This document shows positions 1-64,000 of a DNA stretch of 64,000 nt, piece after piece. The position numbers and the translations under genes are program-made. The DNA comes from a virus, in IMG/VR virus record IMGVR_UViG_3300018080_000175, positions 2,940 through 66,939 of that record; one strand, given 5' to 3'. Numbering within the stretch: the stretch's first letter is position 1; each line of letters opens with the position of its first letter. The notes below the pieces were generated by a model that saw nothing but the letters and a program-made list of their open reading frames with translations, was not told where the DNA came from and did no database searches.

Positions 1-440
1 TACTCAAGCGACAAAAGGGAAGATGCTGGATTTGTGGTAATAAGCCAAAAGTGGCTTGCTTAGATCATCATCATAAAAAAAGAATAAAAGGAACAGGTCT
101 TGTTCGTGGTGTTTTATGTTCTGCCTGTAATGTTTTCATTGCAAAAAGCGAGAACAATGCTCTAAGATACGGAGTAACAAAAGAAGAACTTCCAAAAACA
201 TTGCGTAAAATTGCAGACTACTTAGAAAAACCTCATTATCCATATATTCATCCAAGTGAAAAACCAAAAGATCCTGTACTCAGCAAAAGAAACTTTAATG
301 TTTTGGCAAAAGCACACGCTTTGAAATATCCAAATAGAAAAAAATTACAATACCCAAAATCTAAAAAACTTACCAAGAATTTGACAAAGATTTATGCTGA
401 ATTTGGACTTAACCCAGAATTCTTGAAAAGTAAGAGATAA
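1..440 (+). CDS. Recombination endonuclease VII (Holliday junction resolvase), 5' partial
   Basis: The frame is open from the window start (LKRQKGRCWICG) and continues LDHHH..TGLVRGVLCSACN, the CxxC..DHxH..RGxLCxxCN signature of the T4 endo VII family. Confidence 0.85.
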   Translation, partial: LKRQKGRCWICGNKPKVACLDHHHKKRIKGTGLVRGVLCSACNVFIAKSENNALRYGVTKEELPKTLRKIADYLEKPHYPYIHPSEKPKDPVLSKRNFNVLAKAHALKYPNRKKLQYPKSKKLTKNLTKIYAEFGLNPEFLKSKR

Positions 441-527
441 ACAATACATGGAGACTTTACAACAAGCAAGGCGCACTTGGAAAAGCATTTTAATTACAGA
501 GATTTAATGGGAGGCATAGTATAAATA

Positions 528-911
528 ATGCGTGGACAAATAGGTAAATTATTCGGCATGGAAGTATTAGTAAATGACAATGCTTTGACCAGTGAAATTA
601 TATTTACCAAAAAACAAACAAGAAAATTCACAAACACTCGTTGGGTCAAAAAGTATAGGAAGAAATATTCCTATACTAAATATACACCAGCAATGTATCA
701 GATACATGACCAGTTTGTGATTCATCCTAAACTGTGGGACGATTTAAAGGAGAAAATGGAAAATGATTCAAAAACCATTAGAGCAGAATCAGGCAACAGT
801 AGTTTCGGAGGAAGTCTTACAAGAATTCCAGGGTATGAACAGCCGCCAAAGCTCAGAATATCAACTAACCCAATGGGTAGCTGGTCGCTCTATTCACAAC
901 CCGGTGCGTGA
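528..911 (+). CDS. hypothetical protein
   Basis: 127-aa ORF co-oriented in a dense operon. Confidence 0.55.
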   Translation: MRGQIGKLFGMEVLVNDNALTSEIIFTKKQTRKFTNTRWVKKYRKKYSYTKYTPAMYQIHDQFVIHPKLWDDLKEKMENDSKTIRAESGNSSFGGSLTRIPGYEQPPKLRISTNPMGSWSLYSQPGA

Positions 912-1107
912 TGAATGTTGTCCTGATTTTAGCTGTTGTAATCCCAAAGGACTTATGGATAAAGATTTAAGAATTAAATTTGCTGATGCTCATAAAAGAG
1001 GCGATTCAAAGACAGAAAGTGAAATACTTGGAATGGCTTTATCTGGAATTACTTCAAGCATGGGAATTGACGTTCATATTGCCGGTGAAAATATCACAAT
1101 AAATTAA
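763..1107 (+). CDS. hypothetical protein with Cys cluster (DECCPDFSCCNP)
   Basis: 114-aa ORF with a GGAG RBS; it overlaps the previous ORF. Confidence 0.6.
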   Translation: MIQKPLEQNQATVVSEEVLQEFQGMNSRQSSEYQLTQWVAGRSIHNPVRDECCPDFSCCNPKGLMDKDLRIKFADAHKRGDSKTESEILGMALSGITSSMGIDVHIAGENITIN

Positions 1108-1117
1108 GGATGATACA

Positions 1118-1516
1118 ATGGGAGTTACCAGTACGCAAGAATATGCAAAAATGATTGAACAAAGATATTGTGCGAAATACAATGTCGATGCATTTTCATC
1201 TAAAGAAATGTGGCATGAACAGCCGGCACGAATTGAAGAAGACGTAATTTGGTGGTTTTTTAATCTAAGAATGGAAAGAAGAAAGGTTAGATTTTATCGC
1301 TGGTTATTCAGATGGGAAAAGTACGGCGGAATACATGAAGTAGTTTTTGACCCAATCCTAAAGAAAAAAGTAAAAGAAGTCGGCAAATTAAAGAAAAATA
1401 TTCATTGGTATATAGATGAAAATGCAATGAATAGAGAATTAAAAAAATTAATAACCGATCATAATGAAAAATTAAAAAAGGAAATGGATAATGGATTACA
1501 CTCAAGCAATAATTGA
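1118..1516 (+). CDS. hypothetical protein
   Basis: 132-aa ORF with an AAGGA RBS. Confidence 0.6.
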   Translation: MGVTSTQEYAKMIEQRYCAKYNVDAFSSKEMWHEQPARIEEDVIWWFFNLRMERRKVRFYRWLFRWEKYGGIHEVVFDPILKKKVKEVGKLKKNIHWYIDENAMNRELKKLITDHNEKLKKEMDNGLHSSNN

Positions 1517-2069
1517 TTTGGCAAGACATCATTTAACAGAAAATGGGTTCAAACTGCTTATGAAAATTGAAAGTAAAATGCCGGATATCTGGGACAAACC
1601 TTCATCTTCAACTGGAAAGTATCATAAAAAAGCTGACGGATCAGTTCCGTCTATTGCACACCATACATATGAAATGTTCTATGCAGGAGCCAAAATAATT
1701 CGCATGTTTGGGGGTAAATTAAAATCCACTCAAAACGATGCATTTCTAATGGCTATTGTTTTGCATGACATCCAAAAATACGGAAAGAAAGGAACAAATC
1801 CTCATACAACTCCAAATCATGACAAAACAATGGCAGATTTACTCTTGAAAAACAGGAAAACTTTACTGAAACATTTCTCTGAATTAGAAATGGAAATCTT
1901 AATCAGTGGTGTTCGTTATCATTCTGGCAGATGGAGCAAAAGCGTGACAAACATGCATGAATTTGATTTTTCGGACTATCATCCTGTTGTAATGTTCACT
2001 CACATGCTTGATATGATGTCAACTGCCGATGTTCTTCAATTCCCACATGTTGATAATGAGGGCAGATAA
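1491..2069 (+). CDS. HD-superfamily metal-dependent phosphohydrolase
   Basis: Motif order SSTGKYH..AHHT..LHDIQKYG..RYHSGRW..HMLDMMS (H..HD..H..D). Confidence 0.8.
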   Translation: MDYTQAIIDLARHHLTENGFKLLMKIESKMPDIWDKPSSSTGKYHKKADGSVPSIAHHTYEMFYAGAKIIRMFGGKLKSTQNDAFLMAIVLHDIQKYGKKGTNPHTTPNHDKTMADLLLKNRKTLLKHFSELEMEILISGVRYHSGRWSKSVTNMHEFDFSDYHPVVMFTHMLDMMSTADVLQFPHVDNEGR

Positions 2070-2330
2070 TTGGCAAAAATAGAAAGCATAGGACACTTAA
2101 AAGAGGATGCATTGCTTGTTACTCCAGAGCAATGCATTAAAAGTGTCCTGAATGATGATCTGGGAAAACGTGGAGCTTTTAAAAATGGAAAGAAAATCAT
2201 TGTTATTGCATTGGATGATTCTGACGGAGAATACCAGTTTAGTTTCTCACAAGGTGGATTCAAAGTGAGTGAGATATTGGCACTTCTATCTGTGGTTAAA
2301 AAATACTTTATCAATATGATGGGGTTCTAA
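2070..2330 (+). CDS. hypothetical protein
   Basis: 86-aa ORF with a TTG start abutting the previous stop. Confidence 0.55.
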   Translation: MAKIESIGHLKEDALLVTPEQCIKSVLNDDLGKRGAFKNGKKIIVIALDDSDGEYQFSFSQGGFKVSEILALLSVVKKYFINMMGF

Positions 2331-2340
2331 GGAGACAATT

Positions 2341-2607
2341 ATGGGCTGGGGCGATTGTGGAACAGACAGTAAGGGTAGACCAATAGGGTATGTGTTTCCT
2401 GCAACTTGTGATCACCCTGATTGTCTTGAAGAAATTGATCGTGGTCTTGCTTATGCTTGCGGTGATATGCACGGAGAAGATGAATACTCCTGTGAAAAAT
2501 ATTTCTGTTACAAGCACAAAATGGAATTGATTAAAACACATGACGGACGGTATGTAGCTGTATGTGAGGACTGTTACAATGAATCTTTATGGGATGAGGA
2601 AGAATAA
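2341..2607 (+). CDS. Cys/His-rich putative zinc-binding phage protein
   Basis: CDHPDC..ACG..SCEKYFCYKH..CEDC; AAGGAG RBS. Confidence 0.65.
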   Translation: MGWGDCGTDSKGRPIGYVFPATCDHPDCLEEIDRGLAYACGDMHGEDEYSCEKYFCYKHKMELIKTHDGRYVAVCEDCYNESLWDEEE

Positions 2608-2888
2608 TGAAAAAAATTCCAGTTAAGAAATACATGTACACCAATACGTTTAATGGTGAAATTCATAAAGTAGAAATTCAAAGGCGTACTGATAAATCTG
2701 TGGTATTATGGCACGGAGGCACGGCACGAATTAAAACCAAGGACACTATCTTTTGTGATACTCCTGAGGAAGCATTTGAATTCCATATAGACATGCTGTG
2801 TGGTGAAGTGTCAAGACGTAAAAGAGCATACCTTCAATATAAGAAAAAGTATGATAAATTTATGGAAAAGGGGATGATATGCAAATAG
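2607..2888 (+). CDS. hypothetical protein
   Basis: TAATG stop-start coupling. Confidence 0.6.
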   Translation: MKKIPVKKYMYTNTFNGEIHKVEIQRRTDKSVVLWHGGTARIKTKDTIFCDTPEEAFEFHIDMLCGEVSRRKRAYLQYKKKYDKFMEKGMICK

Positions 2889-3409
2889 AACTAAAACAAA
2901 ACCTGCTTAGATTTTTGCAAAAGATTATCAACTCTGTTCCTGGCGTTCATTCTAAAGAAATTACTGCCGAAGCATTTGAATTGGAAATGAACCTAAGAAT
3001 GAGTAGAAGAAACCTTAACCTGAGAATTCCAAAAGAAATGTATGAACTTTTGTCTGGTCTAACCGAGTATCAAAGAGAACACTATGAAACAATTTCCTGG
3101 TTAACTGATCCAATGGGCCCACGTGCTATGGGGAAAACTCATTTAATGGCTATATCGTTTATTCAGCACTCCTTGTTTTTCGGGACATGGGTGACTATAT
3201 ATAACCATAATAATAGTCCTGATGCTATTCGTGAAATGGTAGACAGGATTCAAAAGATTGTCAGTGAAATGGATGATCTTAGATTGTCAGTGAGAGGAAT
3301 GGGGCCCAGTAGAAGTATGCACAATAAACCATCAATCCTTGTTGCAAGAATCCCAAGTGAAAAACTAATGTACAAAGGAGAATGGAAAAATGAGCGGAAA
3401 GATAAATAG
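2879..3409 (+). CDS. hypothetical protein with Walker-A-like motif (GPRAMGKT)
   Basis: 176-aa ORF; GxxxxGKT is present but there is no clear Walker B. Confidence 0.5.
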   Translation: MQIELKQNLLRFLQKIINSVPGVHSKEITAEAFELEMNLRMSRRNLNLRIPKEMYELLSGLTEYQREHYETISWLTDPMGPRAMGKTHLMAISFIQHSLFFGTWVTIYNHNNSPDAIREMVDRIQKIVSEMDDLRLSVRGMGPSRSMHNKPSILVARIPSEKLMYKGEWKNERKDK

Positions 3410-3641
3410 AAAAAGGCACGATATAAAATTAACAGAAGAACTCCTTCTCAGTTTACTTAAAGGCAAAAAAATTCAATTTATTATTCGTGACTTAGATTCC
3501 GAAGAAATAGAATTTAATATCAGGCCTCCTTTTGAAGGAACATGGATCACTCATGAGGAAATTAATCAGTTGCAATACAATGCTGAAATGGGCGTTTTGA
3601 ATATAATGGAAAGACTTGCAAAAGAAAGGATAATAGGATAA
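3390..3641 (+). CDS. hypothetical protein
   Basis: Coupled ORF with a GGAG RBS. Confidence 0.55.
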   Translation: MSGKINRKRHDIKLTEELLLSLLKGKKIQFIIRDLDSEEIEFNIRPPFEGTWITHEEINQLQYNAEMGVLNIMERLAKERIIG

Positions 3642-3973
3642 TGGATACTTGGACTCCGCCAGAACCTCCTTTTAAGAATGTTGACTTTCAACATCTTAAA
3701 TATAATGAGGAAAATGTGTGGGTAGGTAAAACAGCATTCAAATTCTATCATGATCAAAGATGTCCAAATTGTAATTATTGTTCAGTAGGATATAATGATT
3801 TGAGAAGCGAAGGTCCCTGGAATTTTACGTGCGTTTCATGTCATTACGAATGGTCAGTTTCAATGCTTACAGATGCCAAAGAAAATAGAAGAAAAATATT
3901 AAGAATATTGAAAGACATTGACAGAAAAATTGGAGAAGCACTTGCTATTGAAAGGAGATATGTCAAGCGATGA
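3641..3973 (+). CDS. zinc-ribbon protein
   Basis: CPNC..CVSC; TAATG coupling. Confidence 0.6.
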   Translation: MDTWTPPEPPFKNVDFQHLKYNEENVWVGKTAFKFYHDQRCPNCNYCSVGYNDLRSEGPWNFTCVSCHYEWSVSMLTDAKENRRKILRILKDIDRKIGEALAIERRYVKR

Positions 3974-4314
3974 TTGAATTTATATGCGCTGGTTGTGGTA
4001 ATCCTATATATGTATCAAACTCTTTGACAATAGCGAGTGTTACCACAATCAAAATGGAGCCATGTGAATATTGTGTTGAAACAAGATGCAATGACGAAGG
4101 TTGTTCCAAGTTCAATGCACTCAGAGATGATTTACAAGCTACCATTACACAGCAAAATGTTGACATTGAAGGCAATGATGAAATGATCCAAAAGATCAGA
4201 AAATTGTCAGAGGAATGGGGAGGGAAGATTGAAAAAGAAATAAACGATATATTGGAGGGAGATGCAGATGTCAAAAAAGAGGAAATTGACCAAGAATCAG
4301 AAAAAAGCACTTAA
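3970..4314 (+). CDS. hypothetical Cys-rich protein
   Basis: CAGC..CEYC; ATGA coupling. Confidence 0.55.
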   Translation: MIEFICAGCGNPIYVSNSLTIASVTTIKMEPCEYCVETRCNDEGCSKFNALRDDLQATITQQNVDIEGNDEMIQKIRKLSEEWGGKIEKEINDILEGDADVKKEEIDQESEKST

Positions 4315-4477
4315 ATTCGTTCATAAATGTGGAGGTTCTTGTGGTTGGAATGAAAAAGGACTTTCTGTAAAAATGTCAGAAAGATTGGTTGATCTTGCTT
4401 TTATGGAATTAGTTGAATCTTTTCTTGAAACTGAAACGTGGAAAATAACTAAAGAAGGTAAAAAATATGTCAAATAA
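4262..4477 (+). CDS. hypothetical protein
   Basis: 71-aa ORF with a GGAGGG RBS. Confidence 0.5.
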   Translation: MQMSKKRKLTKNQKKALKFVHKCGGSCGWNEKGLSVKMSERLVDLAFMELVESFLETETWKITKEGKKYVK

Positions 4478-5906
4478 ATATAATGGACTGCTTTGCACTG
4501 AATGTAATATGCCCTTGTTTGAAACAAGAAGTGGGGATGTTTGTGTAAACGGACATGGCGGAAATGAAGGATGGGATCCGGAGGAACACATGTCACTTGA
4601 TTATATATATGACTGGTTAGATAATATTAAAAACACTTCTGGAACAAATGATAAAATAGCTTTATTGATTCAATATTTGGCTGATGATGGGTTTTTACAA
4701 ATTATCAAACTGATGTATGATGATAAATTACATTACGGCGTTAAACAAATGCCGTTATGTGAGAAACGAAAATTCAACAGACAAAACTTGATTAAATTTT
4801 TGTTAACCCTGTCAAAACAAAAAGGCACCTCAGATTCTGATAAAGGAAGGCTTGCTGAACTCTGTTCCGTTGATTCTAAAACTAAAAAAGTAGTCCACAT
4901 GATCATCAATAAAGATGCTAAAAGTGGATTCGGAGCAAAGACCATAAACAAAGCCTATCCCGATACTGTCTACATTGAGTCATATATGCGATGCAGTACC
5001 GAGAAAAAAGTGGACAATATTGTCTATCCTGCTTTTGTTCAACAAAAAGCTAATGGTATGTTTTGCAATCTCAAGCTTTATAAAAACGGAAAGTTAGAAT
5101 TTATATCAAGAAATGGTAAAAAGATTCATCAATTAGGCAGACTCAAACAACTTTTGAAAAAAAGAATCCCAAAAAAGTTCTGGGGAGTTGTAATTCATGG
5201 CGAATTGGAAGTAGAGATTGATGGAGTCATTCAAGACAGACAAACAGGCAACGGTATTTTGAATTCTTGCTTATCCAATACAGCAGATCAAAAATTGGCA
5301 GATTGCGTCATATTAAAAATTTGGGATGCTGTCCCGATGAAAGCGTATAATAATCATTTCTTTGATCTTTCGTATGAAAAGAGACTCAAGAGATGCAGAC
5401 GTATAGTAAAACACGTTAAATACAAATCCTTTACATGTATTCGTACTAAAATCGTTCATTCTTTCAAAGAAGCTCAAGAATTTTATAAACTTATTAGAAG
5501 TTTGGGCGGTGAAGGCGCAGTATTGAAAAATTTCAATCTGAAATGGAAAAATCATACCGCAACAGAAGCCATCAAAATGAAAAACATTTCTGAGGGTGAA
5601 TTTCGCATTGTAAGATTGAATAAAGGTAAACCAGGAACTAAATGGGAAAATAATGTCGGATCAATAGAATGCGAATCAGAATGTGGTAAGGTCAAATTCT
5701 CTGTTGGCGGTCTTACAGATGAAGAACATCTAAGAGATTGGGATGATTGGTTAACCGATATCGGATCTGTTTGCTCTTGTGAATTCGAAGGTCTTATCAA
5801 AGATAAAAAGAGAAAAGACATTTACTCTTTATATCTACCAAGAAATCTTGTGCTTAGACCAGAAAGAACATATGCAGATACCTTAAAAGACTTACAAACA
5901 AGATAG
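4467..5906 (+). CDS. lig: ATP-dependent DNA ligase (T4 gp30-like) with N-terminal Cys/His extension
   Basis: Motifs I QQKANGM, Ia SRNGK, III IHGEL, IIIa IWDAV, IV EGAVLKN, V IKMK, and a C-terminal OB fold ending SLYLPR..RPE. Confidence 0.9.
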   Translation: MSNKYNGLLCTECNMPLFETRSGDVCVNGHGGNEGWDPEEHMSLDYIYDWLDNIKNTSGTNDKIALLIQYLADDGFLQIIKLMYDDKLHYGVKQMPLCEKRKFNRQNLIKFLLTLSKQKGTSDSDKGRLAELCSVDSKTKKVVHMIINKDAKSGFGAKTINKAYPDTVYIESYMRCSTEKKVDNIVYPAFVQQKANGMFCNLKLYKNGKLEFISRNGKKIHQLGRLKQLLKKRIPKKFWGVVIHGELEVEIDGVIQDRQTGNGILNSCLSNTADQKLADCVILKIWDAVPMKAYNNHFFDLSYEKRLKRCRRIVKHVKYKSFTCIRTKIVHSFKEAQEFYKLIRSLGGEGAVLKNFNLKWKNHTATEAIKMKNISEGEFRIVRLNKGKPGTKWENNVGSIECESECGKVKFSVGGLTDEEHLRDWDDWLTDIGSVCSCEFEGLIKDKKRKDIYSLYLPRNLVLRPERTYADTLKDLQTR

Positions 5907-5915
5907 GAGAAATCA

Positions 5916-6506
5916 ATGGCATATCGCAGATTAAACAAATCAATAAGATCAGAAATCAGAAGTTCCATTGAATTAAGTGTAAAAGCCAAAATGAAAGAAT
6001 CAATTCCTGGAATTGAACTGAACGAAGCTCATAGAAAGATTACCGAATTTATTGTAAAGGAATTGAAAAAAAGATTCACAGAAAAAGAAATGGTAATATT
6101 AAGAAAATACAAACATGTCAAACATTTGTCAGAAATTAAGCTTGCCAAAAGTAAAGACAAGCTTACAAATCCATGGAATACTGGAACTTACTTCACTTTA
6201 AAGTTTGACGAAGTTGAAGTACCAAATACAGGCGACTTTAGCAAAAGCAGTATAATAGAAATTTTACAAAACGATGATAGAATGCGTGAATTGGCATTTC
6301 AGGCACTTAAAATTTTCGAACATATCAAATGCGAGGTACTTGCCACAACCAACGCATACATGGAAATTGTTGAAACATACCGAACAGAAAAAGCACTCAT
6401 TGAAGATTATCCTGATATTGAAAAACATATCCCCAAAGCTGAGGATATGGACAGTCCGTCAATTTCAAAAGAAGCCAAATCCATTGTTAAAAATTTTAAA
6501 CTATAA
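5916..6506 (+). CDS. hypothetical protein, possibly Nmad5 (nucleotide-modification-associated domain 5) family
   Basis: N-terminal RLNKSIRSEI and C-terminal YRTEKALIEDYPD..HIP resemble the RLxxxxRxxI..TxKxLxxxxPE pattern as I recall it for Nmad5; not searched. Confidence 0.45.
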   Translation: MAYRRLNKSIRSEIRSSIELSVKAKMKESIPGIELNEAHRKITEFIVKELKKRFTEKEMVILRKYKHVKHLSEIKLAKSKDKLTNPWNTGTYFTLKFDEVEVPNTGDFSKSSIIEILQNDDRMRELAFQALKIFEHIKCEVLATTNAYMEIVETYRTEKALIEDYPDIEKHIPKAEDMDSPSISKEAKSIVKNFKL

Positions 6507-6552
6507 GAGTCAGAATGATAAAAAAAATAATTAAAAAATCATTAAATTCTTA

Positions 6553-6581
6553 TTGATTTTGCTTTAAAATAGTAGTACAAC
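6553..6581 (+). promoter_or_regulatory. possible sigma70-type promoter giving a leaderless mRNA
   Basis: TTGATT-N17-TACAAC in an AT-rich gap; the ATG at 6589 follows 7 nt later with no RBS. Confidence 0.4.
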
Positions 6582-6588
6582 TATTTGT

Positions 6589-6771
6589 ATGAAAAAAAAT
6601 CAAAAAAATATACGGCCTTACGGAAAAAATGAATTCTGTAGGGCCGTAGTATGTCCATGGCTTGATCACATAAATCTAACTTGCACAAACAAAGATGGAT
6701 GTTGGTACACAGCAAAAGATTTTCATCATTGGCTAAAAACAAATAAATTCAAAATTGTTAAGGATGATTAA
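6589..6771 (+). CDS. small Cys-rich hypothetical protein
   Basis: 60-aa ORF, TAATG-coupled to the next gene. Confidence 0.55.
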   Translation: MKKNQKNIRPYGKNEFCRAVVCPWLDHINLTCTNKDGCWYTAKDFHHWLKTNKFKIVKDD

Positions 6772-7031
6772 TGCAAAAGTTATTGACTAAAAAGCAAAGA
6801 CTGGAACAGCAGGCAAAGAAAATGATGATATGCACTGCTACCAAGAAAAAAGAACACTGCATCGTTCAATGCTTTCATGGCATTCCTCATAAAAAAGAAT
6901 CTGGTAGAGAAGCGTGTCATCTCAATTCAGAATATTGTGATATTTTAAGTCCAAGAATAGTAAAAGTGACATGCAAACCTTTAAATAAAAAACAACAAAA
7001 ACAATGGATCAAAGAGGAGATGAAAAAGTAA
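6771..7031 (+). CDS. Cys/His-rich hypothetical protein
   Basis: Coupled ORF. Confidence 0.55.
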   Translation: MQKLLTKKQRLEQQAKKMMICTATKKKEHCIVQCFHGIPHKKESGREACHLNSEYCDILSPRIVKVTCKPLNKKQQKQWIKEEMKK

Positions 7032-7480
7032 TGAAAGCAGACCACAAAACATTGATGAAAGCGGCAGAATTAGGAATCATGAGAAGTTTGCCTGATTTCT
7101 TAGCCGTCAAACCAAAGATGGGAAGACTTCGCAGAAGGTTCGAAGAAGTTGGTATGATTGTTGATTTTGAATTGAAAAAAATGTACTCCCAGAATAATCA
7201 TCTTTTTACTGATAACAAAGATGAAATGGCAGTATATCTTGAAAAATTCGGTAAGATTATGGGATTTGGAAATGTCAAGAAAAAGACTGATATCCATGTT
7301 GCCTCTATAATTTCCTTTTGTCTTTGCTTTCTTGAAAATACACAATCAAACTATCCTGCAAAATTATCTGTATATCTTCAAGACATGTTGGATTATTATG
7401 AACGGGCTGATAATATGAAATATAGTGATTTCACCGTTGGTGTAAATTTCAATGCTGAATGGGAAAAGCTGAAACAATAA
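7031..7480 (+). CDS. hypothetical protein
   Basis: Start reassigned to the TAATG-coupled ATG (MKADHK). Confidence 0.6.
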   Translation: MKADHKTLMKAAELGIMRSLPDFLAVKPKMGRLRRRFEEVGMIVDFELKKMYSQNNHLFTDNKDEMAVYLEKFGKIMGFGNVKKKTDIHVASIISFCLCFLENTQSNYPAKLSVYLQDMLDYYERADNMKYSDFTVGVNFNAEWEKLKQ

Positions 7481-7614
7481 TGAAAATCACCCTAAAAGAA
7501 TATCAAATCTCATACACACCTTTTGTTGTATTCTATAGCAAAATAGTATGGAATGATGATTGGTCTTGGTGGGGTGATACTGAACATTATATCAAACTGT
7601 ATTGGAGAGATTGA
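7480..7614 (+). CDS. 44-aa Trp-rich peptide (not in ORF track)
   Basis: MKITLKEYQISYTPFVVFYSKIVWNDDWSWWGDTEHYIKLYWRD; TAATG-coupled and fills the operon gap. Confidence 0.5.
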   Translation: MKITLKEYQISYTPFVVFYSKIVWNDDWSWWGDTEHYIKLYWRD

Positions 7615-7616
7615 CA

Positions 7617-7766
7617 ATGGAATACGAATGTCCTGTATGTGGAGGTGGTCCTGTGTATCAGGATCGTCTTGATAGTCAAATGAAAGAGGCACATTGTGAT
7701 GATTGCGGTACACTTTTTTCTGAAAAAGAATATCTTAACATTGTAGGAGAAGATGATGGGCGATAA
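7617..7766 (+). CDS. 49-aa zinc-ribbon protein (not in ORF track)
   Basis: MEYECPVCGG..AHCDDCG; GGAG RBS. Confidence 0.6.
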   Translation: MEYECPVCGGGPVYQDRLDSQMKEAHCDDCGTLFSEKEYLNIVGEDDGR

Positions 7767-7944
7767 TCCTGAATTCGTTGGAGAAGTAAAGTCAGTTGGA
7801 CAAAATGCATGTTTGATCAATGTTGATGGAGTCACAGGATGGGTGCCTGATTCAGAGGCAGATTACATTGATGAACCTGAAAGAGGCAAAGAAATTCGAT
7901 TCACTATCCCTATGTGGTTAGCTGAGAAAAAGGAATTCATCTAA
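7753..7944 (+). CDS. small beta-barrel-like hypothetical protein
   Basis: 63 aa, AGGAG RBS, WVPDS..IPMWLAEKK. Confidence 0.6.
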   Translation: MMGDNPEFVGEVKSVGQNACLINVDGVTGWVPDSEADYIDEPERGKEIRFTIPMWLAEKKEFI

Positions 7945-8183
7945 TGCAAATAATTGGTTGGACACTTGGACAATGGAGTCTTGCTTTAGCAAAATTTGAT
8001 ATTGAAGTTATGAGTATCGGACAAGCTCTTGATATTAAAAGAGAATATTTAATAAAATATAGGACTTCTCCAATTGACAAACCTACAATCTATAATCCAA
8101 ACGGTGATGAAAGAAAACGTGATTGGGATAATGCAGACAAATTATTGAAATTAGTCTTAGCGAAAGGAGTAATGATAGGATGA
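7944..8183 (+). CDS. hypothetical protein
   Basis: Coupled ORF. Confidence 0.55.
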   Translation: MQIIGWTLGQWSLALAKFDIEVMSIGQALDIKREYLIKYRTSPIDKPTIYNPNGDERKRDWDNADKLLKLVLAKGVMIG

Positions 8184-8548
8184 GTGAGAAGATAAAAATT
8201 TATGTGTGGCCCGATGGAGACTGGTATTCGGAAGAAGATATTGTTGATTTTGAATGGTTAGGAAAAAGCGATGACTTCAAAGAATATGAGGTTCCCATTG
8301 AACTTGAGGCAGATGATATTGATGAACTGATTTCATTGAATGCGTTGCCTGGAATGCTGCCAGACAAACCCGTTGGTCTTGAACATCAGGGCATAGTATC
8401 AGTGCCAGAAGGATGTATTCTAATTGTACATCATTCAAAAGACATTGAATACAATGCCGTTACAATGCTGGAAGATAAGCTGATCGTCAATGCTCCTGGC
8501 GTTTATGTTGAAGTAATTACTCCTAAAGAAGGAGAAAAAGATGCATAG
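8180..8548 (+). CDS. acidic hypothetical protein
   Basis: ATGA-coupled ORF. Confidence 0.6.
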   Translation: MSEKIKIYVWPDGDWYSEEDIVDFEWLGKSDDFKEYEVPIELEADDIDELISLNALPGMLPDKPVGLEHQGIVSVPEGCILIVHHSKDIEYNAVTMLEDKLIVNAPGVYVEVITPKEGEKDA

Positions 8549-9029
8549 ACCTGACTGGATTGAATATTTTTTTAATATAACCAAAGTTGTTGCTGAACGA
8601 AGTTCATGCTTAAACAGGCAAATAGGTGCCATTGCTGTAAAGGATAAACGAATATTAACAACAGGTTACAATGGCGCTCCAACAGGAATTAAACACTGTT
8701 TTGATCGTGGGGGATGTATTAGGAAAAAACTACAAATACCGTCAGGCGAACAGCAACAAAAATGCATTGCGATTCATGCAGAAGAAAATTTAATGGTTCA
8801 AGCGGCCCTTCACGGAATAAGCCTTAAAGATTGTGATATTTATTGTCTTAATCAACCATGTGTTATGTGTTGTAGAAAAATAATCAGTCTTAAACCAAAA
8901 AACTTATTTTATACTGGATCTTACCCAGACAAAGATTCAATTGAACTGTTGCGAGAAGTTGCTTTCATGGAAGTTTTAGAAGACGTAAGTAATAATATAC
9001 CGTGCGTAGTACATTGGGAGTTTAAATAA
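8541..9029 (+). CDS. dCMP deaminase
   Basis: RSSC..GYNGAP..HAEEN..PCVMC zinc-dependent deaminase motifs. Confidence 0.92.
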   Translation: MHRPDWIEYFFNITKVVAERSSCLNRQIGAIAVKDKRILTTGYNGAPTGIKHCFDRGGCIRKKLQIPSGEQQQKCIAIHAEENLMVQAALHGISLKDCDIYCLNQPCVMCCRKIISLKPKNLFYTGSYPDKDSIELLREVAFMEVLEDVSNNIPCVVHWEFK

Positions 9030-9238
9030 TGATTATTCACAAAGATATTGACGGACATGATCTCACAGAAGGAACAAGAGTTGCTTTTGTAGACATGATC
9101 AGCAGAACCGGACTTGACAGAGGCGTAATTGTTGGATCAACAAAACAACGAGTCAAAGTAAAAATTGATGGAGAATTAAATCCAGCTTCAAAAACTCCAA
9201 GAAACGTTGTTAAACTCATTAATCAAGAGACAAAATAA
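9029..9238 (+). CDS. small SH3-like hypothetical protein
   Basis: Coupled 69-aa ORF. Confidence 0.55.
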   Translation: MIIHKDIDGHDLTEGTRVAFVDMISRTGLDRGVIVGSTKQRVKVKIDGELNPASKTPRNVVKLINQETK

Positions 9239-9420
9239 TGGCAACTATTTACGAAGATGTTGGACAAAATCTAAGCAGTGAGAAAGCTCTTGTGGTTGTT
9301 CTGTCGTATAAAGAGGCTAAAGTAATGAATGATGCTTTAGAGGAATATACAAAGAATAACAAAAGGAAAAAGATTGCCAAAAGACTTTACTCTCAATTTT
9401 ATAAGGAGCTTCCATACTGA
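9238..9420 (+). CDS. hypothetical protein
   Basis: Coupled 60-aa ORF. Confidence 0.55.
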   Translation: MATIYEDVGQNLSSEKALVVVLSYKEAKVMNDALEEYTKNNKRKKIAKRLYSQFYKELPY

Positions 9421-9689
9421 TGAAAATCACTATAGAATTAGATGATCTTGATAAAATCACAGAAAACATTAATGCTGTTGAAAGAGCAAGCTGTACTCCT
9501 CAAGTCGGATTGAAAGCATCTGTATTGTTGGTAGATGTAAAAAGTATTTTGATAGCTATCAAGGACGCTTATGAGAAAGAAAAGAATGCTCCTTGTAGGT
9601 GCAGAACTTGTAAAGGAACTGGAGTATTAAAAGCCCCAGATGATATTTATGATACATGCTTTCATTGCAAAGGAAAAGGAACTGTATGA
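9420..9689 (+). CDS. protein with DnaJ-type CxxCxGxG zinc finger
   Basis: CRTCKGTG and CFHCKGKG. Confidence 0.65.
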   Translation: MKITIELDDLDKITENINAVERASCTPQVGLKASVLLVDVKSILIAIKDAYEKEKNAPCRCRTCKGTGVLKAPDDIYDTCFHCKGKGTV

Positions 9690-10066
9690 ATGATCCTAAA
9701 AAATTATACAGATGTGAGGTATTATGTACCACCTTAACTGATGAAATTACATTCACAGAATATGAAGTGGTAAAAAGAACTCCAAAAGGATATTGGGTAA
9801 AAGAATTTCCCTTTGATACCGATTTAATATGGGTAAGTGATTATGCAAAAAAGAGACTATGTTATCCAACTCAGAAAGAAGCGATACACAATCTATACCA
9901 TAGAAGATTAAGATATAGAAAAATTCTTAACGCAAGACTAAACACCACAAATGAAATAATTAGACAATGTGAGGAGATATTGAATGGAAATAAAAGATGT
10001 TCTGAAACTAAAGGTAGAAAAAGACGAGGTCTTAGTAATTCAATACGACCCAGAGACATTGGATGA
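9686..10066 (+). CDS. hypothetical protein
   Basis: ATGA-coupled start (MNDPKK). Confidence 0.6.
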   Translation: MNDPKKLYRCEVLCTTLTDEITFTEYEVVKRTPKGYWVKEFPFDTDLIWVSDYAKKRLCYPTQKEAIHNLYHRRLRYRKILNARLNTTNEIIRQCEEILNGNKRCSETKGRKRRGLSNSIRPRDIG

Positions 10067-10184
10067 TGAAGAAGTAAATGATTCAATGGAAACATTACAT
10101 AAAACTTTCCCACTCAACAAGATTTTGTTTCTTCCAAATGACATGGAAATAAAAGTCGTAAAAATGGAAGAGAAATCGACATGA
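9984..10184 (+). CDS. hypothetical protein
   Basis: GAGGAG RBS; coupled to the next gene. Confidence 0.55.
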   Translation: MEIKDVLKLKVEKDEVLVIQYDPETLDDEEVNDSMETLHKTFPLNKILFLPNDMEIKVVKMEEKST

Positions 10185-11275
10185 TCAAATCAATAAATAC
10201 AGAAAATTTTGAAACGCATATTAACACGTCCATTGATTTACACCCAGGCGTTAACACGTTTGTTGGAGAATCTGATGAAGGCAAATCTGGAATAGTTCGT
10301 CAAATAAAATGGAATTCAAAAAACAGACCAAAGGGAGATAGTTACAGAAACGATGCACTTGATCCCAAAAAGAAATCCGACAAACTTAAACTGACTCAGG
10401 TTAAAATTGATTATGAAGGATCTGGTATTGTTACAAGAGCAAGAGATGGTTTCAAAAGCGGAGTAAATCATTATCAAATCGGAGTTAAAGAGCCGTTAAG
10501 AGCATTGAGGATGGATGTTCCAGATGAAGTCCAAGAACTTACCAGAATGAAAGATGTAAATATTCAGGGACAACATCCAACAGAACAGTATTTCATGCTT
10601 GCAGATAAACCAGGTCAAGTAGCAAAACAATTCAACAAAGTTGCTGGATTAACTATAATGGATGATGCAATAAAAAGCATAAATTCACAAGTTCGTACCT
10701 GCAATACTGAAATTGCTATTACCAAAAAAGAGATCGAAGCAAAAACAAAAGAATTAAAAGACACAGAATGGGTGTTGAAAGCTGAAAAACTTGCAGATAA
10801 ATTATCCAAATATGAAAAGAAACTGAATAAGAAAAAAGCTGAACTGAAAGCCATCGGTGATGCCGTTCATCTCATTGAAGAAATTGATAAAAAGTTGAAA
10901 AGATTTGATGATATAGGTGATGCAAAAATAAGATTGAAAGAGCTTGAGACTGAAAAGCTGAACATAAGCACTAAAGAAAACGACATTGAAGACATAGACA
11001 ACACAATCCTTGCTATGAAATCAGTCGATACAGCTTTAAAGAATACTGTTAACGTCACTGATGCTAAAAAGATGCTCAAATCGCTTGAAACGTTAAGAAG
11101 CAATATTGATGAAGACCAAGAAAAAATAGATAATATATCTGATTTGCTGGCAAAGATAAAAGAAAACACTAAAAAAGAAACCAAAGCAACAATGAAATTG
11201 ATAGATGCCCAACAAGCTCATCTTAAAATGTGGAGGGAAGAAGAATGCCCTGTATGCGGGAGATCAGGAAAATAA
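10181..11275 (+). CDS. sbcC: SbcC/Rad50-like ATPase, N-terminal half (Walker A, Q-loop, coiled coil, zinc hook)
   Basis: ENFETH..GVNTFVGESDEGKS, NIQGQ, a long coiled coil, ending CPVCG; no Walker B. Confidence 0.85.
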   Translation: MIKSINTENFETHINTSIDLHPGVNTFVGESDEGKSGIVRQIKWNSKNRPKGDSYRNDALDPKKKSDKLKLTQVKIDYEGSGIVTRARDGFKSGVNHYQIGVKEPLRALRMDVPDEVQELTRMKDVNIQGQHPTEQYFMLADKPGQVAKQFNKVAGLTIMDDAIKSINSQVRTCNTEIAITKKEIEAKTKELKDTEWVLKAEKLADKLSKYEKKLNKKKAELKAIGDAVHLIEEIDKKLKRFDDIGDAKIRLKELETEKLNISTKENDIEDIDNTILAMKSVDTALKNTVNVTDAKKMLKSLETLRSNIDEDQEKIDNISDLLAKIKENTKKETKATMKLIDAQQAHLKMWREEECPVCGRSGK

Positions 11276-11276
11276 T

Positions 11277-11831
11277 ATGAAGAAACTGTCCTATAATAAT
11301 TTACATTTAAATTTGAATTATGACCCTTTAACTGGAATTTTTACACGTAAAAAAGCAAATACAAATTGTGTTGACCTTGGAGATATTGCTGGTACTAAAA
11401 AAACAGACGGGTATATAGAAATTTGGGTAGAAAATGAAAGATATTTAGCTCATATTTTAGCATGGTTCTATGTTCATGGGTATTGGTCTGAAAATATGAT
11501 AGATCATATAGATGGAGTTAAACATCATAATTGGATCGGTAATCTTAGAGAAGTCTCAAACCAATGTAATCAACGAAATAGAGGGAACCCTAAAAATAAC
11601 TCAAGCGGAGTAAAAGGAGTAAGTAGAAATGCATCAAACGGAAACTGGATGAGCTATTTATACATAAAAGGGAAAATAAAAAGATTAGGAAGTTATAAAG
11701 AGTTTGATAATGCAGTTTGTGCCAGATTGGCTGGAGAACAATGTGTAGGATGGGAAGGATGTGATAGTAACAGTCCTGCTTTTTTATATGTAAAGGAAAA
11801 AATATGCTCAAGTGGAAGGACGGGAGAATAG
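11277..11831 (+). CDS. HNH homing endonuclease with AP2-like C-terminal domain
   Basis: YDPLTGIF..IDHIDGVKHHNWIGNLREVS..N..NNSSGVKGVS..LGSY. Confidence 0.88.
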   Translation: MKKLSYNNLHLNLNYDPLTGIFTRKKANTNCVDLGDIAGTKKTDGYIEIWVENERYLAHILAWFYVHGYWSENMIDHIDGVKHHNWIGNLREVSNQCNQRNRGNPKNNSSGVKGVSRNASNGNWMSYLYIKGKIKRLGSYKEFDNAVCARLAGEQCVGWEGCDSNSPAFLYVKEKICSSGRTGE

Positions 11832-12037
11832 TGGAAACTGTTGACATGTATCGAGTATATAAAACATGTACAAAATGTGGCAATTGGTATGCTGATATGT
11901 GGAGTGAAAATAGATTCATGAAACAAGATGATATTCTCACAACCCCTCCAGAAGAATGCAAAACATATTATAAGCATTTTACTCATTACAAATGCAGAAA
12001 TAAAAAATGCAATCACAGATGGTATACAAATCCATAG
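11804..12037 (+). CDS. zinc-ribbon protein
   Basis: CTKCG..CRNKKCNHRW. Confidence 0.55.
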   Translation: MLKWKDGRIVETVDMYRVYKTCTKCGNWYADMWSENRFMKQDDILTTPPEECKTYYKHFTHYKCRNKKCNHRWYTNP

Positions 12038-12047
12038 GAGATTAAAA

Positions 12048-12236
12048 ATGATACGCAAAGAACTGATTGATCCTTTACATAAAGAGCGTAAAAAACTGTA
12101 CAAACAAGCGGCCGCTATTGACAAAGCTATCAGAGCGTTGCAGGATTTATGCGAACATGATTGGAAAGAAGATGGACATGATTCACATAAAACTCACCAC
12201 ATATGTAAAATATGCAGTAAACAGGAGTCTTGGTAA
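12048..12236 (+). CDS. small zinc-binding protein
   Basis: AGGAG RBS before MIRKEL; CEHDW..CKIC. Confidence 0.6.
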   Translation: MIRKELIDPLHKERKKLYKQAAAIDKAIRALQDLCEHDWKEDGHDSHKTHHICKICSKQESW

Positions 12237-13204
12237 TGACAATAAAAATACCTACAAATGAGGATTTCATAGCTGGTGCTGATCTTCACATTCATTCGAA
12301 AGTGCCTGAGAACAGGAAAGGAGATTATTTCGGCCAAGTTATTATGAAATTCTCACATTTACTGGCATATACAATTAGATTCTCAGCACCAGGATTACTT
12401 GTTGTTGCTGGAGACTTCTTTGATGCCCCCAATGTTCCTTACAAAGTTACCAAGAGAGTCATAGAACTGATCAAAGAGAGTGGGATTGAAGTTCTTGTGG
12501 TCCCTGGTCAGCATGATCTTAGGTATCACGTATCTGGACTTGATAATACACCACTTGGAACTCTTGAAGCGGCAGGGGTTGTCTCTATCCTTTCAAACAC
12601 ATGTAGATATGCCCCAAAAGGAATGAATGGAGTTACATTCATAGGATCTGGATGGAATGAAGAACCACAAGAGGAAGCTGATGTATTGGTAATGCATAGA
12701 ATGATTACAAAGAAAGGTGAACTCTGGCCGGGACAAAAAAATTACTCCACTGCTCACGCTATTTTAAGAAAATATCCATGGGCTAAGTGTATCATAAGTG
12801 GGGACAACCATACTCCACATTCATTGAGAACTGATGGAAAACTTCAAATCAATTGCGGATCAATGGTTAGATCAACTAAATCACAAATAGGTTATCAGCC
12901 AAGATGCTGGAGAGTTGATACTTCTACTTGGAAAGCAAAACCAATAAAAATTCAATGCCTGTCAGATGAGGAAGTTTTTGATTTCGGAAAAATAGCAATA
13001 GAAGAAATAAAAGAGGAATCAAAAAAAGAAGCCGAAAAGAAAATTGCTGAATTTATTGATACGCTTCCAAAGAATTCAAAAGAAAGACCTGATTTTAAAA
13101 ACATTCTCAATAATGTTGTTGCTCATGTTGATCCAAAACAATCAGTGAGAGATATAATTGATAACACTATGGAGAGAGTAGGTACTGCAAATGAAAAAGT
13201 TTAA
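12236..13204 (+). CDS. sbcD: SbcD/Mre11-like metallophosphoesterase nuclease
   Basis: ADLH, AGDFFD, PGQHD, MH, SGDNH and NCGS calcineurin-like motifs. Confidence 0.9.
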   Translation: MTIKIPTNEDFIAGADLHIHSKVPENRKGDYFGQVIMKFSHLLAYTIRFSAPGLLVVAGDFFDAPNVPYKVTKRVIELIKESGIEVLVVPGQHDLRYHVSGLDNTPLGTLEAAGVVSILSNTCRYAPKGMNGVTFIGSGWNEEPQEEADVLVMHRMITKKGELWPGQKNYSTAHAILRKYPWAKCIISGDNHTPHSLRTDGKLQINCGSMVRSTKSQIGYQPRCWRVDTSTWKAKPIKIQCLSDEEVFDFGKIAIEEIKEESKKEAEKKIAEFIDTLPKNSKERPDFKNILNNVVAHVDPKQSVRDIIDNTMERVGTANEKV

Positions 13205-13373
13205 AATGCAACATCGAGTCATGAAAAAAACGGTAAAAGAATTCTATGAAGACAATCCGCCAAAATGGATGTTATCCGATGAATTCAAATGGTGGTATGA
13301 TGATTATGTTTTAAAATTAGAAGTTGGAAAAAGCATCAGAACAGATTTTCAAAATATAACAAGGATAGAATAA
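13191..13373 (+). CDS. hypothetical protein
   Basis: Overlapping 60-aa ORF. Confidence 0.5.
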   Translation: MKKFKMQHRVMKKTVKEFYEDNPPKWMLSDEFKWWYDDYVLKLEVGKSIRTDFQNITRIE

Positions 13374-13604
13374 ATGGATTTAATTCAAGCAAAGAAAAAA
13401 GTGGAAGCGAAAGACAAGGAAAGAAATAAACTTCTTGGTCAAAAAGAAATGTTAATGGATGGGTTAAAAGAATTGGGATTTAAAACGATTGATGAAGCAA
13501 AGAAAACTTCCAAATCGCTTAAAAAGACCGTAGATAAAATGAATACGCATTATGATAAAGGCGTATCCAAATTTAAAACTCAATTCGGTCATTTGTTGAA
13601 ATAA
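13374..13604 (+). CDS. small coiled-coil protein, candidate third subunit of the split SbcC
   Basis: Heptad-rich 76-aa ORF between sbcD and the SbcC C-terminal half. Confidence 0.55.
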   Translation: MDLIQAKKKVEAKDKERNKLLGQKEMLMDGLKELGFKTIDEAKKTSKSLKKTVDKMNTHYDKGVSKFKTQFGHLLK

Positions 13605-13648
13605 ATTTTATAACATATAAAGTGGAATTTCAAAGGAGATAGAATAGC

Positions 13649-14038
13649 ATGAAAAAACATATTCAAGAAATGGAAAATAATACAGATTTATGGCCGTGGT
13701 ATTGGCGGGCTGTCGGAGAGAAATGCTACGCCTTTGATGTCGTAGAAGCTTTTCCTATGTGTGAATCAGATCCAGTTCCAAAACCAGGATCAAAACTTGA
13801 ACTCTCAGAAGACGATAATGACGGAATTGTATGGGTTGGGGAGAATGGAACCAACATGATAATTAATGGGTATATTGCCGGAATAGAGCAACAAAATGGG
13901 GATACAATATGTAGTTTTATTGCTGCTGCCCATGCTCATTTGTTGATAAATGTTTCTGAGTGCGATTACTGTGAACGCTACAAAGAACATCTCCCAAATT
14001 CAAACTATTGTGGTCAATGTGGCAAAAAGTTTGAGTAA
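13649..14038 (+). CDS. hypothetical protein with C-terminal zinc ribbon
   Basis: CDYC..YCGQCG. Confidence 0.6.
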   Translation: MKKHIQEMENNTDLWPWYWRAVGEKCYAFDVVEAFPMCESDPVPKPGSKLELSEDDNDGIVWVGENGTNMIINGYIAGIEQQNGDTICSFIAAAHAHLLINVSECDYCERYKEHLPNSNYCGQCGKKFE

Positions 14039-14087
14039 CGATAGTAATACATAAATCATACCAGATATCAAAAAACTTAAACAGGAA

Positions 14088-14720
14088 TTGACAAATCTTG
14101 GGATGGGACAAAGTGTGAAAAAATTATTAGAAAACCTAAACGACAAAATATTGGATAGAAAAACCAATCAAAAAATTCTTGAGCTTCACACGGATAAAGT
14201 TGAAAGTCTTTTATTACATCATGAAGACTTAGAAGAAGCAAGAGTTATTTTTCAAAAAGCATCACAGGTAACTCAAACTCAATTAGCCGAACAAGTCTCA
14301 AATATTGTATCAAGTGCTTTGGCCGCAGTATTCTATGAACCTTATAAATTTGTAGTTGAATTTGTATCAAGAAGAAATACCACAGAATGCGATCTAACAT
14401 TCGAAAAAAACGGAAAACAAAAATCCCCTCTCGCTTCTTGTGGGTACGGTGCCGCTGATATTGCTTCTCTGGCACTTAGAGTTGCTTACTGGAAACTTGA
14501 CGGAGAAGCAAGAAATGTATTAGTACTTGATGAACCTCTTCGCAATCTTGATGTTTTTAAACAACCGCTTGCTTCAATGATGATAAAAAACCTTTCCAAA
14601 ATGCCAGGAGGACTCCAATTTATTATTGTAACGCATCAAAAAGCTCTTGCCGAATCTGCTGATAAGAAGTTTAGTGTTGTTAAAGAAAACGAGGTAAGTT
14701 ATGTAACAGAACAGAAATAA
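14088..14720 (+). CDS. sbcC: SbcC/Rad50-like ATPase, C-terminal half
   Basis: Short coiled coil, variant signature ASCGYG, Walker B/D-loop VLVLDEPLRNLD and H-loop IIVTHQ; no Walker A. The exact start is uncertain. Confidence 0.85.
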   Translation: MTNLGMGQSVKKLLENLNDKILDRKTNQKILELHTDKVESLLLHHEDLEEARVIFQKASQVTQTQLAEQVSNIVSSALAAVFYEPYKFVVEFVSRRNTTECDLTFEKNGKQKSPLASCGYGAADIASLALRVAYWKLDGEARNVLVLDEPLRNLDVFKQPLASMMIKNLSKMPGGLQFIIVTHQKALAESADKKFSVVKENEVSYVTEQK

Positions 14721-14723
14721 TTC

Positions 14724-14769
14724 TTGATTTTTAGTTCATCTAATAATATACTACTTGATGAACTAAAAA
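14724..14769 (+). promoter_or_regulatory. sigma70 promoter embedded in a 13-bp perfect inverted repeat
   Basis: TTGATT(14724)-N17-TATACT(14747); arms TTTTTAGTTCATC / GATGAACTAAAAA flank the -10. Confidence 0.65.
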
Positions 14770-14781
14770 ATAGGAGTTAAG

Positions 14782-15375
14782 ATGAAGAAAATAATTATTG
14801 TTCCAAAATGTGAGTGTGGATGTGGTAAAAGAGTTACCTGGAATAAACGAAAAAAAGAATGGAATAAACGACTTGTAGGACATCATGAACGAACTAAGGA
14901 AATGAGAAAGCAACTAAGCAATTCCCTAAAAAAAAGTAGTTTTTTCCACACGTATAATAAAACAAAAGAACACTCCGAAAAAGTAATAAAAAGCAATCAA
15001 AATAGAATTGTTTCAGAATTAACCAAAGAAAAAATATCAACAACATTGACAGGCAGAATACAATCAAAAGAATCAAACATTAAACGAAGTATTACAGCAA
15101 TTGATAATGGTTCTCATAGAGGGAAAAATAACGCCTCATGGAAAGGAGGGATATCTCCCAGAAAGGATATAGGAGAATGGACAAAAATCAGTAAAGAAAT
15201 TAAAAAACGAGATAATTACACCTGCAAAAAATGTGGAACACAAAAGAATATAGATGTCCACCATATTGATTTTGATAAACATAATCACGAACCATTGAAT
15301 TTAATTTCTCTTTGCAGAAAATGTCATATGAAAAAACACAAAGAGAATACTCAAAAGGAGATAGAAAATGCCTGA
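14782..15375 (+). CDS. HNH endonuclease with NUMOD3-like DNA-binding repeats
   Basis: CECGCG, ELTKEKIS, NASWKGG, RDNYTCKKCG..VHHIDFDKHNH..NLISLCRKCH. Confidence 0.88.
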   Translation: MKKIIIVPKCECGCGKRVTWNKRKKEWNKRLVGHHERTKEMRKQLSNSLKKSSFFHTYNKTKEHSEKVIKSNQNRIVSELTKEKISTTLTGRIQSKESNIKRSITAIDNGSHRGKNNASWKGGISPRKDIGEWTKISKEIKKRDNYTCKKCGTQKNIDVHHIDFDKHNHEPLNLISLCRKCHMKKHKENTQKEIENA

Positions 15376-15682
15376 TCTTAGCGCAATTTTGAAAATGCTG
15401 GAAGAAGAATTTGAAATAATGGTTAAATTGTTTAACGATGATACTTGGAAATTTTACAAATTCGGACAAGGTGGACCATACAAAAGAACTCTTACCAAAC
15501 TTCAAGAAAAAAGCAACAAATATGATCAGGTTATATCTGATTTTTTTGGCTTTTCAAAAGAAACTGCTTCTTTCAAAAAATTGGTTGTTCTTTGCATTTC
15601 CGCAGTAGATTCTCCAAAAGAGCGATATGACAAAATTGATACTTTCCGAAGACAAATTAAACTGATGAGGAATACAATATAA
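15368..15682 (+). CDS. hypothetical protein
   Basis: Coupled ORF with an AGGAG RBS. Confidence 0.55.
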   Translation: MPDLSAILKMLEEEFEIMVKLFNDDTWKFYKFGQGGPYKRTLTKLQEKSNKYDQVISDFFGFSKETASFKKLVVLCISAVDSPKERYDKIDTFRRQIKLMRNTI

Positions 15683-15975
15683 TGCATAATTCTGACACTG
15701 GAACTGGAACTTACGGAGATAACGATTACGCTTATAGAGTATGCAGAAGATGTCAACGTGATATATTCATGTGTATTTGTTGGCGTAATTTAATGAATCG
15801 TATTGAATGGGCTATGTTTCTCAAGTTAAAAAGAGAAATGTATAAACATCTGATCATCAAATCCCTTTGCGTGTCTGTAGTTACCATTGTCAGAAAAACT
15901 CCGTTTTCATTGTCAGGAATGAAAGGGTTGGCATTACTAAAAAAGGAAGATAAGAGAAAAAAGAAAGGGTCATGA
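15682..15975 (+). CDS. hypothetical protein
   Basis: TAATG-coupled ORF. Confidence 0.5.
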   Translation: MHNSDTGTGTYGDNDYAYRVCRRCQRDIFMCICWRNLMNRIEWAMFLKLKREMYKHLIIKSLCVSVVTIVRKTPFSLSGMKGLALLKKEDKRKKKGS

Positions 15976-15978
15976 AAA

Positions 15979-16317
15979 GTGAGTAAATTTATCAAGGATA
16001 TGTTTTGTGAGAAAGGTGATAAGAAGCCTTATTCGAAAGAGATACAGATACAAGGCGAATTGTCAATGAGGAACGATGTTCAGGAATTATTCCCATTCAC
16101 TATAGAATACACGTTCAATGCTAATTGGCAGATGGTAGCGGCTGGTAAAGCTGATGAATATGAGCATCTTCATAAAATAGCACTCAAAGCCTTAAAAAGG
16201 AATATATATGGTGAATTTTTTGATAAGCTTACGGAACTTGAGCTTAGTTTGTATGATCGTGATATTAAAAGTGCCAAAATACTTGTGCAGGAAATTAAAA
16301 AGGAGGTAGGATTATGA
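15979..16317 (+). CDS. hypothetical protein
   Basis: GTG start; coupled to the next gene. Confidence 0.55.
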   Translation: MSKFIKDMFCEKGDKKPYSKEIQIQGELSMRNDVQELFPFTIEYTFNANWQMVAAGKADEYEHLHKIALKALKRNIYGEFFDKLTELELSLYDRDIKSAKILVQEIKKEVGL

Positions 16318-16754
16318 GCAAGAAGATAGAAAATAAATGGAAGAAAAGATTGATAAATGCTTTTCAGCTTATCAAAAATGGCAAACAACTCGGTCATTTA
16401 AAATTTGATGAGTTCTGCACAAGAATGGATTTAGAACATGATCATAACGGAGAAATAGTTCACCCAAAAAAGGCGGACATTAAACTTCCTATGATAGAAA
16501 CACTGGACGAAGTATTAAATATTATCTCCAACGAAATGGGTTTGCCAGATAGACAACAACTAAAAACCACTGCCAAGAAAGATTTGATAATGTATCACAG
16601 TGGCTTTGGGATGCGTATTAGAAACGAATTCAGATTATGGGAAGGAAATCATAAACTTGTTGCTGACATGGGATTACCTAAAGGATGTCATGCTGATGAA
16701 GTCTCATTTGCTATAATCGAGGCATTGTGGGATAGATTCCAGGGAGAGGAATAA
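16314..16754 (+). CDS. DUF6794-like protein
   Basis: YHSGFGMRIRNEFRLW..HADEVS..II..LW motif. Confidence 0.6.
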   Translation: MSKKIENKWKKRLINAFQLIKNGKQLGHLKFDEFCTRMDLEHDHNGEIVHPKKADIKLPMIETLDEVLNIISNEMGLPDRQQLKTTAKKDLIMYHSGFGMRIRNEFRLWEGNHKLVADMGLPKGCHADEVSFAIIEALWDRFQGEE

Positions 16755-17134
16755 TGGAATGGTGGTTAGGTGTAAAAGGGGAAATGGGACAAGTATTGCA
16801 CGATTCTTTACCAGTTACCTTTTGTGAGTATAATTGTGTATTCCTTGCGCCTACAGAAAAAGAACAAAATAAGTACGGTGGAAAGATTCCACACAGATGT
16901 TTAAAATACAACAAACCTCTGTATCATGGTCCATTTCATCCGGAAATTGTAGCTATAAGAGACTGTAAATATTCAATAAAACCAAAAGGAGACAGAGAAT
17001 GTCAGAAGGAAACAGAAAATGCAAATCGTTCGGAGAATGTGAAGACTTCACCACAGCAGAAGAATGTACCACAGCGTGTAAGTCATATGTTCCGAAAAAC
17101 CCTAACGAAGTTATGGAACTTCCTGACGAAGTAG
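16754..17134 (+). CDS. hypothetical protein
   Basis: TAATG-coupled; the 3' end overlaps the next ORF. Confidence 0.5.
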   Translation: MEWWLGVKGEMGQVLHDSLPVTFCEYNCVFLAPTEKEQNKYGGKIPHRCLKYNKPLYHGPFHPEIVAIRDCKYSIKPKGDRECQKETENANRSENVKTSPQQKNVPQRVSHMFRKTLTKLWNFLTK

Positions 17135-17376
17135 AAGCTCCTGAACTGAAATTAGAGTACAGCAATCTTCCAAAGTTTGACAAAAAGCATGAGTTCTTTG
17201 TTATGAAAGGACATGTGTTTCTCATGCAGAATGTCAGTCCAAAGAAGATCATCCTTAAATACAGGAAGAAGCTAAAAGAATCAGACAAATTGCAGGATGG
17301 TTGTTACGTGTTCAAAGACATGGATGGCAACCTTCTTGAACCATCGAAAGAATTTAAAAAAATGGAAAGGAAGTAA
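16999..17376 (+). CDS. hypothetical protein with N-terminal Cys cluster
   Basis: AGGAG RBS; CKSFGEC..CTTAC. Confidence 0.6.
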   Translation: MSEGNRKCKSFGECEDFTTAEECTTACKSYVPKNPNEVMELPDEVEAPELKLEYSNLPKFDKKHEFFVMKGHVFLMQNVSPKKIILKYRKKLKESDKLQDGCYVFKDMDGNLLEPSKEFKKMERK

Positions 17377-17377
17377 A

Positions 17378-17710
17378 ATGCGAATTACGGACTTATGTGA
17401 CAGATTTCCAGATGATAAATTAACTCTGGAAAAACTTGCAGAAGAGGCAGGAGAGATAGTTCAGGCAAAATCAAAGATTATACTTTTTGGTTTGCATGAC
17501 ACCTATAACAATACCACTAAACCTGATCAAACAAATCAAGAGAAGCTTGAAACAGAAATTGGTCACTTAATGGCTGTGGTAGATGTTCTTGTTGCAAGAG
17601 GTATCGTAAGACCATCAGAAATGAACAGAGTCAAAGCAGATAAGTGGGACAAAATGGAAAAGTGGAATAAATACAAAGGAACTCTAACAGAGGAAGGGGA
17701 TATATTTTGA
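17378..17710 (+). CDS. mazG: MazG-like all-alpha NTP pyrophosphohydrolase
   Basis: LAEEAGEIVQAKSK..KLETEIGHLMAVVDVL (EExxE..ExGD-like, with D replaced by H). Confidence 0.72.
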   Translation: MRITDLCDRFPDDKLTLEKLAEEAGEIVQAKSKIILFGLHDTYNNTTKPDQTNQEKLETEIGHLMAVVDVLVARGIVRPSEMNRVKADKWDKMEKWNKYKGTLTEEGDIF

Positions 17711-18297
17711 ATAAGACTGTGGTCTTGATAATGAATGGTCCAGGTGAATCAGGGAAAGGCACCGTTGCTGAATTCCTAAACAAGCTATTTGAATTTGACA
17801 TTGTTGAGTATTCATCCATTGATTATGTCAAAGAAGTTGCCAGAGATAGTTTCGGATGGAATGGTGAGAAAGATACAAAAGGACGTAATCTTCTCGCCGC
17901 AGTAAAACAGGTAATGATTGCATACAATGATATGCCTACAAAGAAGGTGATAGAAAGATTAAATGATGCAATAGCCTTCAATGTAGATATCTTGATTGTT
18001 GATATCCGTGAACCTGATGAAATTGAAAAGCTTGTGGAATACTGCAAAGAGTTTGAAATCATTTGTAATACTTGCAGGGTACACAATGCAAAAGCTGAGA
18101 AAAAAGCGGAAACAGACGGTCTCAGTCTCACAGGTGACAGGCTTTACGGTGAATATGACTATGACATTGACCTGAACAATAATGGCACCTTCAAAGAACT
18201 GGAAGTGCAAGTAGCTACTGTATTCCAAGCCTTGTACAACTGTGAAATGAAGGATCAATGCGATGATGCTTTAAGAATATTGGAGGAACAAAGATAA
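17707..18297 (+). CDS. deoxynucleoside monophosphate kinase-like P-loop protein
   Basis: NGPGESGKGT, FGWNGEKDTKGRNLL, VDIREPDEI, YDYDIDLNNNGT. Confidence 0.78.
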   Translation: MNKTVVLIMNGPGESGKGTVAEFLNKLFEFDIVEYSSIDYVKEVARDSFGWNGEKDTKGRNLLAAVKQVMIAYNDMPTKKVIERLNDAIAFNVDILIVDIREPDEIEKLVEYCKEFEIICNTCRVHNAKAEKKAETDGLSLTGDRLYGEYDYDIDLNNNGTFKELEVQVATVFQALYNCEMKDQCDDALRILEEQR

Positions 18298-18710
18298 TGT
18301 TATCAAAGTGTATTGAGTCACCACACCATGGTGGAAAGATGAAGCAACTATGGGTTGTTTTGAGTGATCTTGCCAGTCAAGAAGGTTGTGACGGTTCTCC
18401 TTATGATGAAATGATGATTGCCTCAGAGTACATTGAAGAATTGGAAAAAAGATTCAATGATCTGTCTGAGGCTCTTTCTCCTTTTCTTACTTCTGAAAAG
18501 GAACTCATGAAGCGTATTGAGAAAGAACGCCCTGAGGAAGAACCTGCATTGGAGGTAGGTCCAGGATCCCATAAAGATCAACCTGTGATTAATGACATGA
18601 ACTTAGGTACTTGTATGATTTGTCATAGAAGTAAACATTACAATGATATGGCTACCAGATCAATTATATGTGCATATTGCGGACAAAAATACGATCATAA
18701 AGGATATTAA
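18297..18710 (+). CDS. hypothetical protein with C-terminal zinc ribbon
   Basis: CMICH..CAYCG. Confidence 0.6.
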   Translation: MLSKCIESPHHGGKMKQLWVVLSDLASQEGCDGSPYDEMMIASEYIEELEKRFNDLSEALSPFLTSEKELMKRIEKERPEEEPALEVGPGSHKDQPVINDMNLGTCMICHRSKHYNDMATRSIICAYCGQKYDHKGY

Positions 18711-18821
18711 AATTGCGCTGTTACCTGTGTTCAAGATTGCTGATCAAAACCAACCATGAAAAAGGCAAAGATGTTTGTTTTAACTGTGAACAAACCATTG
18801 AAAAAGAAAAGGAGAAAAAGA

Positions 18822-19712
18822 ATGTTAGAACACGTAACCATAAAAGGAACTAACTTACCCGACATCTGGCACCAGACCTTATACAAAGCTGTAGAGGTAG
18901 GGAGGGACTTCAAAATTGATCGAGGATCCTTTGCAGGACAACATAGAAAGGAATTCGACCATATCACGATTCATGCAAGCTGTCCTGGTGTAGGTGAACT
19001 CCTTCCCAAATTGAATCCTGCATTAAAATTGGACGATCCGGTAGCTCAGGATTATCTTGATAAATACATGCCCTATCTTATGACGGGAGAAGAACAACCT
19101 GGAGAAGCATACACTTATGGGCAAAGAATCTGCAAAGCCTTGCTTGATGGCACATTTCTGAAACCTATCAATGTTCATACAGAAGAAATATTGATCAAAG
19201 ATCCTGAAATCTGGGAGGCTGACAGAGGTATCATTATTCAGGAAGAAAGCGGAGATAGCACTGAATCCAGTTATTTCCTGAATCAGATGGAACTCATGAT
19301 CTGGACCTACAAATACAAAGGTCACAGGAATAACCAGATGATCATGCAAGTTGGTCAGCCTACTGACATGATGTTACAGGACCCTCCCTGTCTCAGACAT
19401 ATTGACACAAGAGTACAGGATGGAAAACTTCATTTCTTTCCATATTTCCGATCATGGGACTTATGGGGTGGTCTTCCTGCAAACCTTGCGGCAATTGAGT
19501 TGATGAAACAATATTGTGCCGCTCAGATCGGTGTCGAGAATGGCGAAATTATTGCAACCTCTAAAGGACTGCATCTGTACAATTATGTATGGGAAATTGC
19601 TGAATGTGTTCGTGGCAGAACTGCTGAGGAATTTAAAGCCGAAATGGTTAGAAATACCCCAGGTGATTCTCAATACAGAAATGTACAGGAAACACCCTAC
19701 AGGGAGAAATAA
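18822..19712 (+). CDS. thyA: thymidylate synthase-family enzyme (archaeal-like; dUMP-specific Asn retained)
   Basis: YTYGQR, DPPCL (catalytic Cys), YFRSWDLWGGLPAN, GLHLY; start placed at the ATG after AAGGAG. Confidence 0.88.
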   Translation: MLEHVTIKGTNLPDIWHQTLYKAVEVGRDFKIDRGSFAGQHRKEFDHITIHASCPGVGELLPKLNPALKLDDPVAQDYLDKYMPYLMTGEEQPGEAYTYGQRICKALLDGTFLKPINVHTEEILIKDPEIWEADRGIIIQEESGDSTESSYFLNQMELMIWTYKYKGHRNNQMIMQVGQPTDMMLQDPPCLRHIDTRVQDGKLHFFPYFRSWDLWGGLPANLAAIELMKQYCAAQIGVENGEIIATSKGLHLYNYVWEIAECVRGRTAEEFKAEMVRNTPGDSQYRNVQETPYREK

Positions 19713-20089
19713 TGCCTTCGCAACAGAAAGTTCCGATTGAGGAAGTCTGTAGAATACTTGAGCTTCCTGTAAGTGTATGGAAGCTCAATCCTAAAATGGG
19801 TGTAGAACAAGCCCAATCCTTTGTAGAGGAGTTCAAAGAACTTGTCAAAAAACAAAGAAAGATACTTGCAAAGAAATATCATCCTGACAAAACAGGTAGT
19901 GATGATTCAAGAATAAAGCAGATCAATAACATGGTCGATATTGTGATGAAATTGGAAATAACAGCACAAAGAAGACAAAGACCTCAAAATATTCGATTCC
20001 ACTTTACAAGCGCATCTGGAGGAAATTCCACTGCATCATCAGGATATACAGGATCGTATGGTGGTTTTAAATTTTACACCTATAGATAA
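19712..20089 (+). CDS. J-domain-like (HPD motif) protein
   Basis: VKKQRKILAKKYHPDKTG..IKQIN followed by a G/S/F/Y-rich tail. Confidence 0.72.
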   Translation: MPSQQKVPIEEVCRILELPVSVWKLNPKMGVEQAQSFVEEFKELVKKQRKILAKKYHPDKTGSDDSRIKQINNMVDIVMKLEITAQRRQRPQNIRFHFTSASGGNSTASSGYTGSYGGFKFYTYR

Positions 20090-20102
20090 GAAGGAGAGAG
20101 GT

Positions 20103-20618
20103 ATGGAAAAAGTTAAATTAATCAAGATTGAAGAGGTGGAAATATATCCAGGTCAAACCACTCTTGAATTGGACCCTCCATTAGAATCACTGACTGATAG
20201 TTTTGTGTCAATGAATGGAGATTCAATCAATGAAATGACAGTTGAAAGAGAACATGTACCGATCAATTTGTTTATTTATGTAGATGGAATACCTGTTCGT
20301 GAAAGAGAATTGAATGAAAAATCTATTGATCAACTCCTTGCAGATGGGTACACCGTAAGTTCTGAAAGGGATGAATATGTAAAAGAGTTCAAATATAAAA
20401 CCGCAATGACTACAGAAGCAAGAAAATTTCTTGATATGGAGAAGGAGGCAATTAAGGATCTAAAAATGCAGATCAGATCCTTGAATAATGAAATTATAAC
20501 TCTTGAAAAAATGAAAAGAACAGAGCAAAGTTACTCTGGACATCTTGAAAGAAAAATCGAAAAAATGTGGACCACACGCATTAAGAAATTTTTTAAGAAA
20601 CTATTCATAAAAAGTTAG
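20103..20618 (+). CDS. hypothetical coiled-coil protein
   Basis: GGAGAGAGG RBS before MEKVKL. Confidence 0.6.
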   Translation: MEKVKLIKIEEVEIYPGQTTLELDPPLESLTDSFVSMNGDSINEMTVEREHVPINLFIYVDGIPVRERELNEKSIDQLLADGYTVSSERDEYVKEFKYKTAMTTEARKFLDMEKEAIKDLKMQIRSLNNEIITLEKMKRTEQSYSGHLERKIEKMWTTRIKKFFKKLFIKS

Positions 20619-20733
20619 TTCAAAATACAAAAGCACGATTGATTCTCACGTAATTTCTCAGAGTTTCAATCGTGCTTTAGTATGTCTGTATCAATTCAAT
20701 CTAAAAACGTCTTAAATCGAATATTTTGAACTA
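20616..20733. terminator. nested inverted repeats at the convergent junction (likely bidirectional terminator)
   Basis: Inner arms AAAGCACGATTGA 20630-42 / TCAATCGTGCTTT 20666-78; outer arms TAGTTCAAAATA 20616-27 / TATTTTGAACTA 20722-33. Confidence 0.6.
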
Positions 20734-20889
20734 CACTTCTTCCAGTTGGTCAGGCGTATTATTAGCAAATTTATCCTTTTCAGTCTGATAAATCGCATCT
20801 AATTCTTCCTCAGTGGCATCATTCATTTGAGCCAATCGAAAGTAAACTCCCAACGATAGTTTTAAAAGTTCCACAATTGCGGCAGTCAT
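20731..20889 (-). CDS. 52-aa hypothetical protein (not in ORF track)
   Basis: MTAAIVELLKLSLGVYFRLAQMNDATEEELDAIYQTEKDKFANNTPDQLEEV; AAAGGA RBS. Confidence 0.6.
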   Translation of the reverse strand: MTAAIVELLKLSLGVYFRLAQMNDATEEELDAIYQTEKDKFANNTPDQLEEV

Positions 20890-20943
20890 GACATTATCCT
20901 TTTAATGTGTTATCAGTTTCAGGGTGAAGTGTCTGCAATGATA

Positions 20944-21333
20944 TTAGTCAGGGACAAGCAATGCCAATTGGTCGATTAAAGCAAACATTTCAGCCTCAGT
21001 TTGCACCGACATAGGCGTTATCCCTGCTACCATAGAATCATATACTTTTATCAGAGGATGTAATGCAGTAAGGATTTTCTTTTTCTCTCTTAAAATTACC
21101 TTTTTATCCTCTGATAAAACCGGATCATTCACCTTTTCCCATTTGCCATCAACATTCAGAACATAACCAGTGTCCGTCATGTACATAGTGTATTGAGAGT
21201 TGTAAGTCCCATACGCCATTGTTAGTTTTTGTTTAGGGGACATTTCAGCAGGATTCTGAATGCCAGCACATGATGCAAGCACCAAAAGCAACAGAACTGC
21301 CAGAAACGCATTTAAACGATAAAATTTTTTCAC
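20944..21333 (-). CDS. lipoprotein (possible spanin or lysis accessory)
   Basis: GTG start after AGGAGAGG; basic N-terminus, hydrophobic h-region and lipobox LASC. Confidence 0.75.
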   Translation of the reverse strand: MKKFYRLNAFLAVLLLLVLASCAGIQNPAEMSPKQKLTMAYGTYNSQYTMYMTDTGYVLNVDGKWEKVNDPVLSEDKKVILREKKKILTALHPLIKVYDSMVAGITPMSVQTEAEMFALIDQLALLVPD

Positions 21334-21372
21334 TTTCCTCTCCTTCTTGTTATATGATATTAAAATCAACCA

Positions 21373-21951
21373 CTATTTAGCAGTTGCACTATCCTTTGGT
21401 GGTTTTTCATACAAGTCAACTTCCTCAGGCACAAACACTTCTGGGAAATCCTCTTGCAAACTGCATTCATTTTTTCTGTTCTCATTCCATCCCAAAAAAC
21501 CAAATGCTGTCAAAGTGTATGTTGCCACTTTAGAAGCTTTCGGCATACCACTTTCATACGCACAAAGATTGTTGAATATTTCATCCAATTCATCTTTTGT
21601 ATGAGTTTTAAATTCAAGATTACCAAGATAATCGACATAAAGCAAGCCTTTATATCTGTATCCGAAATCATGAGGGGCGGCACCGAGAAGTAGCATTCCT
21701 GTAGGACTGTATAAGTTATTTAGAATTTTTGGAACACTTGCTCCGTCAAAAATGAAGAAAGCAGGAATGAAGATCCATTTTGCAATACTTGGCACCCATA
21801 AAACGTAATCTTCCTGAATCTTGAATTTTCGTCTATATGTTGCAAAATTCCAAATTCGTGTAAATGGGTTTTCTTCAATGACTGTTGGGATTGCTCTTGT
21901 TACCGGAAAGTGTAAATCGGACTTACACTGGGTAAGATCAATTCTTTTCAT
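21373..21951 (-). CDS. DUF1353-family protein
   Basis: IPAFFIFDGASVP..AAPHDFGY..DEIF motif. Confidence 0.75.
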   Translation of the reverse strand: MKRIDLTQCKSDLHFPVTRAIPTVIEENPFTRIWNFATYRRKFKIQEDYVLWVPSIAKWIFIPAFFIFDGASVPKILNNLYSPTGMLLLGAAPHDFGYRYKGLLYVDYLGNLEFKTHTKDELDEIFNNLCAYESGMPKASKVATYTLTAFGFLGWNENRKNECSLQEDFPEVFVPEEVDLYEKPPKDSATAK

Positions 21952-22189
21952 ACAAACTCCTTGATGATATACATTGTAATTCTATCAGAAAGCCTAAAAT
22001 CAGTTTATGTCTTTTCCTTCTATTCGGACATTTAACCTTTTCCAGAATATCTGATTCCTCTGATATTAATTGTACTAATCTTTTGTGTACCTCAACTTCC
22101 GAACTTCTTATTACTTGTGAATCTTGCATCATTAAACAGGTCCCAGTATTTGTGATCAGCTTGTGGATAACGATAAAAGTCCTTGCCAT
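21938..22189 (-). CDS. hypothetical protein (start uncertain)
   Basis: Fills the operon gap and overlaps both neighbours. Confidence 0.4.
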   Translation of the reverse strand: MARTFIVIHKLITNTGTCLMMQDSQVIRSSEVEVHKRLVQLISEESDILEKVKCPNRRKRHKLILGFLIELQCISSRSLYEKN

Positions 22190-22613
22190 TAATTTTTTCT
22201 ACAATCCAAATCAAAGGAGAATTATCATTAAATCCATTTGGTCTAATATCTACATGAAACATGACCCAAGGCAATCCGTCAGGGCCTTTGGTGTCTAAAT
22301 AAATACCTATGCCTTTAAACGTATGCAAGGACAAAATAGATGTGAAAGTAAATATTGGCGAACCTTCACAAAATATATCACATGCAGTTGATTTTCTTAT
22401 TGGCGTTTCTTTTGGTCCAACAAAATGTTGAGAAGTTTGCCTTCCATCATGTCTTGCAAGCGCACCAGAAGCAGATGATGGAAATATTCTTTTTTGCGTG
22501 GAACTTCTTAAATCACTTAATCCGTACATTAATGCAGGTTCAGCAAATATATCTGGATTTTCAGAAAATTCAGAACGAGTTAACCTATACAATGATTCCC
22601 ATCTAATTACCAT
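22092..22613 (-). CDS. peptidase M15A-like zinc peptidase (putative endolysin)
   Basis: R..SQH..ACDI..GIGIY..FHVDIR; start placed at MVIRW. Confidence 0.75.
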   Translation of the reverse strand: MVIRWESLYRLTRSEFSENPDIFAEPALMYGLSDLRSSTQKRIFPSSASGALARHDGRQTSQHFVGPKETPIRKSTACDIFCEGSPIFTFTSILSLHTFKGIGIYLDTKGPDGLPWVMFHVDIRPNGFNDNSPLIWIVEKINGKDFYRYPQADHKYWDLFNDARFTSNKKFGS

Positions 22614-23382
22614 TTTTCTCTTTCTCCATAATAGATTCAATGGTTTCCTCTATGCAATTATCACATTCTCCGTCACAAGATTTTCCTCGTTCAGGAGTAG
22701 GACAAAAGTGATTGAATATTTGACACTTTTTATCTTCCGGACGAATTGCATAACAAAATACTGATTGATCTCGATACAATTTTATGGCACGTTTTGAATA
22801 TATCCATCTATTCAATTGCTTGACGGTGAATTCAGATTTGTCCGTCATATCCCAAGCCATTCCAATTGACCCTACAAATTCGTTATACTCAGTGAATTGT
22901 GGAGTTTTAACAGAGTATAATAAAACCTCTTTTCCGTCTATCATACCAGCTTCTAAGAAATGACAAGTTTCACCTAAATTCTTAACATATGCATCAGATG
23001 CAGTGCAAATTGGTTCAAATGAGTTAGTTATGCCGAACTCTTTTTTATTAATCTCAATAAGTTCTTTGTCACTCCTACCTACGATAGAATCCAAACATTC
23101 ATGCGAAATTTCGTAACCGAAAAACGATTTACAATGTAGTGGATTAGCTAAAAGATAACGATGATCTTTATCTTTTTTCCAAATTAGCACCTGCATTGCT
23201 TCCGTTAACAGGCTTAAAGTAGACACATACTGATGATTCCAGCGAGATAAAGTATTGTATTCATTCTTTAATTCCGCAATCCGTTCTCTTTGATGCTTTA
23301 AAGACTCATGCAATTCTTTCGAGGCAATGTCCGGATTAAAGAAGTTTCGCAGTGAACCCCTAATAGTGGCTATTGACATCAT
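22603..23382 (-). CDS. stand-alone PAS-domain protein with coiled coil and Cys-rich tail
   Basis: VLIWKKDKDHRYLLAN..IVGRSDKEL..SD..V..YSVKTPQF..FVGSIGMAWDMT is a PAS_4/PAC-like pattern. Confidence 0.8.
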   Translation of the reverse strand: MMSIATIRGSLRNFFNPDIASKELHESLKHQRERIAELKNEYNTLSRWNHQYVSTLSLLTEAMQVLIWKKDKDHRYLLANPLHCKSFFGYEISHECLDSIVGRSDKELIEINKKEFGITNSFEPICTASDAYVKNLGETCHFLEAGMIDGKEVLLYSVKTPQFTEYNEFVGSIGMAWDMTDKSEFTVKQLNRWIYSKRAIKLYRDQSVFCYAIRPEDKKCQIFNHFCPTPERGKSCDGECDNCIEETIESIMEKEKNGN

Positions 23383-23390
23383 TCTCCCCC

Positions 23391-23651
23391 TTATTTTTCA
23401 GGTGGATATTTAATTTTATGTTCTATAGGAGCGTCTTCTCGGTGGTATAAAACAGCAGAAGGGTCTTTTTTCATATAACCATAAAGTGCACCGATGCTCG
23501 TGACAAGAAGGAACAGAATAATACCTACAACAAGTTTTGTGACTACTCCTAAAATGCCTGCATTAGTATGTACTAATCTCGAAAGGTCAATGAGCCTATT
23601 CGAATTGATATCTAACTCCTGGAATACCCTGTCAATAATTCGATCATCCAT
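23391..23651 (-). CDS. single-TM membrane protein (holin-like)
   Basis: N-terminal coiled coil followed by LVVGIILFLLVTSIGALYGY. Confidence 0.55.
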   Translation of the reverse strand: MDDRIIDRVFQELDINSNRLIDLSRLVHTNAGILGVVTKLVVGIILFLLVTSIGALYGYMKKDPSAVLYHREDAPIEHKIKYPPEK

Positions 23652-23748
23652 TTTTGAATTCCCTATAAGAGTATGAACAAGTTCAAATCCCTTCGTGTAT
23701 ATTAACTAATATGTAGCAAATAAAATTATAAAAGTAAACACACATTAA

Positions 23749-23875
23749 GGCAGAAAGCCGCCAAACAATCGAAGGACATAAGTGCGTATGCCAGAGTATC
23801 TCCGATTGTTTGGAACTAAATGAGTTCTTCTCCGCCGGCTGGAGTAATGCAGAAAACACTTAGTATGGCTTGCTC
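23749..23875 (-). ncRNA. candidate structured non-coding RNA or cis-regulatory leader
   Basis: 11-bp stem 23761-71/23803-13 extended by G-U pairs on the minus strand, plus three short hairpins; no credible ORF. Confidence 0.4.
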
Positions 23876-23941
23876 TTATTCGATTTACATATCATACGTT
23901 GTCTTTTAATTTAAAATGAGTAAAATCATGCGAGGATTCAC

Positions 23942-24178
23942 TCACGCAGACATTAAAAGCTTATTGATGTATGACATAATGTAAGAGAAAAAGAAAACTA
24001 TCAACCATACAAGTGCCAACTGAAAAATAACAATGTATTTTGCCGGAAATTCAGATGTCATATAGGAATACATCTTTTTAAAACCTTTCTTTCTTTTTCT
24101 TGGAAAAGGTTTTACAAAAATCCAGAAACTTTTCAATAGTATTAAAATGGCAATTGTCGTGATATATTTCTCAATCAT
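23942..24178 (-). CDS. two-TM membrane protein (holin-like)
   Basis: Two hydrophobic segments separated by a basic loop. Confidence 0.55.
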   Translation of the reverse strand: MIEKYITTIAILILLKSFWIFVKPFPRKRKKGFKKMYSYMTSEFPAKYIVIFQLALVWLIVFFFSYIMSYINKLLMSA

Positions 24179-24189
24179 CTTTACTCTCC

Positions 24190-26040
24190 TTAATTTTCTA
24201 TAAGCACCAGATCAAATCCACCTGAAACGCCTGCGTCATTTTCATCCGTATTACATCTTATTTCAATATCGGTCTTTTCTGCAAACTTCTTTGGTTCTGC
24301 ATACAAATGAGGCATGTTACTTGATCCACTTGCATTTATACTGGCATCGTGTTTAAGCTGAAAAACTTGACCGAAGGGACGGGCAAACATTCGTATGTTA
24401 CTGACATTCACACGTTTAGCTCCAGCAAGAGAAGCAAACCAGACTCTCATGTATGCGGTGTATCCTGCCGGTACTGTGTAAATTGCCATCAAAGTCTGAT
24501 TATTTCCTATTGATATAGATGCTCTGCATTTTGTTTCGTCAATAGGGACCCCTGCTGTAAGTGGAGTATTCTCAAAACAAAATACATCCCCTGCAAGATC
24601 TGTGGAACCTACATTCTTTAACCGAAATACACGAATTAAGGAAGTAGTCAAAGCCACTCTTGTCTGTCCTGTTAAAGCAATCGTTTGTATTACCAGATTG
24701 TAATTGACATCAAGACCCTGAACTTCAATTAATTGCGTGTCTCCTGTTGAGGAACTGGATAGAGAATCAATGATAGCTGTCAAGGAATATGTGTACAGCA
24801 TAGCATTAAGTCCAAGACTACTGGCACCATCCCACATTGATACATAACCGTCCACTATATCAAAATCTGGAGCTTTTCCAAATTTATGAATAGTAGTGCT
24901 TCCTACTACATCTCCTTTAGCGATTGCAAGACCATTCTCCGCATCAGAAACTTTCAAGTTGCCAGAAGGGGTAGCTCCTATTGGGATGAGATTTCCATCA
25001 GGCTGAGATCCTTTAATTTGTGATTCTGTTATAATTGCTTTTTGAATGGTGATATTGGATATAGTTACTGTATCAGCGGTAAAAAACTCCATTTTAAGTG
25101 CATTGAAAAGTTGTGGAGGGAATTCATAATTTTTAGAAGTATACTTGGTATTGTTTGTGGAATCATCCAATAAAGTTCTTGTAACTCCACCAGATCCTAT
25201 TAGAGTCAATTTAACATTACTAAAATCCCCTCCACCAGTACAACCAATACCTACCTGTTGTGCATTTACGGTTCTGTTAAAATGCGTTATGATTGTTTTT
25301 GGATTATCGGATGTTGTATTTCTTATTCTTGTGTGGAGATTTGTATATGGAATAACAATAACATGCTCTCCGATATTATCAAGATCAACCCAATCGGTGA
25401 CTACGGATTCATCTTCCCATATATTGTGAGCAAATATAGATCCAGAATCAACAGGCATTGCATGTTGTGTGCCTATGTTATGGTAAGTATCATCATTCTC
25501 ATCCCGAAAGGCTACAACTGATTTGGTGAGTTCTGCATCATCATTACCCGTTACTCTATCTCCAAGCCTATGAGAGGTGGGTTTAGCATAAACATAGGAA
25601 TAAATAGTAGCAAGACTGAAACGAGTTTGATCCGCTGTTCCATTTGTATAAAGTATCCTGAAATACTTTGCAACAGGATTTGGAGTGAATAGTTTAGGAG
25701 TACTGTTCGTATATTCATAAACCTCATTATCAATATCGACCATATCAGGACTTTGCTGAAAGATCAATCCACCTATTGCTCCTGCTTGATCAGAGGAAAT
25801 AAATACCTTGATTATAGCATAGTCTTTTATTAATTCCCATTCACCTGTAAAAGTCTCTCCTGCTGTAAGCACATCAGTGGAAGAATTTCCTTCGGACTCA
25901 ACTCCTTGTTTTCCGGGACCCGGGGCAAAAGTCAAATAACCCTCAGGAGTTATAGCAAGAGTTCTTGGGTTAAGATCATTATCAACAGGAAGTCTTCCTC
26001 TATCTATTCTTGTGGTCAAATGATGAAAAGGGTTAGCCAT
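24190..26040 (-). CDS. modular beta-rich virion accessory protein
   Basis: 616 aa, Thr/Gly/Ser-rich, located in the tail module. Confidence 0.55.
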   Translation of the reverse strand: MANPFHHLTTRIDRGRLPVDNDLNPRTLAITPEGYLTFAPGPGKQGVESEGNSSTDVLTAGETFTGEWELIKDYAIIKVFISSDQAGAIGGLIFQQSPDMVDIDNEVYEYTNSTPKLFTPNPVAKYFRILYTNGTADQTRFSLATIYSYVYAKPTSHRLGDRVTGNDDAELTKSVVAFRDENDDTYHNIGTQHAMPVDSGSIFAHNIWEDESVVTDWVDLDNIGEHVIVIPYTNLHTRIRNTTSDNPKTIITHFNRTVNAQQVGIGCTGGGDFSNVKLTLIGSGGVTRTLLDDSTNNTKYTSKNYEFPPQLFNALKMEFFTADTVTISNITIQKAIITESQIKGSQPDGNLIPIGATPSGNLKVSDAENGLAIAKGDVVGSTTIHKFGKAPDFDIVDGYVSMWDGASSLGLNAMLYTYSLTAIIDSLSSSSTGDTQLIEVQGLDVNYNLVIQTIALTGQTRVALTTSLIRVFRLKNVGSTDLAGDVFCFENTPLTAGVPIDETKCRASISIGNNQTLMAIYTVPAGYTAYMRVWFASLAGAKRVNVSNIRMFARPFGQVFQLKHDASINASGSSNMPHLYAEPKKFAEKTDIEIRCNTDENDAGVSGGFDLVLIEN

Positions 26041-26050
26041 TACGTTCTCC

Positions 26051-26488
26051 TTATATTACACAAGGGATATCCTTCATGGACTCAATAAGGATCTTGCGTT
26101 TAATTTCAAAGTGACAAAAATTGACGGATTTTCTATTCATGCCAGACCATTGAAGTTCTGGACATTCATCAAGAACAAGATTTCCAAATAGTATGTACCA
26201 TGCATTGGTTGTAGAATTTCTTAAATTCCAAGACCATTTTGTATCGAAAAAAACATAATCAACAGCAGTTGCGTAAAGTGGAGGATCATTTTTAAGATCA
26301 TACAAGTGGTGCGAGATTATATCTTTCGTTTTTCCTTTTCTAACAAGCATTTCATGCCTGTCATGTTCTCTACCAGTTTCAAACAGCCTAACTGGGATAT
26401 TGTGAGCATCAATTACCTTTTTCTGAATTCTTCGAACACATTCTGCCATTGTAGGATGTAAATTTTCCAGGCTTCTTTGAATCTTCAT
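26051..26488 (-). CDS. second M15-type (L-Ala-D-Glu peptidase-like) protein
   Basis: LENLHP..LFETGR..SHHL..ATAVD..LQWSG..CHFE. Confidence 0.7.
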   Translation of the reverse strand: MKIQRSLENLHPTMAECVRRIQKKVIDAHNIPVRLFETGREHDRHEMLVRKGKTKDIISHHLYDLKNDPPLYATAVDYVFFDTKWSWNLRNSTTNAWYILFGNLVLDECPELQWSGMNRKSVNFCHFEIKRKILIESMKDIPCVI

Positions 26489-26497
26489 AGTTTATCC

Positions 26498-26776
26498 TTA
26501 GTTGATTCCATTGCCAATTATAAAGTTCTTTGCAATGGGTTCTGATTTGCTTCCCTTCTTTATGATAAAGGAATTATTTGTTTGACCTTCTGTTACAGCA
26601 AGTAAAACAGGATCACCAACTTCCAATGTAAGACTGTTATCCTGAATGGTCATTTTCAAACCATTGGAAGTTTCAATCACATAGATATCATTGGTCTTAA
26701 CTTCTGTTACTGATCCTATTTTATAATCTTGACGAGCATCAGGAGTACCAAACTGTTTTAATATTGAATTATCCAT
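26498..26776 (-). CDS. small OB-fold-like tail tip protein
   Basis: GSVTEV..LEVGDPVLL; tail context. Confidence 0.5.
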   Translation of the reverse strand: MDNSILKQFGTPDARQDYKIGSVTEVKTNDIYVIETSNGLKMTIQDNSLTLEVGDPVLLAVTEGQTNNSFIIKKGSKSEPIAKNFIIGNGIN

Positions 26777-27347
26777 AACTTAAATCAGTATACTCTACCG
26801 TCCCTAAGTGATTTGTCAATGAATCAGCGTTGCCCATAATTACAACTTCCTCAACGTTCGTTAAAACGTCAATTCCTAATCGTGTTGAATTCACTCTGCA
26901 AACATCACCAACTTTAATAGAAGGAATATGTGTTGCCACTCCTATTTCTCTAATCACCTTTATGTGCGTATGAATATTTATTTCTGAGATAGCTCTTGTC
27001 TGAATCAAAGACTCTGATCTGTAAATGCTGTTATTGATATCAGGCAAGTCAATGAATGGAGCAATGCTAAAAATCTTCTCAGGATCTCCATCAGAGCCAG
27101 ATACTTTCAAATGATAGGTCAATTCATCATTGAAAAATGAAATAGATCCACTTTGAACTGGTTCAAACACAACTGATTGAGATGAACCAAAAGGAACACT
27201 ATCCGCTTCTGCAAATATATTAGTTTCTGCCTGAGCATCCGCTAAAGTACTGTATAAGGCAACGTCCATTACAGAACCTATATCTTTTACTACAACATAC
27301 CATTGCTGGTTTGGATTTAGATTCCAATCGTTTATTGAGTAGGGCAT
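26769..27347 (-). CDS. putative tail/baseplate protein
   Basis: C-terminal IPSIKVGDV motif; gene context. Confidence 0.5.
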   Translation of the reverse strand: MPYSINDWNLNPNQQWYVVVKDIGSVMDVALYSTLADAQAETNIFAEADSVPFGSSQSVVFEPVQSGSISFFNDELTYHLKVSGSDGDPEKIFSIAPFIDLPDINNSIYRSESLIQTRAISEINIHTHIKVIREIGVATHIPSIKVGDVCRVNSTRLGIDVLTNVEEVVIMGNADSLTNHLGTVEYTDLSYG

Positions 27348-27742
27348 AATCCACTCTCCGCTTTTTCACCTATTAAACCCATTCTCCATCCCCTTGTGGG
27401 ACCACCGCCATATTCTTGACCTTCTGGTTTTATGTCCTTGATTATCTGTTTGGTCTTGTAATCAATTTTCCAGATACAGACAAAACCTTGTGAAGCTCCA
27501 CAGAAAAAGAATGCCTGAATTTCTGCACTGCTTTTCTTATTTAAAGATTGAGCGACCTCAACAAAGAAATTGTACTTTTCATATCCTTTCAGAATAAGAG
27601 TCATATCATTTGGCAGTTTAATGGAGATTTCTTCAATTCCTACTTTCTTTCCTTCTGCTTCGGAAGCCCAACCTGGGTCTTTTTCTCTTACATCAGGTGA
27701 AATGTACTGGATTCCGTCTGCGTATTTAATCGTGTATTTCAT
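27332..27742 (-). CDS. hypothetical protein
   Basis: 136-aa ORF in the late operon. Confidence 0.55.
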   Translation of the reverse strand: MKYTIKYADGIQYISPDVREKDPGWASEAEGKKVGIEEISIKLPNDMTLILKGYEKYNFFVEVAQSLNKKSSAEIQAFFFCGASQGFVCIWKIDYKTKQIIKDIKPEGQEYGGGPTRGWRMGLIGEKAESGLCPTQ

Positions 27743-27766
27743 TTTCTTTCCTTCTTTTTCTAAAGT

Positions 27767-28426
27767 TTATGAATACAAATATCTAAGGGTCAATACCAAA
27801 TCAGTTGTAGAGCCAGGAGAATGTGTTCCTTGAGTAACAACTTGTTTAAGGTTAAAATACAAATTCTTTGCGGCAGATAATGGAGCAGAATCAAGAGATA
27901 ATCTTGAAGTCAATCCTGCAAGAGGAGTCCCAGCCCATGTAGCTGATCCAGGAACAGCACTTGTGGTTGTAATTCCAATTAAGCTTGAATTAGCAGGAGT
28001 TCCACCACCTAAAAAGTCATGTGCGGATGTTGCATGAGTGTTATCATCCCAAGCTTCAAGATAAGGAATACCAGCAGTCTCACCATCAAAATAGATAGCA
28101 AATACATACTGAGTATCACCGCCACTCTGTCCACCTGCTGTTGTTCCTGCAAGAGGTACTTGTGCGTAAAATGTTGTAGAAGCATCCTTGATAAATGTCT
28201 TTTCAGCTTCATTACTTCCTGTATCAGGAATTACAACCGGATAACGAGTTCCGCCAACTGCGTCACCATCATTCTGTTGTTCTGAACAAAATGCCAAAGC
28301 ATCGTTCGTTAGATCAATTACAACCCAGTTTGAGGATAATGCTCCTACTCCGCCTGTAGCGTTCCCAGAGTTTGCCCCATCATTAACTGTGTCATTAAAG
28401 AGCCAGTACGTGTTAGGTTGTGCCAT
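27767..28426 (-). CDS. virion structural protein
   Basis: Gly/Thr/Ala-rich beta protein with an AGGAG RBS. Confidence 0.6.
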   Translation of the reverse strand: MAQPNTYWLFNDTVNDGANSGNATGGVGALSSNWVVIDLTNDALAFCSEQQNDGDAVGGTRYPVVIPDTGSNEAEKTFIKDASTTFYAQVPLAGTTAGGQSGGDTQYVFAIYFDGETAGIPYLEAWDDNTHATSAHDFLGGGTPANSSLIGITTTSAVPGSATWAGTPLAGLTSRLSLDSAPLSAAKNLYFNLKQVVTQGTHSPGSTTDLVLTLRYLYS

Positions 28427-28443
28427 TTTCTTTTCTCCTTTTC

Positions 28444-31400
28444 TTAGGTTACATCCTTTATTGCACTTTCTAAATGAATACCATATATTGCTCTGAATAC
28501 GGGAGTTGGCGCAACCAAGGTCAAGCTTAATCCCAGATTCTCTTTTTTATTACCATCGGATACTTCAAGATCCATTTTATTATCTTTATAAATAATTCCA
28601 TCTCCTACAGATAGATCAAACGGACAATCACTATCAATGATGCTTTGGGTTAAAACCATCGCCAATTTAAGATCATCAAATGATCTAAGAGCGGCGTTGA
28701 TATCAAGCTTTCCATCCTCTCTAACTTCTACAGCTACACGGAAGTCAATTGGAAGTGTCTCTATTATACTCTGAAAAGTTTTTAAATCAAGTTTTGTTTC
28801 AGTGAGACTCTGGAAATATACTTGAAGGTCTGTTTTGAAGTCATTAATAACATCAGCACCCAACGTAACATCCCACAACAAATTGTCAAATGCATTTCCA
28901 ATAATATTGAAATCACTCTTAAAATTTGTCAGTGATTCAAAATATGAGGACAAATCTAAAACAACATTTTGATTGGAACTATCAAGAGCCATTGACATAT
29001 CCATCTTTGCATTCTCAACACTGTCCTTGTACGCTTGGATATCTAATGCAAAATCTTGCAAGGCATCTACTGTACCCAAATCAAATGATATCAGTGCATC
29101 GTCCATAACATAAGAGAATGCTTTCACCCAAGCATCGGATCTACCCACATTAGATATTCCCACAAAAGCAATGGAGCCCAACATTGTGTCTGATGTGGAG
29201 TTATATACTGATCCTATACGAACTGGACTGGTTGCCTGATTTAAAGAAGTCACCACAGACGTACCATCACTCACACCGTCTACGAATATTTCCTTAGCAA
29301 GACTATCTACTCTGCCATCAAAGTTATACCACGTATCCGATAGTAAGGTAGTAGCACCTGCCAAACCCTCAAACCCATCACCAGTTTTTTCTGTACCAAA
29401 ATTGATTTTGCTGGCAGTTAGGTATAAATAGTAATTTCGTGGATCAACTGAATCTAATCGTCCTTTAGATAACAACCTTGTATCTCTTGTAATATCAGGC
29501 ACTTTCATTCTAATGGTAAGAGTCATATCAGTCAATCTAAGATCCGAATTATCTGCAATCTCTATATCATCGTCTGTGCCATCAAACTCAATAGCTTTAC
29601 CAATTTCTCCATATATAAGGTCATCAGAAGTCATTGAACCATTTGGTGTGCCATGATTACGATTTCTGGTAGAATCAAAAATTGAATCAATTGCATCACC
29701 GTCTGGGTCTTGTGACATGTGATAAATTGCCTTGAAATTATCATCCCAGACATGATTGGAAGGACAGTCAATTACAGTCCCGGAGTTAATAACCAATGAA
29801 TCAAAATATCCACTTACACTTGGGTTAGAACCCCAGCATGTCAAGTACAATCTTATATCAGCAACCTCTCCAGAGAAACCAGACACCGTATCCGTCCCCA
29901 AAGCAGTCCAAGAAGTGCCATTCCAAAAATATCCTGTGAATGAATCACCTGTTCTGACTATTCTTAATTTCCCAGAGGTATCTGATGAATTAGAAACAGT
30001 GGATGAGCCATCAACGCCACCATCAGTTTCATATGAAGTATATCTATGAGTGCCGTCATATCTTCTTGATACAGTAAACCGATTATTTAAAGTTGTATCT
30101 GGTGCTTGGACTCTTAAAGTTATTGACCAAGAAGTTGTGGATGGAATAGCATCCATACCAAAATCAATTTGAACGTCAAAATCACCAAGTAATCTGAATA
30201 TAGAAGAAATCCCATTCAACCCGCCAGTTGTAGCAACAGCCAAAGCATTGCTGCTTATGGTTGGAGTACCCCAAGTTTGACTCCACAAATCAACGTCTGG
30301 AGCATCCCCATCAACGCCTTGAAAAGTATCTCCTGAAATTTCGGAAGATACATCAATAATTTCTTGAACATCGCCTATATATTTATTAGCTTCCTGAGTT
30401 GAATCATAATACATGAATAACTCCGAATCTTCTGAGGACAAAACAGTAAGATCATATCTTGATACCCAAAACACAGCTTTGCTCATTCCTGCAAAGTTGT
30501 TTTCGTCATAAGTGAATACCTTTACATGTGCGATATCTCCGTCAAAAAATTCTATCGGTACTGTTGGGGTGACACCTGAAATAGGAGAGGACCCATCAGA
30601 AGCGAAAGCCACTCCAACATCCGCTGATCCATCTCCATTTGTAATCGTACCAACAGTAGTAGCCAACACTGACAAAGTTCCAGCGTCCAGTAATTGTATT
30701 TTGGTTTTATCTGCTCTCAATATATACCAAACATTATTTAAGTATTCAGTTGATGCAATTACAATAGATGTCAAGGTACTTGAAGATCGACCAAAAATAC
30801 CAAGATTTCCAGAGGAGTCAATTCCTACTGCTATCCCGTTAATCTCTCCGCCTGATTTAAAAAGAATCTGATTTCCAGCACCCTTATTATGCGCTCTAAA
30901 TTTAACCTCAAATGCAATGTTCTGTTCATCAGTTCTGGTGTATTGATATAGTCCATTTGTCGAGCCATCAAAAGTATAATAATCTCCATTATCAGTAGGA
31001 GTACCATACGCACTAACAATCCCTCCATCTCCGTGTCGATTAGATCCAAAAAAGTAAGCAGATAATAATCCTGGACTTTGATCAAATGTTTCAATTTCTG
31101 TATACATAGGAGTTGAGCGATAACCATCAGTAAAAGCTACTCTTTTCCTATTTGGATTGGTATTAGATGGCCAAATAATTGTCCCGGAATTTATAACAAA
31201 ATTATCAAAATCAGCGGTATACGATTGAGCGACATTTGTTTGAGATCCAAGTGCCATCTTTACATCATCAGATACCCAAGAACGTGAATCAATTTGAGTC
31301 CAAGAAGATCCACTCCAAAAATAAGAAGTTAAAGTTGAACCAACTCTGGTAACTCTTAATTGTCCGGAGGAGTCTGTTGTTCCAGTGGTAGAAAGGGTTC

Positions 31401-33717
31401 CCCAAGAACCACTTACTGATTGATTATATGCATATTGCTCTCCAGTATCGTATCTTCTCAATATCAAAGCTTGTCCAGTAGTTGTACCTACACTGTCTAT
31501 CACAAATCCAGTCCATCTTACTCCCGAAATTGGTTGAGAAATTAAATTGAAATCCGCCTGAATATCAAAGTCACCTGATAATCTCCAAATTGAAGTTGCC
31601 TTTTGTAAATCCGAAGAAGTAGCCTCCAACCATGTTCGTAAAGAATTACTTAATATATACGGATCTCTTTGTGTTCCTGATAAACTCCATAAATCAGAAT
31701 TTGGTGGATCGTCATCTGTTCCTGTAAAAACATCATCCACATCCCAATATTCAAGCTCATTCAAAAGAAAATTCAAATTTTGTCCGAGAGAACCGGATGA
31801 TTCACCTATAGCTATTTGAATTGGAAAGTGTGCTAAATCAGCATCTATCTTGGAACTGTCTACACTAATTTTTAACCTATCTGACCAGCCATCTAACCAC
31901 AATGACTCCTGAGCATCATATGTTACAATGCTTTCTAAAATATTATGAGAAAAAGCTTTAATCCAGTCCAAAGACCGTGCCTTAGCAGAGACTTCATGCC
32001 AACCCAAGGCACCAACCCAATAATCACCAGTTGGCCCTGTTGTTCCTGCCTCAGCACCCAGTACTAATGGGGTGGTTTCATTTGAGTAAGACAGGTCACC
32101 TGTCACAACATAAGTATCTTCCAGATTACCATCAACAATCAGGCTTGTTTTTGCACCATCATAGGTTGAGTAAAATAAATGCCAACCGGGTGACAGTGAC
32201 CCATGTTCAAATTCAGCAGATCGGTATGCCCCATTTATGTAAGCAATATTATCAATATCATTTGGAGAGGAATCAAAGTCAAACCCAAAACCACCTGTCT
32301 CAATACATGACATTAATTTCTTATTTGAGAAGTTCTGATTCCAATCATCATGATAAGCAAGTGCGGCATAAGAATATTGCTTTGTTACTCTCTGCTCTAC
32401 ATTGGTTCCAAACGGTATACTGATACAGTCATCAACACCATCAAGAGCTATACCTTTTTTACCATCAATAGAGCCTGCAACAAAATCTCCTGTAGTCATT
32501 GAGCCCACAGGCGTACCATGAAATCTTCTCCAAGCTGAATCTTTTATTGAATCTGCTACATCACCATCTGGGTCTTGTGCCAATGTGTAAACACTTCTAA
32601 AATCTTTTTCCCAAATTTGCTCAGAAGGAACTATATAAACTTTATCAGCAGAATTTATGGTGAAGTTATCAAAAAATGTTTCAAAAGGTTCATCTTCAAA
32701 TCTGGCAAAAAGGGATACCATCACATCAATAGCTGAGAACGTTTTTGTTGCGGCAGTAGTCCAGCTACCTGCTCCATCTTGATACTGAAACTCAACGGAT
32801 GTTCCAGTTCTGATTAATCGCAGTTTACCAAAATCATTTGTTCTTGCTGGCTGTACTGCACCGTCCCAAACATTACTCACACTAAGGTTGGCATCGAATC
32901 CAGTATCGCCATCAAATCTCCAAGATATCCTATCAGCCTCAGAAGCCCACAAATATAGAGTTGCCTCTTTGGATGGTCCCGTAGAATTTACCCAATCAGA
33001 AACATCTATATCAACCTGAATATCAAAATCTCCAGATATCCAGAATTTCGAATTTAAGTTGGCAAACGTGAAGAAGGCGTTGTTATCCGTTTGGGACATT
33101 TTCAACCTACCTCCTTCAAGCTCTACACCCGTGGTAAAAGGGTAAAGAAGGTCAGGAGCCCACAAATCTTCATTTGGTTCACGCCATAAAGTCTGGTCTG
33201 GTACAGCCCCATCTGTACCAGTGAAATCATCACCAGTGACTAACGATGTTATATCGTATTCCTCAGTAGTCTTACCTATATAATATGAATTATCAGCTTT
33301 GGTTGAATCAAAATAAATATACAGGTCTGTAGTTGCAGTGGAGGTTACAGTAAAATCACTTCTTGACACCCATAACAGGGCTACCTCTGCAACACTATCC
33401 CACGATTCAACTTGGGCAAATATTTCTGTTGTTCCATCATCAAGAGTTATTGCTATTTTTTTATAGTTTGCACCAATCTCAGTAAAAATATCCGTAATAT
33501 TCTGAGAACCTTGTCCAGCAGATGCAGAAATAGGAACAGCTACAGGGAAATGAAGTAAGTCCGAATCCACATTTGTATGGTCAATTATTATTTTGCGGCG
33601 TTTTGCCCAATCACCTAACCATGGGGTTATGGAAGAAGCCGCTCCAGTTTTGAAACTATCATACACCGTATCTCTAAAAATATCATATGCCGAGTGTTTA
33701 AAAATATCATCTGCCAT
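28444..33717 (-). CDS. 1757-aa adhesin-like tail protein with DUF2341 and LamG/ConA-like domains
   Basis: Two WL..W..R.KI..D...D.DL.HFP units, three GDFD(I/V)Q.D..G.LR..R.G..FD modules, LamG-like segments and a periodic D/L C-terminal tail. Confidence 0.75.
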   Translation of the reverse strand: MADDIFKHSAYDIFRDTVYDSFKTGAASSITPWLGDWAKRRKIIIDHTNVDSDLLHFPVAVPISASAGQGSQNITDIFTEIGANYKKIAITLDDGTTEIFAQVESWDSVAEVALLWVSRSDFTVTSTATTDLYIYFDSTKADNSYYIGKTTEEYDITSLVTGDDFTGTDGAVPDQTLWREPNEDLWAPDLLYPFTTGVELEGGRLKMSQTDNNAFFTFANLNSKFWISGDFDIQVDIDVSDWVNSTGPSKEATLYLWASEADRISWRFDGDTGFDANLSVSNVWDGAVQPARTNDFGKLRLIRTGTSVEFQYQDGAGSWTTAATKTFSAIDVMVSLFARFEDEPFETFFDNFTINSADKVYIVPSEQIWEKDFRSVYTLAQDPDGDVADSIKDSAWRRFHGTPVGSMTTGDFVAGSIDGKKGIALDGVDDCISIPFGTNVEQRVTKQYSYAALAYHDDWNQNFSNKKLMSCIETGGFGFDFDSSPNDIDNIAYINGAYRSAEFEHGSLSPGWHLFYSTYDGAKTSLIVDGNLEDTYVVTGDLSYSNETTPLVLGAEAGTTGPTGDYWVGALGWHEVSAKARSLDWIKAFSHNILESIVTYDAQESLWLDGWSDRLKISVDSSKIDADLAHFPIQIAIGESSGSLGQNLNFLLNELEYWDVDDVFTGTDDDPPNSDLWSLSGTQRDPYILSNSLRTWLEATSSDLQKATSIWRLSGDFDIQADFNLISQPISGVRWTGFVIDSVGTTTGQALILRRYDTGEQYAYNQSVSGSWGTLSTTGTTDSSGQLRVTRVGSTLTSYFWSGSSWTQIDSRSWVSDDVKMALGSQTNVAQSYTADFDNFVINSGTIIWPSNTNPNRKRVAFTDGYRSTPMYTEIETFDQSPGLLSAYFFGSNRHGDGGIVSAYGTPTDNGDYYTFDGSTNGLYQYTRTDEQNIAFEVKFRAHNKGAGNQILFKSGGEINGIAVGIDSSGNLGIFGRSSSTLTSIVIASTEYLNNVWYILRADKTKIQLLDAGTLSVLATTVGTITNGDGSADVGVAFASDGSSPISGVTPTVPIEFFDGDIAHVKVFTYDENNFAGMSKAVFWVSRYDLTVLSSEDSELFMYYDSTQEANKYIGDVQEIIDVSSEISGDTFQGVDGDAPDVDLWSQTWGTPTISSNALAVATTGGLNGISSIFRLLGDFDVQIDFGMDAIPSTTSWSITLRVQAPDTTLNNRFTVSRRYDGTHRYTSYETDGGVDGSSTVSNSSDTSGKLRIVRTGDSFTGYFWNGTSWTALGTDTVSGFSGEVADIRLYLTCWGSNPSVSGYFDSLVINSGTVIDCPSNHVWDDNFKAIYHMSQDPDGDAIDSIFDSTRNRNHGTPNGSMTSDDLIYGEIGKAIEFDGTDDDIEIADNSDLRLTDMTLTIRMKVPDITRDTRLLSKGRLDSVDPRNYYLYLTASKINFGTEKTGDGFEGLAGATTLLSDTWYNFDGRVDSLAKEIFVDGVSDGTSVVTSLNQATSPVRIGSVYNSTSDTMLGSIAFVGISNVGRSDAWVKAFSYVMDDALISFDLGTVDALQDFALDIQAYKDSVENAKMDMSMALDSSNQNVVLDLSSYFESLTNFKSDFNIIGNAFDNLLWDVTLGADVINDFKTDLQVYFQSLTETKLDLKTFQSIIETLPIDFRVAVEVREDGKLDINAALRSFDDLKLAMVLTQSIIDSDCPFDLSVGDGIIYKDNKMDLEVSDGNKKENLGLSLTLVAPTPVFRAIYGIHLESAIKDVT

Positions 33718-33734
33718 TATACCTACCTCATATT

Positions 33735-35090
33735 TTAGATGTCAATGTACCCAAATTCGTTGCCCTGAGTATTTACAGCCGGGCTAAAAGTAGTACTGCA
33801 ATTTATGGCAGTGGCTCCAAGCGCATACATATAAGATCCACGGCTACAATAAAACCCAGTTGTACAATCATTTGCTACTGCATCAGCTAATCTAAAAGTG
33901 GCTTGGATTGACGCCAAAAATCCAATGCTCAACCCACCGCCAGCTATGCTCCCGGTTGCTTCAATATGAGAATTGTAAGTTGAAAAGAATCCATATTTTG
34001 AACTCGCTTGCATTCCGCTTGCTATGGCATTTGGGCAAATGATTGTTGCGTGATCATCGGCCATTATTGAATGGCTTGCATTTGCACCAGAAGTCGCAAG
34101 CAAACCCTCTGCCTTGATGTTACTCCCGTTATCAGAGAATACATTCAATCCACAATCAAATACTCCGACAAAACTTGACACAGGAGTTCGCAAAAATGAG
34201 AAATCTGTTACATAGATTCCATAACCAGTACTGCCTAATCCGTCAAAGACTAAATTTGCCAAAGAGCCCAGCTTATTACTGCCAGAGACAAAAATGCCAT
34301 GCTCTCCCGTAGCAAGTTGAAGAACGGTTTTGATAATCTCTACAGAGGCAGCAACGGCCCCAGAAGGTGCTGTGGTATCTTGGTGAGTAGTGAGAACCGT
34401 AATTCGTGAATTGCCTGAATCCACATTTGTTACCTCATGACATCCCACTATATGATATGGAAGCGTACCACCGCTTGGTGCTGATACAATAGCAAAATCA
34501 CCTACTGCTATGTTGGTAACATCAGACACATTGAGAATAACAGACCAAGCACCAGCAGAGCCAGAGCTTGATTGGATTGAGGTCATTGACTTGGAATATG
34601 TATTCTCACCAGTTATTGCAATATTATTCCCACATGGGTGTGTGATTGTTATTGGCTCAGTCATAGTATACTGACCATCGCCAATCTGAATTGTGACTGT
34701 AACATCTCCGGCTATCCAGCAATCTTTTATACTATCCAAAGCCTTTTGGACTGTTGCAAATGGAGTTGATACTGTCCCGTCACCTGTTACATCACTTCCA
34801 GTAGTCGCCACGTAAATGGTGGTATCTGTGGTAATGGATTTCGGTCGTTCGAAGTTATCAACCGGATTTTTCAGAATCCATCTTTTTGTTCCAGCATTAG
34901 TATCAGGAGCTATGACATAAGGGGAGTTTTCTGCCAGACCACTTGAAGCATCCAGTCGATAAAAATACACACCACTATCAATAACAACTACAGCAGCACC
35001 ACCACCAACCAGATCTGCGCCGTCTAAGGCGTCTAAAGAACCAGCACCTCCGCCTGTTAAAGCACTTAAAGCCAGAGTAAATTCACCCAT
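33735..35090 (-). CDS. tail spike/fibre with beta-helix (pectin-lyase-like) domain
   Basis: IYVATTGSDVTGDGTVSTPFATVQKAL..I.IGDGQY, followed by G-rich beta-helix repeats. Confidence 0.7.
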   Translation of the reverse strand: MGEFTLALSALTGGGAGSLDALDGADLVGGGAAVVVIDSGVYFYRLDASSGLAENSPYVIAPDTNAGTKRWILKNPVDNFERPKSITTDTTIYVATTGSDVTGDGTVSTPFATVQKALDSIKDCWIAGDVTVTIQIGDGQYTMTEPITITHPCGNNIAITGENTYSKSMTSIQSSSGSAGAWSVILNVSDVTNIAVGDFAIVSAPSGGTLPYHIVGCHEVTNVDSGNSRITVLTTHQDTTAPSGAVAASVEIIKTVLQLATGEHGIFVSGSNKLGSLANLVFDGLGSTGYGIYVTDFSFLRTPVSSFVGVFDCGLNVFSDNGSNIKAEGLLATSGANASHSIMADDHATIICPNAIASGMQASSKYGFFSTYNSHIEATGSIAGGGLSIGFLASIQATFRLADAVANDCTTGFYCSRGSYMYALGATAINCSTTFSPAVNTQGNEFGYIDI

Positions 35091-35102
35091 TGTACATCTC
35101 CT

Positions 35103-35606
35103 TTATAGTAACATTTCGTGATCAGGATTGTCCTCGCAAATCAATCTGATTTTAAATCCCTTTTTACCATCTGCACAACCGCCACAGACACTTTGCTTAT
35201 ACAATTTATTACCACATTTTGGACAAGCTAATGGAGAAGTTTCTAAGTCCATTTTTTGTCCTGTATAGTTTGCACCTTTAGTGTTTTTATCAGAGGCACT
35301 TGTTTTGTTCTTCTTATTGCGAGAAGGAACAGGAGGAATCTTTGCATTATTTCCTAACGCTTTTTTAATATCAGCGGCTCTTGCATCATATGTTTGTAAC
35401 CAGTATTTATCATTGAAAAAATAAAACTCACCTAACTCAGGTGGTGGTTTTTCTTCATGAGGACGCCAACCTTCTTCTCTCAATTCTTTTTCTGTTTCTT
35501 TAAATTTGTCCTTTATTCCTTTTTGATAAAGGTCAATTGCTTTGAATACGTCTTCTTCCTCGTTTGCATTCATTACGGACAAAATTTGTTTGTCAGCCTT
35601 TTTCAT
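35103..35606 (-). CDS. hypothetical protein with C-terminal zinc finger
   Basis: CPKCG..CGGC..ICED. Confidence 0.6.
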   Translation of the reverse strand: MKKADKQILSVMNANEEEDVFKAIDLYQKGIKDKFKETEKELREEGWRPHEEKPPPELGEFYFFNDKYWLQTYDARAADIKKALGNNAKIPPVPSRNKKNKTSASDKNTKGANYTGQKMDLETSPLACPKCGNKLYKQSVCGGCADGKKGFKIRLICEDNPDHEMLL

Positions 35607-35629
35607 TTAACTTTCTCTCCTTCTGTTAA

Positions 35630-38257
35630 TTAACATTCCCATTCGTACCATTTAATCGGATTAACATTTTCCATACATCTATTATGATTAGCATCAGGAT
35701 AATTCTGAGGACATGGGTGACCGCAATAATTGTCATGATCTCCACAATTTACATAGTAAGTCTGATCGCCACCAGGACATTTGTATTCGCCAAATTTAAA
35801 GGTACGAGAGGTATTCCAATACTCCCGTCTTGTTCCCATATCACAATAAATAGCATAAATTGTTGAACCACAATAATCAGAAGTACAAACCCAAGTTCCG
35901 TCAGATGATCTAATATCTACCTCACAGCATCCGACTGTAGTAGTGTAAGTACCGCATTGGTCTTCTGGCATTGTAACAATTTCAGATACACCGTTACTAC
36001 AAACATATTCAGCAGATTCCCCATTAGCCAAATAAGTAGGACCAACAACTGAATCACAATCACCACAAAGTTCTAATCTCTGTGATTCGCACTTGGATGA
36101 ACAATCAGCAACATTTTGTTCCATGACACGGTTGAATTCCTCATTGTACTCAGGTGTACCTTTTTCAAATCCATCTGCCACGATTGTATCATGAATTGTC
36201 TCAGAATGATCGTAAGTGTTACCTTTTTCTCTTACCTCAGAATTACAAAGCTCATCACAGGAGCAATCAAATTCTGCATCATCAGGACAATTTGCAGAAC
36301 TGGAAGTACCAAATCTATATCCGTCCCTTTCTTCATCACTGGTTGCGTTGTCAGCATTTAATATCCTATTCATTACATCGTCAAGACAGGGATCAGGAGA
36401 AGTTCCCGCAGAAGGGCCAGGATCAAATCCATTTCCATCATCTTCAAATCCACCATCAGAATCATCGTCATAGTCAGAATAACCGGGATCATATTCATCC
36501 CAGTCTTCATTGCTGTCGGGAATGTCTGTTATAGAGCAATCCTTTGCTCTTAGAGTGACTTTACTGAATAACCCTGACTCTGTACCGTCTGACATACTTG
36601 CAGTGATCTCAGCATCGCAATCCTTTTCTTCACCGAGCGTTCTCCATGATACTAAGGTTGCACCTTCTGCATGATAAGAAACAAGTACCTTTGTGCCTGT
36701 TTCAATCACTTGATTCAAGTCAATTACTTTTCCTGAATAAGATGAATAGAGATTATTGGATCTTCCCGTATCCTCCTCAGCATAAACGGAAGGAAGTTGA
36801 GCACCTGAAATATCTATTTCAGTTTTTACCTGAGAGGTTCCAGAAATAATATTTTCAGCAAATGATGCCTCATTTCTGATTTCGACATTTTTAAACACCT
36901 TATTCTCACTGGACAGAACCCCACAACCTTTTGTTATTCTTATTCTCACATTTTGTCCGGTTGCAGGTACTTTACCTATTGTTGCCCAAACAAGAAGATG
37001 TCCTAAATTGCCAAGACATACATCCCCAGAAGGATTTGCTTTCATATTCAAATTAGATCCACACGCACAAGTATTGCCTAATTTTATGGTCATTGTGTCT
37101 GTGGCACCTTCAACATCTGCGGAAACTTCAACATCCTTTGCAGTATCTCCAGCTATAACTGTGTTTACTGCACATCCTGCGGTGACATATGTAATTCTTA
37201 ATAGCTGATCACAGAAAGAAAATGGTTTTCTTACAGTTATTTTATTTCCATCAATTGATCCGAATTCTGGTTCCCAAAAATTGTTTTTTGATCCTGAATC
37301 AGAATAAGCCCAAATTCCTACTACACTCTGAATTGGATAATCCACTGTGACTTCGTAAAAATTATCCGCTTCATGCTTTTTACCAGACAAGACATAATTT
37401 TGTGTGGCGGTAACAGGATAAGCTAATGTTGCCCCATCTCCAATTTCCCAATTAACCATCGTGTTATCTGGGGCGGCATTATTTTCTGAATCATTTACAA
37501 AAGCAAGGAGTGTGCCTTGACTTGTCCCATCAGCAGGTAAGCAATCATCATCGTCCACTGCCTCCATATTTACACTGTAACCAGAACCAGTTCCACCTAA
37601 AGCACTTATTCTTATCCTGTTACCAAAATCAGGTAGCTCTTGATTCTCTGACAAATCAGCTATATTAATATCTTCCAAGGTTTGAACTGCTACAGAAGGA
37701 TGATAAGTATCCTGCTTTATAACAAGATTGCCGTCATTCGTACAAGCGACATAGGCTCCTGTAAATGCGGCAAGTTCTGTAATGACATCAATCGGATAGA
37801 TGTTATCTGCAACATATGTATTGGCTACTATAGCATAATTTGATACCTCAAATGTTACTGTCATTCCAGATAATGCGGCAACCTCATTTACTATATCAAT
37901 GAAATTTGTATCTGTTTCCCAGCTTTGTGATATCTTTTGTGCAAATGGAGGTCCTGCGGCTGCTGAACTTGATCTGCCCCAAACCCCAGGACTTGTAGTG
38001 CCATCTTCATTTGCAACAAGAATTGGTTTCTCTATATAAAACGTTCCTTGAGAAACAAAGTCCACACCTGATTTGGTAAGTACATCAACTCTCGGAGAAG
38101 GCAAATCAGTGTAAGAAAATTGATTGTAAAATTCAGGATCAGCAGAAACAAGAGTGATCTCTCTAACATAAGATCCTTTTGATTCTCTTACATTGAAACT
38201 GGTGATCTGATCTTTAATGGATACTGAATCCAGTAGTATGTCCCAATCTAAAGGCAT
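35630..38257 (-). CDS. tail hub/baseplate protein with Ig-like (Big-1) domains and a Cys-rich C-terminus
   Basis: Follows TMP and Dit; LPADGTSQGTLLAFVND..APD (Big-1-like), an acidic linker, and many Cys in the last ~260 aa. Confidence 0.65.
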   Translation of the reverse strand: MPLDWDILLDSVSIKDQITSFNVRESKGSYVREITLVSADPEFYNQFSYTDLPSPRVDVLTKSGVDFVSQGTFYIEKPILVANEDGTTSPGVWGRSSSAAAGPPFAQKISQSWETDTNFIDIVNEVAALSGMTVTFEVSNYAIVANTYVADNIYPIDVITELAAFTGAYVACTNDGNLVIKQDTYHPSVAVQTLEDINIADLSENQELPDFGNRIRISALGGTGSGYSVNMEAVDDDDCLPADGTSQGTLLAFVNDSENNAAPDNTMVNWEIGDGATLAYPVTATQNYVLSGKKHEADNFYEVTVDYPIQSVVGIWAYSDSGSKNNFWEPEFGSIDGNKITVRKPFSFCDQLLRITYVTAGCAVNTVIAGDTAKDVEVSADVEGATDTMTIKLGNTCACGSNLNMKANPSGDVCLGNLGHLLVWATIGKVPATGQNVRIRITKGCGVLSSENKVFKNVEIRNEASFAENIISGTSQVKTEIDISGAQLPSVYAEEDTGRSNNLYSSYSGKVIDLNQVIETGTKVLVSYHAEGATLVSWRTLGEEKDCDAEITASMSDGTESGLFSKVTLRAKDCSITDIPDSNEDWDEYDPGYSDYDDDSDGGFEDDGNGFDPGPSAGTSPDPCLDDVMNRILNADNATSDEERDGYRFGTSSSANCPDDAEFDCSCDELCNSEVREKGNTYDHSETIHDTIVADGFEKGTPEYNEEFNRVMEQNVADCSSKCESQRLELCGDCDSVVGPTYLANGESAEYVCSNGVSEIVTMPEDQCGTYTTTVGCCEVDIRSSDGTWVCTSDYCGSTIYAIYCDMGTRREYWNTSRTFKFGEYKCPGGDQTYYVNCGDHDNYCGHPCPQNYPDANHNRCMENVNPIKWYEWEC

Positions 38258-38258
38258 A

Positions 38259-38702
38259 TTATAACTCCTTACTCAAGACAAGTAACCTGCAAGAATAGCT
38301 GAAAGTCATAAATCCATTCTGAGCAAAAATAAGGTTTCTGAAATAATTAAAACCTCTTGGGTTTCTACTGAACTTAACTTTCCAGCATTCATAACCGTCT
38401 GTAAAATACCATTCACCGTCAACCACTTCATAAGCTGTTTGCAATGCTGTTACTGTTGCCTGGACAATTGCGTCCGTATCTTCAAAAAAGATAACTTCAT
38501 CCGTGACAGCAATACCTAAATCTTGAACTACTGTTCCACCAAAAGTCTTAATGATAGATCCTCTATCACTTTGAGCGGACGCCGGTTCGTATGTCCCATG
38601 ATGTGGATCCTGATCAAACACAATGTTTGTTGCTGGAGTAAAGCTATCAGGATCCAGCGTGGGTGCAATATCCGTTGAGTATATTCTAAATTTATCTGGC
38701 AT
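38259..38702 (-). CDS. distal tail protein (Dit-like)
   Basis: Immediately downstream of the tape measure gene; 147 aa. Confidence 0.55.
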   Translation of the reverse strand: MPDKFRIYSTDIAPTLDPDSFTPATNIVFDQDPHHGTYEPASAQSDRGSIIKTFGGTVVQDLGIAVTDEVIFFEDTDAIVQATVTALQTAYEVVDGEWYFTDGYECWKVKFSRNPRGFNYFRNLIFAQNGFMTFSYSCRLLVLSKEL

Positions 38703-41700
38703 AAACCAACCTCATCCTTTGTAATTCACTTGCCATTTGTTTAACGGCTGTTCTGGAGTTTCTGTCAGTGATTTTTACAGGAGCATCAACATTACCTGCC
38801 TGAAATCTGACAATCAAAGTTTCAGAAGGTCCACCCTGAGTAGAATCACTTCCCAAACTTACTGGCATTCCAACTTTTCCTCCTGTTTGAAATTTAGGTA
38901 ATGACATAGTATTCACACTATTCATGAAAGCATCACCATATTTTCGCACTGCTTCTTTTCTAATGAACCATTCGCCATCTTCTGCAAGAATTGGATTTCT
39001 ATCTCCACCGCCATATCCAGGTAATCTACCACCGGTCAACATACCGCTTGATTTTCTACCTTTAGTAACGTATCTTGTGGTAATGGTTATTGTTCTATTT
39101 CTTAATCTCTTTATAGATGCATAAAGAGCGTCCACTTTATCTTTACCAATTACTTTTGCAATAATGTCAAGGACCGTATTGTCAACCTGCTCAAGAAGAC
39201 TTTTTGTCCTCTCAATCTCAGCAGTGTCGATATCCATTTTCATCTCTTGCTCAATTATCGCTTGCGCTTCATCATACGCTTCCTGAGCGGCAACTGGAAC
39301 ATTTTCAAAAGAATCTGAGAAATCAATCTCATTTTGAGCATCAATAAACTCATCTACTTCCGCTTTTGCTCCCTCAAACTTATCATGAATAGCATCTTTT
39401 TCAAGCTCAATATTTTCTAATTCATTTTGATGACGTTCGTCCTCTTTCTGCATGATAAGATCTGCATCACCGCCATTGATCTCTCCGCCATCATCCAAAT
39501 AATTAAGGGCATTTTCAGCTATCTCAAGTTTTTTCTGCAATGCTCTGGTTTCAGTCTCAATATTCAACATCTCTTTGCGGTGACGTTCATCTTCTTGAGC
39601 TATGATTTTATCAATTGCTGTGGTAGCAGTTTCAACTTTTGAATCATATTCCTTTTTAGCATCGTCAATTTTCTTTTGAGCGGCGGCTTCTTCCTCTTGT
39701 CTGCGTTGGAGAAGTGCTTTCTCCTCAATATCAGCTTCAATGTTACGAGCTTTTGCCAATTCTTTAAAAGCATCTTCAAGAAATCCAACAGCTTTTCTTT
39801 GATTTTTAAGACCAGAACCAATGCTTTCAGCTTGCTTGATAAGATCTCGACCCCTTGCCAATGCTTGCTCATCCTGAGTTTTATCGGCATCAGCTAAGAG
39901 TTTTCTGCCTTCTTTAAGGTACTTATCTGCGGCGGCTTCGTCACTTCTTTCTTTGACTTTACCTTTAGCGCCTCTCAAACGGACTTGTCTTATCTTTTCT
40001 TCTGTATCAGATTCGAGCGATAATATGTCTGAATTCTCTTGTTTTCTGTTTTCAGCTATCTCAGCATCAATATCTTTTAATTTGCTCTTTAAGTCGTCAT
40101 GGATGCTCTCTATTTTGTCTGCATAGTCTTCTTCTATTGCTAAAAGTTTGACTTTTGCTTCTCTTGCGTCTTCCTCACGCTCATCAGAGTGCTTGGAACG
40201 CTCATTTCTAAGATCTGCATCCAGCTTTTTCAATTTTTCTGTTGAATCAGCCACTTCCTTATTATACTTAACCAAGGATTTGTGTCTTTCAGCATAAAAT
40301 TTTTCTTCTGATTGAAGAACAAATTTCTGTCTCTTTGCATATTCCTCAGGAGAATCAACCTTTGAAACTTGATCTCTGTATTTGACTGCCTCGATGTAAG
40401 ACCGTCTATAGAAATCCAAGGTGGACTGAAATTTTAATTCATTGGCACGATCAGAATCAATTGCACCACGTGCCTCAAGCAATGCTATTTGTTCCAGATG
40501 TTTTGAAAAAGAAGTTTCACGTTTTGCTAAATTCGCTTCATATTCTTTTTTCTGCTTTTCTGGATCAATCGCATAACCCTTGATCAGTTTCTTTTCTTTT
40601 TCCAAATATTCTCTGGTCGCATCTTCTTGATACTTGACACGTAATTTGGCATTGTTCTTATATTTGATTGCAATTTTATCAAGTTCTTTCTGGAGTTCAG
40701 AGCGTTCATGGATAATCAGTTTGATATTCTGTCCAGATGAGTTCTTGGAAATATTTTCTCTAACCTTAGCGGCATCTTTCAAAAGAGTTCTTTCACGGAT
40801 ATAATAATCTTTCCATGCTTGCTCTGTATCTGCACCAGCTTTGATTTCTGCCTCAGTTTCTTGTTTAAGCAAATCCAATCTATAAACAAGTTGCGCTTTC
40901 TGAGAATCGTTATCTCTTAATTGCTGTTCTTCACCTTCTTTAAAAACACCACCAAGTTTTTTATATTCGTCAATGAAATCAACCACAGCACCCTGTCCAT
41001 CCAATGCCCATTTTTCAATGATGTTGGAGAATGAACCGGTATTTGCGTTTTGAACATCCTTAAATTTCTGCAAAGTATTTTCAAGAATCCTACCTGTGAT
41101 TCCAGCTTCCTTAGCAACCTTTCTAAAGTTTTCTTCTGTATCATCAAGACCAATCTTATTGGTATCGACAAGGTACTTTAATAGTCTGTCAGATTGTTCG
41201 TTAAGCTGTTCATAACTACTGATAAGATCTTTTTGCTGATCATTCAAATTGGAATAATCTAAACCTTTTATATATTCACCAAGTTCTTTAACACTTACAG
41301 TTCCATCGGCGAATCGTGCGGCAAAAACAGTTGCTTGTAATGATGAATCCTCAAGAGCTTTGTGCGCTTCTCTATCAAATATTTTTGAAAGATTTTTTAT
41401 TCCTGTACCTGCTCTATTAATAAAACGACTCCAAGATCCGTTTGTCTTGGTTATTGATTTATCAACTTCGGCACTGGCCCGCACAAGTTTTTGATACTGA
41501 ACCTCATCCAGCTTTTTATTATAACTTTCTAAAGCGGTAGAACCTTCTTTTATTTCACCAGTTAAAGGATTGATTGCATCTGCGGCCGCTCTTGCTTCTG
41601 CGGAAACTTCAACATATTTATTGGCAGTTTTCAATAAATCCTGACGTAATTCAAGATTTGCCTCTTTCAACTTAATAGAACCAGCTTTTAAATCAGAAAT

Positions 41701-43644
41701 TTTAAGAACGTAATCCTCAAATTTCTTGGCAAGAGTACCAAAAGAGTCAGAACTTTTATTCATTTCTTCTGCTGTATCACTGACAGTATTGCTTAAAAGT
41801 AGATAAGCGGCAGTGACTATTCCCAGAATTATTGAAAGCGGACCTAATGCTGTTCGAATCGCAAACAACGCTCTGCCCATAACACCAAGAGCAGAATTTG
41901 ACATTGCTATACCTAACAGAAATTTTGAAAATCCAACTGCCGCCAATTGAGTTGACAATAATTTCAATACTCCTATCAAAGTCAATGTGGTAGCGGTTGC
42001 AATTCCAATTTTAACGATCCAATTACCTAAAGTAGTGTTGGTAAGATAAGTCAGTGTGTCAATCAATACCCTGCTGATATTGATAATTGCTCTCATTGCA
42101 TCAGCCAGACCAGCATCTCCAATGGCGATTGCAAGAATACCAAGCTTATCTTTTAAGTTCTTAAATGATACCCCAAGCCCTTCCATCTGTATTGCGGCCT
42201 GTCTTGCGGCAGTACCAGAACGTCCAACTGTTTGAAGCATTTCATCAAATCTGGACTCAGTGTTTGACAGTGCGAGGGCGGCGGAGGCTCCACGTTTTCC
42301 AAAGATATCAAATGCTACCTGAGCATCCTCAACAACCAATCCCAAATTCTGCATAACTTCGGAGAGACTTGTAGATCGAGGATCTAACTCATTTAAAGCA
42401 ACACCAGCTTCCTCAGCGGCCTTTTTCAATTTCTTAGATGGATCAATCAGTTCAGCAAAAACCCTCCTAAGTCCAGTACCAATGGTAGATGCTCTCAAAC
42501 CAGAGTTAGCAAGAGTACCCATTGATGCGGCCAATTCAGTGAATGATACACCAGAATCTCTTGCAATAGGACCAATATAGTTCATTGCAGTTCTGAGTTT
42601 ATCAATGGTAAGTTTTGATCTATTGACAGCATTGGCAAATACATCAGCAATCTCACCTGAACGAGTTGCGTCAATTTGAAATACTCTCATTGCAGTGGTA
42701 ACAAGATCCACTGTTGTTTTCATATCGGATAAAGTACCAGTAGCGAGATCGGAAACAGCCTGCATTGTTTCAACTGCTTCGGTTGCATTAAAACCAGCCT
42801 GTCCTATGGTTCTCATGCCCTCTGCTACTTCTGCGGCGGAAAATTTTGTCGTGGATGCTACTTCAAGAATCTTAACACCCATCTGAGCTACTTCAAGAGA
42901 AGTTGCTCCTGTGATCGCTTGCAAATCCTTCAAAGCCTGATCGTATTCAACGATGGCTGTAATTCCATCACCTAATGCTGTTTGTAATCTAACAAGAGCT
43001 TGCGAAATCAATCTGAATTGAAATACTGTGGAAACTTTATCTCCAAACGTTCTAATCTTCAATCCATTACGTTCGGCAGCATTTCCGGTTTCATCAAGTG
43101 CTTTTCTTATCTTAATAGTTGAGGTTGCCGCTTGACCAAACGCATTCCTCATGCTTCTCACATCAGCCGCAAACTTTCTGAATGCTGAGATATTACCCCG
43201 CTTATCAAGCTCGCCTAATGCAGTATTTAAAGCACGTATTTTGTTAACCACATTATTAACATTCATCTCAGTCAGTTTTTTGAAACCATTGACCAATGTT
43301 GTAATGCTTGGAAGTTTTATTTTTGCAAATTTCTTTAACTCTGTTACAAACGGACTGAGATTTGGGGGAGTCTCAATCTTGCTTATCTTATTAAAACCAT
43401 TTACAAGACTGTTTAGACTTGGAATTTTGATTTTATCGAGTTTTTGAAGACCCTCAATAACTGTGGTTAAATTAGTGGGGGCTTTAATTTTGTTTAAAGA
43501 AGCTTGCAGACCGTCAATGGAAGTTTTTGATTTGTCCACTGCGGTCTGCAAAGTCTTAAAGGCGGTAGCAAGTTTATCCAACTTGTTGAAATCAATCCCA
43601 ACGACCTTTAGAGCAATTTCTACGGTATTTTTTACATCAGCCAT
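38692..43644 (-). CDS. tape measure protein (TP901-type core)
   Basis: 1650 aa, helical and Ala-rich; TTKFSAAEVAEG..GQAGF..ADVFA..LANSGLRASTIGTGLR. Confidence 0.92.
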   Translation of the reverse strand: MADVKNTVEIALKVVGIDFNKLDKLATAFKTLQTAVDKSKTSIDGLQASLNKIKAPTNLTTVIEGLQKLDKIKIPSLNSLVNGFNKISKIETPPNLSPFVTELKKFAKIKLPSITTLVNGFKKLTEMNVNNVVNKIRALNTALGELDKRGNISAFRKFAADVRSMRNAFGQAATSTIKIRKALDETGNAAERNGLKIRTFGDKVSTVFQFRLISQALVRLQTALGDGITAIVEYDQALKDLQAITGATSLEVAQMGVKILEVASTTKFSAAEVAEGMRTIGQAGFNATEAVETMQAVSDLATGTLSDMKTTVDLVTTAMRVFQIDATRSGEIADVFANAVNRSKLTIDKLRTAMNYIGPIARDSGVSFTELAASMGTLANSGLRASTIGTGLRRVFAELIDPSKKLKKAAEEAGVALNELDPRSTSLSEVMQNLGLVVEDAQVAFDIFGKRGASAALALSNTESRFDEMLQTVGRSGTAARQAAIQMEGLGVSFKNLKDKLGILAIAIGDAGLADAMRAIINISRVLIDTLTYLTNTTLGNWIVKIGIATATTLTLIGVLKLLSTQLAAVGFSKFLLGIAMSNSALGVMGRALFAIRTALGPLSIILGIVTAAYLLLSNTVSDTAEEMNKSSDSFGTLAKKFEDYVLKISDLKAGSIKLKEANLELRQDLLKTANKYVEVSAEARAAADAINPLTGEIKEGSTALESYNKKLDEVQYQKLVRASAEVDKSITKTNGSWSRFINRAGTGIKNLSKIFDREAHKALEDSSLQATVFAARFADGTVSVKELGEYIKGLDYSNLNDQQKDLISSYEQLNEQSDRLLKYLVDTNKIGLDDTEENFRKVAKEAGITGRILENTLQKFKDVQNANTGSFSNIIEKWALDGQGAVVDFIDEYKKLGGVFKEGEEQQLRDNDSQKAQLVYRLDLLKQETEAEIKAGADTEQAWKDYYIRERTLLKDAAKVRENISKNSSGQNIKLIIHERSELQKELDKIAIKYKNNAKLRVKYQEDATREYLEKEKKLIKGYAIDPEKQKKEYEANLAKRETSFSKHLEQIALLEARGAIDSDRANELKFQSTLDFYRRSYIEAVKYRDQVSKVDSPEEYAKRQKFVLQSEEKFYAERHKSLVKYNKEVADSTEKLKKLDADLRNERSKHSDEREEDAREAKVKLLAIEEDYADKIESIHDDLKSKLKDIDAEIAENRKQENSDILSLESDTEEKIRQVRLRGAKGKVKERSDEAAADKYLKEGRKLLADADKTQDEQALARGRDLIKQAESIGSGLKNQRKAVGFLEDAFKELAKARNIEADIEEKALLQRRQEEEAAAQKKIDDAKKEYDSKVETATTAIDKIIAQEDERHRKEMLNIETETRALQKKLEIAENALNYLDDGGEINGGDADLIMQKEDERHQNELENIELEKDAIHDKFEGAKAEVDEFIDAQNEIDFSDSFENVPVAAQEAYDEAQAIIEQEMKMDIDTAEIERTKSLLEQVDNTVLDIIAKVIGKDKVDALYASIKRLRNRTITITTRYVTKGRKSSGMLTGGRLPGYGGGDRNPILAEDGEWFIRKEAVRKYGDAFMNSVNTMSLPKFQTGGKVGMPVSLGSDSTQGGPSETLIVRFQAGNVDAPVKITDRNSRTAVKQMASELQRMRLVYAR

Positions 43645-44403
43645 TATTTACTCCTGACATGAATGATTTAAGTCTGCTCCATTCCTTGTTTACTTCTTCT
43701 ACGGGTAGTTGGGGTTCTTCTATAGGCTTACCGCTCTCACCTAATACTTCTTTCAACCCTTCTTGTGAAAGGTTGTTTCCCATCCACATGTGGGAAATCT
43801 GTTCGAGTTTCTTTTCCTTCTGACCTATCACTATCGTTCTGAAAAATACACCTATTTCAGAAAGAGAATATTGTTTAATGCTTGACCAAGAATGCCCGTT
43901 TTCAACTAAAAGTTGAACTGCAAAGGCTATGTCTTTTTGATCTTCTTCAAGGGAGTTTTCGGTGCTTTTGGAATCTCTTTCTCTGCGTCTTCCGCTGGCA
44001 TCACTTCCATGAATTTCTTCGTCAAGCTGTTGAAGTTTTTTGCAAGTTCTTCCTTAGACTGCAAATTTACCTCAATGATCTTATTCACAAGAGAAACAAT
44101 GATTTCCAGTGGGAGAATCTTAATGCATTCGATTTCAAGATTGGCGGCTTCTTCCAGAATTTCAGGAAAATTGATAAGAATGACAGAAGCTATTTTAAAC
44201 ATAGAACCAGCTTCATTATAATTTTCCCATGTAACGCCTTCTTCCAATAGAGTTGAGCCAAAGCCCTTCATCTTTTTGGAAATTTCAGCAATTTGAGCGA
44301 GACTCAAAGGACGAATCATAATGGATTGTTCGCCAATTTCAAATGTTTCGCCTGGAAATAATTGATCGAGATCTAAGGAGAGTGTTTGTCTGGGTTTGTT
44401 CAT
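43637..44403 (-). CDS. tail assembly chaperone gpGT-like fusion made by -1 programmed frameshift
   Basis: Slippery A-AAA-AAC at 44041-44035; the -1 frame stays open to 43637 (..AVQLLVENGHSWSSIKQYSLSEIGVFF..). Confidence 0.8.
43927..44403 (-). CDS. tail assembly chaperone (gpG-like)
   Basis: Lies between the tail tube and TMP genes; AAGGA RBS before MNKPRQ. Confidence 0.8.
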   Translation of the reverse strand: MNKPRQTLSLDLDQLFPGETFEIGEQSIMIRPLSLAQIAEISKKMKGFGSTLLEEGVTWENYNEAGSMFKIASVILINFPEILEEAANLEIECIKILPLEIIVSLVNKIIEVNLQSKEELAKNFNSLTKKFMEVMPAEDAEKEIPKAPKTPLKKIKKT

Positions 44404-44435
44404 GGGTCTTTCCTTCTTTTTTTGTTCGTTGTTAA

Positions 44436-44477
44436 AAGTCTGGTGGGCTTTATTCTTTTGTGACACCCACCAGACTT
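44436..44477 (-). terminator. intrinsic terminator/attenuator after the major tail gene
   Basis: 12-bp perfect stem AAGTCTGGTGGG/CCCACCAGACTT ending in a short U run. Confidence 0.6.
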
Positions 44478-44506
44478 GGAGGTAAATCGGTTAAAATTAA
44501 ATCAGA

Positions 44507-45547
44507 TTATGTGGCAACCTGATCCATGATGATATCCATGTACGGAGACAGAGGATGATTGGTTTCATCTTTCAGGATTTCTCCAACAAAGCCGAGAGTT
44601 GACCAGTCATCGCCAATCATTGCAGTATCACCGGAAGGAGTCAGAGAAACAGACCATACTTCCAATTCCTGCTGATTACCAGCGGGGTTATCAGAAACAA
44701 ATCGAAGTTTACCAACGACCTGTGTATTTGCAAATGCTGAAATATTGGAATATGTCAGACCTGCGTACTGATAGGTGATATGCAATTCTTCACCCGCTGT
44801 AATAGAACCACCTGCAAGAATCTTCATCCGACCAATTGAATCATCACTCAGAGTGGTGTCAATTGAATAGTCAGTGCCAGCTACATAAGTAGTGGTGTCG
44901 GTCGAGTCCTGTACAAGGACAAGTGGAGTTCCAGTTGCAAGAGATCCGCCAGTTGCGGAGTTCACTTCTGCGGCGCCTGTTGCAGAACCAGTAAGGGCTT
45001 CATCATCTACAAAAGCGGTTGTGTTGGTACGTGCAATTGTCAATGTGCCGGAAGTAGCATCACCAGTTACAGCAAGAACAACACCAGTTGCTCCACCTGC
45101 GCCTGTGACAGTTTCACCAACAACGAACAGTGAATTATCTGCGGCAGAATCGTCATAGGGCAGAACCCAGCAAATGACTCCACGGAAGGCAAGGTCAATT
45201 CTGTTGTCGAGGATTGCAGGAGCATCAACCACTTCTGCAACAACTGAACCGGCAGTCTGTGTTACTGTGGTAATATCACCCAAGGTCAAAAGACCCAGAT
45301 TTTCTTTGTTTACTTCATCAAGTGTGAAAGCAAGTCCCGGTGTAATCTGAGAAATGATTTCTTTATCCTTTGCTTTCAAACCACCCCTGGAACTGTAATG
45401 TTCGAGTTTTTCAAGAGCAATATTGAAGGTAAAGGCGGGGGCATTCCCAAGATCTCTTTCTCCCTGATAAGCACCAGAGACAAGTTGATCGAAGAATACG
45501 ACACCTTTTCCTAAGGTATAATTGTCAGTATTCGGTGAAGTGGCCAT
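44507..45547 (-). CDS. major tail (tube) protein with inserted beta domains
   Basis: LGKGVVFF..RDLGNAPAFTF..LEHYSSRGGLKAKD..FTLDE..VSLTPSGD..DW; gene position. Confidence 0.85.
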   Translation of the reverse strand: MATSPNTDNYTLGKGVVFFDQLVSGAYQGERDLGNAPAFTFNIALEKLEHYSSRGGLKAKDKEIISQITPGLAFTLDEVNKENLGLLTLGDITTVTQTAGSVVAEVVDAPAILDNRIDLAFRGVICWVLPYDDSAADNSLFVVGETVTGAGGATGVVLAVTGDATSGTLTIARTNTTAFVDDEALTGSATGAAEVNSATGGSLATGTPLVLVQDSTDTTTYVAGTDYSIDTTLSDDSIGRMKILAGGSITAGEELHITYQYAGLTYSNISAFANTQVVGKLRFVSDNPAGNQQELEVWSVSLTPSGDTAMIGDDWSTLGFVGEILKDETNHPLSPYMDIIMDQVAT

Positions 45548-45603
45548 TTTAAGTCCTCCTAATTTGTGTTAATTTTATATTTTGTGGAATCCACGAATCG
45601 CAT

Positions 45604-46059
45604 TTATAAATTATCCGTATAAACCAAATCCAAAACCAAGCTCATTCCCAAGATATTTGGCAATCCGTACCCTGTAGGACCATCAGTTCTGTTCTCCTGA
45701 ATGAATCCAACTCTTCCTTTTGGTACTAACTTAGCATTGAAAACAGCAGGATCGGTACCTCTTTCAGTGAAGACAACTCTCCGCAAATCTTTAACGGCGG
45801 CTTTGATGTCAAAACTTTTTGCTGTGACAAGCTCCAACGTTACTTCTAAAGCTCGTCTTACAGGATATCCAGAATTGTTTTTGCTTGAGTGTTCAATAAT
45901 GTTATCAGTACCTTCCATCATGAATAAACATGGCATGTCTTCATCGTCAATTGGAACTGTTGGTGTTCGCTTAAAAGAAACCAATCCCAAATCAATATAA
46001 TTAGCTTTGATTCGTTCAAATAATTCCAATAAAGCATCTTCCCTATTATCGTAACTCAT
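45604..46059 (-). CDS. tail terminator/completion protein
   Basis: Synteny and size. Confidence 0.6.
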   Translation of the reverse strand: MSYDNREDALLELFERIKANYIDLGLVSFKRTPTVPIDDEDMPCLFMMEGTDNIIEHSSKNNSGYPVRRALEVTLELVTAKSFDIKAAVKDLRRVVFTERGTDPAVFNAKLVPKGRVGFIQENRTDGPTGYGLPNILGMSLVLDLVYTDNL

Positions 46060-46538
46060 ACAAATCCTTTTACAACTTCTTTTGCATATTCCTGTGTGAA
46101 CCTGTCAACAAACTTGGACAAAACTTGAGCAATTGGACCGCCTACAGTTTTATGATGTCCAGGGCTTAAACCACCAGCCCAAACTTTTCCACCGGTTGCT
46201 CTCAATTTTCCGGTACCCTTTTTGAATCTACCTGTTTTTTTATCTCTATGCGGATAATACCAGGGAGCTTTGCTTTGTTCTGCACCAAATGCCACAAACT
46301 GCCCATAATGTGGTGTAGCATTTGTAATCAAAAGCCCTGCTAATGTATTCTTGGATCCGAATCGAGGTCTAACCGCTTTCCAGTTGTCTCTAAATTCACC
46401 AGAGTCTACAGGAGAATGAGCTTTCAAAAGTGCCACTATTTTCTTGTCTTCTTTATTCATGAAACGAGTAGTGGTGGCTTTGATCTTTTCGCTCGAACTT
46501 TTTTTCAGGTTATCTATGATTTGTTTTAAACTTGCCAT
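46056..46538 (-). CDS. neck protein (HK97 gp10-like)
   Basis: SPVDSGEFRDNW..NATPHYGQFVAFG. Confidence 0.7.
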   Translation of the reverse strand: MASLKQIIDNLKKSSSEKIKATTTRFMNKEDKKIVALLKAHSPVDSGEFRDNWKAVRPRFGSKNTLAGLLITNATPHYGQFVAFGAEQSKAPWYYPHRDKKTGRFKKGTGKLRATGGKVWAGGLSPGHHKTVGGPIAQVLSKFVDRFTQEYAKEVVKGFV

Positions 46539-46539
46539 A

Positions 46540-46902
46540 TCAAACCTTTCTTAAAAGCAGAGTATAGATTACATCCATTGGATCAAGCTCATGCCCTTCT
46601 ACGGTATATTTATCAGTACCAAAAAGAACATGTCCTTTGGTGGTCATTTCACAATTAATTAAATCAACTGACGGCATCAAACCCTTTATGTCCTTGGGCT
46701 GAATTGAGGAGGCAAAACTTAAAAGATCAAGATCTTTGGCTGTAAACTTCTCAAAAATGCATCTAATATCGTCTGAGACTGTACTTGGATCGTCAAAGCC
46801 GTTGTCTGTCACTACATTGAATGTCCCGACATGCACAGCCTCTTCAAACGTCTTAAATATAGTCTCAATGCCGTTTAAAAATGTCTTTCTGAGATTTGCC
46901 AT
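46540..46902 (-). CDS. head closure protein
   Basis: Synteny; C-terminal DP..IYTLLLRK. Confidence 0.65.
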   Translation of the reverse strand: MANLRKTFLNGIETIFKTFEEAVHVGTFNVVTDNGFDDPSTVSDDIRCIFEKFTAKDLDLLSFASSIQPKDIKGLMPSVDLINCEMTTKGHVLFGTDKYTVEGHELDPMDVIYTLLLRKV

Positions 46903-46903
46903 T

Positions 46904-47410
46904 TTACGCTCTCAACAATCGCACCACACCACCTGAATTATACAAATCTTTTAAGATCTGAAACACATGGGAAGGTACTGGTTTTGCATTCGTTTGATTT
47001 GGTTTTTCTGCTCCAGCTTTTATCATAAGCGAACCAGCCTGGAGTTGTCCGATTCCGGCTAAGGGATCGTCATCCATTCTATCAGCTTCAATATTAGATA
47101 GAGCCTGCTCAAAAACAGCAGTTTTTACCTCTGGCGGCAGAACGTCAATGTCAATTTCAGTTCCGTCTGGTCTAATGACTTCTTTTCTGGGCCAAAGCAT
47201 GAATTGGGTGGTAGTCGCTCTCACACCTTTCCATTTTACATGCCAGTCCAACATCTGAGAGGACGTAATCAAAAGACCTTCTTTGACTGCATCATCTGTC
47301 AACGCTGTCCAAGCGGACGAATGCATACGATCTGCAAAGTATGCATCCGCCTCAGCCTGGGTAACGTAGGAGTTGGCATCGCTGGCACCTAATGTTGCAT
47401 TTAAGGCCAT
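46904..47410 (-). CDS. head-tail adaptor
   Basis: ANSYVTQAEADAYF..WKG..Q...WPR..PPEVKTA. Confidence 0.78.
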   Translation of the reverse strand: MALNATLGASDANSYVTQAEADAYFADRMHSSAWTALTDDAVKEGLLITSSQMLDWHVKWKGVRATTTQFMLWPRKEVIRPDGTEIDIDVLPPEVKTAVFEQALSNIEADRMDDDPLAGIGQLQAGSLMIKAGAEKPNQTNAKPVPSHVFQILKDLYNSGGVVRLLRA

Positions 47411-47424
47411 TGGTTATATCTCCC

Positions 47425-47700
47425 TTATTTATTCTTCTTTAAGGGTTTGTTAAGTTTCGCTTTTTTAGCAGATTTCGGTTTTTCAGCTTTTTTTGCTTCC
47501 TCAGCTTCAAGAGCCGCCTGAGCTTCCGCTTCCTCAGCTTCCAGTTCAGCAAGTTCTTCCGCTTCCTGAGCTTCTAATTCAGCTTTCGCTTTCGCTTCCT
47601 CTGCCACTTCATCAGTTCTGCTCCATCCGGCATCAAGACAAATATCCAATTGATCTTTGTCTACCATCTGCATACATTTGCCGTCTTTATAAAGCTTCAT
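47425..47700 (-). CDS. small Glu/Ala/Lys-rich head-associated protein
   Basis: AAGGAG RBS before MKLYKDG; low-complexity C-terminus. Confidence 0.6.
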   Translation of the reverse strand: MKLYKDGKCMQMVDKDQLDICLDAGWSRTDEVAEEAKAKAELEAQEAEELAELEAEEAEAQAALEAEEAKKAEKPKSAKKAKLNKPLKKNK

Positions 47701-47752
47701 ATCAAGTAATCTCCTTTTTCTGAAAATTGTCATTATTCAGAAGTTAATGGTC

Positions 47753-48913
47753 TTAGGCGGTTTTATCACCTACCAAAGTAATACGTCTGGGATCGAGACA
47801 AAAAGATCCGGCCAGAAGATCAAGAGACATGGTGGTTTTCTTGGAACTGATGTCATAACCTTTAACGATACGAATGCTGACACCGTTATTGTATGCGGTT
47901 GCGGCAACTTTGTCTTCCGGAATGTCAAGCATTGGGAAGGCAACTGCAAGAGATCTATCATCAAAAATTGCACCGTGATGCTGAACGTCTTTGCCAGAAG
48001 CAAGTACGGTTACGGCGGCACCATCAGGAATAATTTCAGTGATAGGATCAATCAATACAACCTCAGTTGTTGCGGTAGCATCTGCAACGGCAGTTTTGAC
48101 TTTCAGAGGACGTTTAACGCCAGCAATAGCGAGTCTGTCACCTGCTACAAGAGTCAGTGCAGAGCCAGCGGCATCAATTGAAAGAACTGAATCACCGATG
48201 AGGTTTTCAGTACCGGAGTTATTATCAGTTGTGGTTACGAGAGTACCAACTGTTGCGGCGGCTGCTTCTGTCGGGAATGCAATACTGGAATAAAAATCCA
48301 TACCCATTACACGACCCATATCAGCGTTACGGAGAGTCATTTCACCGTCACCGCCACGAGTCTGAGACTGGTTAAACCAGGTCTGGCCCAGGAGAGTCGC
48401 TTCAAGATCGAGATCGACCAGACAGAAACGATTCATTGCCAACTGTTGCAAAATTGCGGTTTTACGAGCAAGAGCAATATCAGCGGCAGTTTCAAACAAT
48501 GCGGTGCTGTAATAAGCGCCAGCGGCTTCAAGAATCTTGGTACCAACATAGGCATCAACTTTTTCAGCCAGTTTGTAAGTTGCAGGACGAATGACCTGAT
48601 CAACAAAAGAATCCAGATCCAATGCCTGTTCTCTTGCGGTCACTTCTACGGAAATATCGAAATGTTTTTCGATACTCATGGGACGGGTGGATGAACTGAT
48701 GGACTGAGTACTGATGGAAGATGAAAATTCATCAACTTCGTATTCACCATGAGTTCTAAAAGATACCGTGTCACCGACTTTCCAGCCGTTTGCGGTATTG
48801 GTAAAATCGCTTGTTTTGTCTTTGGCACAGAGAGGAGCAATTACAAGTGCGTCCTCCAGATGTGTTAAGGCTTCCATTGCAATTACTGAGGGATGATCCC
48901 AAATATTTGCCAT
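47753..48913 (-). CDS. major capsid protein (P22 coat-like, with insertion domain)
   Basis: MAN..VIAMEAL..KVGDTV..LAEKVD..GRVMGMDFY..SIRIV..SLDLLAG; AGGAGG RBS. Confidence 0.9.
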   Translation of the reverse strand: MANIWDHPSVIAMEALTHLEDALVIAPLCAKDKTSDFTNTANGWKVGDTVSFRTHGEYEVDEFSSSISTQSISSSTRPMSIEKHFDISVEVTAREQALDLDSFVDQVIRPATYKLAEKVDAYVGTKILEAAGAYYSTALFETAADIALARKTAILQQLAMNRFCLVDLDLEATLLGQTWFNQSQTRGGDGEMTLRNADMGRVMGMDFYSSIAFPTEAAAATVGTLVTTTDNNSGTENLIGDSVLSIDAAGSALTLVAGDRLAIAGVKRPLKVKTAVADATATTEVVLIDPITEIIPDGAAVTVLASGKDVQHHGAIFDDRSLAVAFPMLDIPEDKVAATAYNNGVSIRIVKGYDISSKKTTMSLDLLAGSFCLDPRRITLVGDKTA

Positions 48914-49061
48914 TTTAAACTCCTCCTATAAGATTAATTATATTTTCACCGGATGTGAAAAAGGGCCGGTGAAACTTTACTAAAACTCTTAATAATGTTT
49001 TCCGACCCCCAAGGTCTTCAAAACGGCGTTTCCCAGAAACACCTTATACTATTTTTACTAC

Positions 49062-49090
49062 ATATTAAAAAAATAAAATCAGGATGTCAA
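49062..49090 (-). promoter_or_regulatory. sigma70-type promoter upstream of the capsid gene
   Basis: TTGACA-N17-TAATAT on the minus strand. Confidence 0.6.
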
Positions 49091-49109
49091 GTAATTTAAA
49101 GGATTAAAT

Positions 49110-49886
49110 TTATCTTTTCTTTTTCTTATCCCTTAATTTTCTGTATGCCGCCGCATCACCTGAATCAGCGGCCGCTTGCAGTTTTACCATATCATCGCCA
49201 TCTTCTCCGCCACCACCACCGAAAGCACCTGCTCCTTTAGAATTGGGCCAGTAATGAGGAGAAGTAATTTTAAGTCCTTCAACCCAATTTTTGGTTGTGA
49301 GAACTTTTTTGTCTTCTGTTACAGCAAGCTTGCCTTCACTGTCACGAGCCTCAATCTGTTTGTTCTCATCAAGCGAGAATACAGAACGACCACGGAGAAC
49401 AGCATCTTCAACAGCAGTTGGAAGCATTCCCTGTTTGATCGCTTCCTCACGAACACCGTCATCAATAGTTTTGGATTCAAAGAGTTCCTGGTACATTTGT
49501 CCGTGTGTTTTTGCTTCTGTCAGATTAGTGGTAAGTTCGGTAACAACCGTTTCATGATCAGAAATCAACTGAGAAGTTTTCTTTTCAATCAATTCTTCCA
49601 CAGTACCATCTTTCAGGAATTCAGCATCTTTATTTTTTTCATAAAATTCAGTAGCAGTTTTGACCTTTTCAGGTTCGTATCCGTCAAATTTTTTCAGAGT
49701 GGTTTGGAGAACTTTCTTTTCATCCAAAAGTTCAGTGTTTTTGGCTTTCAAACCTGAAACAGCTTCCTCAACAGCCGTTTTGTTTGCATTGGTCAAATCA
49801 ATTGTAAGCTGATCAACCTCGATTTTGTGGGCGTTTTCTGCTTTTTCTCTTAGGTCTGCATCTTCAATAAAATCAAAATTTGGCAT
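49110..49886 (-). CDS. capsid scaffolding protein
   Basis: Coiled coil, GLKAKNTELLDEKK, PHYWP..GAG; lies between portal and capsid. Confidence 0.8.
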   Translation of the reverse strand: MPNFDFIEDADLREKAENAHKIEVDQLTIDLTNANKTAVEEAVSGLKAKNTELLDEKKVLQTTLKKFDGYEPEKVKTATEFYEKNKDAEFLKDGTVEELIEKKTSQLISDHETVVTELTTNLTEAKTHGQMYQELFESKTIDDGVREEAIKQGMLPTAVEDAVLRGRSVFSLDENKQIEARDSEGKLAVTEDKKVLTTKNWVEGLKITSPHYWPNSKGAGAFGGGGGEDGDDMVKLQAAADSGDAAAYRKLRDKKKKR

Positions 49887-49907
49887 TTTTTACTTCTCCT
49901 TAGTTTC

Positions 49908-49947
49908 GGAATCCTCAAGATTCCAGTTTTGGGGACCTCAAGTCCCC
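49908..49947 (-). promoter_or_regulatory. twin hairpins with identical UUGAG loops in the scaffold 5' leader
   Basis: GGGGAC-TTGAG-GTCCCC and GGAATC-TTGAG-GATTCC directly upstream of AAGGAG. Confidence 0.6.
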
Positions 49948-49971
49948 GATTAATTTGCTTTATTTCTAAAG

Positions 49972-51522
49972 CTAAACCTTTACTTTTGAATCAGGTTCAA
50001 CTTTTTCTTTGGTCTTTTTCTTTTTAACAGTGGTAACTGGTTCTATTACATTACCTTCATCATCAACTTCCGGTTTTTTACCGCCAATAAGGTTTCCGTC
50101 TTCATCAACCAAAGAAAGATCATCTTCCTCACTTTCAATATTGATTGGACTATTTTCAAGCATTACCACATAATCATCATAACCAACAGTTTGATCAAGA
50201 AGACCAGAATAAACAAGATATCTATGAATAGCTTCCAAAGGCACAACACCTGTGGTATATCCTTCGATGATCTGTTTAAGAATTGTTGAATCAGGAATAC
50301 CCTGTGTCAATGAGGATGGGGCATCAAGGATAACCTCATCCTTATTATATCCACCCCAAACACACATTGCTTCAAGTCCCTGCTTGATTGCGCTCATAGC
50401 AGACAAAAAGACCGAGTAAATTGATGCGCTCTGAGTCGATTGACGTATTCTTAATGACTCAGCCGCTTCAACGCCTTTACGTGCATCTAAGACAGCAACG
50501 CCGTGTCTGATTGCTTCCTCATATAGATCAGTTATATGATTTTTTACATGAGTGAGGGCGGCAGTATCAGTTTCAGTGTAAAAAATACGTGCTTGCTCAT
50601 TTGGAAGAACGATCATTACAGAAGAACCAACAACATTGGGAAGATTATCATCATTGCTTGCACCAACAATACATAAAGTTGGATTACATGATAAGTATTC
50701 AGAGTTTGCCAAATCTGCTTCTTTTCTGTAGATCTGAACAGAACAATTAGCAACAGAAACCAATGGGATCGGTTGCATGTCAAAAGAGTTGTTTATTGAT
50801 CCTGAAAGAAAAAGAGGTATTTCATCAATACTTTTTCCCATTAAAACAGGCGTGACTTTTGAATCGACAAGTTCCATTCCGTCTGAATCATAGACAGCAG
50901 TGATATATTTACCATCTTCATCAAGTCTTAAAACACGATAAACTTCTTTGGTATCGTGTGAAAAAATATCATCTGAATCAGGTTGACTTTCTTTCAAGAC
51001 GCCCAAAGTCAAATTCTTTTCTTCATTAACGATTGGAGTTTTCCAGTTAATGAATTCCTCAGCTTTGTAATCAACAAATCTGAATTCATTTTTTGAAGAA
51101 ACAACATCAACCAGTAACGGACAACGACCAGTCTGAAACACTTCAATGATCATATCCAAAAACAACTGATTCAAGGATCTTCCATCCTTGGTAGCATTTT
51201 TCAGAATATATTCAAGCTGTTTGGGAACATTGAACTCAGGAAGTTTTGTAATTACAATGCCCAATGCCCCAGAAAGAGCATAGGATGTAACAAGCGGGAA
51301 ATGCGCTCTCTCAATATATCCATCATAAGCTGATGCATATTCTCCTGACATGCCAGAAGGTCTTGGCAAATATGTTTCTCTTTTGCTTTTTACGACATCT
51401 TCACCATCCATACAATCTCGAACTCTGTCCCAGGACGGTTTGACCTTAATATAATCCGGATGAACTGTATCAACGACTCCCAGAGATTCAATACCTTTTT
51501 TAGGTTCTATTTGTTTTGGCAT
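49972..51522 (-). CDS. portal protein (DUF4055-like)
   Basis: HPDY..W..VRDC..GE..VK..YLP..Y..Y..RA.F; follows terL. Confidence 0.88.
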   Translation of the reverse strand: MPKQIEPKKGIESLGVVDTVHPDYIKVKPSWDRVRDCMDGEDVVKSKRETYLPRPSGMSGEYASAYDGYIERAHFPLVTSYALSGALGIVITKLPEFNVPKQLEYILKNATKDGRSLNQLFLDMIIEVFQTGRCPLLVDVVSSKNEFRFVDYKAEEFINWKTPIVNEEKNLTLGVLKESQPDSDDIFSHDTKEVYRVLRLDEDGKYITAVYDSDGMELVDSKVTPVLMGKSIDEIPLFLSGSINNSFDMQPIPLVSVANCSVQIYRKEADLANSEYLSCNPTLCIVGASNDDNLPNVVGSSVMIVLPNEQARIFYTETDTAALTHVKNHITDLYEEAIRHGVAVLDARKGVEAAESLRIRQSTQSASIYSVFLSAMSAIKQGLEAMCVWGGYNKDEVILDAPSSLTQGIPDSTILKQIIEGYTTGVVPLEAIHRYLVYSGLLDQTVGYDDYVVMLENSPINIESEEDDLSLVDEDGNLIGGKKPEVDDEGNVIEPVTTVKKKKTKEKVEPDSKVKV

Positions 51523-51549
51523 TATAGGCTCCTATACCTTTTAATATTA

Positions 51550-51855
51550 CTATTTACGTTTTTTGGTAGCTGGTTTTCTTTTAGCTGGAGCTTTCTTAAC
51601 GGCAGGTTTCCGTTTGGGAGTAGCTTTCTTAGCGGCAGGTTTCCGTTTGGGAGTAGCTTTCTTAGCGGCAGATTTTTTGGCAACTTTTTTCAAAGAATTC
51701 GCTTCTTTTTCAGCACGTTTTGCCATGCTTTTTGCTTCTGCCTTTGCTCCTTTTAATCTACCAGGAGTAGATTTGATTGATTCTGCTTCTGCAAGTGTTC
51801 TTGCATCAGCTTCCCTTTGCCATTTCTTCTCTTGGGCATTCATTGATAGGGCCAT
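51550..51855 (-). CDS. histone-H1-like basic protein
   Basis: C-terminal AAKKATPKRKP repeats, encoded by a 33-bp tandem duplication at 51601-51666. Confidence 0.7.
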   Translation of the reverse strand: MALSMNAQEKKWQREADARTLAEAESIKSTPGRLKGAKAEAKSMAKRAEKEANSLKKVAKKSAAKKATPKRKPAAKKATPKRKPAVKKAPAKRKPATKKRK

Positions 51856-51866
51856 AAGTTTCTCCT

Positions 51867-53330
51867 TTAATGCTTGACTTTTCTTCGTTTCATGGTTGTT
51901 AATCTGCGAGCTAACATATATCTTAATGAATCCATTAAATGATCTTCAAGATCGGTATCAATGTCTTCTGGCTTTTTCTTATCTCTCTGCATTTGTGGTA
52001 ATGTTCGTATGTGATGAGCCGCTTGATCAAAAAAATATAAATGTGGAGATTCTAACTCCTTTCTTTTTGCGGCACCCAACATTTGACGAATAATTGACCA
52101 TCCAGCTATTCTTGATCCTTTGCCTTTATATGCTTTTGTCCATACACATCCATGTTTTTCTAATTGGGCTCCAATCGAAGTTCCATCTCGCACTTCATAG
52201 ATTGACGTATCAGCAGGACCCGGAATACATCTGGCATTATATTCTGTAAGCAAAGCATTGTCAACCTCCAAAACACGTTTAGCAATTTGAGATGATGTGG
52301 CACGATCACCTTCATTAGGAACTCCAGTCCATCCGTATATTTCATTAGGAATTATTACTGAACCCTTTGGAATATAAGGAATATCCATTCCTCCAAGATG
52401 ATTTGGATCAGGTTGTTCTCCATTTGATTCAAATCCATAAGTAACTCCCCAAGGTTTGGATGATCCCCAGTCAAAGCTTCTGACTAATTTCCAAGAACTT
52501 GGAATTTTGAAAGTAGGCAACACATGAATATCTTTATCCCATACATCAGTAAAAAATCCACCAATTAGTAAGTCCCAAGAACCATCAATCCACGCTTTTC
52601 TTAACATTTCATCGTCTTGAGTCAAGGAATAAATCTTTGCCATGTACATTGGATCAGCTTCCAACAGTGCTTTATTCTCTGCCATATAACTTTGAACATG
52701 AGTTCTGGCAACAACAACCTTCTGTTTTTGCATGTTACCATTTTCATCAGGGAATTCGAATTCAAGTTCTTCTCTGTGAATTTTGCCTGGTTTTATAACA
52801 TCAATGAATCTTTGCTTGACCCACGCATGTCCTGGACCACTTGGATTGCATGTACTTCTGTATTTAGGAGTGATATTCTTGTTTGATGAACGATTACAAG
52901 ACATTAGCTTCAAATAAACAGTAGGGAAAACATGATTTGTTAATTCTTCCCACCCAATCCAAGGATATTCATGACCATGATACTGATCATAATCTTCAAT
53001 TGTTCGTGCATAATTCAACCACAGTGTTTCCCCATCCTCAAAAGTCCAAATTTTCTTAGAACCATTGTATTTGGCAGTAGGAAATACACGTGGAATCCAC
53101 TTTTTACACTTTGCAATGACATCGCCAAGCTCAGTTGTTGCTTCACGTAAGAGCAATCCTCTGTAATCTGAACCGTATCCTTTTCCAACACCCTGCAAAT
53201 AATCCATTAACAGAACATCAGTTTTGCCTCCACCTCTATTTCCATGAAGTAAACATTCCCAAACAGGACATTTCATGAATTTGGTCTGAGCACCAGGAAA
53301 CGGTTGCCATATTACGTTAGGTTTTCTCAT
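51867..53330 (-). CDS. terL: terminase large subunit
   Basis: HGNRGGGKT (Walker A), IGWEEL (Walker B), TCNPSGPGHAWVK, FDWG and EDHLMDSLRY nuclease motifs. Confidence 0.95.
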   Translation of the reverse strand: MRKPNVIWQPFPGAQTKFMKCPVWECLLHGNRGGGKTDVLLMDYLQGVGKGYGSDYRGLLLREATTELGDVIAKCKKWIPRVFPTAKYNGSKKIWTFEDGETLWLNYARTIEDYDQYHGHEYPWIGWEELTNHVFPTVYLKLMSCNRSSNKNITPKYRSTCNPSGPGHAWVKQRFIDVIKPGKIHREELEFEFPDENGNMQKQKVVVARTHVQSYMAENKALLEADPMYMAKIYSLTQDDEMLRKAWIDGSWDLLIGGFFTDVWDKDIHVLPTFKIPSSWKLVRSFDWGSSKPWGVTYGFESNGEQPDPNHLGGMDIPYIPKGSVIIPNEIYGWTGVPNEGDRATSSQIAKRVLEVDNALLTEYNARCIPGPADTSIYEVRDGTSIGAQLEKHGCVWTKAYKGKGSRIAGWSIIRQMLGAAKRKELESPHLYFFDQAAHHIRTLPQMQRDKKKPEDIDTDLEDHLMDSLRYMLARRLTTMKRRKVKH

Positions 53331-53785
53331 AAGGATTCTATCTCTGACATAGTGATAACACCTCTATAAGTATTGATACGAGGAATATCTTTTTCAAATT
53401 TTGCTTTATGAATTCTGGTAACAATTTCTTCTTTTGTTCCAATATTCATATCTCCATTTGCCCAAGCTTTCTTCACTCCTTTGCTTATACTTTTAATATG
53501 TTTTTCTCTCTGCTCAGGAGTAATATTGTCCCAGTATCTTTTCTGTCCTTTACTCATTCTCTTGGCAAATGCTTTCTTTTGTGACGGAGAACAGTTTGCA
53601 CAATAGTCTTTTCTGACCTTTTTCATTACCTTAGACATTAATTTTTTGAATTCTTTCTTTTGCTCTGGAGTTCTACTTCTTTGATATCGTCTTACTCCAA
53701 TACTCATAACGTTAAGTGGAGCAAGACATTCTAAACCATGAGAATTCTTTATACAGTCAAATAATGTTTCAGGAATCAACATCAA
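53327..53785 (-). CDS. basic helical-repeat protein (NUMOD3-like repeats, no nuclease motif seen)
   Basis: Three (T/S)P.Q+......SK..K+ repeats; overlaps terS and terL. Confidence 0.55.
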   Translation of the reverse strand: MMLIPETLFDCIKNSHGLECLAPLNVMSIGVRRYQRSRTPEQKKEFKKLMSKVMKKVRKDYCANCSPSQKKAFAKRMSKGQKRYWDNITPEQREKHIKSISKGVKKAWANGDMNIGTKEEIVTRIHKAKFEKDIPRINTYRGVITMSEIESL

Positions 53786-54440
53786 TTATATCCTCGTTTT
53801 CCCATTCGTCTTCTGATACAGCATCCGGAGCAACTAAAACACCATGTACATTTAAATTGGTACTTTTTGTCTCCATTTTATCAGAATATCCAAGTTTATT
53901 GGATGTTAAAAATTTGAATAGAGAAGTATTAAAACTTCTATTTTCTAATCCACTCTTTCCTTTTTCTATCCACCAAGCTTCATGCAATGCATCTCCAATC
54001 TCAGTAGCAAGATGCATTGATTCAAATTTCTCTGCCCAGTTCTTTAAAGTAATGGTTGATGTTCCCATGTGTGCGGCAATTTCTACATTGGATAATCCTG
54101 CTCTACTGAGTTCTATATATTCAATAGGATGAACAGCAGGATTAAATTTATTGTCACCAGCACTTTTAGTCAAAGCTACTTCTTTTTCCATATGCATAGG
54201 AATCATGTTTTCTTTGATAATTGGATCTCCGCCATGCTTTTTGCAAAGAGTCCCTTTTCCTACAGCATAATTTTTACACGTATTACCATTTTCATAAATA
54301 AAATCACATCTCTGCTTTTTGTACTTTTTAATTGTTCTAAGACGTTGAACAGGCTTTTTGAATTTCTTCAATTTGACCGTTTTGATCTTCTTGGTCTTCT
54401 CAACGATCTCAGATTTCTTTTTTAGTTTACGTCCAGTCAT
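53769..54440 (-). CDS. terS: terminase small subunit with N-terminal Cys/His finger
   Basis: C..C..CKKHGG, an HTH-like segment (LSNVEIAAHMGTSTITLKNW), EAWW..G..F...N.LGYSDK; lies upstream of terL. Confidence 0.78.
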   Translation of the reverse strand: MTGRKLKKKSEIVEKTKKIKTVKLKKFKKPVQRLRTIKKYKKQRCDFIYENGNTCKNYAVGKGTLCKKHGGDPIIKENMIPMHMEKEVALTKSAGDNKFNPAVHPIEYIELSRAGLSNVEIAAHMGTSTITLKNWAEKFESMHLATEIGDALHEAWWIEKGKSGLENRSFNTSLFKFLTSNKLGYSDKMETKSTNLNVHGVLVAPDAVSEDEWENEDIIDVDS

Positions 54441-54521
54441 TTTTATGATTCAATCCTAAGCGTTTTTAAGCGTGTTTTAAAGCTGTCAATAAGTACTCGT
54501 ATCAATAATTGAATAAAGCGT

Positions 54522-54911
54522 CTAAATCTTGTCATGGATTCGCTTGTATTCAATAAAATCTTTCTTTGATAATATATCTTTTATCATTCTCTCTGTAATA
54601 AAGTCAGAAAAGCCTTTAGCAGTATCTTCTTTCCATATATCCAAAGAGTTATGAATGAAATCAAGAATCATATCTTTAGGGTTCTTAAAATCATTGTATT
54701 CACGTAAGAGCAACCACAAAGAACAAACATTCTTCTTTAATGATATTGAGGTAACAAAGCTTCCCGAATGCGTATTGATACGAACGGAAAATTTCAGTGA
54801 TCCCGTGGTAAGCAAAGCTTGTGGTTTCTTCTTTGAAGTCCTGTTTATTTTGGTTGTTTTGGGTAATGTATCCATAGAAAGGAGTATAATGCTTTGTATC
54901 CGAGTTGTCAA
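54522..54911 (-). CDS. hypothetical protein (start uncertain)
   Basis: First ORF of the late strand. Confidence 0.5.
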   Translation of the reverse strand: MTTRIQSIILLSMDTLPKTTKINRTSKKKPQALLTTGSLKFSVRINTHSGSFVTSISLKKNVCSLWLLLREYNDFKNPKDMILDFIHNSLDIWKEDTAKGFSDFITERMIKDILSKKDFIEYKRIHDKI

Positions 54912-55056
54912 TAAGTTTATGTAAAAAAATACTACGAGAATAGGAATCGAAAAAAATTTAGAGGTGAGGGGAATGGAGCATATAGTATATGGGGGTCCTT
55001 AGAATAGGGAATAAGACTTCGGGTGAGTGTCTTCGAATGAGAGTTGAGGAAAGAGA

Positions 55057-55235
55057 TATTTGTACAGTCTTACTACCTAAAAATTTTAAAAAAAATCGGT
55101 CATATGAGATTTCGGATGATAGTCTTCGGATGATAGTCTTCGGATGATAGTCTTCGGATGATAGTCTTCGGATGATAGTCTTCGGATGATAGAAAATCTA
55201 TTTGTACAGTCTTACTACCTAAAAATTTTAAAAAA
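55057..55235. repeat. 37-bp direct repeat flanking the tandem array
   Basis: TATTTGTACAGTCTTACTACCTAAAAATTTTAAAAAA at 55057-55093 and 55199-55235. Confidence 0.92.
55111..55192. repeat. 14-bp tandem repeat TTCGGATGATAGTC x5 plus a 12-nt partial copy
   Basis: Read directly from the sequence; there are no spacers. Confidence 0.95.
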
Positions 55236-55339
55236 CGGAGGTGGCGAAGGAGGGACGGGGCATCATCCTGAAAAAACCCCCCTCCAAAAATGAATTGCGC
55301 CTCAGTGAAAAAATGTGGAACTTTTTTGTGGCAGAAAAT

Positions 55340-56190
55340 AATTTTTATTTTTTTCTTGACAACCAAAATTTAATTTTAAATTTAAAATAAATTAATTTTT
55401 ATTTTTTTTATTTGGTTTTATTTTATTTTTTTATTGACAAACAAAATTCTTTTAAAATTTTACCAATGATTTTTATTTTCTTTCTATGATAATTTATTTT
55501 TATTCAATGTAATATTTTTCTTGACAACCAATTTTATTTTAAAATCGTGCTCAAAAAGCTTTGATTTTAGCGTTAAAAATTTGATTTAAAATTAATTCTT
55601 ATTTTTTATTAATTTATTTTAATTTTTCTTATGTGAAACAACGTGTGAAACACAGCTCCTAACCTATTGATTTTATTAGATAAAAGTCGAATTTTGAGAT
55701 ACAAACTTTTTACATGTTAGTGTATGCATAACGTATGAAAACGCTTTAAATCGACTAAAAACAAGCACCATTTTGATTTATAGTAATTATAGTTAATTTT
55801 TTTTAATCGTTTTTATGTTCATAGGGGTATGATTTTTGCAACATGCGTGCCTATGTGTGCCTGCCCCTGCCCGTCTTCATTATTTTTTTGAATTTTAAAA
55901 TTTCAATGGTTTTTATTTTGTGGGAAAAATATTGATAGGATTTTATTTTTTGATACGATTATTTCTTATTTTTATTTAATTTTTTTTATTTTCTTCTAAG
56001 TAATTGAATTTAAAGCAAAATTCAACATTTTTAAAATTAATTTTTAATTTTTTTTAAATTTATTTTCTAAGTAACTGAATTTACAGCATAAATTTTTTTT
56101 ATGAGATGAACGATTTATTTTTTATCAATAAATTCAATATGTTGCAAAGATTAAAAAGTGTTTTTATCAATAAATTCAATAGGTTGCATA
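55340..56190. other. extremely AT-rich non-coding region with clustered IHF-like sites
   Basis: WATCAANNNNTTR matches: 55660-72 (exact, minus strand), and near-matches at 55997-56009, 56068-80, 56132-44 and 56174-86. Confidence 0.55.
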
Positions 56191-56193
56191 TGC

Positions 56194-56222
56194 TTGACTT
56201 ATTTTCTTAAAAAGTTTATTCT
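56194..56222 (+). promoter_or_regulatory. sigma70-type early promoter
   Basis: TTGACT-N17-TATTCT with AT-rich upstream DNA. Confidence 0.65.
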
Positions 56223-56280
56223 TTACCTACGATTTAAATGAAACATAAACAAAACAACATTAACTAAGGGGATTAAACAC

Positions 56281-56373
56281 ATGACAAACTCACTGACAAA
56301 AACAATAGGATACGGCATTACTTGGGGCGTCATGATTAATACTGCAATTATAATGGTAATGGCAGTTAACTAA
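56281..56373 (+). CDS. 30-aa hydrophobic peptide (not in ORF track)
   Basis: MTNSLTKTIGYGITWGVMINTAIIMVMAVN; TAAGGGG RBS. Confidence 0.6.
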   Translation: MTNSLTKTIGYGITWGVMINTAIIMVMAVN

Positions 56374-56383
56374 AAAAACAACC

Positions 56384-56425
56384 GGGGCAATGAGGCAGCC
56401 CTTTTGATCTTTGAAAATTTGTGGG
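56384..56425 (+). promoter_or_regulatory. rrn-like antitermination element (hairpin, boxA, boxC-like)
   Basis: GGGGC/GCCCT hairpin 56384-402, TGATCTTTGAAAA 56405-17, TTGTGGG 56419-25. Confidence 0.5.
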
Positions 56426-56880
56426 ACGGAGATTTGAAAAATAATCGAACCGACTTGAAAGTAAAAAAAACTAAATTGCAAAAGTTGCAAATTCAAAAGA
56501 CACTGAGGGTATGAGCCAAAGTATCGGAGAGCGCCACAGAGAACAACAAACGAATTTACACGCAACGAAAAAGCATGGAATTTTTGAAAAAATCAAGGTC
56601 TGCCTGAAAAACGAGAAAGTAAAAAATAGCGTACCTAAAAGCTACCATTTTTGAAATTGGTTTTTCTATACTACAAAATAAAATCAAGCGATGAATGAAA
56701 AAACCGATTGTGAGACAAAGCAAACAAAGTAAAAAGTTTTTTATATATTAATCAGAAAAGTTTTTGAAAAGTTTTTTTTCTTTCATAATCATTTAATTTT
56801 TAATTTATACGGTTTAGAAATTATTTTCTTTTTATATACTGAGAATTTTTTTTAAATCGTATATGAGAAAAATTAAAAAG
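56420..56880 (+). ncRNA. candidate long structured leader/ncRNA
   Basis: No credible + ORF; nested stems TGTGG/CCACA (56420/56538) and CCGA/TCGG (56450/56527), plus a G-U-containing stem 56806-16/56853-63. Confidence 0.35.
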
Positions 56881-56942
56881 ATAGTTTTTCTATTAGTTGG
56901 GGCTAAAAAAAAATTAAAAAAATTAAATTAAGGAGCTTAAAA

Positions 56943-57521
56943 ATGGCTAAATCAATCAAACGTAAAAATGTTAAAAAATCTGTATCTGTAAAAGTTGGTG
57001 ATAAAATGGTTAAAACTACTTGCAAGACTTTTGGTGCACCTTTGAAAAATGAGAAAGGTGAATTTGTATCAAAATGTAAGACTTGTTCTGTGAAAAAATC
57101 AGATGTTTGTGCCGCATGTTCTGAGAAATTTATTGAATTAAATCCTCCTGAGAAAAAAGTGGTTACAAAAAGAATTGCAAACAATGATATGGAGAATCTG
57201 GTGGTTGCTATCAGTGAAAATTCTTTACTTTCTCGAAAAGCATTGGTTGAGAAAATGGCAAAGGATTCTGCCCGAAGTGAAGGTGGTTGGAAAACAATGG
57301 TCGGTGCTTGTTTTCTTGCTATTAAACATCTTGAAGGCAAGGGCAGTGGTAAAGGTGCTTATCATTGGGCGGCACAGGGAATTAAAGAAGGAATTGTTGA
57401 CTTCAAAGCGTTGAAAAAATATGTGGCTAAGAAAGAAAACAAAAAAGAGGGCATCATTGGTAGGTCGGTTCAATATGTTTATACTGTAAATCGTTTTATG
57501 CCTGAGAAAACCGAAGCATAA
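56943..57521 (+). CDS. basic protein with Cys4 motif (putative DNA-binding early protein)
   Basis: CKTFG..CKTC..CAAC; TAAGGAG RBS. Confidence 0.7.
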   Translation: MAKSIKRKNVKKSVSVKVGDKMVKTTCKTFGAPLKNEKGEFVSKCKTCSVKKSDVCAACSEKFIELNPPEKKVVTKRIANNDMENLVVAISENSLLSRKALVEKMAKDSARSEGGWKTMVGACFLAIKHLEGKGSGKGAYHWAAQGIKEGIVDFKALKKYVAKKENKKEGIIGRSVQYVYTVNRFMPEKTEA

Positions 57522-57540
57522 GAAAAATTAATTCTTAATC

Positions 57541-57562
57541 GAGGGGTTGAAAAATACCCCTC
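57541..57562 (+). terminator. GC hairpin preceding twister 1
   Basis: GAGGGGT-TGAAAAAT-ACCCCTC. Confidence 0.7.
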
Positions 57563-57563
57563 A

Positions 57564-57618
57564 TTATTAAACCTACTATGAACGGTCCAAAGTCCGTCTT
57601 TGAAAAGGTGATGGGTAA
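57564..57618 (+). ncRNA. twister ribozyme 1 (type P1)
   Basis: P1 TTAT/GTAA, UAA loop, P2 ACCT/AGGT, T2 AC/GT, P4 ACGG/CCGT, T1 CCA/TGG; predicted cut 57568/57569. Confidence 0.8.
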
Positions 57619-57641
57619 AAATTTGAAAAATGGGAGAAAGA

Positions 57642-57782
57642 ATGAAAAATTTAATGTGGGGATTTTACTGGATTTTTACAAGTTCTTTTCTTATGTGGCA
57701 AATTGAAACAAAGGGAATTTTTGCACAATTTTTAAAATGTGTTTTTGAAATTCTTTTAAGAAAAGAACTTACTTGGAAATAG
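57642..57782 (+). CDS. 46-aa hydrophobic peptide (not in ORF track)
   Basis: MKNLMWGFYWIFTSSFLMWQIE..; GGGAG RBS. Confidence 0.55.
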   Translation: MKNLMWGFYWIFTSSFLMWQIETKGIFAQFLKCVFEILLRKELTWK

Positions 57783-57825
57783 GATTGAAATTGGATTGAA
57801 AACTGAAAAAAGGGGGTCCAAAAAA

Positions 57826-57939
57826 ATGACTATTAAAGAGCTTAAAAAAATGACTGAAAAAATGACTGAGGAAGAAAAACAGGAATTATATTATATTCTT
57901 GGTATTAAAATTAAAAGAATTGCTTGCGGTGATATTTAG
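57826..57939 (+). CDS. 37-aa peptide (not in ORF track)
   Basis: MTIKELKKMTEKMTEEEKQELYYILGIKIKRIACGDI, behind the repeated leader. Confidence 0.55.
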   Translation: MTIKELKKMTEKMTEEEKQELYYILGIKIKRIACGDI

Positions 57940-57976
57940 AAATTGGATCAAAAACTGAAAAAAGGGGATCGGAAAA

Positions 57977-58678
57977 ATGAAGGAAGAAAAAAAGCGGATT
58001 ATTGAAAAAATTCAAAAAATAATGGTACAGGCAAAAGACCAGGAAGGAACACCGGAAGGGGATACGTTTAAAAAACATGCCGCTCTTTTGATGGCAAAAT
58101 ACAGAATCCAAGAAACTGAGATTGACCTGGAAACTGATAATTTCATCTTGGATACTTTCAAATTTTACAAAGATGGGTCAAAACATCCACAATGGGTGTC
58201 CAGCATTGTTTCCACCTTTGCTCATACATTTGATTGTAAAGTAGTTTTCCGAACTTTGCCTGAATATCGAGAATGGGAGTTGATTGGAACATTTTCAGAT
58301 GTGGAAACAAGTCTGTACTTTATAGAGGTAGTTTGCGGGCATATTGAAAAGGAATGCTTTAAGACCTTTCCACAGAAAACCTATTCTGGAAAAAGACAAC
58401 AATTGGGTAATGTTGCGGCGGATGTTATTTGGAATAGGGCTTGGGAATTGAAACACCAGATGGATCAGACAATTCATGCAGATAAAAATTGTACCGCTCT
58501 GGTTGTGGTCAAAGAAAAGGAGATCGAGGAAGCGGTTGCTGAAATGTATCCAAAACTGAAAAAAGGGAAGTCTGAGAAAAGGGATATGCCGTCTGATATG
58601 AAAACCTGGGCGGCTGGTCAAGAGGCTGGAGAAACTGCTCCACTGAATTTCGGAATTGAGGAGGAAACTGCGGCATGA
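57977..58678 (+). CDS. DUF2786-domain protein
   Basis: IIEKIQKIM..A..TPEG..A..LMAKYRI N-terminal motif; ends ETAA. Confidence 0.78.
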   Translation: MKEEKKRIIEKIQKIMVQAKDQEGTPEGDTFKKHAALLMAKYRIQETEIDLETDNFILDTFKFYKDGSKHPQWVSSIVSTFAHTFDCKVVFRTLPEYREWELIGTFSDVETSLYFIEVVCGHIEKECFKTFPQKTYSGKRQQLGNVAADVIWNRAWELKHQMDQTIHADKNCTALVVVKEKEIEEAVAEMYPKLKKGKSEKRDMPSDMKTWAAGQEAGETAPLNFGIEEETAA

Positions 58679-58911
58679 AAAGATACTGGATCGAAATCAA
58701 ATGGATAGATCCGAACGGGAATGGGGTTATTTCCGAATACACATTCAAAGCAAACACAATAAAGGGGGCAAGGAAAACTGCTGAAAAAGCTTTTTGGAGG
58801 GAGAAAAAAGTAACCTGGGGCGGTACAAAAGATATTGAAATAAGAGGTACTGAAACTGTGCCGATGGAAAGCGGTCTCCAAAATGAAAGAACATGGAGAA
58901 ATCCAAAATGA
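58675..58911 (+). CDS. hypothetical protein
   Basis: ATGA-coupled, GAGGAGG RBS. Confidence 0.6.
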   Translation: MKRYWIEIKWIDPNGNGVISEYTFKANTIKGARKTAEKAFWREKKVTWGGTKDIEIRGTETVPMESGLQNERTWRNPK

Positions 58912-58927
58912 GTTGAAAACTGAAAAA

Positions 58928-58950
58928 AGGGGGTCGGAAAACGGCCTCCT
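58928..58950 (+). terminator. GC hairpin preceding twister 2
   Basis: AGGGGGTCG-GAAAA-CGGCCTCCT. Confidence 0.7.
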
Positions 58951-59001
58951 GTTAAATCTGCCGATGGCGGTCCAAAGCCCGCATAAAAAAGATGATGGAC
59001 A
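58950..59001 (+). ncRNA. twister ribozyme 2 (type P1)
   Basis: TGT-TAA-ATCT-GCC-GATGGCGG-TCCA-AAGC-CCGCAT-AAAAA-AGAT-GA-TGG-ACA; predicted cut 58953/58954. Confidence 0.88.
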
Positions 59002-59031
59002 AATTGAAAACTGAAAAAAGGGGGTTGGAAA

Positions 59032-59340
59032 ATGTCTGAAAAATCAGATTTAAGATCCTACATAGGATGTGTGGTACGATTTAAAAAAGAAGGTGCTACT
59101 GAAAAGTTTGGAAATCTTGCCGTAAATAGTTCTTATTTGATCAAAGATACTATGGAAGATTATAAAGGTAAAAAATGCATTAGGGGACATTCGGTGGAAT
59201 TCAGTGACACTGTTGGAAGATGCATTGATCCGGATGATATTGAGATTGTAAGTAAGGATCCCGATTTTGATCCAAATCATTATCAAACGTATGACGATTA
59301 TATGGATGATTCATTTGAGCAGGGATGGGATGTAAATTAG
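59032..59340 (+). CDS. hypothetical protein
   Basis: 102-aa ORF behind the repeated leader. Confidence 0.65.
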   Translation: MSEKSDLRSYIGCVVRFKKEGATEKFGNLAVNSSYLIKDTMEDYKGKKCIRGHSVEFSDTVGRCIDPDDIEIVSKDPDFDPNHYQTYDDYMDDSFEQGWDVN

Positions 59341-59407
59341 AAAAAGGGGGTCCAAAACCTCTTAACATTATATAACGAACGAAAACTCAAAAATGAGGAG
59401 AAGTAAA

Positions 59408-60313
59408 ATGGAAAACGTTAAAAATGAGATCTTGGAAAAATGTGACAAAAAGGGTGTTAAAATTTCTGGACTCGAACAAGTACCAACAATTATTCAGGGT
59501 CGTCCATTGTTTGATTTTGCTGGAGTTGAAACTGACCTGCTGAAAAATCTGGGACAGGATCCGGATGATCTTTTCGAAGCCACTGGAAAATTCAACATTG
59601 CCGTATTCCCTGATGGTAGAGTTGAGGGTCTGAAAACAGTATCCAAACAATATAAGCTGGTACAGCATTTGGATGCAATCAACAAAACGATTGACTATGT
59701 GCCTGATGGATTTGATCTAAAGGATATTAACGTAAATACTTCCCTTGACGGTGGTCGGACCTGGGCGACTTTCAATTCCAAGAAAAAAACGGAAATCAAA
59801 AAAGGGGATCTCGTTTCCTTACAGGCTACCATGCAAAATTCTTGCGATACTTCAAAATTATATCGGATGATGTTAAGAGCCATGCGGTTGGTCTGTTCAA
59901 ATGGAATGGTTGCTCCTGATTCTCGATTTGACCACCAAACAGTTCGCAAACTTCACAAAGGTAGTTTAAATCTGGAAAATCAGATCAGCGGTTTCTTTGA
60001 AAACATGGAGCAAAACATTGCCGCAATTGATGGTTGGAAAAAATACACTCAAAAATCCCTGAAAGCACCGGATATTGATACTATTTTCCAGCAAATGGAA
60101 GTTGGTCCACGTGTTCAGGAGGAACTTTTGACTACCTCTTTAAGAGGGCAGGCGACAAATGTCCAGTCTTTACTTGACCAAAATGAATTGACTGCCTGGG
60201 ATTTATATAATTCCTTCACTCAGCGGATCACCGATTCCGATTCTGTTGAATCTGCAAAAATCGAAGCTGGTGGAAAAGTATCTGCTTATTTTGATAGAAT
60301 GCTTGCGGCATAA
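59408..60313 (+). CDS. DUF932/DUF945-family phage/plasmid protein
   Basis: VSKQYKLVQH..DGGR..QNSCDTS..RLVCSNGM..H.G..TAWDLYNSFT; ends MLAA. Confidence 0.8.
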   Translation: MENVKNEILEKCDKKGVKISGLEQVPTIIQGRPLFDFAGVETDLLKNLGQDPDDLFEATGKFNIAVFPDGRVEGLKTVSKQYKLVQHLDAINKTIDYVPDGFDLKDINVNTSLDGGRTWATFNSKKKTEIKKGDLVSLQATMQNSCDTSKLYRMMLRAMRLVCSNGMVAPDSRFDHQTVRKLHKGSLNLENQISGFFENMEQNIAAIDGWKKYTQKSLKAPDIDTIFQQMEVGPRVQEELLTTSLRGQATNVQSLLDQNELTAWDLYNSFTQRITDSDSVESAKIEAGGKVSAYFDRMLAA

Positions 60314-60329
60314 ATCTTAAATCCAATAA

Positions 60330-60351
60330 AGGGGGTTGAAAAATACCCCCT
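60330..60351 (+). terminator. GC hairpin preceding twister 3
   Basis: AGGGGGT-TGAAAAAT-ACCCCCT, with the same loop as 57541-62. Confidence 0.7.
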
Positions 60352-60408
60352 GTTTTTAAACCAGCCCATGACGGTTCAAAGCCCGTATTCAAATGGTGAT
60401 GAAAAACA
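60351..60408 (+). ncRNA. twister ribozyme 3 (type P1)
   Basis: P1 TGTTTT/AAAACA, UAA loop, P2 ACCA/TGGT, T2 GC/GC, P4 AT-ACGG/CCGT-AT, T1 TCA/TGA; predicted cut 60357/60358. Confidence 0.88.
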
Positions 60409-60438
60409 AAAATTAAAAAAAACAAAGGAGAACCGATC

Positions 60439-60726
60439 ATGAAATGGAATCTTGTATCAATAATGGATGAACTTGCGGATAAAATGGAAACTGAGGCATT
60501 GGATGCGATTGCTTGCGGTTCATGGGGACGGAGCGAAACAATGAATCAGCTTTTGATAGTTGATTGCCTTAAATCTGGCTGGACTCTTGATGATTTTTTC
60601 ATGGAATTCAAAGACAGTAATGTGATGGATCCCTGGAAAATTAAGAAAGATATGGAATGTCTGATCGCCTCCAAACAAATTGAGGAAATGTTCGAAAAAT
60701 ATGGAGAAGAAAACAAATGTTTGTAA
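60439..60726 (+). CDS. hypothetical protein
   Basis: AAGGAG RBS. Confidence 0.65.
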   Translation: MKWNLVSIMDELADKMETEALDAIACGSWGRSETMNQLLIVDCLKSGWTLDDFFMEFKDSNVMDPWKIKKDMECLIASKQIEEMFEKYGEENKCL

Positions 60727-60965
60727 TATCCACCGATAAATTGTTTTGGGATGCGAAAAAACATCAATTCCAACAGGAAGCAAGTACTCTTAACATCCCT
60801 GCCGGCGTGGTTCACAAAACGATCAAATTAAAAAATCCGAAAACCAAAGGGACTTGTCTGTTTAATCTGGTAAAACATGAGGCAGATAATGGAGATGTTG
60901 TTGCTTGGATATATAAAAGTCATTGGCCCATAAAAGATTTAAGAATGTTAATCTGGAATGATTAA
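60717..60965 (+). CDS. hypothetical protein
   Basis: GGAG RBS; overlaps the previous ORF. Confidence 0.6.
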   Translation: MFVISTDKLFWDAKKHQFQQEASTLNIPAGVVHKTIKLKNPKTKGTCLFNLVKHEADNGDVVAWIYKSHWPIKDLRMLIWND

Positions 60966-60977
60966 AGGAGAATAAAA

Positions 60978-61304
60978 ATGAATATGTTTCCACAACATGC
61001 CAGAAAAGCCGTAATTGAAAATGAAACCATTCTTTATTGGAATACTCAAAGAATGTATACTCCTGGCGGACAAAGAATGGTTGCTCGTCATTTTACTGTT
61101 GGCGATCTTCCGCAAAAAGATGTTGTCTTTATTGATCTTGACCGTCACATTACCGGAATCATACCTGATTGCATCTTGACTGAAAATGCTATCATGGATG
61201 CCTACGATAAAAATCAGTATCACCCTCCCGGAAGTCAAGATGATTATTGTGCCTTACGCACCTTATTTTCTTTGAAAGATAAATTGGTAAAATTATTTGT
61301 ATAA
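60978..61304 (+). CDS. hypothetical protein
   Basis: AAGGAG RBS; WNTQRMYTPGGQR..F.D.DR.I.G. Confidence 0.65.
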   Translation: MNMFPQHARKAVIENETILYWNTQRMYTPGGQRMVARHFTVGDLPQKDVVFIDLDRHITGIIPDCILTENAIMDAYDKNQYHPPGSQDDYCALRTLFSLKDKLVKLFV

Positions 61305-61316
61305 AGGAATAATAAA

Positions 61317-61625
61317 ATGGCAAAAATTATACAGGAAATTGAAACAAAGGTAATTAGAACTGATAACGAGGAATTTAGAATTGATTCCTTCGATATCTAT
61401 TATTCTGGTTCTGATTATATGGGCGAGGTAGAAGTTCGTTTGCCATTCCCAAATATCATGACAGATAAAGTGGAAAACACAGTTTGGGATGGTTGGGTAA
61501 AGATTATCAATGGGAATAGAATCATTTATTCCATGAGAATGATTCCTGATAGAGAAACAAGAATCAAAGAAACGGCAAAAATTATCTTCAATGTCCAAAA
61601 GTTGATTTTACAGGATCTAATTTAA
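61317..61625 (+). CDS. hypothetical protein
   Basis: AAGGA RBS. Confidence 0.6.
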   Translation: MAKIIQEIETKVIRTDNEEFRIDSFDIYYSGSDYMGEVEVRLPFPNIMTDKVENTVWDGWVKIINGNRIIYSMRMIPDRETRIKETAKIIFNVQKLILQDLI

Positions 61626-61644
61626 TTATCAGGAGAAATTATTA

Positions 61645-61869
61645 ATGCAGATACAGGATACTCTTACTCCAAATCCAAATATCATTATGGAAGAAACTAC
61701 CATGATAACTGTTCTATGTCCAGTATGCGGTAATCGTGAAACGGTCGAAATTGAAAATTCTTGCCTATCAGAAATTGAAATCATTATGGGAGAATTGCAT
61801 AATCCGGGAGCTTGTCCAGATTGTCAAAACGCTGGATATCATTCTCAGAATTTAAATTGCTTTTTATAG
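61645..61869 (+). CDS. zinc-ribbon protein
   Basis: CPVCG..CPDC. Confidence 0.6.
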   Translation: MQIQDTLTPNPNIIMEETTMITVLCPVCGNRETVEIENSCLSEIEIIMGELHNPGACPDCQNAGYHSQNLNCFL

Positions 61870-61879
61870 GATAAACAAA

Positions 61880-62137
61880 ATGACAAAAATAAATGTAGAT
61901 TCCAAAATCAATCTCAATATTGATACTGAGAAAATGATGGATGTGCCGGATGAAAAGATCGAACAGGTTATCGGTCAGATAATTTGCAGATTTGCCCGTT
62001 GGAAATGTGATGAGCTTTCTATCTTATCCGAGGGACATAACAACCTGTATTGTCAATTCTGGCAAGAAGGAAAAGTCAAGCTTGTTATGGGTGCTATCTG
62101 GAGAACAGAAAATCAAGAGTTCACCTTTCATACATAA
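61880..62137 (+). CDS. hypothetical protein
   Basis: AGGA RBS. Confidence 0.6.
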   Translation: MTKINVDSKINLNIDTEKMMDVPDEKIEQVIGQIICRFARWKCDELSILSEGHNNLYCQFWQEGKVKLVMGAIWRTENQEFTFHT

Positions 62138-62148
62138 AAAGTCAAATA

Positions 62149-62199
62149 TGAAAATCAGATAATTATTGATACAGGGTTTTGATAATTATCTGATTTTCA
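62149..62199 (+). terminator. 18-bp perfect inverted repeat after a gene
   Basis: TGAAAATCAGATAATTAT / ATAATTATCTGATTTTCA. Confidence 0.6.
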
Positions 62200-62215
62200 C
62201 TTCGAGGATTCTGTT

Positions 62216-62277
62216 TTTTAGCTTGTTTTAAAGCTTATCAGTATAATGATATCAATTTGTTTTAAAACAAGCTAAAA
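62216..62277 (+). promoter_or_regulatory. 17-bp perfect inverted repeat enclosing a TATAAT box
   Basis: TTTTAGCTTGTTTTAAA / TTTAAAACAAGCTAAAA; TAGCTT-N17-TATAAT(62242). Confidence 0.55.
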
Positions 62278-62320
62278 CGCACAATTTTAAACGTGATTAA
62301 TTAATAAAAGGAGACAGAAA

Positions 62321-62908
62321 ATGAACGCTATTGGAATCCAGACTCAAATGATCAAAATGTCACACATTGGCGTTATTAACATGCTTGAATTAAAACTTGG
62401 TAATAGAGTAAGTAGGTTTGAAGAATTGGAAAAAATGTCATTGGAAGAACTTGAAGACATGCGGGATGAATTGATTCCAAAATATAATAAAATGATTGAA
62501 GACAGAAAATTTGGTGCTGAAATGATTTATGGATCTACACAAACTGTCCAAAAGAATAAATCAAAATGTATTAAAAATCCAAATACATGTGATTCTATAC
62601 CTCCTGGTAAATGTGACAAAGACTGTCATGGATTTATTTATTCTGGTAAAGTTCATTATCCCAACGATGTTTGGAATGATAATTTTTATAAACACAATTA
62701 TCTGATCTCTATTACCGCACAAGGTATTGAATTTCGTGTAAATGCAGATTCCGCACAGGATGCACTTGATTGTATAATGGATTATTGTGTGGAGAATAAA
62801 ATGACCGGACTTTACGATACAAACCCGGAAAATGATGAGGAATATATTACCGCAGGAAATTATGGATATCACTTCACCACTCATAACATCAGAATTGAAA
62901 AAGTATAG
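62321..62908 (+). CDS. hypothetical protein
   Basis: AAGGAG RBS; 195 aa. Confidence 0.65.
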   Translation: MNAIGIQTQMIKMSHIGVINMLELKLGNRVSRFEELEKMSLEELEDMRDELIPKYNKMIEDRKFGAEMIYGSTQTVQKNKSKCIKNPNTCDSIPPGKCDKDCHGFIYSGKVHYPNDVWNDNFYKHNYLISITAQGIEFRVNADSAQDALDCIMDYCVENKMTGLYDTNPENDEEYITAGNYGYHFTTHNIRIEKV

Positions 62909-62917
62909 GAGAAAATC

Positions 62918-63196
62918 ATGTGCAACGAGGAAAAAATTGAGGCATTCAAAGAATTGAAAGTTTGGTTAAATGGAAAAATCGAAGCCATTGTTAATCCAGA
63001 CGATGAAACGTTTGAAAGCTATTTTGGATCTGACTGTGAGGAAGAAAAAGAAAAATACAATAACGATTTCATTGAATATGCCAGAAATGAATGGGATTTT
63101 GATGAATACAGCCAAGCGGAAATTGCAACAATTGAAGAAGTTTTGGATAGAATTGAAACCAACATAAAAAGATTAACCAAAGTAGTAAATATGTAA
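62918..63196 (+). CDS. acidic hypothetical protein
   Basis: AGGAG RBS; strongly D/E-rich. Confidence 0.65.
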   Translation: MCNEEKIEAFKELKVWLNGKIEAIVNPDDETFESYFGSDCEEEKEKYNNDFIEYARNEWDFDEYSQAEIATIEEVLDRIETNIKRLTKVVNM

Positions 63197-63206
63197 AACA
63201 TTTTTG

Positions 63207-63235
63207 TTGCTTTTTTAATTTAAAGTGTTTATTAT
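63207..63235 (+). promoter_or_regulatory. sigma70-type promoter
   Basis: TTGCTT-N17-TATTAT. Confidence 0.55.
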
Positions 63236-63275
63236 TGTTTTAGTAAAAAAATACTACATGTAAAGGAGATTCACA

Positions 63276-63698
63276 GTGAAAAACGAATACTTAGAACTGA
63301 AAAAACGGCATCAAGCAGAAATTGATAATTTTCCAATGTTCTTTGCTTTTAGTAATGAACAATTTAATGATGGCATGGAGAAGTTTGGTCTTGATCCAAA
63401 AGAAACTGATAAGGTCTGCTCTATCTATGGCGGAGGGTACGTCAAAAAGGAAGATGCAGACCGATTAAAAAGTATGTTTCTCAGTCAGTCCAAAGAAAAG
63501 AAACAGGCTATAGAAAATGATGAAACAGGCGAAGGATATATTAAGGATATGTTTGAATATGAATTAGCCAATCATGAATACAATTACACTATGGATGCAT
63601 CTGACACACTTGAATGTTTAGGACTGACAATCGAAGATATTGCCAATAGTCAAGCATTGCAGAAAGGTTTCATGCTGGCAGGAGGGAGTTGGTTATAA
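63276..63698 (+). CDS. conserved phage/mobile-element hypothetical protein
   Basis: FFAFSNEQF..GGGY..FEYELANHEY motif; AAGGAG RBS. Confidence 0.7.
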   Translation: MKNEYLELKKRHQAEIDNFPMFFAFSNEQFNDGMEKFGLDPKETDKVCSIYGGGYVKKEDADRLKSMFLSQSKEKKQAIENDETGEGYIKDMFEYELANHEYNYTMDASDTLECLGLTIEDIANSQALQKGFMLAGGSWL

Positions 63699-63892
63699 TG
63701 GGCGAATTAAAACAAGAGGAAGATCAGGTATATGTTAAGTCACAGGTTGACGGTAAGTTAATCAAAGTGACCGCAATATTTGCAGATACAAGAGAAGCCA
63801 ATATTTACTTGGTAACGAATAAAGGTGAAGGCGTTGTATACCAAGCAGATGATCTCGTATTTTGTGCAAAATTGAAAGATCTTGGAATTTAA
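63698..63892 (+). CDS. hypothetical protein
   Basis: TAATG-coupled ORF. Confidence 0.55.
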   Translation: MGELKQEEDQVYVKSQVDGKLIKVTAIFADTREANIYLVTNKGEGVVYQADDLVFCAKLKDLGI

Positions 63893-63894
63893 TT

Positions 63895-64000
63895 ATGAAA
63901 AAGAAACGTAATATCATAGACAAGGATAAAGAAAATCTTGTCTATAAAATTGAAAAGGCCAAGGAGCATATTGAAGAAGCAAAATCTCTGGTTGACGAAG
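63895..64000 (+). CDS. hypothetical protein, 3' partial
   Basis: Open frame running to the window end. Confidence 0.45.
   Translation, partial: MKKKRNIIDKDKENLVYKIEKAKEHIEEAKSLVDE

What the first reader, a model, noticed from the sequence alone, without database searches (positions are those of the whole stretch)
57541..60408. Three hairpin-plus-twister ribozyme cassettes cut the early operon into ~1.4-kb pieces
Seen: three intergenic elements (57564-618, 58950-59001, 60351-408) share the core TAA-[P2]-RCY..CGGT-YCA-AAGY-CCG..[P2']-GA-TGR. Their stems covary: P2 is ACCT/AGGT, ATCT/AGAT and ACCA/TGGT; pseudoknot T2 is AC/GT versus GC/GC; pseudoknot T1 is CCA/TGG versus TCA/TGA; and P1 differs in all three. 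Each lies directly 3' of a GGGG/CCCC hairpin shortly after a stop codon. Established: this is the P1-type twister fold, which cleaves U^A to leave a 2',3'-cyclic phosphate and a 5'-OH. Predicted cuts at 57568, 58953 and 60357 give segments of about 1340 nt (from the 56194 promoter), 1385 nt and 1404 nt. Inference: the phage processes its early polycistron without proteins into near-equal units, each with a hairpin-protected 3' end and a 5'-OH end that resists 5'-monophosphate-dependent decay. Twisters are known from bacteria and phages; the regular tandem punctuation of a coding operon is the unusual part.
Basis: partly seen in the sequence, partly recalled or inferred. Interest (0 to 1): 0.88.

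Follow-up and report, generated by a model that had tools for sequence, protein, structure and literature searches.

The report
Three twister ribozymes in phage operon
Three copies of a known self-cutting RNA (the twister ribozyme), each just behind a hairpin, sit between genes of an uncultured sediment phage and most likely chop one long message into shorter ones, a layout known in phages since 2011.

Summary
The three + strand intergenic elements (57564-57618, 58949-59002, 60353-60406) are the only Rfam matches with E <= 1 in the window. All three are full-length matches to type-P1 twister (RF03160) at 32.9-42.5 bits. That is below the 67.2-bit gathering score because the optional P3 stem is absent. 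P1, P2, P4 and both pseudoknots covary among the three copies. They also covary across 30 similar twisters from 28 other viral contigs: 96.1% of cells are paired, T1 and T2 are 100% paired, and 0 of 500 shuffles reach the observed values. A hairpin abuts each ribozyme. Upstream structure of this kind is also enriched in the relatives (10 of 25, p = 8e-5), and it resembles the "P0" stem already described for hatchet ribozymes.

Processing of a polycistronic phage message is the standard, still unproven, hypothesis (PMC3088659, PMC6765202). The "near-equal 1.4-kb units" rest on two intervals, and relatives do not share that spacing. The 56194 promoter is no better than chance. Tandem ribozymes between phage genes are not unusual: 5 of 12 related loci hold two or more. 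This scan has reported such arrays on other DNA before. No RNA data exist for this phage.

Verdict: a new member of a known kind, of modest interest.

The parts
56943..57521 (+). Upstream gene of cassette 1 (192 aa; no PHROG or Pfam family). It is the last gene of the RNA piece that would end at cut 1.
   Evidence: ORF list; no family.
57541..57562 (+). Hairpin 1 (P0-like): 7-bp stem GAGGGGU/ACCCCUC with an 8-nt loop. It lies 19 nt after the stop codon and 1 nt before P1.
   Evidence: Minimum-energy fold. Upstream fold of -15.7 kcal/mol, reached by 0.00 of 378 control windows. The 18-nt core is identical to hairpin 3.
57564..57618 (+). Twister ribozyme E1 (type P1, no P3). Predicted cut U57568^A57569. 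This is the weakest copy: T2 is A-U/C-G, and U replaces the usual C after T2.
   Evidence: RF03160 at 32.9 bits, E = 1.6e-4 on 3.4 kb and 2.9e-3 on the window, model positions 1-68. R1 at 73.4 bits (by construction). The fold gives P1, P2 and P4. The position after T2 is C in 28 and U in 4 of 32 distinct rows.
57643..58911 (+). Gene block between cuts 1 and 2. It holds small ORFs (57630/57643-57782 and 57827-57939), the DUF2786/DUF7168 protein (57977-58678, phrog_421) and a 78-aa ORF (58675-58911).
   Evidence: start codons read.
58928..58950 (+). Hairpin 2 (P0-like), 7-9 bp with G-U pairs. Its 5' arm is the 3' part of a copy of the repeated leader GAAAACUGAAAAAAGGGGG (58915-58933).
   Evidence: Folds (58930-58948, -10.4 kcal/mol, control fraction 0.03); leader copies.
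58949..59002 (+). Twister ribozyme E2 (type P1, no P3). Predicted cut U58953^A58954. This is the best-scoring copy.
   Evidence: RF03160 at 42.5 bits, E = 2.8e-7 on 3.4 kb and 5.3e-6 on the window, model positions 1-68. The fold gives P1, P2 and P4.
59032..60313 (+). Gene block between cuts 2 and 3: a 102-aa ORF (59032-59340) and the DUF932 protein (59393 or 59408 to 60313).
   Evidence: PF06067, E = 5.7e-18.
60330..60351 (+). Hairpin 3 (P0-like): 7-bp stem AGGGGGU/ACCCCCU with an 8-nt loop, followed by GUUUUU. That run is also the 5' strand of P1, so the site scores as terminator-like.
   Evidence: Terminator scan; fold (-13.5 kcal/mol, control fraction 0.01).
60353..60406 (+). Twister ribozyme E3 (type P1, no P3). 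Predicted cut U60357^A60358. T1 is UCA/UGA.
   Evidence: RF03160 at 36.9 bits, E = 1.2e-5 on 3.4 kb and 2.2e-4 on the window, model positions 1-68; fold (z = -3.55).
60439..60726 (+). First gene after cut 3 (95 aa). Its ATG lies 32 nt after the ribozyme, with AAAGGAG upstream.

Best explanation
The three elements are genuine type-P1 twister self-cleaving ribozymes of a short form that lacks the optional P3 stem. In this form pseudoknot T1 reads CCA/UGG, or UCA/UGA, instead of the Rfam consensus CCC/GGG.

They would be transcribed as part of the + strand (DNA-metabolism side, probably early) polycistronic message of a tailed phage from sediment. Once folded, each would cut at its U^A step. That splits the message into gene blocks:
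- ...56943-57521
- 57643-58911
- 59032-60313
- 60439 onward

Each upstream product would end 5-6 nt after a stable hairpin and carry a 2',3'-cyclic phosphate. Each downstream product would begin with a 5'-OH on the still-folded ribozyme body (P2, P4, T1, T2), 24-32 nt ahead of the next start codon. The likely pay-off is that gene blocks from one transcription unit get separate lifetimes or translation yields.

Shown here: the sequence, fold, covariation, position and strand of the ribozymes, and the hairpin association. Inferred from the family's established chemistry: cleavage, the end chemistry, any stabilising effect and the timing.
For: 1. Family match. The three elements are the only Rfam matches with E <= 1 in 64 kb. 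All three hit RF03160 over the full model. The whole 66,939-b record has just these three.
2. Why the score is low. The deficit against the gathering score is explained by deletion of the P3 hairpin. P3 is an optional stem according to the twister review PMC5408937 (section 8).
3. Covariation. The alignment holds 33 matches to my model R1: 3 from the window and 30 from 28 other viral loci, giving 32 distinct rows. The proposed structure, with T1 and T2 added by hand and absent from the search model, pairs 96.1% of cells against 75.4% in shuffles. 12 of 16 pairs change on both sides, and 0 of 500 shuffles reach the observed paired percentage or covariation score. Versions with the 3' partners slid by 1-3 columns pair 30-43%. 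T1 and T2 are 100% paired. P4's outer pair is standard in 31 of 32 rows, with A-U, G-C and C-G all present.
4. Conserved core. UAA at the cut site is in 32 of 32 rows, and this was not required by the fetch pattern. GA after P2 is also in 32 of 32, but here the pattern did require it.
5. Unconstrained folding. The minimum-energy folds of all three cassettes give hairpin + P1 + P2 + P4.
6. Context in the window. The hairpins start 16-19 nt after a stop codon, and each ribozyme ends 24-32 nt before the next ATG.
7. Context in relatives. The relatives also lie between same-strand ORFs.
8. Hairpin association. A stable upstream fold is enriched in relatives: 10 of 25 de-duplicated sites are at least as stable as the best 10% of control windows (binomial p = 8e-5), and upstream is more structured than downstream (Wilcoxon p = 1e-5).
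9. Precedent. Tandem hammerheads that flank genes in prophages cleave in vitro, and one triple set also in vivo. They were read as processing long phage transcripts (PMC3088659). The same role is suggested for twisters in the review PMC6765202.
Against: - No hit reaches Rfam's gathering score.
- There is no cleavage assay, and no RNA data exist for this phage, so activity and in vivo processing are untested.
- E1 departs from the consensus at the position after T2 (U instead of C; U occurs in 4 of 32 rows) and scores lowest, so it may be slow or dead.
- P1 stems are short and A/U-rich (UUAU/GUAA, UGU/ACA, UUUU/AAAA).
- That the stretch is one transcription unit is assumed. The consensus scan cannot place promoters here.
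- The alignment used for pair counts was fitted to P1, P2 and P4 by the model.
- The loci were fetched with a pattern that fixes the P4 core and most of L4. Only P1, P2, the outer P4 pair, T2's outer pair and T1's outer pair are free tests.
- The biological benefit of such processing has not been shown for any phage ribozyme (PMC6765202; PMC5408937).
Confidence: 0.75

Rival explanations
1. The hairpins are the working parts. They act as intrinsic terminators or RNA-stabilising hairpins that end most transcripts. The twisters then act only on read-through RNA, trimming it to the same hairpin-ended 3' end and insulating the downstream message. The gene blocks would be mostly separate transcription or termination units, not one message cut into pieces.
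For: - Hairpin 3 followed by GUUUUU passes the terminator-like scan.
- The 18-nt hairpin core GGGGUUGAAAAAUACCCC occurs exactly in 31 other viral loci, which collapse to far fewer sequence families. Many of these have longer stems and T-runs, and none is followed by a credible match to twister model R1. The single hit in those loci has E = 0.46 and lies elsewhere. Such a hairpin can therefore stand alone.
- The U-run after the hairpin doubles as the 5' strand of P1.
Against: - Terminator-like sites in this region are no more frequent than in shuffles: 4 found against 5.4 +/- 2.5 expected.
- Hairpins 1 and 2 are followed by AUUAUUAA and CUGUUAAA, which are poor U-tracts and were not called.
- If termination were efficient the ribozymes would rarely be made, yet their stems are kept by compensatory changes.
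- This reading partly overlaps the best explanation and does not exclude it.
Confidence: 0.15
2. The ribozyme-bounded segments (57569-58953 and 58954-60357) carry a 5'-OH and a 2',3'-cyclic phosphate. A host RtcB-type ligase joins these ends into circular mRNAs. The similar 1.4-kb sizes would reflect that process.
For: - The end chemistry made by twisters is the substrate chemistry of RtcB (general knowledge). RtcB is widespread: the family rings in 10 of 14 control genomes.
- Two consecutive segments are each bounded by ribozymes on both sides.
- A sibling note of this scan raised the same idea (e1-6190907).
Against: - The phage record has no RtcB (0 matches; the record is 59% complete).
- By direct reading, the 3' tail of segment 1 (CUGUU) cannot form a hybrid P1 with the 3' strand left at that segment's 5' end (GUAA). 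Segment 2 manages 3 of 4 pairs. No end-joining helix is therefore built in.
- Each 3' end sits behind a hairpin, which fits linear stabilisation.
- Most related records have a single hit to model R1 (24 of 29), and a single ribozyme cannot bound a circle.
- Perreault et al. looked for circular or spliced products from tandem hammerheads and found none (PMC3088659).
Confidence: 0.04
3. The elements are decayed or inactive look-alikes, relics of duplicated cassettes with no present catalytic role.
For: - All three score below Rfam's gathering score.
- E1 has a rare base after T2.
- P1 stems are weak.
- E1 and E3 share an identical 18-nt hairpin core, which points to duplication.
Against: - Differences between the three copies fall in stems as compensatory pairs (P2, the outer P4 pair, T1, T2). 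Decay would not produce that.
- The UAA, GA and L4 core positions are kept.
- By recall, the P3-less form is that of the Oryza sativa twister used for crystal structures. The review reached names that construct, but I did not read its sequence there.
Confidence: 0.06

Closest known systems
Type-P1 twister self-cleaving ribozyme (Rfam RF03160; class described by Roth et al. 2014, which I did not read; reviewed in PMC5408937)
   Same: - P1, P2 and P4 stems and the T1 and T2 pseudoknots.
- UAA cleavage-site junction, GC of L2, the GGU..AAGC.CCG loop L4, and GA after P2.
- Termini in P1.
- Located near phage genes.
   Different: - No P3 stem, so the score is 32.9-42.5 bits against a 67.2-bit gathering cut-off.
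- T1 reads CCA/UGG or UCA/UGA instead of the consensus CCC/GGG, a compensated change.
- In E1, T2 reads AC/GU.
- None of 15 similar viral twisters in 12 related loci reaches the gathering score either, so routine annotation misses this short phage form.
Clustered hammerhead ribozymes flanking genes in prophages (Perreault et al. 2011, PMC3088659)
   Same: - Several self-cleaving ribozymes on the coding strand flank single genes or short gene blocks of a phage.
- They are proposed to cut long phage transcripts into operon- or gene-length mRNAs.
- The neighbouring genes are small and of early or anti-restriction type there (ardA). Here they are DUF2786/DUF7168 and DUF932.
   Different: - The ribozyme class is twister, not hammerhead.
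- Cleavage was shown experimentally for those arrays and not for this one.
P0 hairpin 5' of the cleavage site (about 90% of hatchet ribozymes, PMC4604424; P0 is also listed as an optional twister stem in PMC5408937)
   Same: A hairpin without conserved sequence lies a few nucleotides 5' of P1 and of the cut, so it ends up at the 3' end of the upstream product. It is present at 3 of 3 sites here and is enriched in relatives.
   Different: - The text I read does not say where twister's P0 lies. Equating the hairpins here with it rests on the hatchet description and on recall.
- A role for P0 has not been established.

Membership tests
Twister ribozyme, type P1 (RF03160) | [quoted passage not shown] | tested here: met
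   The Rfam alignments cover model positions 1-68 with P1, P2 and P4 paired. The one exception is a C.A mismatch at the outermost P1 pair of E2. The minimum-energy folds give the same stems. Across 32 distinct rows P1 is 86.3% paired, P2 97.6% and P4 100%.
Twister ribozyme, type P1 (RF03160) | Two pseudoknots: T1 (L4 with L1) and T2 (L4 with L2). | tested here: met
   In the window T1 is CCA/UGG, CCA/UGG and UCA/UGA, and T2 is AC/GU, GC/GC and GC/GC. Across relatives both are 100% paired, with changes on both sides in 3 of 3 T1 pairs and 1 of 2 T2 pairs. Neither pseudoknot was part of the search model.
Twister ribozyme, type P1 (RF03160) | Strongly conserved nucleotides in L1 and L4, and a U-A cleavage step with a conserved A. 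| tested here: met
   UAA, GA and the GGU(C/U)CAAAG(C/U)CCG loop are present in all three copies. UAA is in 32 of 32 rows. Departures from the Rfam consensus are compensated: the third T1 pair is A-U, and T2 of E1 is A-U. The exception is the U after T2 in E1.
Twister ribozyme, type P1 (RF03160) | Score at or above Rfam's gathering cut-off (67.2 bits). | tested here: not met
   0 hits at gathering. The scores are 42.5, 36.9 and 32.9 bits. The shortfall comes from the missing optional P3 hairpin. This is a curated operational cut-off, not a structural criterion.
Twister ribozyme, type P1 (RF03160) | Mg2+-assisted self-cleavage that yields a 2',3'-cyclic phosphate and a 5'-OH. | not testable with these tools
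Clustered ribozymes that process phage polycistronic transcripts (Perreault 2011 type arrangement) | Two or more self-cleaving ribozymes in close proximity on the coding strand, flanking single genes or short gene blocks of a phage or prophage. | tested here: met
   Three ribozymes lie within 2.8 kb between + strand ORFs. The contig encodes terminase, portal, major head and major tail proteins.
Clustered ribozymes that process phage polycistronic transcripts (Perreault 2011 type arrangement) | The ribozymes and the flanked genes lie on one transcript that is cut in vivo. | not testable with these tools
   There are no transcript data. The promoter and terminator scans are at chance level.
P0-type hairpin accessory to a self-cleaving ribozyme | A hairpin a few nucleotides 5' of P1 and the cleavage site, without sequence conservation (PMC4604424). 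| tested here: met
   Hairpins end 0-1 nt before P1 at all three sites. In relatives 10 of 25 de-duplicated sites have an unusually stable upstream fold (p = 8e-5), and the hairpin sequences are unrelated to each other.

The most novel reading that the evidence does not exclude
The hairpin-plus-twister unit may be a self-contained, duplicating module that forms RNA 3' ends. Phages would use it in place of, or on top of, intrinsic terminators, so that stable hairpin-capped ends are made whatever the polymerase does. E1 and E3 share an identical 18-nt hairpin core, and E2 lies between two copies of a 28-nt leader. A bolder version adds that the doubly bounded 1.4-kb segments are sometimes closed into circular mRNAs by a host RtcB.
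Probability: 0.08. Interest if true: 0.65.

Novelty: new member of a known kind. Interest (0 to 1): 0.28.

Why it matters
The biological purpose of bacterial and phage twister and hammerhead ribozymes is still called speculative in the reviews I read (PMC5408937, PMC6765202). This locus is a clean small example: three copies, each with a hairpin, with defined gene blocks between them. It could serve as a test bed for two questions. Does ribozyme cutting set different lifetimes for the parts of a phage message? Is the upstream hairpin (P0) the 3'-end protector?

There is also a practical point. This short P3-less phage form scores well below Rfam's twister-P1 gathering cut-off. That holds for the 3 copies here and for 15 of 15 twister-P1 matches in 12 related loci. 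Standard annotation therefore misses it, and twister counts in phage genomes are underestimates.

The locus does not open a new kind of biology. The arrangement has been in print since 2011, and this scan has met it repeatedly.

Tried and rejected
1. Rfam at gathering threshold: 0 hits in the window. The E-value mode was needed to see the elements.
2. Close relatives of the phage. The search for related loci with the DUF932 protein found none in viral contigs. blastn of 56900-60700 against 50,697 phage records gave no match. The strict cassette pattern gave 0 viral loci. Syntenic conservation of the three cassettes could therefore not be tested. Relatives of the ribozyme itself came only from a looser pattern.
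3. RNA evidence. The look-up of sequencing runs listed one DNA holder, possibly the source sample, and no RNA holder. Read laying was not used because contigs of a DNA run cannot show cleavage.
4. Other ribozyme classes in the window: none at E <= 1. Further copies of this twister type in the window: none (model R1).
5. The leader motif GAAAACTGAAAAAAGGGGG found only 2 viral loci, both giant-virus bins. Neither had a match to twister model R1 at E <= 1, and I took them no further.
6. The hairpin 18-mer in viral contigs gave 31 loci. None has a twister next to it. The hairpin is therefore not a marker of the cassette.
7. RtcB in the phage record: none. This is uninformative, because the record is 59% complete and hosts commonly carry RtcB.
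8. The equal-spacing idea is rejected as unsupported (spacings).
9. The promoter at 56194 is rejected as a chance-level match.
10. Papers I could not read because they are not held: Roth 2014 (PMC3867598), Weinberg 2015 (PMC4509812 and its DOI) and Felletti 2017 (PMC5785228). What they say about twister P0, ribozyme-associated genes and 3'-UTR ribozymes is cited only through the reviews or from recall. Supplements were closed. The supplementary figures of Perreault 2011 may bear on how similar the published arrays are.
11. They returned the reviews and methods papers cited here and no paper on this exact arrangement. I do not claim that none exists.

Full report
**What is there**

The window is bases 2940-66939 of a 66,939-base IMG/VR virus record, classed as linear with an estimated completeness of 59%. 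The one listed sequencing run that holds the stretch is a sediment metagenome.

The minus strand, from about 20.9 to 54.4 kb, carries the structural genes: terminase large subunit, portal, major head protein and a major tail protein. The plus strand carries DNA-metabolism genes: an ATP-dependent DNA ligase, an exonuclease and a thymidylate-synthase-like protein. The three elements lie near the head of the plus-strand block, after a roughly 2-kb A/T-rich region with few ORFs. Calling the block 'early' is a reasonable inference from this layout. It is not a result.

**Checking the observation**

At Rfam's gathering thresholds nothing in the window matches. With E-value reporting, the only three matches with E <= 1 in 64 kb on both strands are to twister-P1 (RF03160). 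All are on the + strand and all cover model positions 1-68.

| Element | Coordinates | Bits | E (whole window) |
|---|---|---|---|
| E2 | 58949-59002 | 42.5 | 5.3e-6 |
| E3 | 60353-60406 | 36.9 | 2.2e-4 |
| E1 | 57564-57618 | 32.9 | 2.9e-3 |

The alignments show why they miss the 67.2-bit cut-off. The 16 positions of the P3 hairpin are deleted and replaced by a 5-nt linker. P3 is one of the optional stems of the class. P1, P2 and P4 are the essential ones, and two pseudoknots and at least ten conserved nucleotides complete the definition (PMC5408937, section 8).

- P2 is ACCU/AGGU, AUCU/AGAU and ACCA/UGGU.
- The outer pair of P4 is A-U, G-C and A-U.
- T2 is AC/GU in E1 and GC/GC in E2 and E3.
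- T1 is CCA/UGG in E1 and E2 and UCA/UGA in E3.
- P1 is different in each copy.

Relative to the Rfam consensus (CCC/GGG), the third T1 pair is itself a compensated change, A-U. Unconstrained minimum-energy folding of each cassette returns hairpin + P1 + P2 + P4. The cut sites implied by the alignment are U57568^A57569, U58953^A58954 and U60357^A60358, which lie 1385 and 1404 nt apart.

**Evidence from elsewhere**

No close relative of the phage could be found. A loose pattern for the L4 loop and the T1 3' strand fetched 54 viral loci. A covariance model built from the three window copies (R1) matched 30 sites in 28 of those loci at E <= 0.02.

I counted pairs on that alignment of 32 distinct rows, with the two pseudoknots written in by hand. 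They were not in the model, so they are a fair test. The results are:
- 96.1% of cells form standard pairs, against 75.4% in shuffles.
- 12 of 16 pairs show changes on both sides.
- The covariation score is 0.533 against 0.146 in shuffles.
- 0 of 500 shuffles reach the observed values.
- Sliding the 3' partners by 1-3 columns drops pairing to 30-43%.
- T1 and T2 are 100% paired.

P4's outer pair is standard in 31 of 32 rows, with three Watson-Crick types, and UAA is present in 32 of 32.

Two caveats apply. The fetch pattern fixes the P4 core, most of L4 and the GA step. The alignment was also fitted to P1, P2 and P4. The free tests are P1, P2, the outer P4 pair, the outer T2 pair and the outer T1 pair, and all of them pass.

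I conclude that these are real members of the twister fold, of a short phage-borne form. Rfam's model scores 15 such sites in 12 related loci at 37.5-61.8 bits, and none reaches the gathering score. Routine annotation therefore misses this form.

**The hairpins**

Each ribozyme is preceded by a 7-9-bp G/C-rich hairpin that starts 16-19 nt after the upstream stop codon and ends 0-1 nt before P1. After cleavage the upstream RNA would end 5-6 nt past the hairpin.

Hairpins 1 and 3 share an identical 18-nt core, so at least these two cassettes are duplicates of one unit. The 5' arm of hairpin 2 is the end of a copy of a repeated leader, GAAAACUGAAAAAAGGGGG. That leader has 5 copies where 0.04 are expected. 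Elsewhere it sits just ahead of start codons.

The association is not peculiar to this phage. In the relatives, the 45 nt upstream of the ribozyme fold unusually well. 10 of 25 de-duplicated sites fall in the best 10% of control windows from the same locus (p = 8e-5). The mean is -10.8 kcal/mol upstream against -4.5 downstream (Wilcoxon p = 1e-5). For that count I left out L036, whose upstream flank runs off the locus, and the near-duplicates L026, L012, L034 and L016.

[quoted passage not shown] P0 is also listed among twister's optional stems (PMC5408937). That text does not say where it lies, so the equation is partly from recall.

The same 18-nt hairpin core occurs exactly in 31 other viral loci without a twister beside it, often as a longer stem followed by a T-run. 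Such hairpins can therefore work alone, probably as terminators or stabilisers.

**How it most likely works**

Established chemistry of the class gives a 2',3'-cyclic phosphate on the upstream fragment and a 5'-OH on the downstream one (PMC8782182 abstract; PMC5408937). Placed here, that would cut one plus-strand message into four parts:
- a piece ending after gene 56943-57521;
- a piece carrying two small ORFs, the DUF2786/DUF7168 gene and a 78-aa ORF;
- a piece carrying a 102-aa ORF and the DUF932 gene;
- the rest of the operon.

Each upstream piece gets a hairpin near its 3' end. Each downstream piece starts with the folded ribozyme body, 24-32 nt ahead of the next start codon. Both features would be expected to slow exonucleolytic and 5'-end-dependent decay. 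That is inference.

[quoted passage not shown] It came with in vitro cleavage of three tandem sets and in vivo cleavage of a triple set around ardA (PMC3088659). A 2019 review repeats the reading for twisters and says the purpose is still to be defined (PMC6765202).

**What does not hold**

The 'near-equal units' rest on two intervals. Of 29 other viral records searched whole with R1, 24 had one match, one had none, and four had two. The spacing in those four was about 3.1 kb, 2.4 kb, 305 nt and 276 nt. The first segment depends on a promoter call at 56194, which is one of 32 sigma-70-like matches where shuffles give 37.8 +/- 5.4.

The claim that tandem punctuation is unusual is contradicted by the 2011 paper. 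It is also contradicted, in which 5 of 12 related loci hold two or three ribozymes, including one with a twister and two twister-sisters within 900 nt. This scan has also already reported such arrays on other DNA, from two up to twelve ribozymes per operon. Those notes are unchecked by me.

**Rivals**

- Terminators with ribozymes acting on read-through RNA. Hairpin 3 plus GUUUUU is terminator-like, and the hairpin stands alone elsewhere. The other two sites lack a U-tract, and the reading overlaps mine.
- Circular mRNAs. The chemistry is possible, but there is no RtcB in the record, no built-in end-joining helix, and most relatives have single ribozymes.
- Dead relics. The compensatory pattern argues against this.

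No RNA data exist for this DNA, so none of these can be settled here.

**Verdict**

These are new members of a known ribozyme class in a known kind of arrangement. The useful by-products are two. First, this P3-less phage form falls under Rfam's cut-off. Second, there is a statistical link between twisters and an upstream P0-like hairpin.

Noticed in passing
window 57798-57816, 57950-57968, 58551-58569, 58915-58933, 59006-59024: The leader GAAAACTGAAAAAAGGGGG occurs five times on the + strand, with 0, 2, 3, 0 and 0 mismatches, where 0.04 copies are expected. Three copies end 9-11 nt before an ATG, so the G-run probably serves as the ribosome-binding site. One copy lies inside the DUF2786 gene. 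Two copies flank twister E2 as a roughly 28-nt direct repeat, as if the ribozyme had been inserted or the leader duplicated around it.
   Followed up: partly
window 57543-57560 and 60332-60349; loci L058-L088: The exact 18-mer hairpin core GGGGTTGAAAAATACCCC also occurs in 31 other viral loci. By eye these fall into roughly ten sequence families. Most have extended stems and T-runs and none has a twister. It is a recurrent stand-alone terminator-like hairpin in unrelated phages.
   Followed up: partly
window 55100-55190: There is a tandem repeat of the unit GATGATAGTCTTCG (about six copies). It lies between two copies of a roughly 45-nt direct repeat (...TTGTACAGTCTTACTACCTAAAAATTTTAAAAAA...) in the divergent intergenic region between the structural and DNA-metabolism modules.
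   Followed up: no
window 55340-56200: This very A/T-rich 0.9-kb stretch has repeated TTGACAACCAA and 'ATCAATAAATTCAATA(G/T)GTTGCA' motifs. It is a possible promoter, operator or origin region. The sigma-70 consensus scan is at chance level here.
   Followed up: no
L043 (23-103, 397-478, 855-907, all minus strand): One related viral locus holds two twister-sister ribozymes (61.0 and 67.5 bits, above the gathering score of 34) and one P3-less twister within 900 nt. This is a mixed-class ribozyme array.
   Followed up: no
window 56943-57521: The 192-aa product of the first gene upstream of E1 has a Lys-rich N-terminus with several Cys pairs (CKT..., CKTC, CAAC) and no Pfam or PHROG family. It may be a small zinc-binding early protein.
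   Followed up: no
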